Notes: generated by a model from the letters alone, not told the origin. A stretch of 64,000 nucleotides of DNA from Ignavibacteriota bacterium (GCA_963727825.1 CAVSHO010000009.1:864001-928000), one strand, 5' to 3'. Shown: positions 1 to 64,000, counted from the stretch's first letter. Made by a program: numbers and translations.

Positions 1-1
1 G

Positions 2-1039
2 GGCATTGTCACAGGCAAAGGCCTGGCGGATTTGATACGCGAAAGCTTTGGTGTACGCATCACATTTTACATGTTTATTTTTCTTTTGGTTGCTGACGTA
101 GGAAATACTGCGACGGAGTTTGCCGGTGTCGCCGGCAGTATGAATATTTTTGGTGTAAGTAAATATATTTCGGTTCCACTTGCAGCTGTTGCAGTTTGGG
201 TACTTGTGCTGAAAGGCAACTATAAATTTGCAGAAAGAATATTTTTACTTTTTAGCGTATTTCTCCTTTCGTATGTCGTTTCAGCAGTTATTGCCGGCCC
301 CGACTGGAGCGTAATTGGTAAAGCAGTGGTTACACCAACGATGCATTTTGACAACGAATACATCACCACAGTTCTTGGTATTATCGGTACGACCGTTGCA
401 CCATGGATGCAGTTTTATATGCAATCGGCAGTGATTGAAAAAGGATTGAAAATCAGTGATTACAAATACACACTATGGGATGTTGTTCTCGGATGTATTG
501 CCACAGTTGTCGTTGCATTCTTTATTATTGTAGCTTGCGCTGCAACACTTAACGTGAACGGTGTTAAAATCAACGAAGCGGCAGATGCCGCGATGGCATT
601 GAAACCATTGGCCGGTGCATTGGCTGGTCAACTGTTTGCGTTCGGATTATTTGTTGCATCGATTTTTTCAGCAGCAATTCTTCCACTAGCAACAGCATTC
701 TATGTCTGCGAAGCGTTCGGATTTGAAGCGGGTATAGATAAAAAATTTAGCGAAGCCCCTCAATTCTATTCGCTCTTTACTATTATAATTCTCATCGGCT
801 CCGGCATTATTTTAATTCCAGGTGCCCCGCTTATTGCTATCACTATTTGGACGCAAGTGCTAAATGCCATTCTGCTTCCTATGGTGCTTATTTGTATGAT
901 GATCATTGTTAACAATAAAGAAATTATGGAAGAGTATACTAATAACCGGATGCAAAATACAATCGGCTGGACAACAACGGCAATCTTGATAATACTTAGT
1001 GCATTCCTACTTTTATCTGGTATAGGTGTTGTCGGGTAA
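2..1039 (+). CDS. NRAMP/SLC11-family divalent metal transporter (NRMT-like), 5'-truncated by window edge
   Basis: Frame open from position 2 (GIVTGKGLADLIRE). Carries NRAMP motifs EFAG and GTTVAPWMQFYMQSAV, plus many TM helices. Confidence 0.85.
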   Translation, partial: GIVTGKGLADLIRESFGVRITFYMFIFLLVADVGNTATEFAGVAGSMNIFGVSKYISVPLAAVAVWVLVLKGNYKFAERIFLLFSVFLLSYVVSAVIAGPDWSVIGKAVVTPTMHFDNEYITTVLGIIGTTVAPWMQFYMQSAVIEKGLKISDYKYTLWDVVLGCIATVVVAFFIIVACAATLNVNGVKINEAADAAMALKPLAGALAGQLFAFGLFVASIFSAAILPLATAFYVCEAFGFEAGIDKKFSEAPQFYSLFTIIILIGSGIILIPGAPLIAITIWTQVLNAILLPMVLICMMIIVNNKEIMEEYTNNRMQNTIGWTTTAILIILSAFLLLSGIGVVG

Positions 1040-1165
1040 AATAGAAAAACGCTTGATACTTGCTTTCGATTGAATTAGAAAGTACGAAATGTTAAACCTA
1101 AGAGTTGGCAAGATGAATACACCTGGGTCATTACTTCACTTGTCTTATTATATGGGGATATAAAC

Positions 1166-2599
1166 ATGAAAACAAAAGCGCTTTTCCTTCTCTTCTTTGC
1201 AGTTTCGCTTTCCTCATCGCAGAACTACGATGCGTATTTTACCAATGCCACGATGCGCGTGGATTATTATCGCATTGGCACGAAAGGACAAGAGCAAATC
1301 ACGATAGACAAAGTGTATGAAGAAAACGCCTGGCCCGGCAGCAAGGTGAATTTGCTCGATACACTCAATCTCGGCGATTGTTTTGTAAAGGTGAGCGATC
1401 TTCAAACCAACATGCTTCTCTATTCACGCGGCTATTCAACAGTGTTTGGAGAATGGCAAACGACCGAAGAAGCGTTGAGTGGAACATGGCGAACATTTCA
1501 TGAAACTGTTCGATTTCCATTTCCCAAACAAAAAGTTATTGTCAGCTTCTATCGTCGCGACAAATATGTTGGTGCTGGTGAAATGATGGCATTCAGAGAA
1601 GTTTTTTCTACTGTTATTGATCCAAACAATTCAACTGTTGTAAATCGTAAAAAAATGAAAAGTAAATTCGCAGTGTTTGATGTGATGGTGAACGGGTCGA
1701 TTAATAAGAAAGTGGACATTCTAATTCTTGGTGATGGCTACACAAAAGATGATATAGAAAAATTTAGAAAGGACGCGAAACATTTTATCGAACAACTTTT
1801 TTTGTGTCAACCATTTAAAAAACATAAAGATGATTTCAATGTTCGCGCGATGGAAGTAATTTCGGACGATTCTGGCATCGATATGCCTGACCAAAATGTG
1901 TGGAAGCATACTGCACTAGGCACGATGTATAACACATTCGGATCTGCGCGCTATGTATTGACTGAAGAGAATAGAGCATTGCGCGACATTGCCGATACGG
2001 CTCCATACGATTTTATTACAATTCTTGTGAACGATAATCGTTATGGCGGCGGTGGAATCTTTAATCTCTACACAACATGTTTTACAAAACCGGCAAAAGC
2101 TGGTCAAGAATGGGAAATGGACTATGTCTATGTACACGAGTTTGGCCATTGTTTTGGCGGATTGGGTGATGAATATTACAGTTCGCAGGTTTCGTATATT
2201 GACTTTTATCCGAAAGGTGTTGAACCATGGGAACCGAATGTGACACGCACGAATACGAAAGAAAATTTGAAATGGCGCAACCTCGTTTCATTAGATACAC
2301 CAATTCCAACACCGTGGCAGAAAACGAAGTACGACAGCATAGAAACGTTACGGGGTAAATTAGATCGGCTTTCTTCCGATTACTATGAACAGCGCGAAAG
2401 ATTGTTGAAAAGTTCAAAAGGCATTCTCACGGATCCAAAATTGGTTGGAATTGTTGGCGCATTCGAAGGTTCAGGTTACACTTCAAAAGATATGTATCGC
2501 CCAGCTATAGATTGCAAGATGTTTGCACTGAATCCGGTGGACTTTGATCCTGTCTGTGCTGCAGCGATTGAACGGATGATAGAAATGTACATCAAGTAG
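1166..2599 (+). CDS. Secreted M64-family (IgA peptidase-like) metallopeptidase
   Basis: Signal peptide, DILILGDGY, YGGGG and zinc motif HEFGHCFGGLGDEY. Confidence 0.85.
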   Translation: MKTKALFLLFFAVSLSSSQNYDAYFTNATMRVDYYRIGTKGQEQITIDKVYEENAWPGSKVNLLDTLNLGDCFVKVSDLQTNMLLYSRGYSTVFGEWQTTEEALSGTWRTFHETVRFPFPKQKVIVSFYRRDKYVGAGEMMAFREVFSTVIDPNNSTVVNRKKMKSKFAVFDVMVNGSINKKVDILILGDGYTKDDIEKFRKDAKHFIEQLFLCQPFKKHKDDFNVRAMEVISDDSGIDMPDQNVWKHTALGTMYNTFGSARYVLTEENRALRDIADTAPYDFITILVNDNRYGGGGIFNLYTTCFTKPAKAGQEWEMDYVYVHEFGHCFGGLGDEYYSSQVSYIDFYPKGVEPWEPNVTRTNTKENLKWRNLVSLDTPIPTPWQKTKYDSIETLRGKLDRLSSDYYEQRERLLKSSKGILTDPKLVGIVGAFEGSGYTSKDMYRPAIDCKMFALNPVDFDPVCAAAIERMIEMYIK

Positions 2600-2671
2600 T
2601 AAGTTGGCAAGTATTAGGACTTGAGTCATTATAATCATTCAATCGATACCATTATTAGAAAGTAAAAATTC

Positions 2672-3463
2672 ATGAGAACAAATTCCCTTGCACTTATTAC
2701 CGGTGCCTCAAGCGGCATCGGATTAGAGCTTGCAAAGCTTTTTGCACGGGACAGCTATGATCTTGCCCTCGTTGCACGGAGCCAGGACAAACTTAAAAAC
2801 ATAGCCGAAGATTTGCAGCAAATGTACAATGTGCAAGTAAAATATTATGCAAAGGATTTATCTATTTCTTCAACACCCCAAGAAATATTTGAAGCGCTCC
2901 AAAGCGAAAGAGGAAACATTGACGTGCTTATCAATAACGCTGGTTTCGGATGGCGCGGGGCGTTTGCACAAATGAGACTTACTAATGCCCTAGAAATGAT
3001 TCAGGTGAATATTACAGCACTTATACATCTTACACGGCTTTTTCTACCCGGAATGATAGAACGGAAACACGGAAAAATATTAAATGTAGCATCAACAGCC
3101 GCGTTTCAACCTGGTCCAATGATGGCGACCTACTACGCGTCAAAAGCCTATGTATTAAGCTTCTCAGAAGCACTGTCAGAAGAATTAAAGGGAACAGGCG
3201 TAACTGCCACGGCGTTTTGTCCCGGACCGACAGCTACAGGCTTTGGACAAAGAGCCGGTTTTGTAAATGAAAAAATATTTGGCGACATACTCTCAATGGA
3301 TTCATATACAGTTGCGCTTGATGGGTACAAAGGGTTGATGAAAGGAAAGCCGATTGTTATTTCCGGATGGAAAAATTGGCTTGGAACCAAGCTCGTTCAA
3401 ATTATACCGCGACCACTTCCCGCGAGGCTGATAAAAAAAATTCAACAGAAGAGAGGAACTTGA
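2672..3463 (+). CDS. Short-chain dehydrogenase/reductase
   Basis: TGASSGIG, NNAG and YYASK motifs. Confidence 0.92.
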   Translation: MRTNSLALITGASSGIGLELAKLFARDSYDLALVARSQDKLKNIAEDLQQMYNVQVKYYAKDLSISSTPQEIFEALQSERGNIDVLINNAGFGWRGAFAQMRLTNALEMIQVNITALIHLTRLFLPGMIERKHGKILNVASTAAFQPGPMMATYYASKAYVLSFSEALSEELKGTGVTATAFCPGPTATGFGQRAGFVNEKIFGDILSMDSYTVALDGYKGLMKGKPIVISGWKNWLGTKLVQIIPRPLPARLIKKIQQKRGT

Positions 3464-3579
3464 GAAACGCTAAATTCATAATTAAGATTGAATTGTGAAC
3501 ATCTGCTTCTCATTTAAGAATTTTCTACCTTATAGACATGCCTTGACAAATTGCCCCTTGAAAATAAAATGTTAATCTA

Positions 3580-4470
3580 ATGCCATACGCCGGTGAATTA
3601 AGCGCTCTTGTAACAGCTGTGATGTGGACGGGAAGTGCGATTGCCTTTGCTGCCGCAACCGTACGGGTTGGTTCTGTGTACGTGAATGTCGTACGACTTG
3701 TTATTGCGGTTGTCTTATTATTTTTAACTGTTGTTGTTTTCGATATTAATATCGATGTATCTGCCATACAAGTAGTGTTTCTTTCCCTTAGCGGGTTTGT
3801 GGGATTTGTTTTTGGCGATACATTTCTCTTTAAATCGTACGAATATAACGATGCACGCATTGGTTCATTAATAATGTCGGCGGCTCCCGCCATGACTGCA
3901 TTGATGGCGTTTCTTTTTCTCAAGGAAACACTTTCATTCACAGGAATACTTGGTATGACTATCACACTTGCGGGTATTGCACTCGTTGTGTTGGAGCGCA
4001 AGGAACCATCAACACACCATGTTCCTATAGCTATGATAGGAGTGTTATATGCTTTATTGGGAGCAATAGGGCAGGCGGGTGGAATGATTTTAGCAAAAAG
4101 TGCATTTGCATATGGCTCTATTAATGGATTTGTTGCAACATTTATCCGTGCATTTTCTGCAACAATAATCTTAGCACCAATGAATTACTTTGCGGGCCGA
4201 TTTACAAAACCCATAAAAATATTCTTAGAGGACAAAAAAGCATTTCGTTTCACAATGCTTGGTTCGTTTCTTGGTCCTTACCTTGGCGTTACATTTAGCC
4301 TCATTGCTATTTCGCTTACTGACGTTGCTATCGCGGCAACAATTATTGCGCTTGTTCCTATTGTTATGCTGCCAACCGTGTGGATTCTCTTTCATGAACG
4401 GTTATCATGGAGGGCTATCGTTGGAGCTTGTGTTGCAGTTGGCGGTGTTGGAATTCTATTTCTTCGGTAG
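3580..4470 (+). CDS. DMT/EamA-family transporter
   Basis: 296 aa, about 10 TM helices in two repeats. Confidence 0.85.
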   Translation: MPYAGELSALVTAVMWTGSAIAFAAATVRVGSVYVNVVRLVIAVVLLFLTVVVFDINIDVSAIQVVFLSLSGFVGFVFGDTFLFKSYEYNDARIGSLIMSAAPAMTALMAFLFLKETLSFTGILGMTITLAGIALVVLERKEPSTHHVPIAMIGVLYALLGAIGQAGGMILAKSAFAYGSINGFVATFIRAFSATIILAPMNYFAGRFTKPIKIFLEDKKAFRFTMLGSFLGPYLGVTFSLIAISLTDVAIAATIIALVPIVMLPTVWILFHERLSWRAIVGACVAVGGVGILFLR

Positions 4471-4529
4471 GTCTGTGGATGGCGACTGAGAAAAAATATC
4501 TCTTAACCTTTCATTATTCTTTGAAAGAA

Positions 4530-4660
4530 GCCCTTTGCGCAAGTTTTCTGTACACTCCTGACAAACACCATGCCAAAGGTTGCCTCAGAATGCTCTTTAA
4601 GGTGCTGTTCCAATCCCTTCCAATAGACTTGATTATTTTGCGCTTTTCGCGGTTGAAATG
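4530..4660 (-). pseudogene. Remnant of a C-terminal 'YW..LE.YL..HSEA.F.HG.C..C' module typical of sensor/response-regulator proteins
   Basis: Manual translation gives NNQVYWKGLEQHLKEHSEATF, then after a frame change HGVCQECTENLRK. No N-terminal part is present. Confidence 0.5.
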
Positions 4661-4699
4661 AAGGGAACGGGAATTTTCTACACTGCTTTTTATTAAGCT

Positions 4700-6259
4700 T
4701 TAGTCCGGCAATTGAAATTCTTGTGCAGAAGGACGAATTTCATCATACATGCTGCGAATAGCACGAAATGCCGTTTCGCTTCCTCTCAGCATTGATTTAT
4801 GAAAAATGCGATATGCCTCACCTTTGTTCTGAGTTAATACAATTCCTTTTTCATAGCAATGCGCAAGCGTTAAATCCGAAAGTAACGAACCTTCTTGAGA
4901 TGTAACCCGTAAAATATTTAATGCTGAATCTAATTCTTCTGTATGAATTTGACCCAATATGTTTGCTGTTGCAAGACGAACATCAGCTTCGACATTGCCT
5001 AATTGAGAAGCACGATTCCATAACTCAATTGTTTTGTTGCGGTCTTGCTGAACCCACCGTCCCGTAAGATAACAAGATCCTAATTCTACCATTGCCGGTG
5101 CATGTCCCGCAATAGCTGCACGTTGAAGAAGATCTAACGCTTGTTTCTCATTTAACAACTTACTGAAACCGATGGATGTTAACCCAGACCATGTATAAAG
5201 TGCATCTGGATCGTTTTTTGAAGATCGCAATTGAAGTTCTCGGGCAAATTCCTCTGTATTCATTAACTTCCAAAGCAACGCTGGTGCCCGATATGAATTT
5301 AGAATAAATGCGCGCAGGTAATACACACTTGCAAGAATAATATCTTTACGAACATTTAATCCGCGCTCATAGCAACGTCCAAGCAAGCAGAGTGCTTCTG
5401 GACAACCAGACTTTGCAACTTTTAATAACAAAGATTGAGTGCTTGAATCCAGACTTGCTGTTGTGGTATTTTCAGTGACTGTCGAATGAGAGAGAGTATC
5501 AATTCCTTGGTACGCTTCACGAATAAGAGTTGTATCTTCAATAGTTGAAGTTGTGTCGGTGTGAAAATCAATGAACATTAGACTGGATCCCGTATCGATC
5601 GGCATCGATCGCTTTGCATTATTATTAGGCCGCTCCTTTATAGGTGTTACAGAATCCTCAGTATCTATCTTGTCTAGCCCTCGTCGTTCCATTTCTTTCT
5701 TTGTAATCTTTGCTGCATCTGATCCGAGTTCAGATGCTTTTTTAAAAAAGGAATAAGCTTTTGACCAACTGCGCGGAACAATAATGTCTTCAGTGTACAT
5801 TAAACCCATCACATAGAGTGCTTCTGGTACATCTTGTTCGGCGGCAGCGCGAAATTGTTTGAATGCTTCAAACGGATTCCATTCAATTCCTCGGCCATTT
5901 ATTAATAAAATGCCCAGGTTGAATTGTGCAAGCGGCAAATGTTGATCGGCAGCTTTTTGAATCCAATAAGATGCCTTTATAGTATCGGCCGGAAATCCTT
6001 TGCCGAATAAATAGCGCAATCCCAATTCATGTTGTGCTGGTGATTCACCAGCATTTGCTTTCTGCATCAGAACAAATTCTTCGAGTAACTGAAGGTCAAG
6101 AGTAGAGGGAAGTACCAGCGGCACTGAAGCCGATTCGTAACTTCGAAATGCCTGCGGCTTCTTTTGCTCCTGTGCAAACATGGTGCACTGAATGGATGGC
6201 AGAAGAAATGCTGTAAAAATTATAGTTATATAAAATTTTCTTTGAATTACGAGCCCCAA
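4700..6259 (-). CDS. Exported Sel1-like repeat protein
   Basis: Signal-peptide-like N-terminus and multiple AQxxLGxxYxxGxG...A..W..KAA repeats. Confidence 0.88.
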   Translation of the reverse strand: MGLVIQRKFYITIIFTAFLLPSIQCTMFAQEQKKPQAFRSYESASVPLVLPSTLDLQLLEEFVLMQKANAGESPAQHELGLRYLFGKGFPADTIKASYWIQKAADQHLPLAQFNLGILLINGRGIEWNPFEAFKQFRAAAEQDVPEALYVMGLMYTEDIIVPRSWSKAYSFFKKASELGSDAAKITKKEMERRGLDKIDTEDSVTPIKERPNNNAKRSMPIDTGSSLMFIDFHTDTTSTIEDTTLIREAYQGIDTLSHSTVTENTTTASLDSSTQSLLLKVAKSGCPEALCLLGRCYERGLNVRKDIILASVYYLRAFILNSYRAPALLWKLMNTEEFARELQLRSSKNDPDALYTWSGLTSIGFSKLLNEKQALDLLQRAAIAGHAPAMVELGSCYLTGRWVQQDRNKTIELWNRASQLGNVEADVRLATANILGQIHTEELDSALNILRVTSQEGSLLSDLTLAHCYEKGIVLTQNKGEAYRIFHKSMLRGSETAFRAIRSMYDEIRPSAQEFQLPD

Positions 6260-6610
6260 GTTAATTCTTTACATCACAATTACGTAAATAGTCATCATTA
6301 TTTCCACTTCTTATAATTGTAAAACAATGAATCTTTAAATTAAACCAACAAATCAACAAAACTAAGCCAATTCATAAAATTATCTTGTACGTTTTTGACA
6401 CGATGATTTGGGTTTTGGATTAACCAATGAACTTATATATAAATCCATGAACTGTGAGAATGTGCTTAGAAAATCTTGAATTCTCCTCTAACTTTTGGCG
6501 TAGCCGTGTTATATGGGCATCAATGGTCCTTGTGGTGGGCATTGCATCATAACCTCATACATCGTTAAGAATAGTCTCTCGAGATAAGACACTACCGCGA
6601 TGCTCAATGA

Positions 6611-6685
6611 AGTAATGAAGTGGCTGGAATTCACGCGTGGAAAGCAACTTCAATGAATCCTATTGATGTGTTAAGGTATGAATGA
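6611..6685 (+). pseudogene. Orphan C-terminal tail of a MacB/FtsX-type ABC permease
   Basis: Translates as SNEVAGIHAWKATSMNPIDVLRYE*, matching the family-typical A.+A...NP+..LRYE terminus. An in-frame stop lies immediately upstream. Confidence 0.55.
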
Positions 6686-6793
6686 GAATAAAAGATTGTA
6701 TGGGAACAATAATAATCAGATGAACGTCAAATTAAAAGAAATAGACAGATAGAATTCAAAAGCTTCAAATTCATATCTAGCAGTTTTTTAAAA

Positions 6794-6879
6794 ATGGCGG
6801 ATAAATGATTTGTTTATTTTATGTTGACAAACCTCAACAAGCGATCACCTCCTTCTTAAAGTGCTTGGTTATCCGCCAT
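6794..6879 (-). ncRNA. Candidate structured small RNA with a strong SD and an 8-codon micro-ORF
   Basis: Perfect 11-bp inverted repeat ATGGCGGATAA (6794-6804) / TTATCCGCCAT (6869-6879). On the minus strand it encloses AAGGAGGTGATC, then TTG-start MLRFVNIK* (6840-6814), and is followed by a T-run. Confidence 0.35.
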
Positions 6880-7037
6880 CCTTTTTCGGAATAAGGCACC
6901 CCGTTTAATTATTGGATGTAAAGTATTAACCTTCTTTAGAAATTGTGTATATTATCTACGCAATCGTTGTATTCAACCATCATTTCTAAATATTAATTTT
7001 AAAATGATAGATATATTGAGCTTCCCATAAAAAAACT

Positions 7038-8711
7038 ATGAGCGATAATAAAATTATTTTTTCTATGATCGGCGTTGGTAAAGTTGTTAAACCTAATCGC
7101 CAGATTCTTAAAGATATCTACCTTTCGTTTTTTTATGGCGCTAAAATTGGCGTTCTAGGTTTGAATGGTGCCGGCAAAAGCACGCTCTTACGCATTATAG
7201 CTGGAATCGACAAGGACTATCTCGGCGAGATAACCGCGCAAAAAGGAATTACATTTGGGTTTCTTTCTCAAGAACCGGAGCTTGATCCGACAAAAACCGT
7301 GAAGGATATCGTAGAAGAAGGGGTTCAAGAAATTGTTAACCTAGTAAAAGAATACGAAACTGTAAATTTTCAACTTGCAGAACCTGATGCTGATTATGAT
7401 ACATTACTGGAAAAACAAAGTAAGCTACAAGAAAAAATCGATCATCTCAATGCATGGGATTTAGACAGCAAACTTGAACAAGCAATGGATGCATTGCGCT
7501 GTCCATCATCAGAAACGCCTGTGAACATTCTTTCCGGTGGTGAACGACGGCGCGTGGCGCTTTGCCGATTATTATTGCAGGAACCCGATGTATTACTACT
7601 TGACGAACCAACCAACCACCTCGATGCCGAATCTGTAGCATGGTTAGAACATCATTTAAGTTTGTACAAAGGAACCGTCATCGCGGTTACACATGATCGC
7701 TACTTCCTCGATAATGTAGCAGGATGGATATTAGAACTCGATCGCGGCGAAGGCATTCCATTTGAAGGAAACTACTCTTCATGGTTGGATCAAAAGAAAC
7801 GCCGATTGGAAATTGAAGAGAAACAGGAATCTAAGCGTCAGCGAGCTCTGCAAAGCGAATTAGAATGGGTACGATTGAATCCGAAAGGTCGTCACGCTAA
7901 AAGTAAAGCACGAATTGCATCTTATGAAAAGATGCTCGCTGAACAAACCGACAAACGTGATGAAGAAATGGAAATATATATTCCCCCCGGTCCGCGCTTG
8001 GGCGATGTTGTCATTGAAGCTCATGGCGTGTCTAAAGCATTCGGCGAGAGATTGCTATTTGAAAATATGGAATTTGCTCTTCCACCCGGCGGTATTATTG
8101 GTGTCATTGGTCCAAACGGCGCTGGCAAAACCACGCTTTTCAAACTTATTATCGGCCAGGAAGAGCCAGATAAAGGTAATATCAAAATTGGCGACACGGT
8201 AAAGCTTGCTTACGTTGATCAAATGCGACCGCTCGATCCCGATAAAACAATCTGGCAGGAAATTTCTGGTGGAGAAGATCTTATTTTGCTCGGCAATCGC
8301 GAGGTAAACTCGCGCGGCTATGTTGCAAGATTTAATTTTAGCGGAACCGATCAACAAAAACCTGTTGGAAAACTCTCAGGCGGAGAACGTAATCGTGTTC
8401 ATCTTGCAAAAATACTGAAGGACGGAGCGAATGTACTTCTGCTTGACGAACCAACTAACGATCTTGATGTGAACACATTGCGTGCATTAGAAGAGGCGCT
8501 TGGTGGTTTTGCCGGATGTGCTGTTGTTATTTCGCACGACCGCTGGTTCCTCGATCGTGTAGCAACGCACATTCTTGCATTTGAAGGCGATAGCAGTGTC
8601 ATGTGGTTTGATGGAAATTATTCTGAATACGAAGAGTACCGCAAAAAACAACTCGGCATTGCCGCGGACCAGCCGCACAGAATTAAGTATAAAAGATTAA
8701 CGCGGGAATAA
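7038..8711 (+). CDS. ettA: Energy-dependent translational throttle A (ABC-F ATPase)
   Basis: Two ABC domains (GLNGAGKST, GPNGAGKTT), no TM segments. EttA signatures SFFYGAKIGVLG and ELEWVRxNPKGRxAKSKAR. Confidence 0.95.
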   Translation: MSDNKIIFSMIGVGKVVKPNRQILKDIYLSFFYGAKIGVLGLNGAGKSTLLRIIAGIDKDYLGEITAQKGITFGFLSQEPELDPTKTVKDIVEEGVQEIVNLVKEYETVNFQLAEPDADYDTLLEKQSKLQEKIDHLNAWDLDSKLEQAMDALRCPSSETPVNILSGGERRRVALCRLLLQEPDVLLLDEPTNHLDAESVAWLEHHLSLYKGTVIAVTHDRYFLDNVAGWILELDRGEGIPFEGNYSSWLDQKKRRLEIEEKQESKRQRALQSELEWVRLNPKGRHAKSKARIASYEKMLAEQTDKRDEEMEIYIPPGPRLGDVVIEAHGVSKAFGERLLFENMEFALPPGGIIGVIGPNGAGKTTLFKLIIGQEEPDKGNIKIGDTVKLAYVDQMRPLDPDKTIWQEISGGEDLILLGNREVNSRGYVARFNFSGTDQQKPVGKLSGGERNRVHLAKILKDGANVLLLDEPTNDLDVNTLRALEEALGGFAGCAVVISHDRWFLDRVATHILAFEGDSSVMWFDGNYSEYEEYRKKQLGIAADQPHRIKYKRLTRE

Positions 8712-8746
8712 GTAATATCGGAACGAAAATACATTCAACAGATTTC

Positions 8747-9247
8747 TCAATGTTCCGGTGGAATCTGTCTCAGGTATTGGCTGAACGAGTAACGTTCATA
8801 CTGCTTATTGCCAATATAAAGTAAGAACTGGATGAACTTATCAGAATCCTGATAGCCATTTAGCCGAGCGACAAGCTTGAAGTTTGTATCAAATACAAGT
8901 ATTGTAGGATAGGAGTGGACATCCAGCAGCTTTGCACACTCCCTTTCGGTGTAATGATTGGCACCATTTGCAATAACAGTCTCGGATTCAGCGTTAAGTT
9001 TAACCGGTACGAATTGTGCAGCAAGTAACTCTTGCACGCGTGGATGAATATAAACAGAACAATCCATCCGTTTGCACCATCCACACCATGTTGTATAGAT
9101 ATCTACTAAAAGAAATTTTCCCGAGTTGTGCGCTTCTTTAACACCTTCTTCCCACTCGTGCCATTTGAGCGAACTTATATCATCTTGTGCAAGTGTCAAG
9201 AGTGAAGAGAATGTTACCAGAATTCCTATAAATATAAATCGTCGCAA
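8747..9247 (-). CDS. Exported thioredoxin-fold protein (SoxW/DUF255-like)
   Basis: Signal peptide, WCGWC motif and cis-Pro YPT. Confidence 0.8.
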   Translation of the reverse strand: MRRFIFIGILVTFSSLLTLAQDDISSLKWHEWEEGVKEAHNSGKFLLVDIYTTWCGWCKRMDCSVYIHPRVQELLAAQFVPVKLNAESETVIANGANHYTERECAKLLDVHSYPTILVFDTNFKLVARLNGYQDSDKFIQFLLYIGNKQYERYSFSQYLRQIPPEH

Positions 9248-9300
9248 GATTATATCTCTTCCACTCTTATTTCGTATTGATCTCCACGGTTGTAAATTCG

Positions 9301-10584
9301 TTATACCCGTTCACGAAATGGTACATAATGAGTCAATGTATGCCCTGTATAAACCTGCCGCGGGCGATAAATACGGCCATCCTTTGATTCATGGATTTCC
9401 TTGAAATTCGCGATCCATCCCGGCATACGCCCGATGGCAAACATAACAGTATACATACTCAGTGGAATTCCTATCGCTCGCATAATAATACCGCTGTAAA
9501 AATCTACATTAGGATAAAGCTTCCGTTCAACAAAATAAGAATCGCTGAGTGCAGTTTCTTCTAAGCGTTTAGCAATGTCGAGTAGCGGATCGTTTCTTTT
9601 TAATACCGCCAATAACTCGTCACATTTCTTTTTAATGATTCGTGCACGCGGATCGTAATTTTTATATACTCGATGACCAAATCCCATCAAACGTTTTCCC
9701 GATGTTTTATCTTTTGCTTCTTCAATAAATTTTGACCCATTGTCACCTGATTTATTGATATTCTCAAGCATTTCAATAACAGCCTGATTTGCGCCGCCAT
9801 GAAGAGGTCCCCAGAGCGCACATACGCCGGCTGATGCACTTGCAAACAAGTTTGCTTGACTTGATGCTACCATCCGTACGGTTGAAGTAGAGCAATTCTG
9901 TTCGTGATCTGCATGTAATAAAAAAATGAGATCAAGCGCATTCACAACTTCCGGTTGTAATTCATAATCCACGTATGGTTCGGAAAACATCATGTGTAAA
10001 AAATTTGCAGTGTATTTATATATAGGTTTTGGGTAAATAGTCGGCAAGCCCAATGATTTTCGATAAGAAAATGCAGCGATAGTTCGCACTTGAGAAATAA
10101 GACGAGCAGCCTGCATCAAGAAAACTTCATCAGGATTTAATACTTCGGGAAGAAAACAACCTGCAGCATTAATCATAGACGAAAGGATTGCCATCGGATG
10201 AGCGTGTGTAGGAAATCCCTCGAACTGAAATTTCATGTCCTCATGAAGCATCTCGTTTTTTGTAAGAAGGTTGGAAAATGTTTTCATCTCTTGCGAATTT
10301 GGTAGCTTTCCATAGATGAGCAAGTACGCTGTCTCTACGAATGTTGACTTCTCTGCCAGTTCTTCGATAGGAATACCGCGATAACGGAGAATTCCTTTTT
10401 CGCCATCTATGAAGGTAATATTGCTGCTGCATGATCCTGTATTTCCGTATCCCTCGTCAAAAGTAATATACCCTGTTTTATTTCGCAAAGTTGAAATATC
10501 AATAGAGTGTTCCCCTTCCGAACCTACAATAATCGGGAATTCGTATATTTTATTATCTAATTCGAGTTTTGCAGTTTTACCCAT
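9301..10584 (-). CDS. gltA: Citrate synthase
   Basis: [27 protein letters not shown] and YPNVDFYSG motifs. Confidence 0.97.
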
Positions 10585-10593
10585 GCTAATTCC

Positions 10594-10977
10594 TTACTTC
10601 TCTAATTTCACCAATACATCTTCTAAAAATTCTTTTACCTCTAACATTTCTTTTCTAATTTCTTCATCTTGAATTTTTTTCTTTTGTGGAATATTGAGAA
10701 GCTCTAGCTGCTCTCCACTATCTGGCTCCGGAATGAATTCTTTCATCACTTGCTTAGCACCTTCAATGGTGTACTTTTCATCACGCAACAATTGTTTAAT
10801 ATGCATGATAAGCTTAATGTCTTTGTTTGTATAAATGCGGTTGCCCGCCCGATTTTTAGCCGGCTTTAGTTCAGGAAATTCAGTTTCCCAGTAGCGTAAA
10901 ACATATTGTTCTAATCCAGTAATTCTACTGACTTCGCTAATAGAATAGTAAAGTTTTTTGATACTAGTATTCTTCAT
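10594..10977 (-). CDS. MerR-family HTH transcriptional regulator
   Basis: YYSISEVS...VLRYWETEF...NRIYT. The ATG at 10977 is preferred over the longer ORF call. Confidence 0.85.
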   Translation of the reverse strand: MKNTSIKKLYYSISEVSRITGLEQYVLRYWETEFPELKPAKNRAGNRIYTNKDIKLIMHIKQLLRDEKYTIEGAKQVMKEFIPEPDSGEQLELLNIPQKKKIQDEEIRKEMLEVKEFLEDVLVKLEK

Positions 10978-11108
10978 TGGCGCCTCATTCAGAGATAGTT
11001 TGATCGATAGGAAATTAGTAAATGTTGCATTGAGTTGCAATATTGGAACCTTTCGGAAGCTGTTTTGAAACCAGGCTGAAAAAACTTCCTAAATATTCCC
11101 ACTTTCGT

Positions 11109-11993
11109 TTATGCAGGCAATTCCGTATGAACATAGCGGTGAAAGTTTTTTGGAAACTTTTTCCGCAACTGCAGGACCATCGCTACGAGAATCTTGAGCG
11201 GTGATGATAAGCGAATACGCCTGGAAAACACGTCATATTGTGCACGCTCAATCCTGAGTAGAAGTAAATAATATATATTCCCCATTGTACGAGCGGCAGT
11301 AAAAAGCGGCTTGTCTTCTTCAGCGAGGCATGACTTAGCGCGGCGAAAATATTCATGAGCGCGGTTGCATTCGAACTTCATCAATTCGACAAATCGTTCA
11401 TTGTATGTGAAGTTCAACAAATCGTCTTCAGAATAATTGAACTTCCGCAAATCTTCTAGCGGCAAATAAATGCGTCCGCGTTTAGCGTCAGATTTAATAT
11501 CTCTTAATATGTTTGTTAATTGTAAGGCAATGCCAAGGTTGATAGCATATTGCTTTGTCTTTTCATTAGTATAACCGAATACTTCCGCGCAAATTAATCC
11601 CACAGTGGAAGCAGCACGGTAGCAGTATTGTTCTAATTCAGAAAATGTGGTGTAGCGTGTGTTTAACAAATCCATTTCCATACCCTTGATCAACTCATAA
11701 AAATATTCAATAGGAATATGAAATCGCTGGATGATGGCAGAAAGTTTATTTAGCAACGAATAATGCGAAATACCGTAGAGCGAGCGCCGCAACTCTTCTG
11801 TCCATTGTAAAAGCAGCGCATACTTTTCTTTCTCGTCCCCTGCTTCATCTACAATGTCGTCGGTGAATCGGCAAAAGGCGTAAATGGTTTCGATGGCGTC
11901 GCGTTTCGGGCGAGGCAAAATTAGGAACGAGTAATAGAAACTACTCTTTCGATTCTGCGAGAAATCCGGTATGACCGATATTGCTGTTTGCAC
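11109..11993 (-). CDS. hpnD: Presqualene diphosphate synthase (squalene/phytoene synthase family)
   Basis: SSFYYSF, DDIVD, LQLTNILRD and GRIYLP motifs. Follows an hpnC-type gene. Confidence 0.8.
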   Translation of the reverse strand: MQTAISVIPDFSQNRKSSFYYSFLILPRPKRDAIETIYAFCRFTDDIVDEAGDEKEKYALLLQWTEELRRSLYGISHYSLLNKLSAIIQRFHIPIEYFYELIKGMEMDLLNTRYTTFSELEQYCYRAASTVGLICAEVFGYTNEKTKQYAINLGIALQLTNILRDIKSDAKRGRIYLPLEDLRKFNYSEDDLLNFTYNERFVELMKFECNRAHEYFRRAKSCLAEEDKPLFTAARTMGNIYYLLLLRIERAQYDVFSRRIRLSSPLKILVAMVLQLRKKFPKNFHRYVHTELPA

Positions 11994-12005
11994 GGTTATA
12001 AGTTA

Positions 12006-12881
12006 CTATAAAAATGAACGAAAGAGAAGTCCCATCTTGTCCAACTTCGATAATGTCGGTCGTTTCGTCAATACGTCATAATTCTGCTCATGAATCTTTT
12101 GTAAGATCCTTGTGCCGCCATTCCAGGTAAGTTTCAATTCCATCGACAGATCTTTGCCAACCATAGTTAAAAGTGGTTTTCCTTCTGCAAAAAGTTCCGC
12201 AGTGCGCCGTACTTGAAACGCCATCAAATTGCAAAAGCAATTATTAACTTTTTGATTAATCAAATCCTGCTCAGAATAACCGAATTCCTCAAATTCTTCT
12301 AAAGGAAGATAAATGCGACCTTTCTGCAAATCCACCGAGACATCCTGCCAAAAGTTTGTTAATTGCAATGCTGTACAAATTGAATCCGAAAATTGCATCA
12401 TCGTTTCGCTGCGATAATTAAGCAGCAGTAAGACCAATCTTCCGATTGGATTGGCTGAGTTGCGGCAGTAAGCAAGCACATCTTCGTACGTTTCGTAACG
12501 TTTAACTGTTATATCCGTTCGGAATGCCGTAAGAAGATTCTGGAAAAGTTCAATTGGAATTTGGAATCGTTCGACTGTTTCAGCAAGTGCGGCAAACACG
12601 CGATGCGTAGGATTGCCGTTATAGCATTCATCAAGGTACTGTTCCCATTGATTCAGGTTATCCATTCGTTCGGCAAGTGTAAAACCCGGCTCATCAGCAT
12701 AATCATCTGCTATACGAGCAAAGGCATAAATTGTCCAGACATATTTTCGTATTTCTTTTGAAATAAAACGGGAAGCAATAGGAAAATTTTCGTAATGACT
12801 GTGAGCAATTGTTTCGCATACGCGGAATCCATCTTCCGACGACCAGTATTTGCCCTTTGTATAAAGTTTTGGATTGTTCAT
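12006..12881 (-). CDS. hpnC: Hydroxysqualene synthase HpnC
   Basis: HYENFPIAS, ADDYADE, SANPIGRLVL and LQLTNFWQD are HpnC signatures. Confidence 0.85.
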   Translation of the reverse strand: MNNPKLYTKGKYWSSEDGFRVCETIAHSHYENFPIASRFISKEIRKYVWTIYAFARIADDYADEPGFTLAERMDNLNQWEQYLDECYNGNPTHRVFAALAETVERFQIPIELFQNLLTAFRTDITVKRYETYEDVLAYCRNSANPIGRLVLLLLNYRSETMMQFSDSICTALQLTNFWQDVSVDLQKGRIYLPLEEFEEFGYSEQDLINQKVNNCFCNLMAFQVRRTAELFAEGKPLLTMVGKDLSMELKLTWNGGTRILQKIHEQNYDVLTKRPTLSKLDKMGLLFRSFL

Positions 12882-12956
12882 TTTTAGGATATTAACGAAA
12901 CGCGCGCGGTGTCCTCTTCTTCCATTAATTCAATATGAAGAATGGTAGCGGGAAAA

Positions 12957-14901
12957 TCAAGCGATTGGGGCAATTCCTTCATCCACTGGAACTGTGTATA
13001 CTTCAATTGGCGTGTTAAGTCCTTTAACGAGAACAGGTTCATGCGGAAGAGTAGGAATTTCGTCTTTGATCAAATCATAGGTCCGTCGGGATATCATAAT
13101 ACCTTCTACCGGAGCATTTGATTCAAGACGGTTAGCAAGATTTACATTCGAACCGAGAACGGTGTAAGCAAGTTTCTTCGGCGTACCCATATTTCCCACT
13201 ACAACTTCACCCGTATTAACGCCAATACGAATTTTTAAAGGGAACAATCCTTCCTTAACCCATTTTTCTTTGAGCTCACGACATTTCTTTTGCATCTCGA
13301 TAGCAGCATTCACACACCGGACGGCATGATCCGGTTGTGGTTCGGGTGCGCCAAAGAAAACCATCAGTCCATCGCCAATGTACTTATCGACTGTTCCTTC
13401 ATACTTGAAGACAATCTGAACCATCGCATCAAAATACTCAGCAAGGAAACTCTGAATTTGATCAGGCGACATCGTTGAAGAATATGTTGTGAAACTCTTG
13501 ATATCTGTGAACATAATTGTCAGTTCTTTTTTTTGAACTTCGAAAATTGACTCAGGATGCGCAAGCTGGCGCTTGACAACAGAAGATGGCAGATACGATT
13601 CAAATGATCTTCGCGTCGCTTCCTTTTCACGTTCTTCATTAATAAAACGGAATACCAGTACACCAAATACAGCCACAACAATGATCATAGCCGGCCGCAC
13701 TATATTGAAAATGAGATTGCCATATATAAATGATAAGGAAGCAACAAAAATATATCCGATAAGTAGAAGCAAAGCACCAACCCAAAGTCCTTGTGAAGAC
13801 AGTTTCAGGGCAAAGAGAGCGACAAAAGCAAGGAGCAATATCTCAACAACCGTCATCTCCAATTCATTCAATTCTCGAAGAAAGTTTTCAGTCAGAATTG
13901 TATGTAAGACATTTGCATGAAGGCCGCTCAGTGGATAATTGTTGTCGGTTGGGACCGGGTGAATATCTGTCGCGCCGGTTGATGCATCTGCCACAACAAC
14001 TAATTTTCCCTGGAACTCCGGTTTCATAGTATATTCCATTGCATCGTGGTCGTCGGATGCACGGTAAATAGTTGCAAGATCATAGTTCACGATTCGTTCC
14101 CAAGGACCGACAAAATTAACAATTATATTGCAGCGGTTATCAATAGGAATGACGATGTTATGCGGCGGGCTGTTTGGACGGTGTGCGCCTTTGAGCGTCA
14201 GATACTTGCCGGGGTGCACGATGATGTTTTTGGGAGATACTTGCAAGAAATCACAAATGGCACTAAAGGCAAAACTTGGAACGAATCCGTCTTCATATCG
14301 TAGCAACAACGGTGCGCGACGGAAAACACCATCCTGATCAAATTGCAATGCGAGTGATCCAAGCCCACGCGCAGAAGATGCAAGCGCTGGAAAGGTAATG
14401 TTTGGGTTTGCTGCAACATACATCGTGCTGATGTCGCCGTCAACCTGGACATCCCATTTTGTTTGATATAAGTAGTCCCATGTAGAGGCAGGTCGAGGCG
14501 GACGCAGCTTTGGTGGTTTATCTTTTAACGCAAAGCCCATGCCAAAATAGACATTCCCTGCCGATCTGTTGCACGCCATAAAGATTGAATCGTCTTCTGT
14601 ATTTATCGGTGCTGCAAAAATAAAGTCCCAGATTTGTACAGCAACACCTAAGTTTCCTAGATTTTGTACTACTTGACCATACTGACGACGGGATAAATAA
14701 GGACTCGCGAGTGTTTGAAGAGGTACTGTCGGTTTGGTTCACAACAATTACCGTGCTGTCGTAAGGGATTCGGGATGGGAAATATTTATACCGGAGAACG
14801 TACAGCTTGTCAACTGACTCTGCGTTCCATGTATCGAACAGTTCTGGAAGTAAATAGAATAGCAGATGTACGAAGAGAAAAGAGGACACGATGATGATCA
14901 T
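12957..14901 (-). CDS. CHASE2-domain membrane adenylate cyclase (class III), split by one indel near 14721
   Basis: Joining ORFs 14518-14985 and 12957-14579 gives an N-terminal TM, CHASE2 (WDFIF, DQDGVFRR, GLHANVLHTIL), 3 TM helices and a cyclase domain (FTDIKSFT, DKYIGDG, GSNVNLANRLE). Confidence 0.85.
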
Positions 14902-14923
14902 CGTGTCCCTCAATGTTCGTTTT

Positions 14924-15619
14924 TTACTGGTGGTCAATAGTAATGGTTTTGCTATAGAAGTTATTGGCGCTGATCTGCGTGGCAATGGTTGCTACATCGG
15001 GACGGCGTGCACCCTCCACCTTCTCTGTTCCGCGTATGTTGCCTCCTATGGTTAGCGGTTTTTCGGCAATTGTTGCATAGGTTGTGTAACGTTTCCTCAC
15101 ACTGCGAATTAGAGATACGATATCAGTGGCTATTGGCTGCCTCTTAGAAGTATCGGCAGAAAAATAATTGCCAAGTTTTACTTCCAGATCAAGCAAACGC
15201 TCGCTGGAGGCAATGAGAAAGAAAACTTCCTTACCAGTATTTTTATCAAATTCCCTCCAACTGCGGCCTTTAGGAATGTAGTAATTTTTATCGACTGTGT
15301 AGTCGGCTTGGAACTGACGTATCTCATAAGGGAAGAGCAAATTTATTTCACCCCTTGAATCCTGGTGAATAACATAAACAAAACAGTCCTTTGTCAGTTT
15401 CACCAGCATTTTTATTTCCTCTCCGCTCTTCAAAGTTGTATCATGCATAATGGAAACCATTGACTTGCTTTTACCCGCAAGTGCGCCAAATGCCCAATTA
15501 AATCCAATGTTGGCTTCATTTTGTTGAACCAGTAAAACGGCCGGCGCCGGTTGTTTACCGGATCGAAATCCGACTGCGAAACAACCCAATAAAACTACAA
15601 AAAGAATGAAGTAACGCAT
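14924..15619 (-). CDS. Exported DUF4384-like protein
   Basis: Signal peptide (possible LLGC lipobox). L+SGE.I....K..KDCFVYVI.QDS.G.I.LLFP...GKEVFFLIAS pattern. Confidence 0.7.
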   Translation of the reverse strand: MRYFILFVVLLGCFAVGFRSGKQPAPAVLLVQQNEANIGFNWAFGALAGKSKSMVSIMHDTTLKSGEEIKMLVKLTKDCFVYVIHQDSRGEINLLFPYEIRQFQADYTVDKNYYIPKGRSWREFDKNTGKEVFFLIASSERLLDLEVKLGNYFSADTSKRQPIATDIVSLIRSVRKRYTTYATIAEKPLTIGGNIRGTEKVEGARRPDVATIATQISANNFYSKTITIDHQ

Positions 15620-15643
15620 ACTTGATATCCTTTCTTCATTTAT

Positions 15644-18067
15644 TCAATGAGGGACAGTTGCAATAGTCATTTCTTTATCGTATTCCGTCTGACTCCGCGT
15701 TGGATTTTGAGCACCGTGTGTCTTGCGTTTGACCTGCTCTTCCACGTACCGCATTAATTCATTGATTGTCACAGTGTAGTCGTTATCATAATCCGCTTTG
15801 CCTTCCAAACCTTCCAGTAAATAATAAGTGAATACGCCATGACCCATGTCTGGGAATTCCTGTGACACTTCACCTGCAGCGCTCGCAGTGAACACTACAA
15901 TACCTTCTTTCGTTTTCGATAGGTCTGCGAGATATTGATTTACCAAATTGGGTTCCGAGCTTCCCAAGCCGCGCGTGGCAAAGTTGACGCTGATGCCGCC
16001 GCTGTGGCAAGCATCGGTAAACACAACAACACGCTTAGCGCTGATGTACCGCGCTAACACCGTTTGAATATCCCACATAGGAAAGGCTGTCATTCCCAAT
16101 GCCATCGGATCGCTGTCATAGGTTAACAAGTACATATTCTGAGGACGCGCTGGCTCTGGTGCACCATGACCGGCGAAATATATAATTACAAGATCTATAT
16201 CGATTGCCTGGTTAAGAAAATTGATCAAACTCTCTCTTATATTCGCAAGAGTGGCATCTTTGTTTAACAACACACGTATGTGGTCAGAATCGTAGCCTCC
16301 GCCTTCCGGCCTGCGCAAAAAGTTTGCGAGCGCTTCCGCATCCTTATCGGCATATTTTAAACTTGGAATTCCAGGATTCTTGTATTCCGAAACACCAACC
16401 ACTACTGCCCATGATTGCGGACCGGAACCAGCAACACGTTCTTTCTTGACGCCAGAGTTAAGAGATGGCGTACTTCCGAGAATTGATACTTTTCTATTAA
16501 TGCCGATCGTTTTGGAAAATTTTTCACCACTTTTACTTGTAATAGAAAGTTGAATCTGATTATAGCCCGCAACCAGCGGTACTTCATCTGCAATTACGTC
16601 GCCTGCTACTTTGAATTCCGGCACTTGACCATTTACAATATCAACCATATTTACGGAAATCGAATATGAAGCAACATCAAACCATGTTCTGAATTTTACA
16701 GGAGTAGACATCGATTCCGTTTCTGAATTGACGAGCGGATATTCCACCTCCACTGCCTGATCATTTGAAAGGCGCTGAACAAATCCACTTTGGCTGACGG
16801 AGTGTTTTGCATTGTCTTCAACTTTAATTTCAAACGGAATCAGACCAACCGAATCCAATTTCAATACTGTGCTAAAGCGCTTGATGGCTTTCATTCCTGC
16901 CGGAACCTTGACAATATCTTTTGCGGTGAGCTCCGACAGTATAAGTGGCTTTCCATTGAATGTTGCTTCTTTCAACCCGGAATCATCAAATACAACGCCA
17001 CGGATTTCATATTTTCCGCCAAATACTTTGGCTATAGTTGTACTATCGGCGGTATTTTCCAGAATAATTCCAGGATTTGTCGTATCAGGCGGGGCTAAGA
17101 CAATTTTCCAACTTTTCAGTTTGCCCTTACTTGTGCTAGTAAGAAGTGTTTCATCATTCAAGAAAGCTGCATAAGTGGTACGGCCATCGCGCTCAATCAT
17201 TGTCTTGACGGTAGATAACGTTATAAGATCATAGAACCTAAGGGAACTGTCAGCAGCTGCAGAAACAAGCCAACGCGATTTCGGATCAAATGACACAGAG
17301 GCAATCATGCCTCTTTGATTGTACCTTAATTTTAAGTCACCTGTTTGTGCATCCCATAGGTATACACTTCCATCAACCGCGCCGGCGGCAAGAAATTTTC
17401 CATCAGCACTATAAGTAATTGTTGAAATTTTATCTTTGCTGTCGATGAAAGTTTTTTGAAGCTCTAATTTTGCAATAGCATAAATTTGAATCTTGCCCGT
17501 AGACAAGCCAACTGCAAAATACTTTGCGCTTGGATGAACAGCCATCGTTGTTACATTTTCTTGAAAATCTGGTAACGATCCTAGCTCATTACCGTTAACA
17601 ATTTCTGTAATGATTACCTTTTTGTCGAGACCGGAAGAAAATATCCAATTCTCCCCCTGGAACGCTATTGATGTAATTTCAAGTGAATGAAGGGATAGTT
17701 TTTTTAGATCGTTTGGAGCATTTATGTTGAATAAGTACGCATTTCCATCTACAGCCCCGAGTGCCAGTGTTTGTCCTGAGGCGGAAAACGATAATGAATT
17801 CACGTATACCGGTATGGAGACAAATATCGGTTTTTCTCTCAATGCTGGGATATCATAGAGTTTAACTTTGCCCTCCGAAGTAAGAATTCCGAGCAAGTTT
17901 GCCTTCAATGAAACCGCACAGAAATCAATAGAATTTTTTACGGCATCTACGGATTGAAGCTGCTCTATATACAATTCCTGTTGCGAGTAGGAAATGGATG
18001 TGGCTATAATTACTGCTAACAACACGCAGAGAACAAGTCTTCGTTCCATGATAAACTCCATCTTCAT
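15644..18067 (-). CDS. Exported WD40-repeat + Ig-like + caspase-family (peptidase C14) protein
   Basis: Signal peptide (start possibly at 18049), WD40 repeats and beta-sandwich linkers. C14 motifs WAVVVGVSEY, FAGHG, DACHSG, GHGVFT and QNP. Confidence 0.9.
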   Translation of the reverse strand: MKMEFIMERRLVLCVLLAVIIATSISYSQQELYIEQLQSVDAVKNSIDFCAVSLKANLLGILTSEGKVKLYDIPALREKPIFVSIPVYVNSLSFSASGQTLALGAVDGNAYLFNINAPNDLKKLSLHSLEITSIAFQGENWIFSSGLDKKVIITEIVNGNELGSLPDFQENVTTMAVHPSAKYFAVGLSTGKIQIYAIAKLELQKTFIDSKDKISTITYSADGKFLAAGAVDGSVYLWDAQTGDLKLRYNQRGMIASVSFDPKSRWLVSAAADSSLRFYDLITLSTVKTMIERDGRTTYAAFLNDETLLTSTSKGKLKSWKIVLAPPDTTNPGIILENTADSTTIAKVFGGKYEIRGVVFDDSGLKEATFNGKPLILSELTAKDIVKVPAGMKAIKRFSTVLKLDSVGLIPFEIKVEDNAKHSVSQSGFVQRLSNDQAVEVEYPLVNSETESMSTPVKFRTWFDVASYSISVNMVDIVNGQVPEFKVAGDVIADEVPLVAGYNQIQLSITSKSGEKFSKTIGINRKVSILGSTPSLNSGVKKERVAGSGPQSWAVVVGVSEYKNPGIPSLKYADKDAEALANFLRRPEGGGYDSDHIRVLLNKDATLANIRESLINFLNQAIDIDLVIIYFAGHGAPEPARPQNMYLLTYDSDPMALGMTAFPMWDIQTVLARYISAKRVVVFTDACHSGGISVNFATRGLGSSEPNLVNQYLADLSKTKEGIVVFTASAAGEVSQEFPDMGHGVFTYYLLEGLEGKADYDNDYTVTINELMRYVEEQVKRKTHGAQNPTRSQTEYDKEMTIATVPH

Positions 18068-18071
18068 TTAC

Positions 18072-18118
18072 GACACGCAAAATAATGGTTAGCACACAAA
18101 CATCATGTGTTGCGTGTC
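18072..18118. promoter_or_regulatory. 9-bp inverted repeat immediately upstream of the caspase gene
   Basis: GACACGCAA (18072-18080) / TTGCGTGTC (18110-18118). Confidence 0.35.
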
Positions 18119-18329
18119 AAAAGCTAAGAGATACAACTATTAACCGACTAGAAAATCAAAATGTAATTTCAATAAATGAATTCTTGCATGCAACGGAAAT
18201 ATTATAGGATTTTTCTGATAGATTGCCTTATTTTTCTAAACGAATGGTCGATATTTTTCGAGTGAATGTCAAGCAACGTTCGTTTCCCCATGAATCCTGT
18301 CTTTTTGAAATTATTTACAATTGTCGTGA

Positions 18330-18638
18330 TCATAACTTCATAAAAAGATTGAGCAAACGTGCGCGAATGCTTTTATCAAGAAGAGTTACCTCTGGATTGG
18401 ATTCAAGTCCATAGATGATATCGTCGATTGATGAAATTGGAGTTTTTACTTTTAAATTATGACGAAGAAAATCCCGCAAGCGGTTGAGAAATAGAAGCAG
18501 TTAATCTGCATGTGCTAGGATTTCAGAATCATCTGCGTTCGATATTATTGTTCTAAATGTTGAAGCTTGATGAACAAATTTGCTTGCCAGCACTTCTCTA
18601 TCTCTGTTTTTTCCACAAAGATTTAAATGTGCTTTCAT
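18330..18638 (-). pseudogene. Possible degraded small gene (103-codon frame with one internal TAA at 18501-18503)
   Basis: Reads ...SEILAHAD*LLLFLNRLRDFLRHNLKVKTPISSIDDIIYGLESNPEVTLLDKSIRARLLNLFMKL*. Protein-like, but I do not recognise a family. Confidence 0.25.
18593..18613. repeat. 21-bp direct repeat of the rarA stop-codon region (other copy 19224-19244)
   Basis: CTTCTCTATCTCTGTTTTTTC is identical at both sites, which bracket the GNAT gene. Confidence 0.8.
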
Positions 18639-18639
18639 T

Positions 18640-19203
18640 TTAATTTGGTAGATTCGTATTTGTATTGAGTGGTTTTATGCCAGGATTTTGCGTAAGAAGT
18701 TCTTTTTTATCCAGCAATAAAAGTTCCCAATACTCCACATCTATCCAGTGATTCAACTTGTATCCGACTTTCCTGAGGTGGCCCACCTTTTCAAATCCGA
18801 AAGATCTATGTAGCTGTACACTGGGTACGTTTGGCACGGCAATAATACTCACTAGCGCGGCATATCCCAGTTTTTTCATATCATCAATCAGTTGTGTAAA
18901 TAACACTTTACCGGATCCACTGCGCGTATACTTGTGATCAATAAAAATCGTAATCTCGCTGGTGTATTTATATGCAGAACGTTCGACAAACTCCGATGCG
19001 TACGCATATCCGATAACATTGCCATCAATTTCGGAAACATACCACGGATAAAACGGCGTGTATTTTCGTATACGCTGAAGGACATTCTCTTCGCTAAGCA
19101 TGTCGGTCTCAAATGTCATGACCGTGTTGGCTATGTAATAATTGTAGATATCGCGTATTCTGGCGGCATCCGATGATGTTACTTTTCGGATGTGTATATG
19201 CAT
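18640..19203 (-). CDS. GNAT N-acetyltransferase, phosphinothricin/methionine-sulfoximine acetyltransferase-like
   Basis: IYNYYIANTVMTFE, RSAYKYTSE, PNVPSVQLH and VGYKLNHWID. Confidence 0.88.
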   Translation of the reverse strand: MHIHIRKVTSSDAARIRDIYNYYIANTVMTFETDMLSEENVLQRIRKYTPFYPWYVSEIDGNVIGYAYASEFVERSAYKYTSEITIFIDHKYTRSGSGKVLFTQLIDDMKKLGYAALVSIIAVPNVPSVQLHRSFGFEKVGHLRKVGYKLNHWIDVEYWELLLLDKKELLTQNPGIKPLNTNTNLPN

Positions 19204-19228
19204 ATTTAGTTCTCCTGTAAGAGCTTCT

Positions 19229-20554
19229 CTATCTCTGTTTTTTCTTCCACCATCTATTCAAACGTTCGCGAATGTCTTTCTCTCTGCCAATATCGGTTGG
19301 TTTGTAATAGAGTTTGTCCTTCAAATTATCTGGAAGAAATTGCTGCTCGACGAAGTGGCCTGTAAAATCGTGGCTGTACTTATATTCTTTTCCATAACCG
19401 AGATCATCCATCAATTTCGTTGGCGCGTTACGGATGTGAAGAGGCACTGGAAGATTGGGAAGATTCCGCACATCGGCTAATGCTTGATCAATGGCGAGAT
19501 ATGATGCGTTGCTCTTTTGTGCCGAAGCAAGATATGCTGTCGTTTGTGCCAGAACAATCCGTGCTTCCGGCATGCCGATATAATCTATAGCTGTAAAACA
19601 AGATGTTGCCAGCGTGATAGCGTAAGGATCGGCGTTGCCAATATCTTCTGATGCAAGCACAATCATTCGGCGAGCAATAAATTTTGGATCTTCGCCCCCA
19701 TCGAGCATTCGCGCCATCCAATATATTGCTGCATCTGGGTCGCTGCCGCGCACACTTTTAATAAATGCCGAGATAATATCATAGTGCTGTTCACCTTCCT
19801 TATCGTAGAGTGTAAATTTTCGCTGGAACGCCTCTTCAATTTTTTGTTTTGTGATGGTAACAGAACCATCGGCGTTTGGTTTTGTCAAACGAATTGAGTT
19901 TTCCAATCCATTTAACAATTTACGTGCATCGCCCCCGGAAAGAAGCATAAGAAATTCGCGATCGGTAATTTCAATTTTTCGTTTTGACAGCACCAGGTCA
20001 TTTTTCAATGCTTGATCGAGAATTTTGTTCAGAGCATCCCTGCCGAGCGATTCCAACACATATACTTGACAGCGGGAAAGCAGCGGAGATATCACTTCAA
20101 ATGATGGATTCTCGGTTGTCGCGCCAATGAGTGTTATAGTTCCATCTTCTACGGAATGTAGCAGTGCATCTTGTTGTGCTTTATTGAAGCGGTGAATCTC
20201 GTCGATAAAAAGAATGGTACGTTTATCGAGACGGCTTAAATTTTTCTCAGCGTGAGATATGATTTCACGGACATCTTTAACACCGGCTGCGACAGCATTG
20301 AGTTGATGAAAATCAGCTTCTATATAAGTGGCAATAAGTCGCGCTAGCGTCGTTTTGCCGACTCCCGGCGGTCCCCAAAAAATCATTGAGTTGATTTCGC
20401 CATGTTCTAGCATTAATTGAAGCGGTTTGCCTGCTTGAGTTAAATGATCTTGCCCAACATATTCTTCCAGCGTTTTTGGACGAATACGTTCCGCTAAAGG
20501 TGCTGTTGGTGAATGCACATTACGAGATTCTTCTTTAGAGAATAAATCAGACAT
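19229..20554 (-). CDS. rarA: Replication-associated recombination protein A (MgsA/RarA AAA+ ATPase)
   Basis: PLAERIRP, WGPPGVGKTT, DEIHRFNKAQQD, SAFIKSVRGSD and VPLHIRNAPT. Confidence 0.95.
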   Translation of the reverse strand: MSDLFSKEESRNVHSPTAPLAERIRPKTLEEYVGQDHLTQAGKPLQLMLEHGEINSMIFWGPPGVGKTTLARLIATYIEADFHQLNAVAAGVKDVREIISHAEKNLSRLDKRTILFIDEIHRFNKAQQDALLHSVEDGTITLIGATTENPSFEVISPLLSRCQVYVLESLGRDALNKILDQALKNDLVLSKRKIEITDREFLMLLSGGDARKLLNGLENSIRLTKPNADGSVTITKQKIEEAFQRKFTLYDKEGEQHYDIISAFIKSVRGSDPDAAIYWMARMLDGGEDPKFIARRMIVLASEDIGNADPYAITLATSCFTAIDYIGMPEARIVLAQTTAYLASAQKSNASYLAIDQALADVRNLPNLPVPLHIRNAPTKLMDDLGYGKEYKYSHDFTGHFVEQQFLPDNLKDKLYYKPTDIGREKDIRERLNRWWKKKQR

Positions 20555-20650
20555 AGAAGTATTTTGGAATGCGAATTGTGAAATGTAAATTGGTTTTGAA
20601 TCGAAACAATTTAATCATTATCTAAACCACCGACTACCGATTGCTGTTAT

Positions 20651-20995
20651 CTATTTATCTTTCTTTACCTGATATACAGTTTCACCCTCGCGCGCCATTC
20701 CATACTTTTCGCGGGCGGTTTTTTCTATTGTCTTCTTGTCGCCTTCTAACGCCTTAATTTGTTCCTGCAATCGTCCAGTCTCTATACTGTCGGATTTTAC
20801 TTTCTCAATCCATTCACGGTGTTGTGCTTCAAGACGGATTCGAGCAATAATGCCCTTATTGTTGAAAAGGAGAAAGAGAAAGAACAGGAATAAAATGATA
20901 AGGATAATAGTACGTAGCTTATTCTTTGCAGCATTTTTTGCAATTTTTTTTAGGAATCGTTCGGGGTGGAGATTTCTATAAAATTGATCTTCCAT
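20651..20995 (-). CDS. Septum formation initiator (FtsB/DivIC family)
   Basis: Single TM plus coiled coil plus IEKTAREKYGMAREGETVY. Confidence 0.8.
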   Translation of the reverse strand: MEDQFYRNLHPERFLKKIAKNAAKNKLRTIILIILFLFFLFLLFNNKGIIARIRLEAQHREWIEKVKSDSIETGRLQEQIKALEGDKKTIEKTAREKYGMAREGETVYQVKKDK

Positions 20996-21006
20996 CAAAT
21001 CAATGC

Positions 21007-22129
21007 TTATTTGTACCAATCATTTTTAGGCTGGTATGTCGTCTTGAGTTTTGTCTTTGCTTCGTGACGCTCAATAGCAAGTTGAATTAATTTATCCAAT
21101 AACGCAGGATATGATAATCCCGACGCCTGCCAGAGTTTTGGGTACATGCTAATGGAAGTAAAGCCAGGAATAGTGTTGATCTCATTCAAAAAGATCTTAT
21201 TTGTTTTTTTGTTAACCAGAAAATCAACGCGTGCCATACCAGCACAATCCAAAACACGAAATGCTGTAAGCGCATAATGCTTAATCTTTTTAACAACAGT
21301 GCTCGGTAACTTTGCCGGAATAACAGAATTAGATTTTTCATCCACATACTTTGCATCATAATCATAGAATTCATTTGAAGAAATAATTTCGCCTGGCATA
21401 GAAGCGACAGGTTGGTCATTGCCAAGAATACCGCATTCAATTTCGCGTGAATTCGTGATTCCTTGTTCCACTAAAATCTTTCTGTCAAATTGTGCGGCAG
21501 TATCAATAAATACAATGTAGTTCTTTACGATTATGCGCTTTGTTAATACCGATACTCGAGCCGGAGTTCGACGGTTTAACAAAAAGCGGATACTTCAACT
21601 TTTGTTCAATTTCTGCAATTATTTTTTTATGTTGCAATTTGTACTCTTCAAAAGTAAACCAAATGCTTGGCGCAGTCGGAATTTTTGCCTGAATTAGCAA
21701 TTGTTTCTGAGTCACCTTATCCATTCCAACAGCAGAGCCAAGTACACCTGGACCAACATACGGAAGATCTGCAAGTTCTAACAATCCCTGCAGTGTTCCA
21801 TCCTCGCCGTATCTGCCGTGAACTACCGGAAAGATGACATCTATTGCTTTTCCAACGTTGCCGCTATCGTTTATAGCTACAAGAGATTGTTTGCGCGGAT
21901 CTGGAACAAGTAATTGTTCCTGTTCAAGTTCAATCGGTTGTTTTTCTTTCAGTAAGCGGAGCGTTTCGTTGGAACTGAGCCATTTACCTGTTGGCGCGAT
22001 ACCGATAGGAACGACTTCATACTTTTCTTTATCAAGAGCATTGATTACGGAAGCAGCAGAGACGAGCGAAACTTCATGCTCTACTGATCGCCCGCCGAAA
22101 ATTACACCGATACGAATTCGTTTAGTCAT
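21007..22129 (-). CDS. ddl: D-alanine--D-alanine ligase, split by one indel near 21510
   Basis: [22 protein letters not shown] and GSSIG in one frame. YDYDAKY and [10 protein letters not shown] in the next. Confidence 0.92.
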
Positions 22130-22369
22130 TAGTATTTTGTAACCTGCAATTCGGAATGGATTGTATTCATGTTCTTCATGGAATATGATATGGAAAAGAG
22201 TGGAGAGGTGCAACGAACTAGATATCTATACTCATATAGGCTTTTATATTGCGTTTCGATAGAAAAGTAAGTAGGTTTTCTGCAATTAAATTGTCGTTCA
22301 CAAATCAAAAATAGAAGTATAATCAATCTGTTGAATCAATAACTGTTTCTACTATCGGAGAACGATTTA

Positions 22370-23899
22370 ATGGGTAACCCATTTTTTGCCAAAAAACCAT
22401 TATCACTTTTACTTGAAGAAATGAAAGGAGAAAATCGCTTACGCCGCGTGCTTGGTCCGGTAACACTGTCAAGTCTCGGAGTAGGAGCTATAATCGGCAC
22501 GGGCATTTTTGTTCTGACAGGTGTTGGCGCTCATGATAAAGCCGGGCCTGCGCTGATTCTTTCATTTGCAGCATCAGGTGTGGCATGTGTTTTCGCAGCC
22601 CTTTGTTATTCTGAATTTGCTTCGATGGCTCCCGTCGCCGGCTCGGCATACACGTATGCATATACAACACTTGGTGAATTGTTTGCATGGATTATCGGCT
22701 GGGATCTTGTGCTGGAATATGCAGTAGCTTCGGCTGCCGTTGCTCATGGCTGGTCTGCTCACTTTCAAGATCTTCTTAAAAGCTTTGGCGTTTATATCCC
22801 GCACTCATTCTCCAGTGCGCCGTTCGATTTTGATTTACAAGCCGGCCACTTCTTTGCTACCGGATCATTTCTCGATCTTCCTGCTATTATCATCACAGCA
22901 ATTATCACACTTATTTTAGTAAAAGGAATCAGAGAAAGCGCTGTATTTAATACAACAATTGTTGCGATCAAATTAGTTATTGTCTTATTTGTAATTGTAG
23001 TCGGTGTATTCTATATCGATCCAAATAATTGGAAGCCGTTTGCTCCATATGGTTATACGGGAATCAGTTTCTTTGGCCATACATTGTTCGGGAAAACTAG
23101 CGCAGATGGGGTTCCACTCGGAATGCTTGCCGGCGCGGCAATTATTTTTTTTGCATACATCGGTTTCGATTCGGTTTCCACTCACGCAGAAGAAGCTCGT
23201 AATCCGCAACGCGATGTTCCCATCGGTATAATCGCTTCGCTCCTTATTTGCACTGTCTTGTATATTGCCGTCTCTGCAGTCCTGACAGGAATGGTTCCTT
23301 ACGACAAGATAGATATAAACGCACCGGTCTCTAACGCATTCGCGCAAAACGGATTGCCCTGGGCACAACGCCTTATCGATGTCGGAGCTATTACAGGCAT
23401 TACCTCTGTTTTACTTGTGATGATGTTAAGTCAACCGCGGGTTTTATTGGCAATGGCACGTGATGGTATGGTACCGGAAAGTTTTTTTGGTGCTGTGCAT
23501 ACAAAATTCCGAACACCATGGAAATCAACAATTCTCACCGGAATTTTTGTCGGAACAATGGCAACATTGCTTCCACTTCGCATACTTGCCGAATTAACCA
23601 ACATCGGAACATTGCTTGCATTTGTGATTGTCTGTACGGCTGTCCTTATTATGCGTAAAACAAATCCTAAGGCAGAACGTCCATTCCGCGCTCCGTTTGT
23701 GCCTTTCACGCCGATTGCCGGAATAGTTTGCTGCCTCATTTTAATGTTTTCTCTTCCGGTAGAAAATTGGTGGCGTTTGTTTATATGGCTGGGAATAGGT
23801 TTCATCATATATTTTAGCTATGGACGGCGGCATTGCGTTACAGCTCGGATCCGGCGGGGCGAAGTTACGGTTCCTGAATCAATTGAAACAACTAAATAG
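22370..23899 (+). CDS. APC-superfamily amino acid permease (CAT-like)
   Basis: GAIIGTGIF, GSAYTY and FAYIGFD motifs. Confidence 0.9.
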   Translation: MGNPFFAKKPLSLLLEEMKGENRLRRVLGPVTLSSLGVGAIIGTGIFVLTGVGAHDKAGPALILSFAASGVACVFAALCYSEFASMAPVAGSAYTYAYTTLGELFAWIIGWDLVLEYAVASAAVAHGWSAHFQDLLKSFGVYIPHSFSSAPFDFDLQAGHFFATGSFLDLPAIIITAIITLILVKGIRESAVFNTTIVAIKLVIVLFVIVVGVFYIDPNNWKPFAPYGYTGISFFGHTLFGKTSADGVPLGMLAGAAIIFFAYIGFDSVSTHAEEARNPQRDVPIGIIASLLICTVLYIAVSAVLTGMVPYDKIDINAPVSNAFAQNGLPWAQRLIDVGAITGITSVLLVMMLSQPRVLLAMARDGMVPESFFGAVHTKFRTPWKSTILTGIFVGTMATLLPLRILAELTNIGTLLAFVIVCTAVLIMRKTNPKAERPFRAPFVPFTPIAGIVCCLILMFSLPVENWWRLFIWLGIGFIIYFSYGRRHCVTARIRRGEVTVPESIETTK

Positions 23900-23988
23900 A
23901 TTACTAATTGATTCAATACGCAACGCTTGGTGATACTCAAGCAGTCAAATAATAATTTCTAGCTTGTCAAATATTTTATATAGCATCT

Positions 23989-25456
23989 ATGATCTCTTCA
24001 GGCGAACAACAACAATTCAAGCGCAGATTGGGACTTCTTGATTCAACCATGATTGTCATTGGCTCGATGATCGGCTCCGGTATCTTTATTGTCAGCGCTG
24101 ACATCGGACGCACAGTTGGAGCACCCGGATATCTTCTGCTGGTTTGGTTAATCACAGGCGTTATGACCGTCATTGCAGCTCTTAGTTATGGCGAGCTTGC
24201 AAGCATGATGCCGCACGTTGGCGGACAATATGCATATCTTCGTGAAGCATATAATCCATTTATCGCTTTTCTATATGGGTGGACATTGTTTCTCGTCATT
24301 CAAACCGGCACTATTGCGGCTGTTGCTGTTGCATTTGCAAAGTTCACCGGTATTCTTATTCCGTGGTTCGGCGAGCAACATATTCTTCTTTCTTTCGGCA
24401 CATTCCACATTACAGCTGCACAAATTCTCGCTATTGCGAGTGTGGCATTATTGACATATGTAAATATGCGCGGTTTGCAGGAAGGGAAAATTGTACAGAA
24501 TATTTTCACTACTACAAAAATTGTAGCACTTCTTGGATTCGTTCTCCTTGCACTCTTCGTTGGAAGAAATTCTTCAGCAATAGCAATAAACACAAGAGGT
24601 TTTTGGAATGCGTCGTGGACACAAGTTGCTGGAGGTAAGATTATTTCTATAACGCCGATTTCCGGTTTGATGCTGTTATCAGCTATCGGTGTTGCGATGG
24701 TCGGATCCCTTTTTTCTGCTGACGCATGGAATAATATTACATTCACTGCTGGTGAAGTTACTAATCCGAAAAGGAACATTCCACTTAGTCTTGCTTTAGG
24801 AACGGGAACAGTTATTCTTATTTATCTTCTTGCTAATATCGGATACTTACTGGTCCTGCCGTTGACTCGGCTCACCCGAAGCGCTTGATGCGACAGGACG
24901 AGGAATTCAATTTGCTGCGAGCGATCGTGTTGGTACGGCTGCCGCATCAGTCATATTTGGAGATAGTGCTGCAGTCATAATGGCAATTATGATTATGATT
25001 TCAACATTTGGGTGTAATAATGGATTAATACTCGCTGGCGCACGCGTATATTATGCAATGGCAAAGGATAGATTATTTTTTAAGAACGCCGGAATGCTAA
25101 ACAAAAAATCTGTACCAGGTGCAGCGTTGGTAGTTCAGTGTGTATGGACATGTCTTCTGTGTCTCTCAGGCACCTACAGTGATTTGCTCGACTATGTTGT
25201 TTTCGCTGTATTGCTGTTTTACATTTTAACGGTTGTCGGAATATTTATTCTAAGGAAGAAACAACCAGATGCAGAACGACCGTATAAAGCGTTCGGTTAT
25301 CCAGTTATTCCTGTCTTGTATGTTCTTCTCGCAACTGCAATCTCATTAGATCTTTTGATATTCAAACCTAATTACACTTGGCCGGGATTAATTATTGTAT
25401 TGCTGGGAATTCCGGTATATTTTATATGGAAGAAAGTTGGTTTCAGAACGAACTAA
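23989..25456 (+). CDS. APC-superfamily amino acid permease (LAT-like), split by an indel near 24870
   Basis: GSMIGSGIF and ADAWNN. The C-terminal part continues in ORF 24980-25456 (GCNNGLILAGARVYY). Confidence 0.85.
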
Positions 25457-25507
25457 ACAAACAACGTTCTCTTAGCGGACAAACGATAAAAATAGATTAC
25501 TGAAAAT

Positions 25508-26899
25508 TTACACTCTTCGTTTTTTCAGCACACGTGTCCACGAAGCAATTTGTTTTTTCACTTCATGGGGGTTCGTACTGCCTGCCGATTGTTTTTGATT
25601 TACGCTATTCTGGGGCAGAATAAAGTTAAGCACATCAGCATCGAATTTAACAGAGAATTGTTTTAGCGTTTCAACATCAAGGTTGCCAAAATACATTTTG
25701 CGATTGATACAGTATGCCACTACTTTACCGGTAATCTCGTGCGCCTCTCGGAAGGGCATCCCTTTGCGCACTAAATAATCTGCCATATCTGTAGCTGAAA
25801 GGAAATCTGTACGGAGTTCTTCTTCCAAACGCGGTTTGTCGAATGTTGTATGCACAAGCATATGCGCAAAGATTAAAAGACATTGTCGCGCGGTGCTAAC
25901 GACATCAAACATTGGCCTCTTGTCTTCTTGCATATCGCGGTTGTATGCAAGAGGCAAGCCCTTCATCGTTGTAAGAAGACTGACCAGCGCGCCATAAATA
26001 CGGCCGGTCTTCCCGCGAACAAGCTCTGCCATATCAGGATTCTTTTTCTGCGGCATAATACTGCTGCCTGTTGTGTAAGAATCGCTTATTTGAGCAAAGC
26101 CAAATTCTTTCGTCGTCCACAAAACCAATTCTTCTGCAAACCGGCTCAAGTGCATAATGAGAATGCTGCACGTTGCTGTAAATTCAATTAAGTAATCTCT
26201 ATCACTCACAGCGTCAATGCTGTTTTCAATGATCCCATCGAAGTGCAGTTTCTTTGCAACCATTGAACGATCAATTGGAAAAGATGTTCCTGCAAATGCT
26301 GCTGCGCCGAGTGGCGATTTATTGAAACGCTTACTGCAGTCCTGTAATCTCTCAAAGTCGCGCTCCAGCATGGAAATATACGCCAAGAGATGATGTGAGA
26401 GCAGAATCGGCTGTGCGCGCTGAGTGTGCGTATAGCCGGGCATCATTATGCCGAATACTTTTTCGGATTTGTAGAGCAATACACGCTGGAGATTAACGAC
26501 AAGTTTGCTAATCTCGCGGATTGCAGTGCGGAGGAATAACCTCTCGTCAAGCGCAATCTGATCGTTGCGGCTTCGTGCGGTGTGCAGTTTTCCGCCGAGC
26601 GCACCAATTCTTTGTGTCAACCGCTGTTCGATTGCCATGTGCACATCTTCGTACTCTTCAGTTAATTCAAACTTGCCAGATTCAATTTCTTTCTGGATTG
26701 ATTTTAACGCTGTGCGGATACGCCGCATCTCAGATGCGGTAAGTATTTTGCACGCGGCTAACATTTCTACGTGCGCAATACTTCCAGCAATATCTTCCTC
26801 GTAGAGTATTTTATCGAATTCTATAGAAGAAGAAAATTTCAATGCGATTTCAGCAAGGGGTTCTTTAAACCTTCCGCCCCAAAGTGTTTGAGTTGACAT
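25508..26899 (-). CDS. argH: Argininosuccinate lyase
   Basis: LWGGRF, HTARSRNDQ, GSSIMPQKKNPD and YNRDMQEDK. Confidence 0.97.
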   Translation of the reverse strand: MSTQTLWGGRFKEPLAEIALKFSSSIEFDKILYEEDIAGSIAHVEMLAACKILTASEMRRIRTALKSIQKEIESGKFELTEEYEDVHMAIEQRLTQRIGALGGKLHTARSRNDQIALDERLFLRTAIREISKLVVNLQRVLLYKSEKVFGIMMPGYTHTQRAQPILLSHHLLAYISMLERDFERLQDCSKRFNKSPLGAAAFAGTSFPIDRSMVAKKLHFDGIIENSIDAVSDRDYLIEFTATCSILIMHLSRFAEELVLWTTKEFGFAQISDSYTTGSSIMPQKKNPDMAELVRGKTGRIYGALVSLLTTMKGLPLAYNRDMQEDKRPMFDVVSTARQCLLIFAHMLVHTTFDKPRLEEELRTDFLSATDMADYLVRKGMPFREAHEITGKVVAYCINRKMYFGNLDVETLKQFSVKFDADVLNFILPQNSVNQKQSAGSTNPHEVKKQIASWTRVLKKRRV

Positions 26900-27031
26900 G
26901 ACGAAATCCGATTAATAATGGCTGATGTAAGATAATTGTTTAATTCAAGTTACCTAAAAATAGGAAAGGGAGCAATGAGGCCGAGGAATAAATGTAAAAG
27001 GAAATAATCGCAATAGTTTTGCGGTCTTTTA

Positions 27032-28858
27032 TTATTTTATTTCTACATTAGTTTTTACAAACTCCTCCAGCCCCCTTACAATTTGCTCTGCCACTTTCTT
27101 CCGAAAGCCGTCATCAAGCAACAACATTTCATCTTCTGGATGAGAAAGAAAAGCCGTTTCCACTAGTACATTTGGCAGTTGTGTAAGTGAGTTGAGTATG
27201 AAGTTAAAACCGCCCACTTCGCCAAACGGTTTTAATCCGATAGCAAGCATTTTGTCATACATAATGTCGGCAAGCGGTTTGAATCCAATCGGTTTGTAAT
27301 AAACGCTGACGCCTCGGAGTGCAAGTGGGTCGGATGCATCACCGGCAGAGTTGCAATGAATGCTCACTAATAACCGCGCGTCGGTACGAATAATTTTATC
27401 AATACGTTCGGACATTGCCGGAACGTCATTCTCTGTACGAGTGAGCACAACTTGAGCGCCTTTGGAATTGAGAATTGCTTCAACATTTCGCGCCATCAAA
27501 ATAGTCATATCTTTTTCAAGCACGCCGGTTGCGCCAATTGCGCCGTGGTTCTCGCCGCCGTGCCCTGCATCGACAGCAATAATGAGTCCTGAAAGAACTG
27601 AATCGGGTGATGCAATCACAGGTGGCCTACGGATTTTAATTCGTAGCGAGTTGCCCGCATAATCAATATCATATCCCCAATGCGGATGAAGGAGACCGAT
27701 AATAATGCGGTACTGATCGGAGGCAACTTGTTTCCATGTGATGCCTTCGATTCCTTTTACGAAACGCGATTGCGAAATCCAATTTGTGTTTGATGTTGCA
27801 CCATAGATATCTACAGCAATTGCATTAGGATTAACTAATACTTCACTACTGTATGGAAGTTTTTCGGAAAGTCCAAGGGTGACAATATCTTCTGAACCAT
27901 TACTTGTTGCAGAAATAGCTCCGACGAGCGCTCGCGGCAGAGGCGTATCCGACGGTAGAAGTTTTGCAAATTCTTCCGGCAGCCATGATTCCATAGACGC
28001 AGAAAGCTTAATACGATATTGCGAGCCAATCTTGCCTGTAATTTCAACTCGAATTCCCTCTTGAAGAAATCCGAGCTTCGATCCACCGAGACGATCTTCA
28101 CCAAGTCCGGCGTTAAGATATGGACGCTTGCCTACAACCTCTGCAACGCGCGGCAGTTCTTTTGGAAGAATAGATATCTTTGCTTTCGATGAAACCTTTT
28201 CACTACTCCAAAAGCTTTTCTTCAGGCGGAATTTGATTTGCACATCCCGTGCTTCATCTGTCGGTTTCACTATATAGCGGCCAATATAGATGCCTGTAAA
28301 CCCACCGCCTTCGCTCGGCGAAAGTTCGCGCATCGGAATACCTGATTCCACATCCGGTATATCAAATGACGCTTCCCACCCTGGACTTCCTTTAAACTTT
28401 ACTTCCAATACATCGCCGGATGTCAGCCACATATCCTCTGCCGGCTCCATCATAGCTTGTTCAATGACGAGCGTATCATGCGGGGAGTTCTTCATCGGCT
28501 GTGGGCGGATGATGACGAATTCCTTCCAAGTTGAATCTCCTGCAGTAGATTTTACTTTCAAGCAAAAAATATTTGTGTCCACATTGATACGGAGGAGATC
28601 GACAAACGCACCGCTTGCATAAACTTTTGTTTGCTTGCCGTTGATGAATGCCTTCGCATCCGGTCTTGTGCAGGCGGCAACCCGATAATGAGAAGCAAAT
28701 GTCCGAATAGTATCCTTGTCCGGACGTTGCACCTGTAAGAAAAGTGTATCCGTTTCTATTTTTGGTTGAACAGGAGATAACTGTTGATAGCTATTGATTT
28801 TAATTTGAGCAAAAACACTTGATGTAAAAAGAAGAATAACAATATATGAACGAAGCAT
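27032..28858 (-). CDS. Exported N-acetylmuramoyl-L-alanine amidase (Amidase_3) with long N-terminal region
   Basis: Signal peptide, VDAGHGG, EKD, SIHCN and LVETAFLSH. Confidence 0.88.
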   Translation of the reverse strand: MLRSYIVILLFTSSVFAQIKINSYQQLSPVQPKIETDTLFLQVQRPDKDTIRTFASHYRVAACTRPDAKAFINGKQTKVYASGAFVDLLRINVDTNIFCLKVKSTAGDSTWKEFVIIRPQPMKNSPHDTLVIEQAMMEPAEDMWLTSGDVLEVKFKGSPGWEASFDIPDVESGIPMRELSPSEGGGFTGIYIGRYIVKPTDEARDVQIKFRLKKSFWSSEKVSSKAKISILPKELPRVAEVVGKRPYLNAGLGEDRLGGSKLGFLQEGIRVEITGKIGSQYRIKLSASMESWLPEEFAKLLPSDTPLPRALVGAISATSNGSEDIVTLGLSEKLPYSSEVLVNPNAIAVDIYGATSNTNWISQSRFVKGIEGITWKQVASDQYRIIIGLLHPHWGYDIDYAGNSLRIKIRRPPVIASPDSVLSGLIIAVDAGHGGENHGAIGATGVLEKDMTILMARNVEAILNSKGAQVVLTRTENDVPAMSERIDKIIRTDARLLVSIHCNSAGDASDPLALRGVSVYYKPIGFKPLADIMYDKMLAIGLKPFGEVGGFNFILNSLTQLPNVLVETAFLSHPEDEMLLLDDGFRKKVAEQIVRGLEEFVKTNVEIK

Positions 28859-28940
28859 GGAAATTCCCGAAATTGATGTTAATACGTGATATTAATCAAT
28901 CAAGAAATGGGATGAAATTCAAGCTATGCTTATAATAATA

Positions 28941-28966
28941 AAGCCGATAGTAAGGGCTATCGGCTT
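28941..28966 (-). terminator. Intrinsic terminator downstream of argG
   Basis: AAGCCGATAG-N6-CTATCGGCTT hairpin followed by a T-rich tract on the minus strand. Confidence 0.7.
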
Positions 28967-28992
28967 AAATTAATAAAAATGTAATCATCCGA

Positions 28993-30211
28993 TTACTTTT
29001 TCTTCTTCAGTAAGTCCTTGTTCACCTGGTAAAATGTTTTTATCGGTAAGCCATAGATTTTTATGAAGCCAACACTCGCCTTGTGATCAAACGAATCCTC
29101 TTCCGTGTATGTTGCCAGCTTCGTGTCGTAGAGTGAAGAAGCCGATTTGCGCCCTGCAATATCGAGATTGCCTTTATAGAGTTTCACTTTCACTAAACCG
29201 GAAACTACTTTTTGAGTTTCATTTACAAACGCATCCATCGCAACGCGAAGCGGCGTGAACCACAGACCATTGTAAATCATATCTGCGTAGTCATTGGCAA
29301 GTTTAGCTTTGAAATGTGCGGTATCTTTGTCAAGCACGAGACGTTCAAGTTCGCGGTGGGCAAAGTGAAGAACTGTCGCCGCGGGTGCCTCATACACCTC
29401 GCGGGATTTAATACCGACAAGGCGGTTCTCAACAAGATCAAGTCTGCCTACACCATTTGCTCCGGCGATTTCGTTTAATCGGTCAATCAGTTCCACACCG
29501 CTCATTCTTTTACCGTTCAATGCGACGGGAACACCAAGCTTGAATTCAATACTAACGTAGGTAGGCTTATCTGGTGCTAAATTTGCAGGCACAGTGCGTT
29601 GATATGCATCTGCTGGTGGCTCGACCATCGGATCTTCTAAAACGCCGCATTCGATGGCAGTGCCCCAAAGATTTTCATCTATAGAATATGGATTCTTCTT
29701 TGTTGCGGAAACGGGAATTCCATGTTTTTCACAGTAAGCAATTTCTTCTTCACGAGATTTGAATTCCCACTCACGCACCGGCGCCAGTACTTTTAATTCC
29801 GGCGCGAGCGCTGCAACGGAAACTTCGAAACGAACCTGATCGTTTCCTTTTCCTGTACAGCCATGCGCAACCGCAGTGCATCCTTCTTTCTTAGCTACTT
29901 CCACTAATGATTTTGCCAGCAGCGGGCGGCCTATTGCCGTTGCCATCGGATAGCTATATTCGTATAGCGCACCTGCTTTTAAGCGACGGCCAAATGTAGT
30001 CTTCCACAAATTCTTTCGATAAATTCTGTATATAAACCTTCTTAGCTCCAGATTTGATCGCTTTTTCTTTTAATCCAACGAGTTCTTTTTTCTGTCCCAA
30101 ATTTCCTGTAACTGTGATAATTTCCGCGTTATATTTTTCTTGCAGCCATTTCACGATAACCGATGTATCAAGTCCGCCAGAGTACGCAACGGCGATTCGT
30201 TCTTTTTTCAA
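28993..30211 (-). CDS. argG: Argininosuccinate synthase, split by one indel near 29990
   Basis: TTG start after [15 protein letters not shown] in one frame, then [14 protein letters not shown] and SREVYEAP in the next. Confidence 0.93.
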
Positions 30212-30237
30212 TTCAATTCTCCTTGTGATAATATGTT

Positions 30238-30576
30238 CTATTTTACCCAAAATAAAGTTATGCCGGGATTCGATTTTCCAAGATCCAAATCCGGCACCTG
30301 TCCGCATTGTTTGCGCATTTCTTGCGTTTTTGCATCAAGAATATGGTAATTCTCTCCCGGAATAACTGAAAGCAGACGCGCTTGATTGCGATGCGCCCAG
30401 TTATAAACAACTTGTTTCAATACAGCAGGCTTATCATCCGTACCGTAACCATGTATTACTTTCAGGACACGCCATTTTTGAGTTGAACGGATTCGTCTCA
30501 CTTCATCATCAAGCATCATTTCAGCGGCTTCAGATGTAAGCGGCGGATGGGCGATATCAATTGTGCATAAATACAT
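30238..30576 (-). CDS. Standalone Smr-domain-like protein
   Basis: TIDIAH, LKVIHGYG and the C-terminal NPGIT loop match the Smr fold pattern. Confidence 0.6.
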   Translation of the reverse strand: MYLCTIDIAHPPLTSEAAEMMLDDEVRRIRSTQKWRVLKVIHGYGTDDKPAVLKQVVYNWAHRNQARLLSVIPGENYHILDAKTQEMRKQCGQVPDLDLGKSNPGITLFWVK

Positions 30577-30616
30577 TTATGATGCTCTGTCTATTTTCAA
30601 AAAACATGTTTTTCAG

Positions 30617-31072
30617 TTATGCCTGCTTATTTTTTTCAAGAACACTGCGTAGCGCACTTATGGTTTCTTTGATTTTTTTAATCGAACGCGGAAGAATAAA
30701 CACTGTGTTGTCGCCTGCAAGTGTACCAAGCACGGATGGGAGACGAAGATGATCTATAATTTCCGCAACACCCTGTGCTCGTCCGGGCAGAGTTTTAATT
30801 ACCACCATGCTTTCATTTGCTTCAATCTGTTCGATTTCAAAACCAATGAGCGTTGTCAGGCGTTCTTCTTCCTGTTCCGGGCTGAGCATATATTTTGCAC
30901 CGCTTGGTGTATAGACCCATGCAATGCCAAGCTCTTTCATATCTCGCGAGAGAGTCGCTTGCGTGGTTTTAAAACCTTCCTTCCGCATTGCCGATGCCAA
31001 TTCGCTTTGCGTGGTTATTGTACGGCTTGCGAGAATTTGTTTGATTGCAAGATGACGCTGCTGTTTTTCCAT
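30617..31072 (-). CDS. argR: Arginine repressor
   Basis: TQATLSRD and GTLAGDNT motifs. Confidence 0.95.
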   Translation of the reverse strand: MEKQQRHLAIKQILASRTITTQSELASAMRKEGFKTTQATLSRDMKELGIAWVYTPSGAKYMLSPEQEEERLTTLIGFEIEQIEANESMVVIKTLPGRAQGVAEIIDHLRLPSVLGTLAGDNTVFILPRSIKKIKETISALRSVLEKNKQA

Positions 31073-31083
31073 ATTTATATCCC

Positions 31084-31932
31084 TTATGATGGATGTATCA
31101 TTTGGGTTCCAATTCCTTCATCGGTGAAAATTTCCAGCAGAAGCGAGTGCTTAATGCGGCCATCGATAATGTGGACTTTATTTACGCCGGCATCGAGTGT
31201 TGCAAACGCTGAGCGCACCTTCGGAATCATACCGCTATGAATTGCGCCGCGTTCAATGAGCGATTCTGCTTCCGCATTTGTGAGCGATGAAATCAATAGC
31301 TTGTCCACGAGCACACCTTCGATATCGCTGAGATAAACAAGTTTTTCGGCTTTTAATGCGGTTGCAATAGCACCAGCTGCCAGATCGGCATTGACGTTTA
31401 AAATTTTATTATCTTCGCCTACCGCGAGTGGTGCAATTACCGGCATCATTCCATTGTTTAAGAGTAAATTCAAAAAACTTATATTCACAAAACTCACCTC
31501 ACCAACCAAACCGAGATCTTTTTCTGTAATTCGTTGTGCTTTTAGCAATCCGTTATCCATACCGCAAAGTCCAATAGCGTTGCCGCCATTAGTATTGATA
31601 AGATTAACAATCTCTTTATTCAACTTTCCAGCCAACACCATTAACACTACATCAACCATTTTCTTGTCAGTGTAACGCTGTCCGTCAACAAAACGATTTT
31701 GTATGTTAAGTGTCGAAGCAAGATCGGTAATATCTTTTCCACCGCCGTGCACAATGATGATGTTAATGCCAATCTTTCGGAGAATCGTTACATCCTGAGC
31801 AAAAGATACTTTGAGGCGTTCGTCTCTCATTGCCGCGCCGCCATATTTGATGACAAATGTTTTGCTTTCATACGTTTGAATGTACGGCAGCGCTTCAATA
31901 AGAACATCTTCTTTGGTTTGAGTATTTGTCAT
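31084..31932 (-). CDS. argB: Acetylglutamate kinase
   Basis: EALPYI, IKYGGAAM, VHGGG, NVNAD and GMIPK. Confidence 0.95.
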   Translation of the reverse strand: MTNTQTKEDVLIEALPYIQTYESKTFVIKYGGAAMRDERLKVSFAQDVTILRKIGINIIIVHGGGKDITDLASTLNIQNRFVDGQRYTDKKMVDVVLMVLAGKLNKEIVNLINTNGGNAIGLCGMDNGLLKAQRITEKDLGLVGEVSFVNISFLNLLLNNGMMPVIAPLAVGEDNKILNVNADLAAGAIATALKAEKLVYLSDIEGVLVDKLLISSLTNAEAESLIERGAIHSGMIPKVRSAFATLDAGVNKVHIIDGRIKHSLLLEIFTDEGIGTQMIHPS

Positions 31933-31988
31933 GTTAGTTTTCTGTAATCAGTATTCGGTTGCCAGAATTAATTGTAACCCGGTTTTAT

Positions 31989-33206
31989 TTATGAACGATA
32001 ACTTGCATTGATATGAATATATTCTTTTGTCAAATCGCATGTCCAGAAGCGCGCTTCTGCAGACCCTTGATTAAGATTAATCTGCACACTGATATTATCC
32101 TGTGATAGTACAGCTTTCGCTTTCTCTTCATCAAGAACAATTTCATAGTTCGGTTTCAATACTGGCAAATCGTTAAAGCCAATTGATACTTTTGCCGGAT
32201 CGAAATCAATGCCGGAATAACCAACAGCGCAAAGAATACGTCCCCAATTTGCATCCGCACCGTGAAGAGCGGTCTTAACTAAATTAGAATTTGCCACAGA
32301 TCGTGCGGCTTGTGTGGCTTCATCTTCCGTTTGCGCTCCGCTCACAACAATTTCTACGAACTTTGTTGCACCTTCACCGTCGCGTGCAATCATCTTAGCA
32401 AGTTTAATAAGGATGTATTCGAGTGCTGCAAGAAACTGCTGATAAACAGAAGTGTTTTCCCGAATCTCTTCGTTTTTCGCTAATCCATTTGCAAGCACGA
32501 GCAGCATATCATTCGTGCTCATATCTCCATCAACGGTAATGCGATTGAAAGAATGATTGTTTGCGATACGTAATGCCGACTGTAACGCCGATGGCGCGAT
32601 GACTGCATCGGTAGTAACAAATGCAAGCATTGTTGCCATGTTAGGCGCAATCATTCCGGAACCTTTAGCCATTCCGCCAATCGTAATAACAGAAGAACCG
32701 ATGGAAAGCCGCAAGGCACATTCTTTAGAAAATATATCCGTTGTCATAATCGCTTCGGCGGCATCTTTATTGCCATCCGCAGAAAGGTTTATTGATAGAT
32801 CACTGATGCCTTTCAAAACATTTTCCATTGGAAGATACTGACCGATGACACCGGTAGAAGAGACCAGCACTTCCTCGCGAGGCAGACGAAGAGCGCTGGC
32901 AGTTTTATCAACCATTGTCCATGCGTCTTTCATTCCTTGTTCACCTGTGCATGCGTTGGCATTGCCGCTGTTAATGACGACAGCTGAACATATCTTCGAA
33001 TTCTTGAGTTGAATTTTATCAACCAGCAAAGGCGCTGCAACAACTTTGTTCAGCGTGAATACCCCGGCAACAATTGCCGGTTTTGCTGACCGCACAATTG
33101 CAATATCCTTTTTTGCTTTTCGAATACCGCAGTAAATTCCGCCGGCAGTGAATCCTTTTGCCGCAGTTACACCGCCGGCGCATTCCTGAGATGCATCAAT
33201 TTCCAT
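31989..33206 (-). CDS. argJ: Ornithine acetyltransferase / N-acetylglutamate synthase
   Basis: NSGNANACTG, KGSGMIAPNMATML, DGDMSTND and DGEGATK. Confidence 0.96.
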   Translation of the reverse strand: MEIDASQECAGGVTAAKGFTAGGIYCGIRKAKKDIAIVRSAKPAIVAGVFTLNKVVAAPLLVDKIQLKNSKICSAVVINSGNANACTGEQGMKDAWTMVDKTASALRLPREEVLVSSTGVIGQYLPMENVLKGISDLSINLSADGNKDAAEAIMTTDIFSKECALRLSIGSSVITIGGMAKGSGMIAPNMATMLAFVTTDAVIAPSALQSALRIANNHSFNRITVDGDMSTNDMLLVLANGLAKNEEIRENTSVYQQFLAALEYILIKLAKMIARDGEGATKFVEIVVSGAQTEDEATQAARSVANSNLVKTALHGADANWGRILCAVGYSGIDFDPAKVSIGFNDLPVLKPNYEIVLDEEKAKAVLSQDNISVQINLNQGSAEARFWTCDLTKEYIHINASYRS

Positions 33207-34222
33207 TATTGTAATCCTTCTATTTCGTTCATTCCAAACATGATATTCATATTTTGCACTGCTTGTCCTGCAGCCCCTTTGATTAAATTGTCGATCGCAG
33301 AAAAAACAACGAGCTGTTCGTTTTCTTGATTGATGCGGAAACCAATGTCGATAAAATTTGTGTACGTAACGTTTTTAATTTCTGGGATTGCTGTTGCCGA
33401 GTATCGAACAAACGGCGCCGCTGCATAGTACTTGTCATAGATTGCAAGAATTTCTTGCTCAGTTACCGACTTTTTCAGTATCGCATACGTGGAAGTATAT
33501 ATGCCGCGTGTGATTGGAAGAAGATGCGGCACGAACGAAAACTTCACTTGCTTACCGGAAAGCGACTCTAATGTCGTTTTAATTTCCGGAATGTGTTGAT
33601 GAGCGCCAACTTTATAAGCACGAACTGATTCATTCACTTCAGCAAAGGACATATCAGTGGAAGCACTTCGCCCAGCACCGGAAACACCGGAGAGCGAACT
33701 GACTGCGATGCCATTCGATTCTATGATGCAATCTTTCAGCAGGGGAGCGAGCGGAAGGATGACACTTGTCGGATAACAACCAGGATTTGCGACAAGAGAC
33801 GCTGATTTAATCTGCGGTGAATTCCATTCCGGTAAACCGTACACAGATTGTCGTAATATTGCAGTCGCCGAGTGAGCTCGTTTGTAATATCGTTCGTATA
33901 GCGAAGTATCTTGTAGACGGAAATCACCGCCAAGGTCAATCACCCGTTTTCCTGCCGAAAGTATAGCTGGAACAATATTCATTGCCTCTCCCGAGGGGAG
34001 CGCAACGAAAATAAGGTCGCTTTTTAATATTTTATCGACAGAATATGGCTCAAGCACTATGTCTAAAGTTTTATTGAACAACGGTGCAACATCAGAAAGA
34101 TGTTTGCCAGCGGAAGAATTTGCAAAGAGTCTATCTATTTTTACGCCAGGGTGATGAACAAGGATCTTTAAGAGTTCAATGCCAGAATAACCCGACGCAC
34201 CGATGACGGAAACGGAAATCAT
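33206..34222 (-). CDS. argC: N-acetyl-gamma-glutamyl-phosphate reductase
   Basis: GASGYSG, ANPGCYPT, SGVSGAGR and DNLIKGAAGQAVQN. Confidence 0.96.
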   Translation of the reverse strand: MISVSVIGASGYSGIELLKILVHHPGVKIDRLFANSSAGKHLSDVAPLFNKTLDIVLEPYSVDKILKSDLIFVALPSGEAMNIVPAILSAGKRVIDLGGDFRLQDTSLYERYYKRAHSATAILRQSVYGLPEWNSPQIKSASLVANPGCYPTSVILPLAPLLKDCIIESNGIAVSSLSGVSGAGRSASTDMSFAEVNESVRAYKVGAHQHIPEIKTTLESLSGKQVKFSFVPHLLPITRGIYTSTYAILKKSVTEQEILAIYDKYYAAAPFVRYSATAIPEIKNVTYTNFIDIGFRINQENEQLVVFSAIDNLIKGAAGQAVQNMNIMFGMNEIEGLQ

Positions 34223-34252
34223 ATTATATACGTATCCCTTTTAATTTTTATA

Positions 34253-34290
34253 ACTGCATTAATATACTACAATATGGATAATTATGCAAA
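34253..34290. promoter_or_regulatory. Tandem ARG boxes (ArgR operator)
   Basis: ACTGCATTAATATACTAC-aa-TATGGATAATTATGCAAA, about 30 bp upstream of argC, fits the TGMAT-wwww-ATKCA consensus. argR lies in the same operon. Confidence 0.7.
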
Positions 34291-34474
34291 TGAAAATTAA
34301 TCATATTTTAAAAACATTTCTTAATATTTTAGAAATTGTGAGTCATTTTATATTCGTAAAGAGGAAAAATAAAACGGAAAGCAGGCAACAGGCAACAGGA
34401 AACAATGATTTGCTATTAACGGCTTTCATTAATGCTTAAAACAATATTTCAACTTACTTTTGCTATCCCGATAT

Positions 34475-35388
34475 CTAAAAATTCATTGTTAAACTAACAC
34501 CGGTTCCACGCGGTGTAATATTTGGCAAGATATGCACCTTAGCCTTTCCATCTCCGGAATCTATTATTGGCATTCCTTCGGGATGTGCGGCAAGCATTCC
34601 AAAATAATATCCGATGAAAAGTCCAAGCGGATAATCACTCACCCAATGGATGCCATTGCTTAACATGCCAAGCCCAACAAGACGTAGTGAATGCATATCC
34701 AACTGGACGAATCCATTTTTCATCTGGATAATTTTCTGCAACCACAATAACAGTCGCGATGGATGTACAAAGATGTCCGGATGGAAATGCGTCGAATTGA
34801 GGAACTCTGCGATGATAATCAATTTGATTGGGCAAGATTTTCCAAATTCCTGTTGGTGAAGTGCGTACAAACGGACTTTCTCGGCCTGTAACATGTTTGA
34901 GTAATTGTACCACAGCACCAGATGCAAGCACAGCTTGCACAATTTCACTCCCTGTTCTCAATGCTTTTTGATCTGTGAATACAAGCCCATATGCTCCTAG
35001 CGTTCCTGCAAGAGCAAACTGTGTTGTTCCTTCTCCCATGTTGGCACAAAAATCACTCAGATTTTTTGCAGATCGATGAACCGTAATAAAATTTAGCTGC
35101 CGGTGTATACGTAATATCATCCGTAAAATAAGTTCCCACAGTTAATCCACCAACAATAAGCCATTCATCAACTCGTTCTTTACAAAAGGAAATATCGTAC
35201 CAACGCTCCCAATCACGCGGAATGTTTTCAATCATTGTGTACCATTGAACATTTTCCGGTTCTTCTTTGTCTAAAATGGAAATTGAATCCGCCGAAGATG
35301 ATTTTTGTAAGTCTTGTGCTTGACTCTTGTAGATAGTACCGATTAATAAAATTATGAATAAAAACCATAGGAGAAATAAATGTCTCAT
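34475..35388 (-). CDS. Exported PAP2-family phosphatase, split into three frames
   Basis: Signal peptide, KHVTGRESP, FPSGH and HWVSD are spread over ORFs 35053-35388, 34635-35120 and 34475-34948. Ends in a beta-strand with terminal Phe. Confidence 0.75.
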
Positions 35389-35397
35389 ATTATCCTT

Positions 35398-36218
35398 TTA
35401 AAACTTTACGCTGAGAAGAAAACCGTATTGGTGTCCATCTGCCTGGGGCAGAATTGTGACATCGGAGGAGCCATAATTTAATTTTTCAACCAATTTTGTT
35501 TCATAATGTCCAATAATTGCGCCCAACAAAACAATCGCTCATCCAATGCGTGCTTTCTGTGACCGGCTAACGGCAGTAGCTGTCGCGAGTGAATAGCACA
35601 TGTAAGATACCCAAGGTTCAGTATAGAAATCGGAAATCGTTGTAGCAGCAGCAAATACTGTCGTTGTATGCCCAGAAGGAAAAGAATCAAAAGAAGAAAT
35701 TCCTTTGCCGTTCCCCTTTGATTTGCTGAAATATGCAAACGGTCCATACCAAAATCCGCCGTGTCGAGTTGCGGCGCTTGGACGTTCACGTCCGCAGAGA
35801 TATTTGAAGAATTGCACAGTAACACCGGTAAAAATGAAAGATTCAATACCAATTTTGCCAACTTCGAATGCTTTCTTATCCGTGAAAATCAATCCATATC
35901 CGGCAAACCCTCCGAATAATCCTACAGAGAACAAACCATTTCCAAGATTGGTAATAACCGGGCTAACATCTTTCACAATTTTGTGGTTCATCTTCCAACC
36001 ATATAAGTCATTATAGATTTGTTGATCATAATGAAATAGTAGAGCAGTTAATAGCTATAGCACCGGTGACACCAAGAACAATTGTAGCTGACGATGTTGT
36101 TGTCGCTGCACTATCGGAAATAGTTGATGTTAAAGGTTGTGAGAAACAAAAGCAGAACAAAGATAAGATTAAAAATAATAACTTTGATTATTGTGGTAAT
36201 CAAGCAGATAAACTTTCA
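35398..36218 (-). CDS. PAP2-family phosphatase paralog, several indels
   Basis: KYLCGRERP and SFPSGH. Manual reading gives C-terminus ILPQADGHQYGFLLSVKF* at 35398. Confidence 0.7.
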
Positions 36219-36403
36219 TTTTTTCGACCCAATTGAGAAATATGAATGTTAAACCTGATGGTAAAGTTATTTCCTCACATGAATGAAAGAATCTCAAGTT
36301 ACTCTTTTTCATGAGAAAAATATTTTTACACAAAGGGAAAAGAGTGGGCCATCTATCTCTTTATTGCCTAATATAATTTACGGTAATTTTATGAGATGTA
36401 ATA

Positions 36404-38934
36404 CTAAAATTCGATTTCGATTCCACCAACCGGGAAAAAAGAAAATTGGTATACAGTTTCACGTGTACCGTCACTACGGTATTCATAATAAAACACATTT
36501 TTTGTGTTCATCACATTCATAAGTGCAATATAAACATTGATATTCCAATTTTGCATATAGAACCTGCTGATCCATTGGATATCAAGACGGCTATAATCCG
36601 GATAACGAACAGAGTTGATTTGATCGGATGCTTTCCATGTTCCACGCGACCATTGAACCCCGCCTTCCCATACCTGTTCGCTTGTTGTCCATTCAATAGG
36701 TGTATATACCCCGCCAGTTTGATAACGATACTTGCAACTAATCTCCATTTCATCTGAAAATGGTAGAATATACAATGGGTATTTGATAAAGAACGACTGC
36801 TTATTAAGCCATGAACGGGCACCCTTTACAATCTTGCCGCCGACCAAATTAACAATCACTGGATAATCATACTGCGATGGGTATGTTTTTCCCACCATAC
36901 CAATGCGCGGATCATCATCAGTTGTTTTGGAAAGTGAAACACTAATTGTCCCATAATAGTTAGTCACCTGTTTTTTTTGTAAAGAAATTCTAATCCATAG
37001 GAATATCTTGTGCCCGACTGCAAGATTTTATCAGACCAGTTTGTATCGATTAAAGAATGAATATATTCCTCACTCACTGCGATGTTACTGAAAACTTCTT
37101 ATAATATGTTTCCACACTGAATTTTATACCTTCATCTAGAATATGCTGTAAACCAAGGACAATATGTTGAGATCTTTCATTCTCTAAATATTTATTGATT
37201 CCTAGATTTTTCCGGTCAGCATAATCCGGTAATGGCTGTGTCTGCCAATAATCTCCAGCCGATAATGAAAGTGTAGTTGTTACTGGAATTAATTCGTATG
37301 CAATACTTCCACGCGGACTGAATTGCCCTTGCCTGGAATATGAAAAGTAGTCATATCTTAAACCGAAAGTTAGATTAAAACTCGGTGTAATACGATATTT
37401 ATCGCTTATGTATGCAAACATTTTATTTGCATCGCCGAAACTTAAAGAGTTAGTAATATCACCGTATGGGGAATTTGTATACACATAAGATGTATCATAA
37501 GGATTTTGAATGTTGCGTTTATAACGTGTCTGACTTCCTAAAAATGTCGATGTACCAATCCAATGGTTTGTTGTCTGAATTTGAGTGCCAACCATAAGAT
37601 CATGCTTGGGGTGAATTTGATAAAACAGCTCATATTTTATCGCATAAAAGGCTTCATCATCATGCGAATTATATACATCCTGTGAATTTATTATTTTTGC
37701 CGCTTCAACGTTTCCTTTATCATTGTAGACGAGATGATAATAATTATCCAGCGCATCCACATTATATTGGTTTCCAACGGTGTAGAGAGAAAGAGTAGAA
37801 TATCCCTCTTTTCCCCATAGACTTTTTAAATTGATGCCAAGAGCATATTGTTTATCATGGACATTATCATTCTCTAAACTCGCTTGAATATATCCGAATT
37901 TTCGCGGCTCGCATCCTGCTGATTAGGATCTCCTTTAATATAGATACGGCTATCTCCATAAAGACCATTCAGCGAAAGTTTTTGTGTCGGCGAAAGATCG
38001 TATACAACCTTTGTTTGTGCATCCCAATATTTCGGAATTGCTGTCAAGAGAGAGAGCAGACATTCCCACTAATTTGTCAATAACTTCCAAGAAGCTTTGG
38101 CGTGCGGAAAAAATCCATGATCCCCTTCCATCTGCCAATGACCCCTCCATCAATGTCCCGAAACCTGCCATATTAAACCCAGTATTTGATGCAAATCCCT
38201 TATTCCGATCTCCCTCACGAATTGTTATATCCATTACTGAAGACATTTTATCGCTGTACTGCACAGGAAATCCGCCGGCAGAAAATTGAACATCTTCCAC
38301 AAAATCAATGTTGATCATATTAATCGGACCAGCAGAATTAAATTCATTTGGATAATGATTAATAGAAGGAATTTCCATGCCTTCCATAACTGTCAGGTTT
38401 TCGTACGGTGCACCGCCGCGTACAATAAGTTCATTGACATTATCATTAGAGCTGGCAATACCGGGCAGATTCTGCACAACCCGCTGTACATCCATGTATA
38501 GATCCGGGCTGACGTTTTACTTCTGCGCGGTCGTAATTATTTACGCTTAATGGAGCTAATTGATTATTTCTAGTAAAATAATTTGCCTGTATTGTCATAC
38601 CGGAAACTTCAACCGTTTGTTCATTCAATTTGATTGTTACTTTGGTACTGCGTCCGGTCGATACGACAATATTTGTTACAATAATGCTTTCATAACCGAC
38701 GATCGTTGCTTTCAAACTAAACGAGCCAACAGAAATTCCTTTAATACAGAAATTACCAGATGAATCTGATGTAGCGCCGAAAGTCGGTTGTTCTACAACC
38801 TGTACATTAACGGCAGGTAAGGGTTCCTGAGTTTTTCCGTCTACAACATGCCCGACAATGTCGCCTTTGAATGATTGTGCGGAGAGTTGGAATGCAGCAA
38901 GGCATACAAAAACAATAAATGCAACAGGTTTCAT
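36404..38934 (-). CDS. TonB-dependent outer-membrane receptor, multiple frameshifts
   Basis: Carboxypeptidase-regulatory-like N-domain, plug (LIVRGG, AGGFPVQYSDKMSSVMDI), barrel strands and C-terminal GGIEIEF, spread across at least five frames. Confidence 0.8.
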
Positions 38935-39042
38935 ATTTCTTTAATCGATTATTGGATAAAGTGAGAAACCTAAATTTAATTAAAAAAGCAACGAATTCGT
39001 TCGTCAGAATGGAATTCAGATGCCTCTGGTATTGTCACTTAA

Positions 39043-39069
39043 AACGAACGTTGTGTCAAAAAAGTTACA
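39043..39069 (-). promoter_or_regulatory. Candidate ECF-sigma promoter for the TonB receptor gene
   Basis: Minus strand TGTAAC-N17-CGTT, about 110 bp upstream of the start codon. Confidence 0.35.
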
Positions 39070-39390
39070 ATTATGTAGAAAGTTCGATAGTGAAATGATA
39101 AAGACATTTGCACTTTCGTTGTTTTAATCTTACTAATTTAACATACACAGTAAAATGAAAATAACTTTAACGATTTCGGTAAATAATGGAAGTAAGCCGG
39201 TGAATGGAAGATATAGGAAAAAAGGATTTTACATATAGCTAATGTAAAACATTGCAATCCAATATTATTCCACTGATCAAAAAAAACATCTATTACAATT
39301 CAATTCTGAATAAAATCTTTATATCGTAAAAGCAATAATCATTACATTCTAATTAAAAAGACTGATGGTTCTGTGTTCCTGTCCGACTAC

Positions 39391-39825
39391 TCATAGTTCA
39401 ATATCATAAGGCACAATTAGATCTCTACCACGTTTTAGTATGTCTTTTGGAAAAGGACAGGATTTTCTTTTTTGAGTATTAAAATGAACAGCCGTCAACA
39501 CCATAATTGCAGCGACTTCGCCTGTTATATCATTACGCATTTCATGAACAAAACGTACAGCTTTCTCTTTAATTTCAAGAACTCCTGAGCGCACAGTAAC
39601 CGTGCTTCCTGCGGTTATTTCAGATTTATATGTTATGTTCTGCTGAAGCGCGGCAATACCCATGTGTTTTTTCATAAAATATGAATTATTCAAACCCAGC
39701 ATTGAGGCAAATTGCCAGGATGCATCATCAAACTTACTTGCGTACCAAACAACATTCATATGACCCATAATATCGCAATGCCATGGATGAACAACACCGC
39801 GATATGTAATTTGCATTTCAGCCAT
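39391..39825 (-). CDS. Hotdog-fold acyl-CoA thioesterase (4HBT-like)
   Basis: VHPWHCDIMGHMNVVWY motif. Confidence 0.85.
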   Translation of the reverse strand: MAEMQITYRGVVHPWHCDIMGHMNVVWYASKFDDASWQFASMLGLNNSYFMKKHMGIAALQQNITYKSEITAGSTVTVRSGVLEIKEKAVRFVHEMRNDITGEVAAIMVLTAVHFNTQKRKSCPFPKDILKRGRDLIVPYDIEL

Positions 39826-39875
39826 GAAATTAACTCCGGAATAAATTGACTGGACAAATTAAAACAAGAACAATT

Positions 39876-40232
39876 CTATGCTTTAATCATTACAAGGATC
39901 ATTTTGAATTTTGTAATTGCCCTTACTGAATGCGGCTGATTTGCTGGAAGCAACAACATTTGTCCTGCGTGCAACCGATGTGAAATTATTGAAATAGATA
40001 TTTCGGCTTCGCCTTCTATCATAAGAACAAGTGCATCAAAAGGCACTGTATGTTCGCTCAAACCTTGGTTTTTATCAAAAGCAAATGCGGTTACATTGCC
40101 GCCAGACTGTTTCAACAATGTGCGGCTGACTACAGTACCGGTTTGATATTGAACAAGCTCAGCTTGCTGAAGAACGCCGCTGATTGTTGATAAATCATCT
40201 ATGTTTGTTGACATTTTCGTTACACCAAACAT
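39876..40232 (-). CDS. Cupin-domain protein
   Basis: FAFDKNQGLSEHT...PANQPHSV. Confidence 0.85.
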   Translation of the reverse strand: MFGVTKMSTNIDDLSTISGVLQQAELVQYQTGTVVSRTLLKQSGGNVTAFAFDKNQGLSEHTVPFDALVLMIEGEAEISISIISHRLHAGQMLLLPANQPHSVRAITKFKMILVMIKA

Positions 40233-40269
40233 TTGTGATATAATATTAAGTTATTCGACAAAAGATTGC

Positions 40270-41928
40270 TTATTCATAACTTTCCTCACCTCGTATTTGC
40301 ACGCGTCTTATTTTACCGCTGATAGTTTTTGGAAGCTCCGTGACAAATTCCACAATCCTTGGGTACTTATATGGTGCGGTAACTTTCTTTACATGATTTT
40401 GCAACTCGCGTGCCAATTTATCGCTTGGCTGATAGTTCTTTGAAAGAACAACAGTTGCCTTCACGATTTGACCGCGTTCATCATCTGGAACAGCAGTAAT
40501 GGCACATTCCAATACTGCCGGGTGTTCCAATAATGCGCTCTCCACTTCAAACGGACCAATTCGGTAACCGGAACTTTTTATAATGTCATCAGCCCTGCCA
40601 ACAAACCAGTAATAACCATCTTCATCACGCCATGCCGTATCGCCTGTGTAATAGATGTTATTCTGCCATACACTTTTTGTAAGCCCTTCGTCCCGGAAAT
40701 AACCATCGAACATCCCTACTGGCTTTCTCTTCTTAGTATAAATTACAATCTGGCCAATTTCACCTACCTCGCATACCTTACCGTCTGGATCAATAAGATC
40801 GATATCGTAACCAGGCGATGGTTTTCCCATAGAACCTGGTTTTGGTTCCATCCACGGATAAGTTGCTACGGCAACCGTGCATTCTGTTTGTCCATAACCC
40901 TCCATTAATCGAATGCCGGTGGTTTCAAGGAATTGTTTGTACACCTCAGGGTTCAATGGCTCGCCTGCAACGACACAATATTTCAATTGGCTCAAATCAT
41001 ACTGTGTCAAATCCTCTTTTATTAAAAATCTGTAAATGGTTGGCGGTGCACAAAATGAGGTTACGTGGTACTTCTCAATAACTTTCATTAAATGTTTCGG
41101 AACAAATTTGTCGTAGTCGTACGTCATCACAGCGCATCCCGACAACCACTGACCATATATTTTTCCCCAAGCTGATTTTGCCCATCCGGTATCCGCAACT
41201 GTAAAGTGAAGACCATTGTCTTGCACATTTTGCCAGTATTTTGCCGTAGGAATATGTCCAAGGGGATACGCAAAGTTATGATTTACCATCTTGGGCATTC
41301 CAGTTGTGCCGGATGTAAAATAGAGAAGCATTGTATCATTTATTGTTACTTTTTCCCCAAGTGATTTTTGATTGAATACCTCCGGACTTTTTTCCATTTC
41401 TTCGGTCAAGTTCAACCACCCTTCACGCGATGCACCAATCAAAGCTTTATACTTTAAAGTTGGTGATTTTGCAATTGATTCTTCCACATGCTGAACAACA
41501 TCCGGTTCCGATACACTAACAATCATTTTTATATCTGCGGCATTATTTCTATATATAATATCTTTTGTACTTAGGAGGTGAGTTGCAGGAATGGTAATCG
41601 CTCCGATTTTATTTAAGGCGAGTGTACAAAACCAATATTCATAACGACGTTTCAAAATAAGCATCACAGGATCGCCTTTACAGATGCCTATTGATTGAAA
41701 GAAATTTGCAGCTTTGTCACTGAAACGTTTCATTTGTCCAAATGTAAAGGTTTCTTCTCCTCCTTTGTCGTCACACCACACCATTGCAATTTTATCGGGA
41801 GTTTTAAGGGCGATTTCATCAACTACGTCGAATGCAAAGTTGAAATGTTCTGGTATTCGAATCTCAAATTTATCGATGAATTCTTGATATGAATTGAAGT
41901 CTGTTTGTGAAAGATATTTATCAAGCAT
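40270..41928 (-). CDS. Acyl-CoA synthetase (AMP-forming, medium-chain/acetyl-CoA synthetase-like)
   Basis: [28 protein letters not shown] and LPKTISGKI. Confidence 0.92.
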
Positions 41929-41953
41929 TATTATTCTCTTCTTATTTTAATGT

Positions 41954-42508
41954 TTATAAAACGATTGCCAGCATTTTGACCGGAGCTTGGTTCATTGCTT
42001 TCATCGCATGCTTGTATGCTGAGTCAAAATAGATGGAATCGCCCACATTCAAAACAACTTCATGTGTATCAATGATAATCTTCATTGTTCCTTCGAGGAC
42101 GTAATTGAATTCCTGCCCCGGATGAGAATTAAACTCCACTGGAGTAAATTCTGTATCTGGATCAATTTTAACGATAAACGGTTCTGCTTTTTTATTGATA
42201 AAATTAAATGCAAGATTTTCGTACTTATATTGTTTTCTTCTTTCCACACTCAATCCCTTGTCTTTACGAACTACGCAATAGACATGAAGTCTTGGATTCT
42301 CTCCGGTAAGGATTGCCGTAAGTTCAATGCCGAATTTATGTGCCACCTCATAAAGGAATCCAACGGGAATATCAACCGCCCCGCTCTCATATTGGATGAT
42401 TAAATCTGATGAAATTCCAAGGTCTTGTGCCAGTGAAGTTACGGAAAGTCCGGAAATTTCTCTCAGTTCCTTTATCCGCTCAGCGATGAATTGTATTTTT
42501 TCTTTCAT
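41954..42508 (-). CDS. XRE-family HTH + cupin transcriptional regulator
   Basis: N-terminal HTH (RIKELRE...YESG), C-terminal cupin (HPGQEFNYV). Directly upstream of the acyl-CoA synthetase. Confidence 0.88.
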   Translation of the reverse strand: MKEKIQFIAERIKELREISGLSVTSLAQDLGISSDLIIQYESGAVDIPVGFLYEVAHKFGIELTAILTGENPRLHVYCVVRKDKGLSVERRKQYKYENLAFNFINKKAEPFIVKIDPDTEFTPVEFNSHPGQEFNYVLEGTMKIIIDTHEVVLNVGDSIYFDSAYKHAMKAMNQAPVKMLAIVL

Positions 42509-42677
42509 AGTAACAATTTCTTTCTAAGTCGTTTTCTTAACAATCAGTGCCGGTAGATTGAGTTATTACTTAGCACATTATAGGATAATGTTCTTGACAT
42601 GTCTACTTTTCGGAAATTTAATTGTTAATATGAGTAAAATCAATTTGTATTAGATTTTTATTGAAGAATTCTTCAGC

Positions 42678-43766
42678 TCAATCCAATATTTTTTGTAAGA
42701 TATGCACATCTAAAAGTCTCCCAAATTTCCGCCCAACTTCTTTTAATATTCCAACTTGAACGAAACCAAAATTAGCATGCAAATGCAAACTGACATCGCT
42801 TTCACCGGCTATACGTGCGATGATAGTATGGTATTTTAATTGTATAGCTTCTTTGATCATTGTTTGCAAGAGCGCTGTGCCTATTCCCTTGCCGTGGTAT
42901 TCGGATTTAACATAGAACGATGTTTCTCCTGTATCGTTATATGCATTACGATCGGACCATTTGCTCAGCGATATCCACCCAACAACTTTTCTGTTGAGTA
43001 CTGCAATCCAAACCGGATGTCTGCTATCATGCAATTGAAACCACTGTGCCTGCTCACTTGTGCTCTTCGGTTCAGTGTCGAAAGTTGCAGTTGTTGTAAG
43101 AATTGCTTCATTATAAATTTCGGTGATGGTATCTATATCCGACAACGCTGCTTTCCGCGTCACGAGGGATTTCTTCATTTTATAGTATTCCTTTGCCGAT
43201 AGGGTGGCCTTTACGATGAATTTTGTTTTTGCAATGGTATAACCAACTCTGTCGTTTGGATATATTTCCACTAAATGTAATTTCAGTTGTTGATACTCAT
43301 TTGCAAGATATGGGTGTTCAATCAGATAATCTCGAAATAACAATCTATCCCAGTGTTCAAATTCACCCTCTACCATATGAATGTGATGCGTACGATTTCC
43401 GTGCGTGTCTCGTTTAATGAACCAAGCATAAAATGGCAGGCCATCATCACCGTACGTTGGTCGCCATAAATAATCATACCCTTGCGATATTAATATTGGG
43501 ACTATTACATTCTTTGTTTCTTCGAGAGAAGTCACTTCAACCAAGATGTCAATAATTGGTTTCGCCGATAAACGGGGAATTGCTGTGCTTCCGAAATGCT
43601 CGATTCTTTTAATAATTTTATGCGGTAGACAGGCAAAAAGATGCTTCTTTTCCTCTTCAAACATCTTTGGCCAGTCTGGGTTATACGGAACAATAAAAAC
43701 TTCTTCCTGTGCCGCCTGTTTAACGCGCTTTTCAAGAGAATCTTTGTCGTTTGCTATCTCGGCCAT
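42678..43766 (-). CDS. GrpB/UPF0157 domain fused to a PAT-like GNAT acetyltransferase
   Basis: N-half EHFGSTAIP, KPIIDI, HHIHM, LFRDYL. C-half IYNEAI.TTTATFD, VGRKFGRLLDV. Confidence 0.8.
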   Translation of the reverse strand: MAEIANDKDSLEKRVKQAAQEEVFIVPYNPDWPKMFEEEKKHLFACLPHKIIKRIEHFGSTAIPRLSAKPIIDILVEVTSLEETKNVIVPILISQGYDYLWRPTYGDDGLPFYAWFIKRDTHGNRTHHIHMVEGEFEHWDRLLFRDYLIEHPYLANEYQQLKLHLVEIYPNDRVGYTIAKTKFIVKATLSAKEYYKMKKSLVTRKAALSDIDTITEIYNEAILTTTATFDTEPKSTSEQAQWFQLHDSRHPVWIAVLNRKVVGWISLSKWSDRNAYNDTGETSFYVKSEYHGKGIGTALLQTMIKEAIQLKYHTIIARIAGESDVSLHLHANFGFVQVGILKEVGRKFGRLLDVHILQKILD

Positions 43767-43787
43767 AATTTATTTCAATTGCTTTGC

Positions 43788-45119
43788 TTATGTTTTCTGC
43801 TGTTTCTTCTTCGCTGCAGGAAATAGAACATTATTTAATATCAACCGGTAACCAGGTGAGTTTTTGTGCAGATTCAAATCGGTTGGAGGATTGCCGACGG
43901 CATGTTGATAATCTTCAGGATCGTGCCCGCCGTACCAAGTAAATGTGCCGCGTCCGAAGTTGCCGTGGATATATTTCACTTCTTCTGTTCCTTCACGTTC
44001 TGCAAGAATTGTTATTGTCTTTTTAATTAAGCTTTTCTTGAATGCCGTTGTCTGCCCCATAAATCCTTTGATGATGTTGACATGGTCTTGTGTCAGCATC
44101 GTCGGCACGGGATCATACTTCGCAGAGAATTCAAAAAGCGTAAAATAGTCCGTATTCGGATCGCGAATGGGAGGTGGATCGCTTGGTGGAATGTCAATAT
44201 CTGAATATTCGTAGCGTAGCGGATTCATCTCGAGTTTGAAATTCTCGAAAGCCAATGTCTTGCTGAAGTCAAGCTTTGCCTGAGCGTTGCGATCGGCCGG
44301 GTCGCCATCGAACATTACATCACAAATGTCAACATTTTCTGCTGCTAAAGCAATATCGTAACTGTCTGTTGCAGAACACATCGCAAACATAAACCCGCCG
44401 TTGCCGATAAATTCCTTAATAGAACGAGCAACAGCTTTTTTCTCTTCAGACACTTTTTTATAGCCAAGTCGCTTGGCTTCGCGTTCATACAACATTTGCT
44501 GTTCAATATACCATGATGCATTACGGAAGCTTGCATAGAACTTTCCATACTGCCCTGTGAAATCTTCATGGTGCAAGTGAAGCCAGTCGTACTCCGCAAG
44601 CTTTCCTGAAAGAACTTCTTCATCCCATACTTTAGTATAATGAATTTCTGCATACTCGAGCGCCAATGTTACAGCATCGTCCCATGGTTTGAAGCCCGGT
44701 GGTACATAAACAGCAATCTTTGGTGCTTTTTCCAATCGCACTACATCTTCGTTGTTATCCTCGCGTTGGACTTCGGCATACAATGAAACTGCTTCGGTTG
44801 CGGTGAGCGGTTCAAAAAAAACACCGCGAATACGACACTCATCTGCTAATATATCACTATAGTCGCATAGGAATGATCCGCCCCGGTAGTTGAGAAGCCA
44901 ATCGACCTCGCCATTTTTTTCTAACAACCAAAAAGCAATACCGTAAGATTTTAAATGATCGGTTTGTTTCAGGTCCATTGGAATGAGAAGTTTGGATTGG
45001 GAATAACTTATGGATGAACAAAGAACCAGTGCTAGAAGGCAACCAAGTCTGCCAATGATATATCGGTAGATATGCAGCCTTGATGAGTATAATTTTGTTC
45101 GAGTAGTTTTTCTTTCCAT
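43788..45119 (-). CDS. Conserved exported FCB-group protein with class I amidotransferase-like Cys elbow (often labelled 'asparagine synthetase B')
   Basis: Signal-peptide-like segment, DWLLNYRGGSF, DWLHLHHEDFTGQYGKF, FAMCSATD and GGHDPEDY. Confidence 0.65.
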   Translation of the reverse strand: MERKTTRTKLYSSRLHIYRYIIGRLGCLLALVLCSSISYSQSKLLIPMDLKQTDHLKSYGIAFWLLEKNGEVDWLLNYRGGSFLCDYSDILADECRIRGVFFEPLTATEAVSLYAEVQREDNNEDVVRLEKAPKIAVYVPPGFKPWDDAVTLALEYAEIHYTKVWDEEVLSGKLAEYDWLHLHHEDFTGQYGKFYASFRNASWYIEQQMLYEREAKRLGYKKVSEEKKAVARSIKEFIGNGGFMFAMCSATDSYDIALAAENVDICDVMFDGDPADRNAQAKLDFSKTLAFENFKLEMNPLRYEYSDIDIPPSDPPPIRDPNTDYFTLFEFSAKYDPVPTMLTQDHVNIIKGFMGQTTAFKKSLIKKTITILAEREGTEEVKYIHGNFGRGTFTWYGGHDPEDYQHAVGNPPTDLNLHKNSPGYRLILNNVLFPAAKKKQQKT

Positions 45120-45250
45120 CTTATACTTTCGACTTCGTAAACGCGAGAGAAGTTCCCTTCGTCATAACTATCGAAATATACTTAATTAATTCTAAATCAT
45201 TGTTAATAGAAGAGGCAGGTAATCAGTTTTAATAAAGATAGGTCTTGCTG

Positions 45251-46489
45251 CTATTTAATTGTCTCGTATGCCATCGCATTCAAAAGCATAATGCGATTCT
45301 TCATCGGAGGGTGTGTAGCGAATAAATCAGCCCACCAACCTTCCTTCGAATTGATTTCTTTTCCTAATGGATCAACGATGCATAAATGAGCAATGCCTTT
45401 TTGAAAAGAAGTCGTAGGTTCTGTGGCATTTTCTATTTTTGTCAATGCGCTGGCAAGTGCTTTGGGATTGCGCGTAAGTTCTGCTCCTCCTGCATCGGCA
45501 AGATATTCTCGCTGACGTGATACGGCCATCGCCACAATGCGGGCAATCAATGGAGCCAAAAGTAACGTAATAAGCCAACCAATGAACAAGACACCGCGAA
45601 TCATCCATCCGGCGCCGGGAGCGCGGCTTCCAACAAATCCACCGAAAAAAGCACTCTTCTTCATCCACTCAGAAAGTAAAAGCACGGCGCCAAATAGAAC
45701 TGTAATAATTGTCATCAATTGGGTATCAGAATTTCGAATGTGGCTCGTCTCGTGCGCAATAACACCCTGCAATTCTTCGCGGTCGAGCATTGCAAGCAAT
45801 CCAGTTGTGACAACAATAGAACTTTGCCGTACATCAGTGCCAACAGTAAAGGCATTTGGATCGGAATCATTCACTATATATACTTTTGGAGCTGGAATTC
45901 CTGCTGCAAGACTCATTTCTTTAACCACATTCAATAATTCTGGAAGATCCGCAACAGTTTCATCCGGTTGCTCGGCATGCACAGACCAAAGTATAGAGTT
46001 CTTTCCCCAACGAAGACTCGTTAGAATAGAAACAATGCCAATGATGACTGCTAAAGTTGTTCCAATAGGAAGAAATTGCAAGAGAGTGAGGTTGCTACAT
46101 TGTGAAAAGAATTGCAGAAAGGGACGGGGATTGAAAAAGAACGCTAAGAGAAAAATAAGGAAAATAAATGCCATAATTGTTGTTTTTAATAACCACTTAT
46201 TTAACGGATCATTTCCTTCGTCATCATCATCAGCAAACTGTTTCGGTTTTTTCCACAATCCCTCTGCCGCCCGCTGTTTGAAATTCCAGATACCTGAACC
46301 AACCATAAGTATTACAAATGGAAGGATGATGATTCGCGCTACAGGACTGACATTAAAAAAAATATCAAATCCCGCACCGATAACCGCAATAAGAAGAACG
46401 AATGCCACAATGAGCAGCCATGTCATCCGGTGGTTGTGAGCCTGCTGTTCGTAGATATTGTGTGCGTGAGTTAAGATTGGCTCAGGCAT
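45251..46489 (-). CDS. M48/HtpX-family membrane zinc protease with extra TM insertion
   Basis: PNAF, HETSH, REYLADA and THPP. Confidence 0.88.
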   Translation of the reverse strand: MPEPILTHAHNIYEQQAHNHRMTWLLIVAFVLLIAVIGAGFDIFFNVSPVARIIILPFVILMVGSGIWNFKQRAAEGLWKKPKQFADDDDEGNDPLNKWLLKTTIMAFIFLIFLLAFFFNPRPFLQFFSQCSNLTLLQFLPIGTTLAVIIGIVSILTSLRWGKNSILWSVHAEQPDETVADLPELLNVVKEMSLAAGIPAPKVYIVNDSDPNAFTVGTDVRQSSIVVTTGLLAMLDREELQGVIAHETSHIRNSDTQLMTIITVLFGAVLLLSEWMKKSAFFGGFVGSRAPGAGWMIRGVLFIGWLITLLLAPLIARIVAMAVSRQREYLADAGGAELTRNPKALASALTKIENATEPTTSFQKGIAHLCIVDPLGKEINSKEGWWADLFATHPPMKNRIMLLNAMAYETIK

Positions 46490-46493
46490 TGTT

Positions 46494-47480
46494 TTACTTT
46501 GAGTACTGATATGCCATCGACTTCAACAGCATAATACGCTTTTGTATTGGAGGATGTGTTGCGAACAATTCAGCCCAAAATCCTTCTTTTTCATTTATTT
46601 TTTTACCAAGCGGGTCTACTACACATAGGTGTGCAATGCCGCGCTTAATGGTAACCGTTGGTGCCGAAGCGTTCTCTAGTTTCTGAAGAGCTTTCGCAAG
46701 AGCCAGCGGATTTCGCGTGAGCTCGGCAGCAGAAGCATCGGCAAGATATTCACGTTTACGTGAAATCATCATCGCCATGATTTTTGTAAGTACAGGGGCA
46801 AGGAGTGCCGTAATAAGCCAGAGAAGAAGAAACACTATTATTAATGGATTTTTTCCTTTGGAACGTATGCCGCGTCCAGAAATAAACCCAAACCGAATAC
46901 CTCGAAGAGAAAGATCCGCCAATAAAACAATTGCACCGACACATGCAGCTACGAGTGTCATCAAACGAATGTCGTAATATCGAATATGACTCATTTCATG
47001 CGCTATTACACCCTGCAATTCGTCACGCTCAAGGGTGGTGAGAAGTCCACGAGTAACGGCAACATAGCTGTGCCCTGGATCCCTGCCCGTCGCAAAAGCA
47101 TTTGGATCATCATCGGGAACAATGTATACCTTTGGCGCCGGTAATCCGGAAGCAATAGACATTTCTTGAACAACATTAAGTAGCTGGCGTTGATCAGGGT
47201 TGTTTGGGTCTGCCGGAACTGCTTGAGCTGATAAAAGTACCGCCGAAGCGCCCCCTTGAAGACTCCATAATGCAAATATGATACTGATAACCAGAGCAAG
47301 GATCGTAACAATCGGAATTTCAGCTTGTGTGTTGAACATTCCTAAATAATAGTAATCAATTCCCAGCCCGATAACTGTAAAAAGCACTATAATACATCCT
47401 ACAATACACCATGTCATCCGGCGATTGTGAGCTTGCTGCTCGTAGATGTTGCGTGCTTGTATTAGGATTGATTCGGACAT
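46494..47480 (-). CDS. htpX: M48/HtpX-family membrane zinc protease
   Basis: PNAFATG, HEMSH, REYLADA and THPP. Directly downstream of lemA. Confidence 0.88.
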   Translation of the reverse strand: MSESILIQARNIYEQQAHNRRMTWCIVGCIIVLFTVIGLGIDYYYLGMFNTQAEIPIVTILALVISIIFALWSLQGGASAVLLSAQAVPADPNNPDQRQLLNVVQEMSIASGLPAPKVYIVPDDDPNAFATGRDPGHSYVAVTRGLLTTLERDELQGVIAHEMSHIRYYDIRLMTLVAACVGAIVLLADLSLRGIRFGFISGRGIRSKGKNPLIIVFLLLWLITALLAPVLTKIMAMMISRKREYLADASAAELTRNPLALAKALQKLENASAPTVTIKRGIAHLCVVDPLGKKINEKEGFWAELFATHPPIQKRIMLLKSMAYQYSK

Positions 47481-47494
47481 TGGTTACCTTGATA

Positions 47495-47540
47495 ACCTTC
47501 GCAAGGGCTCTTAGATTGCACAGGAAAACCTTGCGAAGGT
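47495..47540. repeat. REP-like inverted repeat between lemA and htpX
   Basis: ACCTTCGCAAGG-N22-CCTTGCGAAGGT, perfect 12-bp arms, no U-tract. Confidence 0.6.
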
Positions 47541-47551
47541 ATCTCCAGAGA

Positions 47552-48115
47552 TTATTTTTTTAGCGAGAGATCTACAGTTGGAGTTTCTCGCTCTCCGGAA
47601 TCTTTAATCTCGAATAGAGGGAACATTTTAAATCCAAAGGATGATGCAAACAAATTTGTAGGAAAAACCTCTAACTTTGTATTATATGTTGTTGTGATGT
47701 CGTTGTAGAACTGACGCGCAAATGTGATTTGGTTTTCGGTGGTTGTCAATTCTTCCATCAACGGCTGAACGCTTTCGTTTGCTTTTAAAGTCGGATAATT
47801 TTCAACAACGGCAAAAAGTTTGGAGAGCGCTGATGATAGTACATCTTCTTTCGCCATACTATCGGTAATATTTTTTGCGCCAACAGCAGCTGCACGAGCT
47901 TGGATAACACCCTCAAGCGTTCCTTTCTCAAATTCCATCTGTCCCTTAACCGCATTGACAAGATTAGGAATTAGATCATGCCGGCGCTTGAGCTGTACAT
48001 CTATTTGTTTCCAGGCATTGCGCACTTGATTTCGGATTTGGACAAGAGAATTGTACCCACCAATTGCTGCAATGACAAGAATAACTATGAGAACAAGCAA
48101 AATAATGAAGATCAT
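47552..48115 (-). CDS. lemA: LemA family protein
   Basis: N-terminal TM, YNSLV, IDVQLKRRHDLIPNLV, ENYPTLKAN and RQFYN. Confidence 0.93.
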   Translation of the reverse strand: MIFIILLVLIVILVIAAIGGYNSLVQIRNQVRNAWKQIDVQLKRRHDLIPNLVNAVKGQMEFEKGTLEGVIQARAAAVGAKNITDSMAKEDVLSSALSKLFAVVENYPTLKANESVQPLMEELTTTENQITFARQFYNDITTTYNTKLEVFPTNLFASSFGFKMFPLFEIKDSGERETPTVDLSLKK

Positions 48116-48203
48116 TGATCCCTCCTGTAGTAGTAATAAGTTATCAATCGAATTATAACATTATTTTATGATAAATGAATAAATTCTGTAGATGTGTTGA
48201 GAG

Positions 48204-49292
48204 TTATTTCTTCTTAAATAGAAATATATATTCATGTTTAAAAATGTAAAAGCCACCTACCAATGCACGATATCGCCAAAGTTCTTTTTGATTTTTTTTC
48301 CCTTTTGTCTCATCAAAATTCTTAATGATAATAGATTTCAAGGAATATCCCCGTTTTAAAACTTCTTGCATCGTGTAAAAACCAAGGGGTATCCAATTAC
48401 CGCCGGAATATTTATCACCAATAACTACTGCGAGGTAGCGACCTTTGTTCAAAACAGGATATGTAGCATCGACGACTTTGTCGAAAAGACCTAAAAATTC
48501 ATTCATCGATTTTGCATTTGACAGGTCTCTCTTGTTTTTGCTAAATTTGATAATATCCCAGTAGGGTGGATGCATAATTAAAAATTGCACACTATTAATT
48601 TTTCGTTGATGTAACTCGCGCTCAAAATCTATACTTGAACTGTCGCCGACAATAACTTCTGTACGAGTTGAGTAATGACCAACTTCCTGCCTAATAGCTT
48701 TCGTAGCTGAGTTTGCAACTTTTCGTAGAAGTTCTACTCCGATACCGTTCCGGCCCAATCTCTTGCTTTCGATTAAAGTAGTACCACTTCCAAGAAATGC
48801 ATCCATCACCCATTCACCTCTTTTTGTATAGCGCCGCAACAACTGATTTGGAATTTGCGGAATAAAGTTGCCCCAATAACCTCCGCTATGAACGCCAGAG
48901 GTATCGCGTTTTTCTAAAACCCATAGACTGTCTGTAAGAATATCATCATATTCTTTCCATCTATGTAAATTCAGATCGTTGATCTTACCGGTCTTTGTTT
49001 CAGAAAGTGCACGGATTAATCTTTGGATGTAATATTTTGTTCTTTCAATTGTTCGAGTATCAATAATTTGGTCAAGCTCACCGAATAAATATTCCGACCT
49101 AACTTTCATAATTTTTCGACCAAACAGTATGTTATAAGCACCATCTTTACTCTTAGACCACTTTTCGACATCTATTTTAATGTTACGGACCGCAGCACGA
49201 ATATGAACAAGATTTCTTTGCTCAAGCAATTTTGATAAAGTATTTATTATTTTTGTTTTGTTTGATATCATTTTGTCAACATTTTTTACCAT
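48204..49292 (-). CDS. Orphan amino-DNA methyltransferase (m4C/m6A type, HPPY motif IV)
   Basis: GNFIPQIP, DAFLGSGTT (motif I), MHPPYWDII (motif IV) and VIGDKY. No restriction gene is adjacent. Confidence 0.8.
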   Translation of the reverse strand: MVKNVDKMISNKTKIINTLSKLLEQRNLVHIRAAVRNIKIDVEKWSKSKDGAYNILFGRKIMKVRSEYLFGELDQIIDTRTIERTKYYIQRLIRALSETKTGKINDLNLHRWKEYDDILTDSLWVLEKRDTSGVHSGGYWGNFIPQIPNQLLRRYTKRGEWVMDAFLGSGTTLIESKRLGRNGIGVELLRKVANSATKAIRQEVGHYSTRTEVIVGDSSSIDFERELHQRKINSVQFLIMHPPYWDIIKFSKNKRDLSNAKSMNEFLGLFDKVVDATYPVLNKGRYLAVVIGDKYSGGNWIPLGFYTMQEVLKRGYSLKSIIIKNFDETKGKKNQKELWRYRALVGGFYIFKHEYIFLFKKK

Positions 49293-49297
49293 AAGTC

Positions 49298-49432
49298 ATC
49301 TCAAAAATGATTCTAAGGCACACCGAGCCTGTCAAAGAGTGACGTAATATGCCACATATCAAACTTCGACCTGCCTGCGTGCCTTCGGCGTGCAGGCAAG
49401 ATCAGCCTGACAGTAAATGGTATTTTTGAGAT
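49298..49432. mobile_element. MITE/REP-like mosaic element
   Basis: Terminal IR ATCTCAAAAAT/ATTTTTGAGAT. Internal degenerate CACCGAGCCTGTC..AAG / CTTCGAC..TCAGCCTGACA pair, interrupted by a TGCCTGC..GCAGGCA hairpin. Confidence 0.55.
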
Positions 49433-49549
49433 AGCTCCTATTAATCTATCGATTGCTTATAAGATACTGCACCTCTTTTCCGTTTGCAAGAGCACGCACG
49501 CTGAAATAGATTTTGCATGGGTACCCCCTGCCGCTCAAGAACATATCCT

Positions 49550-49738
49550 TAATGTTATATTGTCAGCCTTGCATTCGGTTTGATTACAATAGGTTTAATG
49601 ATTGGTGTTGTTCTCGGTTCAATTGCCGGTTTGCGGCTACAATCACGTACTCACAGGAATTTTGATATTCTTTTGCGGAGCGGCTATCCAATTCCTAACT
49701 TTGCAAAGCACTTTTTAGAATATAATGAACGACATTAA
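49550..49738 (+). pseudogene. Possible remnant of a membrane protein
   Basis: Two hydrophobic stretches in different frames (SLAFGLITIGLMIGVVLGSIAG and VLTGILIFFCGAAIQFL), no clear start. Confidence 0.25.
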
Positions 49739-49793
49739 GGTAGTAATTTATCTTGGTGTAATCTTATTTCTCATCAGAGTAAGATAATACAAA

Positions 49794-50732
49794 CTATCTC
49801 TGCACTGCCTGGTAGTATTCTTCTCCATTGAATATAAATGACTTAATATTTTTTTCTCGATCTAATTTCTGTAACGATGCAATAATATTTTCCTGCCTTA
49901 TATCCAACGATTCTGTCATTTGAGCGACAGTCATTGCACGGCGCTTGAGCAAAGCGAGAATCGTCTGCCCATCAATATTGTGCTCTTGGGTCTTTTGTGT
50001 TTCTTTGAAGATGCCGATTATTTCACTGCGCCAACCCAATATCTTTTGAATCTCCTTCAAGCGGCCTTCTTCCACCGGCTGTGCGATTGCATATGCTGGC
50101 GGACGGATAACGGTATTGAGATGTATTCTTTCAGGCTGAATCTCATCGAGCACCTGTTTCATTTTAAAAATCTCTTCGTCATGGTCGTTCATACCTTTAA
50201 CAAAAAGAATTTCGATCCACATCCTGCCTTTGTATTCTTGCCGGAACATTTTGATGCCGTTAATAATAGTGTCTATGCGGAGTTTCGGATTAGGCCGATC
50301 GACTTTTTCAAATACATCTACCGAAACTGCATCCAGAGATGGTGAGACAATATCTGCATCCATCAAATCGCGCCTCACTTCAGGCAAGTTTAATAATGTT
50401 CCGTTAGTTAGCACAGCAACTGGAATTTTCGTCATTTGTTTGATGCCGCGAATTATGTCACCGATTTTTGAATTCAATGTCGGTTCGCCGGAACCAGAAA
50501 TTGTTATATGGTCGAGATTGGGATATTCCGCAATCACTTCTTTTACTTCGGTAAGAATTTCATTTGCAGGTAAATATTCTTTCCTTGCAAGACCTCGCTT
50601 GTCGGTTACGCCAACTTCACAGTACACACAATCAAGCGAGCATAATTTATTTGGGATAATGTCCACACCAAGCGATAATCCTAATCGTCGTGATGGAACA
50701 GGGCCAAATGTATATTTTCGTTGTACGGGCAT
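49794..50732 (-). CDS. Radical SAM protein (COG0731 / TYW1-like family)
   Basis: FGPVPSRRLGLSLG, CSLDCVYC and SGSGEPTL. Confidence 0.88.
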   Translation of the reverse strand: MPVQRKYTFGPVPSRRLGLSLGVDIIPNKLCSLDCVYCEVGVTDKRGLARKEYLPANEILTEVKEVIAEYPNLDHITISGSGEPTLNSKIGDIIRGIKQMTKIPVAVLTNGTLLNLPEVRRDLMDADIVSPSLDAVSVDVFEKVDRPNPKLRIDTIINGIKMFRQEYKGRMWIEILFVKGMNDHDEEIFKMKQVLDEIQPERIHLNTVIRPPAYAIAQPVEEGRLKEIQKILGWRSEIIGIFKETQKTQEHNIDGQTILALLKRRAMTVAQMTESLDIRQENIIASLQKLDREKNIKSFIFNGEEYYQAVQR

Positions 50733-50889
50733 TACAGTATTTTAAACACAAATCTAAAGTTCATCGTTCCAATAATTTAATAATACGGAATAATTGCGAT
50801 TGAAGTAATCAAAGGAAAACAACTATTGAAAACTGAAATATCTTCTATTATTTTCTTCTTTTCGTTTTATGACTGATACTTGAATTATT

Positions 50890-51392
50890 ATGGAACCAAA
50901 TAAAACATCCGTGGTCGTTATCGGCGAAGGCATTACCATGCTTGATATTATCTGCTGGATGAAGAAACGCGGAATCAATATTCCATCAAAGGGAAAACGA
51001 AAAATTCCCGGCTATTTTTTGAACTTGTGCTCGTTCGGAAATCGAACGCCTGCCGGATTAATTGCACTAATTGCATTTATTGGCGGTGCATGCCAGCCGT
51101 ATTAGTTAGTATAAGGATGCACAAAATATTTAGATAACGCTTGATGAACTCAAATCTATTATGCAATTTTCAGGAAAACCCGTATATTTGAATATGCGCT
51201 GGTAAAGATCTATTGCATAATATGAAATAGATTACCAGCAAAAGATTTACATACTCACTCAGTTTGAAGAATCCAACTAAGACATATTGCTGGCGGGAAA
51301 AACATCACGGCGGCATTGCAGTTGGCGAATGTGTGAAAAATGCGTATGAGATTGCAGGGGATGTCTACCCTCCGACACTCTCAACACTATAG
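50890..51392 (+). pseudogene. hemY: Collapsed HemY-type proto/coproporphyrinogen oxidase pseudogene
   Basis: Degenerate FAD-binding start (SVVVIGEGIT...WMKKRGINI) joined to C-terminal motifs IPSK..RKI, FGNRTPAG.IALIAFIGGA.QP, LDELKSIM, RW*RSIA*YEI and LLAG/GGIAVGECVKNAYEIA, with in-frame stops. Confidence 0.65.
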
Positions 51393-51426
51393 ACCTTATT
51401 TGATGTCTTCCTCGAAAGGATTAAAT

Positions 51427-52145
51427 ATGAAAAAGAATATTACGCTTTATATTGCATTGTTTAGTTTTATTACAACTGCTATGCTCGTGGCGCAAGTGCA
51501 GCAAGCGGTATATCAAGATGAAAATACACCGCCTGAATCTTTTACCATTCTGCTAAAAGATGAGTGGGCTTACTTACGCGATGCTGTTACACAAACTGAA
51601 AAATGAAACAGAAACACGAGGCGAGTTTGAGACAACACAGGAATTTCAGGCACGAGTGTCGCGTTCTCGTGATTCCCTTCAAAGCAAATTGAATGTCCAC
51701 ATCAAAGAAACAAAGTTGGATCACAGGAGTTTTTGGCTTGTGGTTCAAGGCAACACTCGTCTCATACAATGCAGATGCAGAAATATACTCTTTCAAATGT
51801 CCAACAACCATCGAAGCACATTACAGTATTCCAGCCGTGGATTGTCTTGTTCCGTCTAATCCGTTTATTGATTTAGTGGATAGTATTCGGGGTGGTTATC
51901 GGACATCGAGTATATTTATGAAATTCAATCCGGATTTCAGATGGAAAGTTAAAAGAAACGAAGCACAATCGGCAAAAGGAAACGAATCCGATATATTTTT
52001 CAAAGTTCATTTTATAGTGAGCTTGACACAGGAAGGATCTGCAATTCATGGACAATTGAAAATAATCCCGAAAGATATTGCACTGATGAATCGAAGCAAT
52101 AATTATGTGTATTGGAAAGAAGAAATAACTCCAACGGACAGGTAG
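51427..52145 (+). CDS. Exported hypothetical protein, two indels
   Basis: Signal peptide MKKNITLYIALFS, then RGEFETTQEF, continuing through ORFs 51560-51859 and 51693-52145. Confidence 0.6.
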
Positions 52146-52179
52146 GATAGCTTGAACCGGTTAGGGGGCGTTTTGCCAA

Positions 52180-53835
52180 TTATTTAATTGAGAAATATTC
52201 TAGAAATGTATCCTCTGGTGATTTCCTTCCTGTTAATGTAGTGCGAGGAGTGGTGTGCCTCAAATAATGAACCTGTTGACCACCATAATTATCAGTATGT
52301 AGAATATCGAAAACAACTTCTTTATTTTTCTTTGAAACAAGATGTGCATTTGAAATAACTTGTAAACTCAAAATATCTTTGTAGAAATCAACGAAATAAC
52401 CTCCTTGTATTGCATCTTTAATCATATCTTTTGTTAGCTCGACTTTATCATGAATTAAGTATTTAAGAGCATTGAATTCAACAGTCATTTCCGAGGAAGG
52501 TTTTCCAACAATAACAGTATAAAGATTTAGGTAGTTATCAAAATCTAAATCTTTTATATAGCCAAACGCTTGCTCAGTTAATATGAATCGATTCCGGAAA
52601 ATCTCATTATCTTCTGGGGTGTTATATTGGTTACTCACACGGCGCGATTCAACATCTTCTTTAAGTTTGTTTTTATCAAACGAACCAATAAGACTAATTT
52701 GAACGATATTGGAATTAATTTCATTTACTTCGAGAGAAATAGGAGTAAATATGACTACATTACCTCGAGCAATTCTTCTTTTAATTTCATAATTCAAGGA
52801 TTTTAGAAATTTCTCCACCTTATCTCTTGCAGAACCTACAAGATTTGTTGTTAGACGTACATCCTTATATCCAGCAGATAAAAGCCGCTCCTGTTCAATG
52901 GAAGACAATTGACTTACTCTCAAATCAATTTGGCTAGAAAGATTTTTCATGAGATCACTATTTGGATATTTCTTAGATAAATAATTCTGAAAAGCTACGA
53001 TGTCATCGGGTTCCCTTAACTTATTACAATCTTGACTAATACTTCCAAACAACCAAATAAAACTACTGTCATGACCAAGATCAGCGTATCTTTTCGCTGC
53101 ACTTATTGCTCTCTTTAGTTCTCCAAGATATTCAATATTATTAAAATGACTTTTTGTAAGATAATCTCTGATTTCTTCGTTCGCATAACCCAATGTTCGC
53201 TCGAAATTATATTTTCCCGCTGCAACATCAGATAGTATTATTGAAAGCAGGGCAACCTCCGAGTAACTCTTAATTACTGGTATTTTGTAAGATTCAAAAT
53301 GCATTGGAGAACCACCAGGATAATAAGTTCCTGATTGATATTCTAACAATTCTTTACATTTATTGTCAGAACAAGGAAATATTGGTTTAGCACCAAGGAT
53401 AAATGTTGGTGGAGATGCAGAAGACCTGTCAAAACAAATTCCATCGGTAAGCCAGTCATTATTCCCGTCACAAATATAGTAGATGGCTCGGTACTTTGGA
53501 CGTAAAGTTGTGAAATATAGGAAAAGATCTGAAATGGAATCAGCTTGCAAATCTTCAACAAAAGTCTTTACTGTTGATACTTCTTTCAACTCAATTAAAG
53601 GATGCAGTGTAGGATGAGAATTGTAATACTCTATAACATTCCAAATTGGACTTTTAGGACTTTGAACATATATATTACCAGTGAATATCTCATGTACTTC
53701 TTCTGGCTTTTTATAGATTAAAAGGATCTTTTTTGAATCAAAGGAAAGTTTTTGAATAAGTTGTGTGTCAATCGATGGTGCACATCCCATTAAGAAGACT
53801 ATTGACAAAGGCAAAAATATTTTTGATCGTCGCAT
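52180..53835 (-). CDS. Hypothetical lipoprotein, AT-rich
   Basis: 551-aa uninterrupted ORF with lipobox-like FLMG-C. No family recognised. Confidence 0.7.
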   Translation of the reverse strand: MRRSKIFLPLSIVFLMGCAPSIDTQLIQKLSFDSKKILLIYKKPEEVHEIFTGNIYVQSPKSPIWNVIEYYNSHPTLHPLIELKEVSTVKTFVEDLQADSISDLFLYFTTLRPKYRAIYYICDGNNDWLTDGICFDRSSASPPTFILGAKPIFPCSDNKCKELLEYQSGTYYPGGSPMHFESYKIPVIKSYSEVALLSIILSDVAAGKYNFERTLGYANEEIRDYLTKSHFNNIEYLGELKRAISAAKRYADLGHDSSFIWLFGSISQDCNKLREPDDIVAFQNYLSKKYPNSDLMKNLSSQIDLRVSQLSSIEQERLLSAGYKDVRLTTNLVGSARDKVEKFLKSLNYEIKRRIARGNVVIFTPISLEVNEINSNIVQISLIGSFDKNKLKEDVESRRVSNQYNTPEDNEIFRNRFILTEQAFGYIKDLDFDNYLNLYTVIVGKPSSEMTVEFNALKYLIHDKVELTKDMIKDAIQGGYFVDFYKDILSLQVISNAHLVSKKNKEVVFDILHTDNYGGQQVHYLRHTTPRTTLTGRKSPEDTFLEYFSIK

Positions 53836-53899
53836 ATATCATGTTCCTTTCATATGAACAAATATTTTTGCAATGAATTAATTTTCATATTTGTAACAT

Positions 53900-54232
53900 T
53901 TATTTTTTACTTTCTTGATAATCACCAATAAGAGTATTGTCACATAGCATTCCTTCACCTTTAAAAACAGAAATACCTTTACTATTCCTCCAAGTCAAAG
54001 AGAAAATCTTGTTTTCAGTGTTAAGCTTTTGCGATATTTCTAAAACAGCATTTTTGGGCTTCCCATTTTCCTGCCAAGTTGAATAATATTTACCAAGATA
54101 ATTGCCAGTATTCTCAAGCGAATCAGAACTTTCAGTATAAATACCAGGACTCTTATTATTTGAAAATTCACCAATAAGATTCCCGTTGATTGTTTGTTTA
54201 AAGTAGAAACATCCAATTAAATTGTTTGCCAT
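53900..54232 (-). CDS. Small beta-rich hypothetical protein
   Basis: 110 aa from the ATG at 54232, alternating beta-strand pattern (GCFYFKQT, LIGEFSNN, YYSTWQE, FKGEG, LIGDY). Confidence 0.65.
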   Translation of the reverse strand: MANNLIGCFYFKQTINGNLIGEFSNNKSPGIYTESSDSLENTGNYLGKYYSTWQENGKPKNAVLEISQKLNTENKIFSLTWRNSKGISVFKGEGMLCDNTLIGDYQESKK

Positions 54233-54323
54233 AATGGAACCTTTCATTATTATTTTTGTCAAATTGCCGTTGTATTTCAAAAAGGCAACATGCAAAATTT
54301 TCTCATCAAATCCAGAAAATTTC

Positions 54324-54389
54324 TTAAATATTGTTTTATTCCAATCGTCGCAACATGGCTATTGTCAAACCGCAAATAATCATTACGGA
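54324..54389 (-). repeat. Diverged duplicate of the ccmF 3' end (original 54572-54637)
   Basis: Gapless 57/66 nt match by manual alignment. SVMIICGLTIAMLRRLE* versus SAMIICGLTIAMLRRLKQNNT*. Confidence 0.85.
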
Positions 54390-54467
54390 CTAAAAATAAT
54401 CCCCAAAGATATTGCGCTGATAAATCGTAACAATAATTATGTTTACTGGAAAGAAGAAATAGAGTAA
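54390..54467 (+). repeat. Diverged duplicate of the 3' end of the 51427-52145 gene (other copy 52056-52127)
   Basis: Gapless 63/72 nt match, mostly synonymous differences. LKIIPKDIALINRNNNYVYWKEEI versus LKIIPKDIALMNRSNNYVYWKEEI. Confidence 0.85.
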
Positions 54468-54495
54468 ACAAGAAGACAACAATTGAATATTACCA

Positions 54496-54520
54496 AACGG
54501 GCGGCTTAAAGCCGCCCGTT
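54496..54520. terminator. Likely bidirectional intrinsic terminator
   Basis: AACGGGCGGCT-TAA-AGCCGCCCGTT hairpin between convergent gene ends. Confidence 0.75.
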
Positions 54521-54571
54521 GTGTTTCAAAAAGATAGTCTTCGAAGTTCTTTAATCAAAATTGAAAAATCT

Positions 54572-56816
54572 TTACGTATTGTTTTGCTTCAATCGTCGCA
54601 ACATAGCTATTGTCAAACCACAAATAATCATCGCGGAAGCAATCCATACTAAATTCATAAACGGCTTCACACTGATCTCAGCTATAAGAGTTTCAGGTTT
54701 CTGCATTCCCGCATGCATCATCTTTTCAACGCCGATAACATTGATTTGTACTTGTGATTTTTTTGTGCCAGAACCTACATTTATTACTACTAGTTGAAAT
54801 CCAAGATGTCCATTCTTGAGATATGCTGTTTTCATCTCGGGATTTCTCTGCAAATTATATGTTGTTGTCGGTACAATTTCTTGGACATCCTTTTTGGTTT
54901 TGATTTGAAGCACTGCACCAATGGTAACGGAATTCTCTCCACCCATCATACCGTTCTTACCATGCGTTCCCATCTCAAATCTTTGGAAGGTGATGGTGAT
55001 AGGACCGTAAATTTGTGGTTCACCTTTAACAAGAACAATTAGGTTCTCTTGATTTGTGTCTCCCTGCTCAATGGAAGCCGGCTCAAAGTAGAAGTCGCCA
55101 GACCAGGAACTTAAGTAATCCGGAATTCGCATAAGCCCGTTATTATAATTGCTTTCGAACATTATTGGTTCGAGAAGTGCGAACTTGCCATCTCGCTCAA
55201 GGTTGACGGTAAACTTTGTCTTTCCATCTTGTGTAGTAGACATTCCTATGTACGTCAGTTCGTAACCGAAAATCGACTTTGGCTGATTCAGTGGAAGTGA
55301 GATAGCTTGCTTCTCTCCATGCCTGCCGGATGCGATGATGCCAAGAAAAAGAATCGTCAATCCGATATGTGATAACGCCCCGCCAATAAAGCGTGGCTGT
55401 TCTTTTGCAATTTGGTAACCTTGACGGATACTGACAAAGAATGCGAAGAGCGATGTTAGCACGAGTAATATATCAAGAATATCGTGCAAACCCATTATAA
55501 TGAAAATACCGAGAATGACAATGGACAAGATACCAGGAATAATAAGTTTCTTAATAAATAATGGCAGTTCTTCTTTATTCCATTGCGTACTTAAACTGAA
55601 TCCGAGCAGTAATGTCATTAACATGGCAAGCGGTAGGCCGGTACGATCGTAGAACGATGGCTCAACTGTAGAAGTAGAAAACAACGGCTTGCTAGTTCCA
55701 AAAAGAATAACTGCCGCGCAGACTCCTATCACAATTATGGCAAGAGTGAGCATAGATTCGCGGTTGAACCATGCACTGTGAGGAGTTGCGATGTTCAGTT
55801 CTTTCCACCGCAGAATAATTATTCCAAATCCGCAAAAGGCGATCGCTCCTAACCATGCGATAAGCAATGAATATGCAAATGTGCCGGGATTCACAAATGA
55901 GTGCACCGAAGCATTTGCAAGAATTCCACTGCGCGTTAAGAACGTACTATAAATAACCAGGAGATATGCGAGTACAGCAAGAATGAAATTTGTACGCACA
56001 AGTTTACCAGTTAACATCTGAATGAGCATTGTATGGATTAACATAACAGCAACCATCCAGGGAATGAGCGACGAATTTTCCACAGGATCCCAGCCCCACC
56101 AACCACCCCACCCGAGTACACCTGTACGCCCAATAACCGCCGAGTATTAGACCGGCACCAAGTGATACAGCACTGAAAAGTACCCAAGGCAAAGCATTAT
56201 GTATCCACTTTTCATATTTTTTCTGCCAGAGAGCGGCAATAGCAAGGACAAATGGAATTGCAAGTGAAGCAAATCCTATAAATAAAATTGGAGGATGAAT
56301 TATCATCCAAAAATTTTGAAGCAGAGGATTGAGACCCCTGCCGTCTTGAGGAATAAAACCCTTCGGGATGTTATTCGTTGTTATTTCCCAGACGTATTGA
56401 AACGGTGATTTAATTGCAATAAGCAAAAGAAGAAATGAAAGTACAAGAGAATAAGTTGCCATTGCTTCTCTTTCCATTTCTCTACGCCGTGTATAGCGTT
56501 GTAGGACAAATCCGATGATAGCGGTAAAGAGCGCCCAAAGTAAAAAGCTTCCTTCCTGGCCGGCCCAAAATGTTGTTATCAATAGCGCCGTCGGCAAATC
56601 GCGAGAACTATAGCTTGCAATGTAGTTGTACTCAAACCGATGCTGAAGAATATAAAATATTAACAACGCGGAAACTGCAACAACACTGAGAGATGAGATA
56701 TAGAAACAGGTGCGCGCTAAAAGCAGAACATTTTGTCTTTTTGCGGATACGAAGTACAAACTTGTTGATATAAAAGCTGCTGCGAAAGAAATCCAAATAG
56801 TAAAAGAGCCAATCAT
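54572..56816 (-). CDS. ccmF: Cytochrome c biogenesis heme lyase CcmF, split by one indel near 56125
   Basis: WAGQEGS, LNPLLQN.WM.IHPP, WWD motif (GWGGWWGWDPVEN across the shift) and TRSG...SVHSF. Confidence 0.88.
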
Positions 56817-56964
56817 ATCTCTCCTTAACCTAATATATTTGTTGCATTGGAGGACGTCTTTTACCGTCTGCCATGCTGTGTCAAGTTTCGCATTGCACTC
56901 CGCTAGTACAGCGGAATCTAAATCGGTCTAAGTTAAAAGGTATAAAAAATGTTTGCAATAAGAT

Positions 56965-58257
56965 TCACAATTTTGGATTTCGTAAATACTCTTCAAGCTC
57001 TGAACGAAACGATGGATGGGCTATTGCAATGAGGGCTTCCGCTCGCTGGTGAAGATTCTTTCCATGTAGTGAAGCAACTCCGTATTCAGTTACGACATAA
57101 TGAACATCTGCTCGCGATGTAACTACACCAGCTCCTTGTTTGAGTTGAGGAACAATTCTGGAAACTGTTCCCTTCTTAGTTGTAGAAGGTAGCGCGATAA
57201 TCGGTTTGCCATCTTTGGAATGCGCCGCTCCACGGACGAAATCTACTTGACCGCCGAAACCACTATAAATTTTTGTACCAATAGAATCAGCACAGATTTG
57301 CCCGGTAATATCCACCTCGATACAGGAATTTATTGCAACCATTTTTTCGTTTTGCGAGATTATGAATGGATTGTTAGTATAGTCACAAGGGTGCAGTTCG
57401 AAGAGCGGATTATTGTGAACATAATCATATAACTTTTGAGTACCCATCACAAATGTTGCTACTACTTTGCCGGGATGAAGCGTTTTCTTCTGACTAGTGA
57501 TAATACCTTTTTCAATTGCTTCCACTACGCCGTCAGAAATCATTTCAGTGTGAATACCTAAATGTTGTTTACCTTCAATGCGTGCCAGCACTGCGTCTGG
57601 TATGCCGCCAATTCCTAATTGGAGCGTTGCACCATCTTCAATAATTGGAGTTATGAAGTCTGCAATCTTTGCTTCAATATCTGAAGCCGTTGTTGGCTGA
57701 AGTTCCAAAATCGGTATTGAACATTCTACAATTTTATGAACTCGAGACACGTGAATAAAAACATCACCTAACGTGCGCGGCATGCGTTCATTCACTTGTG
57801 CAACAACTATCTTTGCATTTTCAGCTGCCGCTTTCGATGCAGCGCACTCAACACCGAAACTCATAAAACCATGTGCATCTGGCGGTGAAACATGAATAAA
57901 AGCAACATCGAGAGGTATATATTTGTCACAAAATAATGACGGGATCTGAGAAAGATGAATCGGTACATAATCAGAAATTCCATCGGCAATGGATTGACGA
58001 TCACCGGGGCCGACAAACATCGAGTTGTGCCGGAAATGCTGGGACATGCCGGGCTTGGAAAGCGGGTCGCCTCCAAACAACAAAATGTGATTGACTTCTA
58101 CATCAGAAAGTTCCTGTGCACGATTTGCTAGAGCGTTCGTCAGCAGAAGCGGTGTTGCGGCGTTTCCGCTTAGAAAAATTCGGTCTTTTGATTTGACAAC
58201 TTTAACCGCCTCCTCAACCGTCGCGACTTTCGACTTGTATTGATCGAGCCAATTCAT
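56965..58257 (-). CDS. Acetyl-CoA hydrolase/transferase (4-hydroxybutyrate CoA-transferase-like)
   Basis: LQLGIGGIPDA, HTEM, SGFGGQVDFVRGA and VTEYG. Confidence 0.9.
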   Translation of the reverse strand: MNWLDQYKSKVATVEEAVKVVKSKDRIFLSGNAATPLLLTNALANRAQELSDVEVNHILLFGGDPLSKPGMSQHFRHNSMFVGPGDRQSIADGISDYVPIHLSQIPSLFCDKYIPLDVAFIHVSPPDAHGFMSFGVECAASKAAAENAKIVVAQVNERMPRTLGDVFIHVSRVHKIVECSIPILELQPTTASDIEAKIADFITPIIEDGATLQLGIGGIPDAVLARIEGKQHLGIHTEMISDGVVEAIEKGIITSQKKTLHPGKVVATFVMGTQKLYDYVHNNPLFELHPCDYTNNPFIISQNEKMVAINSCIEVDITGQICADSIGTKIYSGFGGQVDFVRGAAHSKDGKPIIALPSTTKKGTVSRIVPQLKQGAGVVTSRADVHYVVTEYGVASLHGKNLHQRAEALIAIAHPSFRSELEEYLRNPKL

Positions 58258-58265
58258 AGTAATTC

Positions 58266-59405
58266 CTATTTTGTTTTGTTTGCCGGAGAATTGAGTAATA
58301 TTTGAATGTCGTTCATTTCCATATCGAAAGCTTTTGCCGCGGCTTTATTAGTACAGCATCCTCGAAATGTGCAGACCCCCTTGGAAAGTCCAATATCAGC
58401 ACGAAGCACTTGTTCCACGCCAAGTTCTGTTGCTTCCCGCAAGAATGGAAGAAGTACATTCGTCCATCCGACAGTTGCTGTGCGCGGCACCGAAGCCGGA
58501 GTATTTGGGACACAATAATGTACGATGCCATGAGTTATATACACCGGATCAGTCAATGTTGTTGGACGGCTCGTCTCCACACAACCGCCTTGGTCGATAG
58601 AAATATCAACAATGACAGAACCGGGTTTCATCTGTTTCACTAAGTCTTCAGATACTAAATGCGGGGTCTTTTCGCCTTTCAATAGAACAGCTCCAATGAG
58701 AGCATCTGCTTCACGAACCGCACACTCAATATTGTATTGATCAGAAACAGCAGTAGCTATTCTCCACTGAAACAGATTTTCCAATTCACGCAACCGGCTA
58801 ATGTTCTTGTCGATAATCATCACCTTCGCTCCGACTCCAACCGCTACACGCGCCGCAGTGCGTCCGACGGTTCCAGCGCCAAGAATAAGCACATCGGCGG
58901 CAGGTACACCCGGAATACTTCCCAATAATACGCCGCGACCGCCTTGGCGAGCTTGAAGATAGTGCGCTGCTACTTGAATTGAAATCTGTCCGGCAATTTC
59001 TGCCATCGTCTGAACAATCGGCAGATCACCATGTTCATTTTCAATCAATTCATATCCGATAGCCGTCACATGCTTTTCAAGAAGTGTCTCTATCGTTTTT
59101 CGTTTAGAGATGGCAAGATGCAACGCCGAAAAAAGTGTCTGTCCTTCATGTAAAATTTTGAGTTCCGAATCAGCAGGCGGTGCAACTTTCAAGACTATGC
59201 TAGAACGATTAATAACTTCTTCCGGACTGTATACAATAATGGCGCCAGCATTGATATACTCATCATCTGTAAAAAAGCTAAGTGCGCCAGAGTTTCGTTC
59301 TACATATACGACAGCACCTAATCCCACTAATGTTTGTACACCACCCGGTGTTAATGCTACGCGTCGTTCAGACGGAGCTATTTCCTTGAGTATACCGATG
59401 TTCAT
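58266..59405 (-). CDS. ald: Alanine dehydrogenase
   Basis: KEI..ERRVALTP, GAGTVG, DISIDQGGCVETSRPTT and HYCVPN. Confidence 0.88.
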   Translation of the reverse strand: MNIGILKEIAPSERRVALTPGGVQTLVGLGAVVYVERNSGALSFFTDDEYINAGAIIVYSPEEVINRSSIVLKVAPPADSELKILHEGQTLFSALHLAISKRKTIETLLEKHVTAIGYELIENEHGDLPIVQTMAEIAGQISIQVAAHYLQARQGGRGVLLGSIPGVPAADVLILGAGTVGRTAARVAVGVGAKVMIIDKNISRLRELENLFQWRIATAVSDQYNIECAVREADALIGAVLLKGEKTPHLVSEDLVKQMKPGSVIVDISIDQGGCVETSRPTTLTDPVYITHGIVHYCVPNTPASVPRTATVGWTNVLLPFLREATELGVEQVLRADIGLSKGVCTFRGCCTNKAAAKAFDMEMNDIQILLNSPANKTK

Positions 59406-59641
59406 GCCAACGATCCTTCCTATGTTTTGTTTTTTGTCTTACCTTAGAAAATGATTACGTGAAGTGCAAGACGCATTATCAGCTTGTTATTATGCTGTTT
59501 TATTATTGTAGAGTGAAAGGGTGAAAAAGTAACAATATTCGGATTTGATACGTTGATTCTTTGAATATTCATAACAGAACCTCCGTTCAACATCTAAGAA
59601 GTAATATTTCTAAGCGAAGATTTGTTATCCGTTTGGCAGTC

Positions 59642-59965
59642 TTACAAAAAATCTGGATTACATTCAGAGATAACGCTATTGCTCACCTGACCGCAGGCAC
59701 GGATTGCATTCAGTTTTTGATTAATGTGCAAAACAATTCGACTCTTTTCTTCTAAAAGTTCGCGCAAAAAAGAATTTACATCCGGGTAGTCACATTCTAT
59801 CATGATTGTTTCGTAGAATTGGATCATCTTAGCTTCTTTTCGCATTGCCTCAGTCAACATTTTACACGTGATACGACAGTCATGGCTACATTTTGTATAA
59901 CCGGGCTCTGTTGTATTTTCGCTCCAAGCTTGAATTGCAGATTGTGTTTTATCTATTTGCTTCAC
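59642..59965 (-). CDS. Small Cys-rich helical protein, ferritin/rubrerythrin-like half domain
   Basis: EAMRKEAKMIQFYE...DVNSFLRELLEEK. Start overlaps the stop of the gamma-subunit gene. Confidence 0.5.
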   Translation of the reverse strand: MKQIDKTQSAIQAWSENTTEPGYTKCSHDCRITCKMLTEAMRKEAKMIQFYETIMIECDYPDVNSFLRELLEEKSRIVLHINQKLNAIRACGQVSNSVISECNPDFL

Positions 59966-60603
59966 TGTGCCGCCATTTTAGTTGTTGCTTCTATCGCCAA
60001 ATCTCTCCCCCGCACTAACGCTTGCTCATTCAGAGGAATTAAATGTTGTCTATGCGGAGGCAGAACGCCGTGAAGGGCACTTATTACATGTTCTAACTTT
60101 ACGATCGGGCATAGTTCGATGTAAGCGCCGAGTAACACCATGTTTGCTACTTGCTTGCTTTTGAGTTTTTGAGCCTCTTCTAATCCTGGAATAGCAAGAA
60201 TCTCAATATCTTTTCTTGTAGGCGGACGGAGAATGGTGGATTTTTCATAGATCAAGATGCCGCCTGGTTTCACGGCATTTTCAAATTTTTCTACCGATGG
60301 CTGATTTAGTACAATAGCAGTGTCGAACTTTGTGACAATAGGAGAACTAATACGTGAATCAGAAACTATTACCGTGCAATTTGCGGTGCCGCCGCGCATT
60401 TCGGGGCCGTAGGAAGGCATCCAACTTACTTCTTTGTTTCCTTCCATTGCGGCGTAAGCAATGATTTGCCCCATTGAAAGAACACCTTGACCGCCAAAAC
60501 CGGCAATAATTATTTCTTGAGTTGTTCCCATATTCATAGTCGCTTTATTTTTCAAAGAGAATATTGCTTTACCATCTTTACAAATTTCTACAGGATTCAA
60601 CAT
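59962..60603 (-). CDS. 2-oxoacid:ferredoxin oxidoreductase gamma subunit
   Basis: AGFGGQGVL and SYGPEMRGGTANC. Confidence 0.92.
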   Translation of the reverse strand: MLNPVEICKDGKAIFSLKNKATMNMGTTQEIIIAGFGGQGVLSMGQIIAYAAMEGNKEVSWMPSYGPEMRGGTANCTVIVSDSRISSPIVTKFDTAIVLNQPSVEKFENAVKPGGILIYEKSTILRPPTRKDIEILAIPGLEEAQKLKSKQVANMVLLGAYIELCPIVKLEHVISALHGVLPPHRQHLIPLNEQALVRGRDLAIEATTKMAAQ

Positions 60604-61379
60604 TAATTCTTTGGTACTTTAATATCTCCAAGTGGATAAATCGGAAACATGTTTTTCTCCAACCATTCATTGGATTCTACCGGTGTCATTTTCCACCCAG
60701 ACGGACAATTAGAAACTACTTCGATAAAGCAAGTACCTCTTTTTTCTTTTTGGTATTTGAAAGATGCAGAAATCGCTTTTTTTAACTTACGTACAGCTAA
60801 CGTATTATGTACCGAATGCCGCGAAACGTAATACGCGCCGGGAAGCTGTGCAAGCAATTCTGTAATTTTCAATGGATTGCCCATTGTCATCGCTTCACGT
60901 CCAAATGGCGATGTCGTTGTTTTCATGCCCAATATTGATGTCGGAGCCATTTGACCGCCTGTCATTCCGTATATACCATTGTTAATAAAAATCATAAGTA
61001 TATTCTCACCGCGATTGACGGTATGAATTGTTTCGCCGGTACCAATTGCCGCAAGATCACCATCGCCTTGATAAGAAAAAACATATTTATCGGGAAGAAC
61101 GCGCTTTACACCCGTCGCTACTGCGCTTGCGCGTCCATGCGCCGCTTCCTGCATATCGATGTTCATATAATCGTATGCAAACACAGCGCATCCGACCGGT
61201 GCCACGCCGATAGTCTCTTCCTGAATATTCATTTCTTCAATTACTTCCATTAGAATTTTATGCACTACACCATGTCCGCACCCCGGACAATAGTGTGTCG
61301 GCGTATCGGTAAGCGTTTTAGGCTTTGCATAAACAACTTCTAATCCATCTATTTTTGCGGCTGTTTCCATTTCTTCCAT
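60603..61379 (-). CDS. 2-oxoacid:ferredoxin oxidoreductase beta (TPP-binding) subunit
   Basis: YCPGCGHG, YQGDGD and NNGIYGMTGGQ. Confidence 0.92.
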   Translation of the reverse strand: MEEMETAAKIDGLEVVYAKPKTLTDTPTHYCPGCGHGVVHKILMEVIEEMNIQEETIGVAPVGCAVFAYDYMNIDMQEAAHGRASAVATGVKRVLPDKYVFSYQGDGDLAAIGTGETIHTVNRGENILMIFINNGIYGMTGGQMAPTSILGMKTTTSPFGREAMTMGNPLKITELLAQLPGAYYVSRHSVHNTLAVRKLKKAISASFKYQKEKRGTCFIEVVSNCPSGWKMTPVESNEWLEKNMFPIYPLGDIKVPKN

Positions 61380-61380
61380 C

Positions 61381-62484
61381 CTATACATGCATCGTTTGAA
61401 ATTCTTTTGCAATTGATTCCACCTTTACCAGTACTTCTTCTGGTGATGGAATCATTCCGCCCATCCGTCCGTAGAAATGCACCGGACATTTGCCGTTAAT
61501 TGCAAGCCGCACGTCTTCGACCATTTGTCCTGCATTCATTTCAACCGTCAGAAATACTTTTGCGTGCTTCGCTAATTTTGCAAGCGCATCTGTTGGAAAA
61601 GGATACAACGTGATGGGACGAAGCAATCCAACTTTTAACTCTTTTTCGCGTGCCAGATTCACAGTCTTGCCGCAAATACGGGATGTTAATCCGAACGCGA
61701 CAAGCACGATATCTGCATCTTCGGTCTGGAATTCTTCCCATCGAACTTCATTTTGTAGTTGTCGGTATTTTTCCTGCAAGACTAAATTTAACTTCTCCAT
61801 TCGCTCAGGTTGAATGAAAAGAGAAGTAATAATATTTCTCTCTCGTGAATTCGGCTTTCCGATCGTCGTCCAGGAGTAATTTGGTTTTGGCAAGGAACCT
61901 GCCGCAGGCAAGGTAACCTTCTCCATCATCTGACCGAGTGCACCGTCGGCAAGAATCATTGCCGGATTACGATATTTTTCTGTTAAACGAAATGCATCGA
62001 ACATAAAATCTACCATCTCTTGAACAGACGATGGTGCAAGGACGATGAGGTGATAATCGCCATGACCGCCGCCTTTTACTGCTTGAAAATAATCTGCCTG
62101 CGATGGCTGGATAGTACCAAGACCGGGGCCGCCTCGCTGAACATTTACAATAACTGCCGGCAGCTGTGCTGACGCCATATATGAAAGACATTCCTGCATC
62201 AAACTGATACCGGGGCTTGACGATGAAATCATTGTACGCGCACCAGCGCCAGAAGCGCCATGCACCATATTTATTGCTGCAAGTTCGCTCTCCGCTTGCA
62301 GCACCACAACGCCCGGATAGTTTGGCTGCTGAATTGCAAGATATTCCATAACTTCTGTTTGCGGTGTAATGGGATATCCAAAGTAAGCCTGCATACCTGC
62401 ACGCAAAGCGGCTTCAGCAAGCGCCTCATTGCCTTTCATCAATCGAGTATTAGATTTTTCGTTTCCACTTGCCATGCTATTCAC
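61381..62484 (-). CDS. vorB: 2-oxoacid:ferredoxin oxidoreductase alpha subunit (ketoisovalerate oxidoreductase VorB-like)
   Basis: MKGNEA, GYPITPQ, QAESE, RGGPGLGTIQPSQADY and GGGHGDY. Confidence 0.88.
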   Translation of the reverse strand: MNSMASGNEKSNTRLMKGNEALAEAALRAGMQAYFGYPITPQTEVMEYLAIQQPNYPGVVVLQAESELAAINMVHGASGAGARTMISSSSPGISLMQECLSYMASAQLPAVIVNVQRGGPGLGTIQPSQADYFQAVKGGGHGDYHLIVLAPSSVQEMVDFMFDAFRLTEKYRNPAMILADGALGQMMEKVTLPAAGSLPKPNYSWTTIGKPNSRERNIITSLFIQPERMEKLNLVLQEKYRQLQNEVRWEEFQTEDADIVLVAFGLTSRICGKTVNLAREKELKVGLLRPITLYPFPTDALAKLAKHAKVFLTVEMNAGQMVEDVRLAINGKCPVHFYGRMGGMIPSPEEVLVKVESIAKEFQTMHV

Positions 62485-62565
62485 ATTGTTAAATTAGGAG
62501 TTTGTTCTAAATGATTGCCTTGTTGATTATGTTGCGCCGTTGTCTAATGGAGTTTTTGGTACAGC

Positions 62566-62790
62566 TTATTTCTTTTCTTTTATTTGGCGGTACACTGTTA
62601 TGGCGCTATCAGGACAAACAATGGCGCAATTGATACATCCGGTACAAGAATCATTCTTTAATTGTACATATCTGTATCCTATCGAATTCAAATAGGGCGA
62701 TAATTCTAAACAATCCTGTGGACATGCTGCAACGCACAACTCGCACGCTTTGCAAATTTCTGTTGCAACGATAATTGTTCCTCGAATCAT
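62566..62790 (-). CDS. 2x[4Fe-4S] ferredoxin (delta subunit)
   Basis: CKACELCVAACP and CTGCINCAIVCP. Confidence 0.92.
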   Translation of the reverse strand: MIRGTIIVATEICKACELCVAACPQDCLELSPYLNSIGYRYVQLKNDSCTGCINCAIVCPDSAITVYRQIKEKK

Positions 62791-62863
62791 TTAATACTCC
62801 GATGGATTTCTTTGCATTAACCGATTAATTAAATAAGAAATCGTATATTAGTTTTTATTGACG

Positions 62864-62879
62864 CTCAAGTAATGTGCCA
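62864..62879 (-). promoter_or_regulatory. Candidate sigma-54 promoter for the oxidoreductase operon
   Basis: Minus strand TGGCAC-ATTAC-TTGAG, one mismatch from TGGCAC-N5-TTGC, about 75 bp upstream of the ferredoxin start. Confidence 0.4.
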
Positions 62880-63313
62880 CATTGCGCATTGCTTCAAGGA
62901 ACGACTTAAATGCTATATTTCAAAAGAAAAAAAAGGTGCTTGGCACTTTTAGGAAGATTACAGAACAGCTTTCCTGAAAGCGGCAATAGATAAAATAAAT
63001 GAATTGAAGCATTATTGCAATATAGTTCCATCGTCATTGTAACTCTTTGTTTCTTACTTTGCTATTCATCAATTCGTCCAAAGCCTATAAATAGGGAAAT
63101 CTTTCCAATATATAGTATTTCTGAAATTGTGACATCATACCTGCAATCATTTTTCACTCAAGATGGGAATCTATTTAAAGGCATATATATATAGTTATCT
63201 TTACATTTTGATGTAAACCATAAGACTTTTTTCCATAGCTTGATTATAGAAGGAAAAAAAACTAAAGTAATTCTAATATTTAATAATACTTAAATTATTT
63301 TATGGAGAATGTT

Positions 63314-64000
63314 ATGCAAAATTTCGATTTAACACTTAAGAATTTGAATAACCTCTTTCCAGAGAATTTCAGTGAAGAGCAAAAAGCAAAAGCAAAAACC
63401 ATTTTTTTAAAAGAACTTTCGCTTTTGTGTCATAAATTTTATAGGGGAAAAATAGCGACGATACCAAAAGCAGGAATTTACGGGTTTAACTGGTTTAATG
63501 TCTGGTACACGCCAGGTGTTTCAAAAATCTCTACTACGATTCGCGATAACAACGACACTTCGTTCGATTTGTCAAATCGTGGAAATTTAGTTGCAGTCGT
63601 TTCTGATTCAACACGTGTTCTTGGTGATGGCGATTGCACGCCCCCCGGCGGATTAGGAGTAATGGAGGGAAAAGGACTTCTTATGAAATACCTTGGCGGG
63701 GTCGATGCTGTCGCGCTTTGCATCAATTCTATCAATGCAAAAGGTGAACATGATGCAGACAAAATTATCGAATTTGTTAAAATGCTGGAGCCAAGCTTCG
63801 GAGCTGTAAACCTCGAAGATATTTCTCAGCCAAATTGTTTTAAAGTACTTGATACGCTGCGTGAGGAATGCAATATTCCCGTGTGGCATGACGATGCTCA
63901 AGGTACTGGCAGTGTGACGCTAGCAGGATTGATAAATGCCCTTCGCATTGTCGGTAAAGACATGAAAAATGTGAAGATTGTTTTCTTCGGCGCAGGAGCG
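63314..64000 (+). CDS. NAD(P)-dependent malic enzyme, 3'-truncated by window edge (absent from ORF track)
   Basis: ATG after GGAGA. Manual translation gives [31 protein letters not shown] and GAGA. Confidence 0.92.

Follow-up and report, generated by a model that had tools for sequence, protein, structure and literature searches.

A probable DUF4384/CHASE2 partner-receptor adenylate cyclase pair and the exported caspase-like protease that precedes it in Ignavibacteria

The CHASE2 domain has been termed an extracellular or small-molecule receptor domain, with no ligand named in the relevant passages of two papers (PMC5192318; PMC8195603, citing a description from 2003), and the first of these passages states that the factors recognised by CHASE2 are not known. 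Several described systems are close to the locus analysed here. In the "BiofilmReg" operon of Burkholderia contaminans, a CHASE2 receptor with histidine kinase output stands beside a signal-peptide protein of the FecR/LysM kind, thought to act with it outside the cytoplasm, and secreted FecR-type proteins are arranged alongside Burkholderia CHASE2 kinases (PMC5192318, as excerpted). In Sinorhizobium meliloti, the CHASE2 class III cyclases CyaD1, CyaD2 and CyaK are described as raising cAMP on a protein-type signal, a plant ribosomal protein, via an envelope accessory protein, the outer-membrane beta-barrel NsrA (PMC13001267, in extract). Fusions of a caspase fold with CHASE2, namely a Trichodesmium metacaspase (PMC3501461) and EACC2-caspase-CHASE2 (PMC8195603), are presented in the corresponding sections as having a predicted cytoplasmic caspase with CHASE2 as its sensor. 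In the type III-E CRISPR "Craspase", which is cytoplasmic and RNA-guided and has a sigma-factor output, the caspase-like, CHAT-type protease Csx29 cuts Csx30 at a flexible linker and so releases a signal; one group of Csx30 carries a DUF4384 domain, and DUF4384 is often fused to protease domains (bioRxiv 10.1101/2022.08.17.504292, from partial text). Finally, two Asp residues confer basic P1 specificity on metacaspases (PMC6426788, in summary form). In the literature searched, we found no published description of a module made of the partner, receptor and protease that are discussed below.

Layout of the locus and the partner-receptor gene junction

The window, i.e. the whole stretch of 64,000 nucleotides that was analysed, carries on its minus strand three co-directional genes (ORF map), encoding in order a caspase-like protease, a DUF4384 protein and a CHASE2 class III adenylate cyclase. 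The corresponding ORFs lie at 15644-18067 (807 aa), at 14924-15619 (231 aa) and, for the cyclase, in two pieces at 14518-14985 and 12957-14579. The host of the operon is an uncultured peat bacterium. The features of the locus are as follows.

18068..18639, minus strand: non-coding stretch of 572 nt upstream of gene 1, presumed operon promoter region (ORF map, sequence read)
15644..18067, minus strand: gene 1, exported WD40 / two beta-sandwich / Peptidase_C14 (orthocaspase-like) protein, 807 aa (ORF, Pfam, AF2 model m4bd8d249017c, 54 orthologues aligned)
14924..15619, minus strand: gene 2, exported 231-aa DUF4384-family partner (PF14326, AF2 model m43e9fabd9733)
14723..14937, minus strand: gene 3, 5' piece, with probable TTG start, KKR tail, TM1 and the first part of CHASE2, ending at the frameshift
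14883..14909, minus strand: perfect 12-bp inverted repeat across the ATG at 14901 (terminator-like scan)
14722..14723, minus strand: CC dinucleotide with one surplus C that shifts the cyclase frame (DNA alignment, contigs of other runs)
12957..14721, minus strand: gene 3, 3' piece, with the remaining CHASE2 ectodomain, three TM helices and the class III adenylate cyclase domain (Pfam, TM prediction, CyaB 3r5g homology)

In the presumed promoter region, a scan for sigma-70-like promoters gave 13 sites against 14.0 expected, i.e. not above shuffled sequence. The inverted repeat is largely retained in five genus relatives (DNA alignment). Contigs from an RNA library (run X15) show approximately 92-93% likeness over parts of the cyclase and partner genes, and are no evidence of transcription in this strain.

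The initial annotation had placed the three genes some 20-25 bp apart. This is correct for the protease and partner genes, which are 24 nt apart, while the 22-nt gap between the partner and cyclase genes exists only if the latter starts at the ATG at 14901. The alternative is a conserved TTG at 14937-14935, in the CHASE2 frame, where a start would make the cyclase gene overlap the final codons of the partner gene by 14 nt. Such a TTG, in frame with CHASE2 and 11 nt ahead of the partner stop, is present in 60 of 63 unique metagenome junctions and in 52 of 59 unique Ignavibacteria junctions, and is the sole start candidate in 26 and 14 of them, respectively. What is more, the Ile codon that makes the TTG is ATT in 64/66 and 48/55 sequences, whereas ATT usage is 42% and 37%, respectively, in the remainder of these genes. 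Judging from the sequences, and with codon bias in support, the receptor gene most likely starts at the TTG within the end of the partner gene, and the two proteins would be made together because their genes overlap there.

Is the receptor gene, then, broken? It had been described as one gene with CHASE2, three TM helices and a cyclase; the domains and helices are all there, but a surplus C at 14722/14723 splits the ORF in this assembly. The extra base is absent from five relatives (DNA alignment), and one base is omitted at 14722 in all three covering contigs, which come from three other runs on close strains; the pieces of run X2 that are identical to the window, and the contigs of some further runs, cover stretches away from position 14722. 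The ddl gene is interrupted within the window too, which suggests that indels arose in assembly. An assembly error is the most likely cause of the frameshift in this copy.

The three predicted proteins

The domains named for the three genes in the initial annotation (WD40, Peptidase_C14, DUF4384, CHASE2 and Guanylate_cyc) were all recovered by Pfam profiles above cut-off, and the sharing of one extracytoplasmic compartment agrees with the topology predicted from hydropathy. In the AlphaFold model of the gene 1 product (pLDDT 83.3), an N-terminal helix (3-28) is followed by a propeller, two all-beta domains, a disordered linker and a caspase fold (552-804), and these parts are encoded as follows.

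17981..18067, minus strand: predicted signal peptide, residues 1-29, with hydrophobic core 11-29, S-Y-S and then Q-Q (hydropathy, helix in model)
17099..17971, minus strand: WD40 beta-propeller of 7 blades, residues 33-323, fast-evolving (Pfam, 27 strands in model)
16493..17071, minus strand: two all-beta (Ig-like) domains, residues 333-432 and 439-525 (AF2 model)
15656..16414, minus strand: Peptidase_C14 caspase-fold domain, residues 552-804 (PF00656, alignment to metacaspase-4 6w8s)
16166-16168 and 16007-16009, minus strand: catalytic dyad codons, His634 and Cys687

The N-terminal segment is the only hydrophobic one in the protein, with no other TM segment by hydropathy, and a hydrophobic N-terminus is found in 45 of 54 orthologues at a crude threshold; we judge most of the remaining nine to be over-extended ORF starts. 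The propeller matches many WD40/beta-propeller families (PF00400, E 1.1e-22, 79.9 bits against a cut-off of 27) and is modelled as closed, with seven four-stranded blades. Its column identity is approximately 0.25-0.4, as compared to 0.6-0.8 in the caspase domain. The middle region gave no Pfam family above cut-off, and the two all-beta domains of the model support the Ig-like spacers proposed earlier. The protease domain (PF00656, E 1.9e-22, 80.5 bits against a cut-off of 21.4, residues 552-798) has the intact His/Cys dyad that had been read from its motifs (FAGHG at 631, DACHSG at 685): in sequence alignment, His634 and Cys687 line up with the dyad motifs of Arabidopsis metacaspase-4 (6w8s; in 6w8r the Cys is changed to Ala). 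Asp576 falls on the Asp in the N-D motif of that enzyme, Asp685 stands two residues before the Cys, and both, together with the dyad, are invariant in the 54 orthologues. Equating these residues with Asp95 and Asp211 of TbMC2 by motif position rather than by structure overlay, we regard them as a candidate acidic S1 pocket of the Arg/Lys type, as in metacaspases and orthocaspases.

The partner is the only protein in the genome matched by PF14326 (E 2.6e-15, 56.7 bits against a cut-off of 27, residues 63-140); a Pfam search with its C-terminal third gave nothing above cut-off. It has one N-terminal hydrophobic segment by hydropathy, as do 47 of 48 orthologues. A lipoprotein assignment, suggested by L-L-G-C in the window, was rejected, the Cys not being conserved among nine relatives. 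The AF2 model (pLDDT 84.8) is a beta-sandwich with an inserted helical hairpin. A Foldseek search of the PDB with this model returned nothing at E <= 0.001, and the best VIA-align score over approximately 48,000 chains was Z 7.5 (Ig-like domains, filamin, macroglobulin-type domains); since this falls within the stated background of the tool, the fold can be called a generic beta-sandwich at most. Arg196 (codon 15032-15034, minus strand) is 99% conserved over 136 cluster representatives and sits in a low-confidence loop of the model (pLDDT < 50). The large CHASE2 subfamily with such a partner comprises 243 sequence clusters at E <= 1e-30.

The 540-aa ORF that holds the 3' piece of the cyclase gene matches CHASE2 (PF05226, E 1.6e-19, 70.9 bits) and Guanylate_cyc (PF00211, E 1.5e-32, 113.1 bits), while the intact orthologue of a relative scores 103.2 bits for CHASE2 over profile positions 8-255. 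By hydropathy, TM1 is followed by an ectodomain of approximately 320 aa and then by three TM helices, the segments in the intact orthologue being 1-19, 347-365, 374-392 and 403-421. The Lys in the DKYIGDG motif had been taken to specify ATP, in keeping with which the six residues for catalysis or specificity (two Asp for metal, Lys and, at the Thr/Asp position, Thr for adenine, as well as Asn and Arg) all align with the solved adenylate cyclase CyaB (3r5g, best solved homologue, E 1.7e-43). Each of them is either invariant among 48 orthologues or conserved in 90% or more. We take the enzyme to be of class IIIb, Lys/Thr. The genome encodes five cNMP-binding proteins.

Gene neighbourhoods, the proposed mechanism and its alternatives

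Of 48 Ignavibacteria loci with enough sequence on either side, 46 have the complete trio, and protease, partner and receptor are all missing in five of five related genomes that lack the partner. Its flanks, mgsA and two squalene/phytoene synthase genes, are syntenic in many relatives, but the trio is kept in more distant Ignavibacteria with changed flanks (L091-L112), and the pair of partner and receptor recurs in another phylum and in metagenomes next to unrelated genes. Together with the evidence against a genuine frameshift, namely the three close-strain contigs and the split ddl, this largely refutes the notion that the genes are neighbours by mere descent or, given the frameshifted cyclase, a dead pseudogene cluster, which we hold to be very improbable indeed.

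Recurrence of the trio across phyla, which the initial annotation proposed to survey, is another matter. The partner gene is directly followed by CHASE2 in 50 of 51 Ignavibacteria loci, in all three full-length matches of a Desulfobacterota sample (251 genomes, which together have at least 150 CHASE2 matches, neighbours of DUF4384 matches being taken from fetched flanks), and, among 80 metagenome loci from distant members of the family, in 63 of the 65 with downstream sequence. In contrast, 31 of these 80 loci have upstream sequence, and a caspase lies within 3 kb upstream of the pair in only 9 of them; the genes upstream of caspase-less pairs are unrelated (MatE, HerA-like, EamA, ETF, radical SAM). 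It should be noted that counts over related genomes, or over metagenome contigs that overlap, are not made of independent loci, and that the neighbourhood set leaves out the relatives G040 and G036, which have partner matches. As far as comparative sequence evidence goes, the conserved unit across the wider family is the pair of partner and CHASE2 receptor, and not the trio.

Our preferred reading, to which we assign a probability of roughly 0.55, is that of a co-receptor and receptor pair with the protease as a lineage-specific input. The core would be a two-gene extracytoplasmic sensor, in which the small exported DUF4384 beta-sandwich most likely serves as the periplasmic co-receptor or ligand-presenting protein of the CHASE2 receptor adenylate cyclase, and would thereby control cAMP production by the class III cyclase domain (Lys/Thr type) in the cytoplasm. 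In Ignavibacteria, including the window, the exported protease comes first in the operon, ahead of the pair. Its likeliest role would be to act on the pair as an input, through cleavage of the partner, Arg196 in the exposed loop being the candidate site. The parts of this proposal differ in strength. That partner and receptor work as a unit, through binding, is probable; the adjacency and overlap of their genes speak for it, as does the secreted FecR-domain protein in the cluster of the second CHASE2 cyclase of the genome. Complex prediction with the CHASE2 ectodomain of a relative (23-346) and its partner (22-231), using 48-row alignments, gave scores of 0.28 and 0.26 against a mark of 0.32, in a run without controls, and counts neither for nor against binding. 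A search of longer relatives at E <= 1e-5 found no fused partner-receptor or partner-protease protein, which is weak evidence. Cleavage of the partner by the protease is a tentative suggestion. In favour of a link to the protease are the trio and its joint absence in Ignavibacteria, the invariant dyad and Asp pair of the protease, the near-invariant Arg196 in its loop, the caspases near DUF4384-only proteins in Desulfobacterota (see below) and the DUF4384 domain in one group of Csx30. However, Arg196 is conserved family-wide regardless of the caspase, and may therefore serve receptor binding rather than cleavage. A complete protease-activated receptor, in which the propeller reads a variable external cue, the caspase cuts the partner at the Arg196 loop and the cut partner switches CHASE2 so that cAMP is made, is conceivable, if rather doubtful.

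Is the protease an obligate component? In the linear scheme of the initial annotation, a cue would bind to the propeller, whereupon the caspase domain would process the DUF4384 protein into a fragment that acts as the ligand of CHASE2. The operon in Ignavibacteria and the joint absence of its three genes fit such a three-part pathway, as do Arg196, invariant and placed in a flexible partner loop, and the putative acidic S1 pocket of the protease. However, the 22 of 31 wider-family loci where the pair has no adjacent caspase mean that the protease is not obligate family-wide, unless it is encoded elsewhere, as could be the case in the three Desulfobacterota genomes with the pair, each of which has at least one C14 gene somewhere. 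All in all, we deem an obligate pathway unlikely.

One can also argue that the exported protease serves as an effector or in feeding rather than as an input, with the DUF4384 protein as its adaptor, inhibitor or substrate-recognition partner, and the cyclase as a sensor of the products or simply a regulator of the operon. In 10 of 18 Desulfobacterota loci, the flanks fetched for DUF4384-only proteins include a caspase, nine of these ten loci being without CHASE2, and the reported fusions of DUF4384 to proteases point the same way. What is more, within the genus the divergence of the partner tracks that of the protease (r 0.89 with the WD40 propeller; 7 genomes, 21 pairs) and not that of the CHASE2 ectodomain (r -0.13, same set), which argues against tight co-evolution of partner and receptor at this level. 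That said, the overlap with the CHASE2 gene makes for a much closer tie than the full-length family, which has a C-terminal extension, shows to any protease, and we consider such an effector role for the protease quite improbable.

The co-receptor reading offers several handles. A periplasmic partner that is dedicated to a large CHASE2 subfamily and coupled to it in translation would lend itself to binding and reconstitution experiments, while the exported caspase of Ignavibacteria would provide a natural system for asking whether proteolysis outside the cytoplasm can gate a second-messenger receptor, and what role bacterial caspase homologues play there. If the protease-activated receptor were true, it would supply the first defined activating ligand for CHASE2, a processed protein, and a signalling role for bacterial caspase homologues beyond cell death. 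New here are the probable TTG overlap start, the 99%-conserved partner Arg, the two metacaspase-type Asp residues in the protease and the FecR-type protein near a second CHASE2 cyclase.

Comparison with known systems

The protease resembles orthocaspases and metacaspases (Peptidase C14B; nearest solved structure, Arabidopsis MC4, 6w8s) in its His/Cys dyad and in the two Asp for basic P1, and differs from them in carrying a predicted signal peptide at the N-terminus and, in the periplasm, a WD40 propeller together with Ig-like domains. The statement in the initial annotation that the known bacterial caspase-like systems (gasdermin- and CRISPR-linked) are cytoplasmic needs qualification, as metacaspases with a probable signal peptide are already listed in the part of PMC3501461 concerned. 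The locus shares with the caspase-CHASE2 fusions the link between a caspase fold and a CHASE2 sensor; here, however, caspase and CHASE2 are encoded by separate genes (ORFs, hydropathy). The caspase is exported as a protein of its own, to the membrane face where CHASE2 is located, and cAMP is the output. The likeness to Craspase, i.e. the cutting of a flexible linker to release a signal, is an analogy only, given its location, RNA guidance, protease type and output. Compared by description, the S. meliloti cyclases have in common with the present receptor the CHASE2 class III architecture. Neither a protease nor a DUF4384 protein is reported with them in the relevant passages of PMC13001267, and Pfam found no beta-barrel-like gene among the flanking genes scanned here. 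As in "BiofilmReg", a CHASE2 receptor stands beside a signal-peptide protein. The second CHASE2 cyclase of the genome has a secreted FecR-domain protein in its cluster, three genes upstream, whereas at the studied locus the neighbour of CHASE2 is the DUF4384 protein, with no FecR match in Pfam. In other words, in comparison with the operon as outlined in PMC5192318, the partner here is a DUF4384-family beta-sandwich instead of a FecR/LysM protein, the output is an adenylate cyclase instead of a histidine kinase, the partner and receptor genes overlap, and a caspase-like protease is part of the operon.

Conservation of the pair and of the protease

The firmly conserved unit at this locus consists of two genes, those of the exported DUF4384-family protein (the partner) and of the CHASE2 adenylate cyclase (the receptor), while the exported WD40-caspase (the protease) is a lineage-specific addition, regular in Ignavibacteria. 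The initial annotation had read three co-directional genes with these domains as one signalling system. The ORF map and Pfam confirm the genes, their common direction and their domains, and the pair is indeed conserved, but the trio is not the unit of the wider family. The features concerned are the following.

15644-18067, minus strand: protease gene, ORF of 807 aa
14924-15619, minus strand: partner gene, ORF of 231 aa
14518-14985 and 12957-14579, minus strand: receptor gene, ORFs in two frames
11109-12881, minus strand: tandem pair of squalene/phytoene synthase paralogues, next to the cyclase on its downstream side

In the ORF map of the window, the trio runs head to tail on the minus strand. 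By Pfam, the protease matches WD40-type propeller families and Peptidase_C14 (E 1.9e-22, residues 552-798), the partner matches DUF4384 (E 2.6e-15, residues 63-140), and the 540-aa ORF of the receptor matches both CHASE2 (E 1.6e-19) and Guanylate_cyc (E 1.5e-32). Genome-wide, the source assembly (3.12 Mb, 14 contigs, 96.8% complete, 6.55% contamination) gives one match to PF14326, one to PF00656 and two to CHASE2. The flanks are housekeeping genes by Pfam: upstream of the trio are a GNAT acetyltransferase and mgsA, and downstream of it two squalene/phytoene synthase genes, a MerR regulator and citrate synthase. In many Ignavibacteria, the squalene/phytoene synthase paralogues keep their synteny with the trio.

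Among the 41 genomes searched, the source genome included, the partner is present in 23, and within the same family in 17 of 24. Loci were fetched from 20 of 22 partner-positive genomes (G040 and G036 were left out). The order caspase, partner, cyclase is the same in all 17 same-family genomes, one caspase being truncated by a contig end; two genomes of another family have a caspase and two partner paralogues with no cyclase in the fetched stretch, and in a single genome the order is caspase, partner, cyclase, caspase. In same-family genomes without the partner, a caspase domain was found in none of five, and the CHASE2 ectodomains of these five are paralogous only (24-28% identity). A scan of species representatives, overlapping the searched relatives, yielded 63 loci, 62 of Ignavibacteria type and one from Desulfobacteraceae. 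CHASE2 and cyclase are present in 50 of the 51 loci that extend 2.2 kb or more downstream, and a caspase in 56 of the 57 that extend 2.6 kb or more upstream. The recurrence of the trio in other genomes, on which the one-system reading depended, holds in this neighbourhood survey, the complete trio being present in 46 of the 48 loci that have enough sequence to either side (exceptions L088 and L110); it is kept in the most distant loci (about 38-41% caspase identity) despite a lost squalene/phytoene synthase flank. At two Ignavibacteria-order loci, L110 (3653-5101) and L111, two partner paralogues in tandem, with 34-39% identity to the window partner, come after a caspase; neither stretch holds a CHASE2 gene, and both genomes have CHASE2 genes elsewhere.

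Beyond Ignavibacteria, we searched 251 genomes from the phylum to which the Desulfobacteraceae match belongs, and 23 of them have a partner match; three matches are full-length (E 4e-83 to 4e-73) and the others cover the DUF4384 core only. A CHASE2 cyclase is the next gene in all three full-length loci, whose upstream sides show a caspase without WD40, no caspase in 8 kb, and a contig end, respectively; at least one C14 gene occurs somewhere in each of the three genomes. Ten of the 18 core-only loci fetched have a caspase-HMM match in the flank, one of the ten with a CHASE2 cyclase as well, as counted with local HMMs from Ignavibacteria orthologues, which may miss remote caspases here and in the metagenomes. 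The metagenome scan used 12 distant family members (36-40% identical to the window partner) as queries, and the best 80 of 127 confirmed places were kept, several of them near-duplicates; in the genome counts, likewise, related genomes do not stand as independent cases. Among these best 80, CHASE2 directly follows the partner in 63 of the 65 loci that have 300 nt or more downstream, whereas the same HMMs place a caspase within 3 kb upstream in only 9 of the 31 with at least 2.6 kb upstream, and at any position in 5 of the 11 with room on both sides. By these counts, what recurs across phyla is the pair, and the trio is not the conserved unit of the wider family.

The upstream genes of caspase-less pairs are unrelated (MatE, HerA-like ATPase, EamA, ETF, radical SAM). 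At the caspase-less metagenome locus L171 (2946-4519), a trypsin-like peptidase (PF13365) and an LPP20-like lipoprotein are encoded ahead of the pair, and this peptidase could be a different protease in the caspase position. Five CHASE2 genes that follow the partner with room downstream (L167, L199, L233, L234, L242) have no cyclase domain by the local model, and may carry other output domains or be output-less receptors.

The protease, the partner and a proposed cleavage site

The AlphaFold model of the protease, built on 54 orthologues (mean pLDDT 83.3, pTM 0.49), comprises an N-terminal helix (residues 3-28), seven blades from 27 strands (33-323), two all-beta domains (333-432 and 439-525), a disordered linker (529-549) and an alpha/beta caspase fold (552-804). 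Column identity among orthologues is about 0.25-0.4 in the propeller and middle domains, compared with 0.6-0.8 in the caspase domain. The closest solved sequence is Arabidopsis metacaspase-4 (6w8s; E 9.3e-06 alone, 1e-06 with a profile), with which the His motif, the Cys motif and the Asp of the N-D motif all align, and His634, Cys687, Asp576 and Asp685 are invariant in the 54 orthologues. Since two Asp residues of the metacaspase pocket are described as accommodating basic substrate residues (PMC6426788), we infer that the protease would prefer Arg or Lys at P1.

The partner model (pLDDT 84.8, pTM 0.76) is one beta-sandwich, with strands in 38-138, 182-188 and 214-230 and an inserted helical hairpin (143-177); fold searches with it returned generic Ig-like similarity only. 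Confidence is low in 16-32, past the signal sequence, and in 192-203. When 1.84 billion cluster representatives were searched with a profile, relatives numbered 3304 at E <= 0.001, falling to 898 at <= 1e-10 and to 243 at <= 1e-30; most of the best 150 are stand-alone proteins of about 220-240 aa. Over the 136 of these 150 that measure 205-280 aa, conservation reaches 99% at Arg196, 96% at Gly193, 94% at Pro188 and 90% at Glu186, and Arg196 falls in the low-confidence loop. We propose that the protease would cut the partner at Arg196, a specific and testable, albeit unproven, proposal.

Reading frame, start codon and divergence of the receptor

14937-14935, minus strand: probable receptor TTG start, 14-nt overlap with the partner gene
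14883-14909, minus strand: 12-bp perfect inverted repeat with a 3-nt loop, spanning the ATG at 14901
21007-22213, minus strand: split D-Ala-D-Ala ligase, second frameshift of the window, two overlapping ORFs

By hydropathy, the receptor in the intact copy of a relative has TM1 at 1-19, an ectodomain to about 346, three TM helices at 347-421 and, after them, the cyclase; its CHASE2 match in Pfam spans profile positions 8-255. The nearest solved structure to the catalytic domain is the adenylate cyclase CyaB (3r5g, E 1.7e-43), with which the two metal Asp, the Lys, Thr, Asn and Arg all align. Across 48 orthologues, each of these residues is either invariant or conserved to at least 90%. The genome encodes five cNMP-binding proteins and five class III cyclases.

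DNA alignment with five genus relatives places the break between the two receptor frames at one surplus C in the CC at 14723-14722. We consider an assembly indel likelier here than a strain-specific mutation. Of the public-run contigs aligned over 14300-15300, all three that cover the site leave the base out, and these three come from close strains rather than the source strain; the pieces of run X2, which are identical to the window, do not reach 14722. That assembly indels occur in the window is suggested by the split D-Ala-D-Ala ligase, a cell-wall synthesis gene whose first piece holds the N-terminal domain and the start of the C-terminal domain, and whose second piece holds the C-terminal remainder. 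By hit maps, the cyclase is also in two frames at three others among the 63 genome loci (L055, L098, L099).

Public-run contigs covering position 14722
X1: DNA; contig 119 nt; other letters 6; base at 14722 left out
X3: DNA; contig 524 nt; other letters 12; base at 14722 left out
X15: RNA library; contig 262 nt; other letters 17; base at 14722 left out

Distant members have no ATG between the partner stop and receptor TM1. A TTG does lie in the receptor frame 11 nt ahead of the partner stop, made of the terminal-Ile ATT and the G of the next Asp/Glu codon (motif I-[DE]-H-x-stop). Among unique junctions, 60 of 63 from metagenomes and 52 of 59 from Ignavibacteria have it, and for 26 and 14 of these, respectively, it is the sole start candidate. 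The Ile codon that forms it is ATT in 64 of 66 metagenome and 48 of 55 Ignavibacteria sequences, compared with 375 of 892 and 308 of 830 Ile codons elsewhere in the same genes. Starting at the TTG adds a conserved Lys/Arg-rich tail ahead of TM1, as expected of a cytoplasmic N-terminus. Five of the seven TTG-less Ignavibacteria junctions have an ATG 9 nt past the partner stop; in the window, the ATG at 14901 shares the frame of the TTG. The conserved gene overlap would imply coupled synthesis of partner and receptor. Five genus relatives retain most of the sequence of the inverted repeat, which lies about 28 nt past the probable TTG.

Identity within the genus is 85-100% in the cyclase domain, compared with 50-70% for the CHASE2 ectodomain between two types (seen at L035 and L051-L060; residues 1-400 compared with 440-640). 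In this small sample of related genomes (7 genomes, 21 pairs), partner identity correlates with that of the propeller (r 0.89) and caspase domain (0.63), as opposed to the ectodomain (-0.13); in the larger set of 41 Ignavibacteria genomes, correlations hold among all parts (0.70-0.89). As the ectodomain pattern is at odds with the protease and partner genes, these sequence comparisons suggest recombination at the partner-receptor junction within the genus, and fast change of every extracytoplasmic part.

Comparison with known systems

In the papers, titles and abstracts on CHASE2 and DUF4384 that were covered, no unit of exported caspase, DUF4384 protein and CHASE2 cyclase was found described. 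Accounts exist of fusions that join CHASE2 to a cytoplasmic caspase (PMC3501461, PMC8195603, PMC7475262), of S. meliloti CHASE2 cyclases that respond to a plant protein via the outer-membrane NsrA (PMC13001267), and of Csx30, a substrate of the caspase-like Csx29, one group of which carries a DUF4384 domain (bioRxiv 10.1101/2022.08.17.504292). The source genome itself has a second CHASE2 cyclase (734 aa, weak TPR match), 1.1 kb beyond the window end, in the following cluster.

G000:C9:929117-935825 (L164:618-7326), co-directional: second CHASE2 cyclase cluster

A 562-aa FecR-domain protein lies three genes upstream, and the cluster also includes three proteins without a Pfam family. A FecR-type arrangement has been described for Burkholderia CHASE2 kinases, and this cluster has the same arrangement as the kinase loci of that account (PMC5192318). 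One genome, therefore, holds two CHASE2 cyclases, one adjoined by the DUF4384 partner and the other clustered with a FecR-domain protein.
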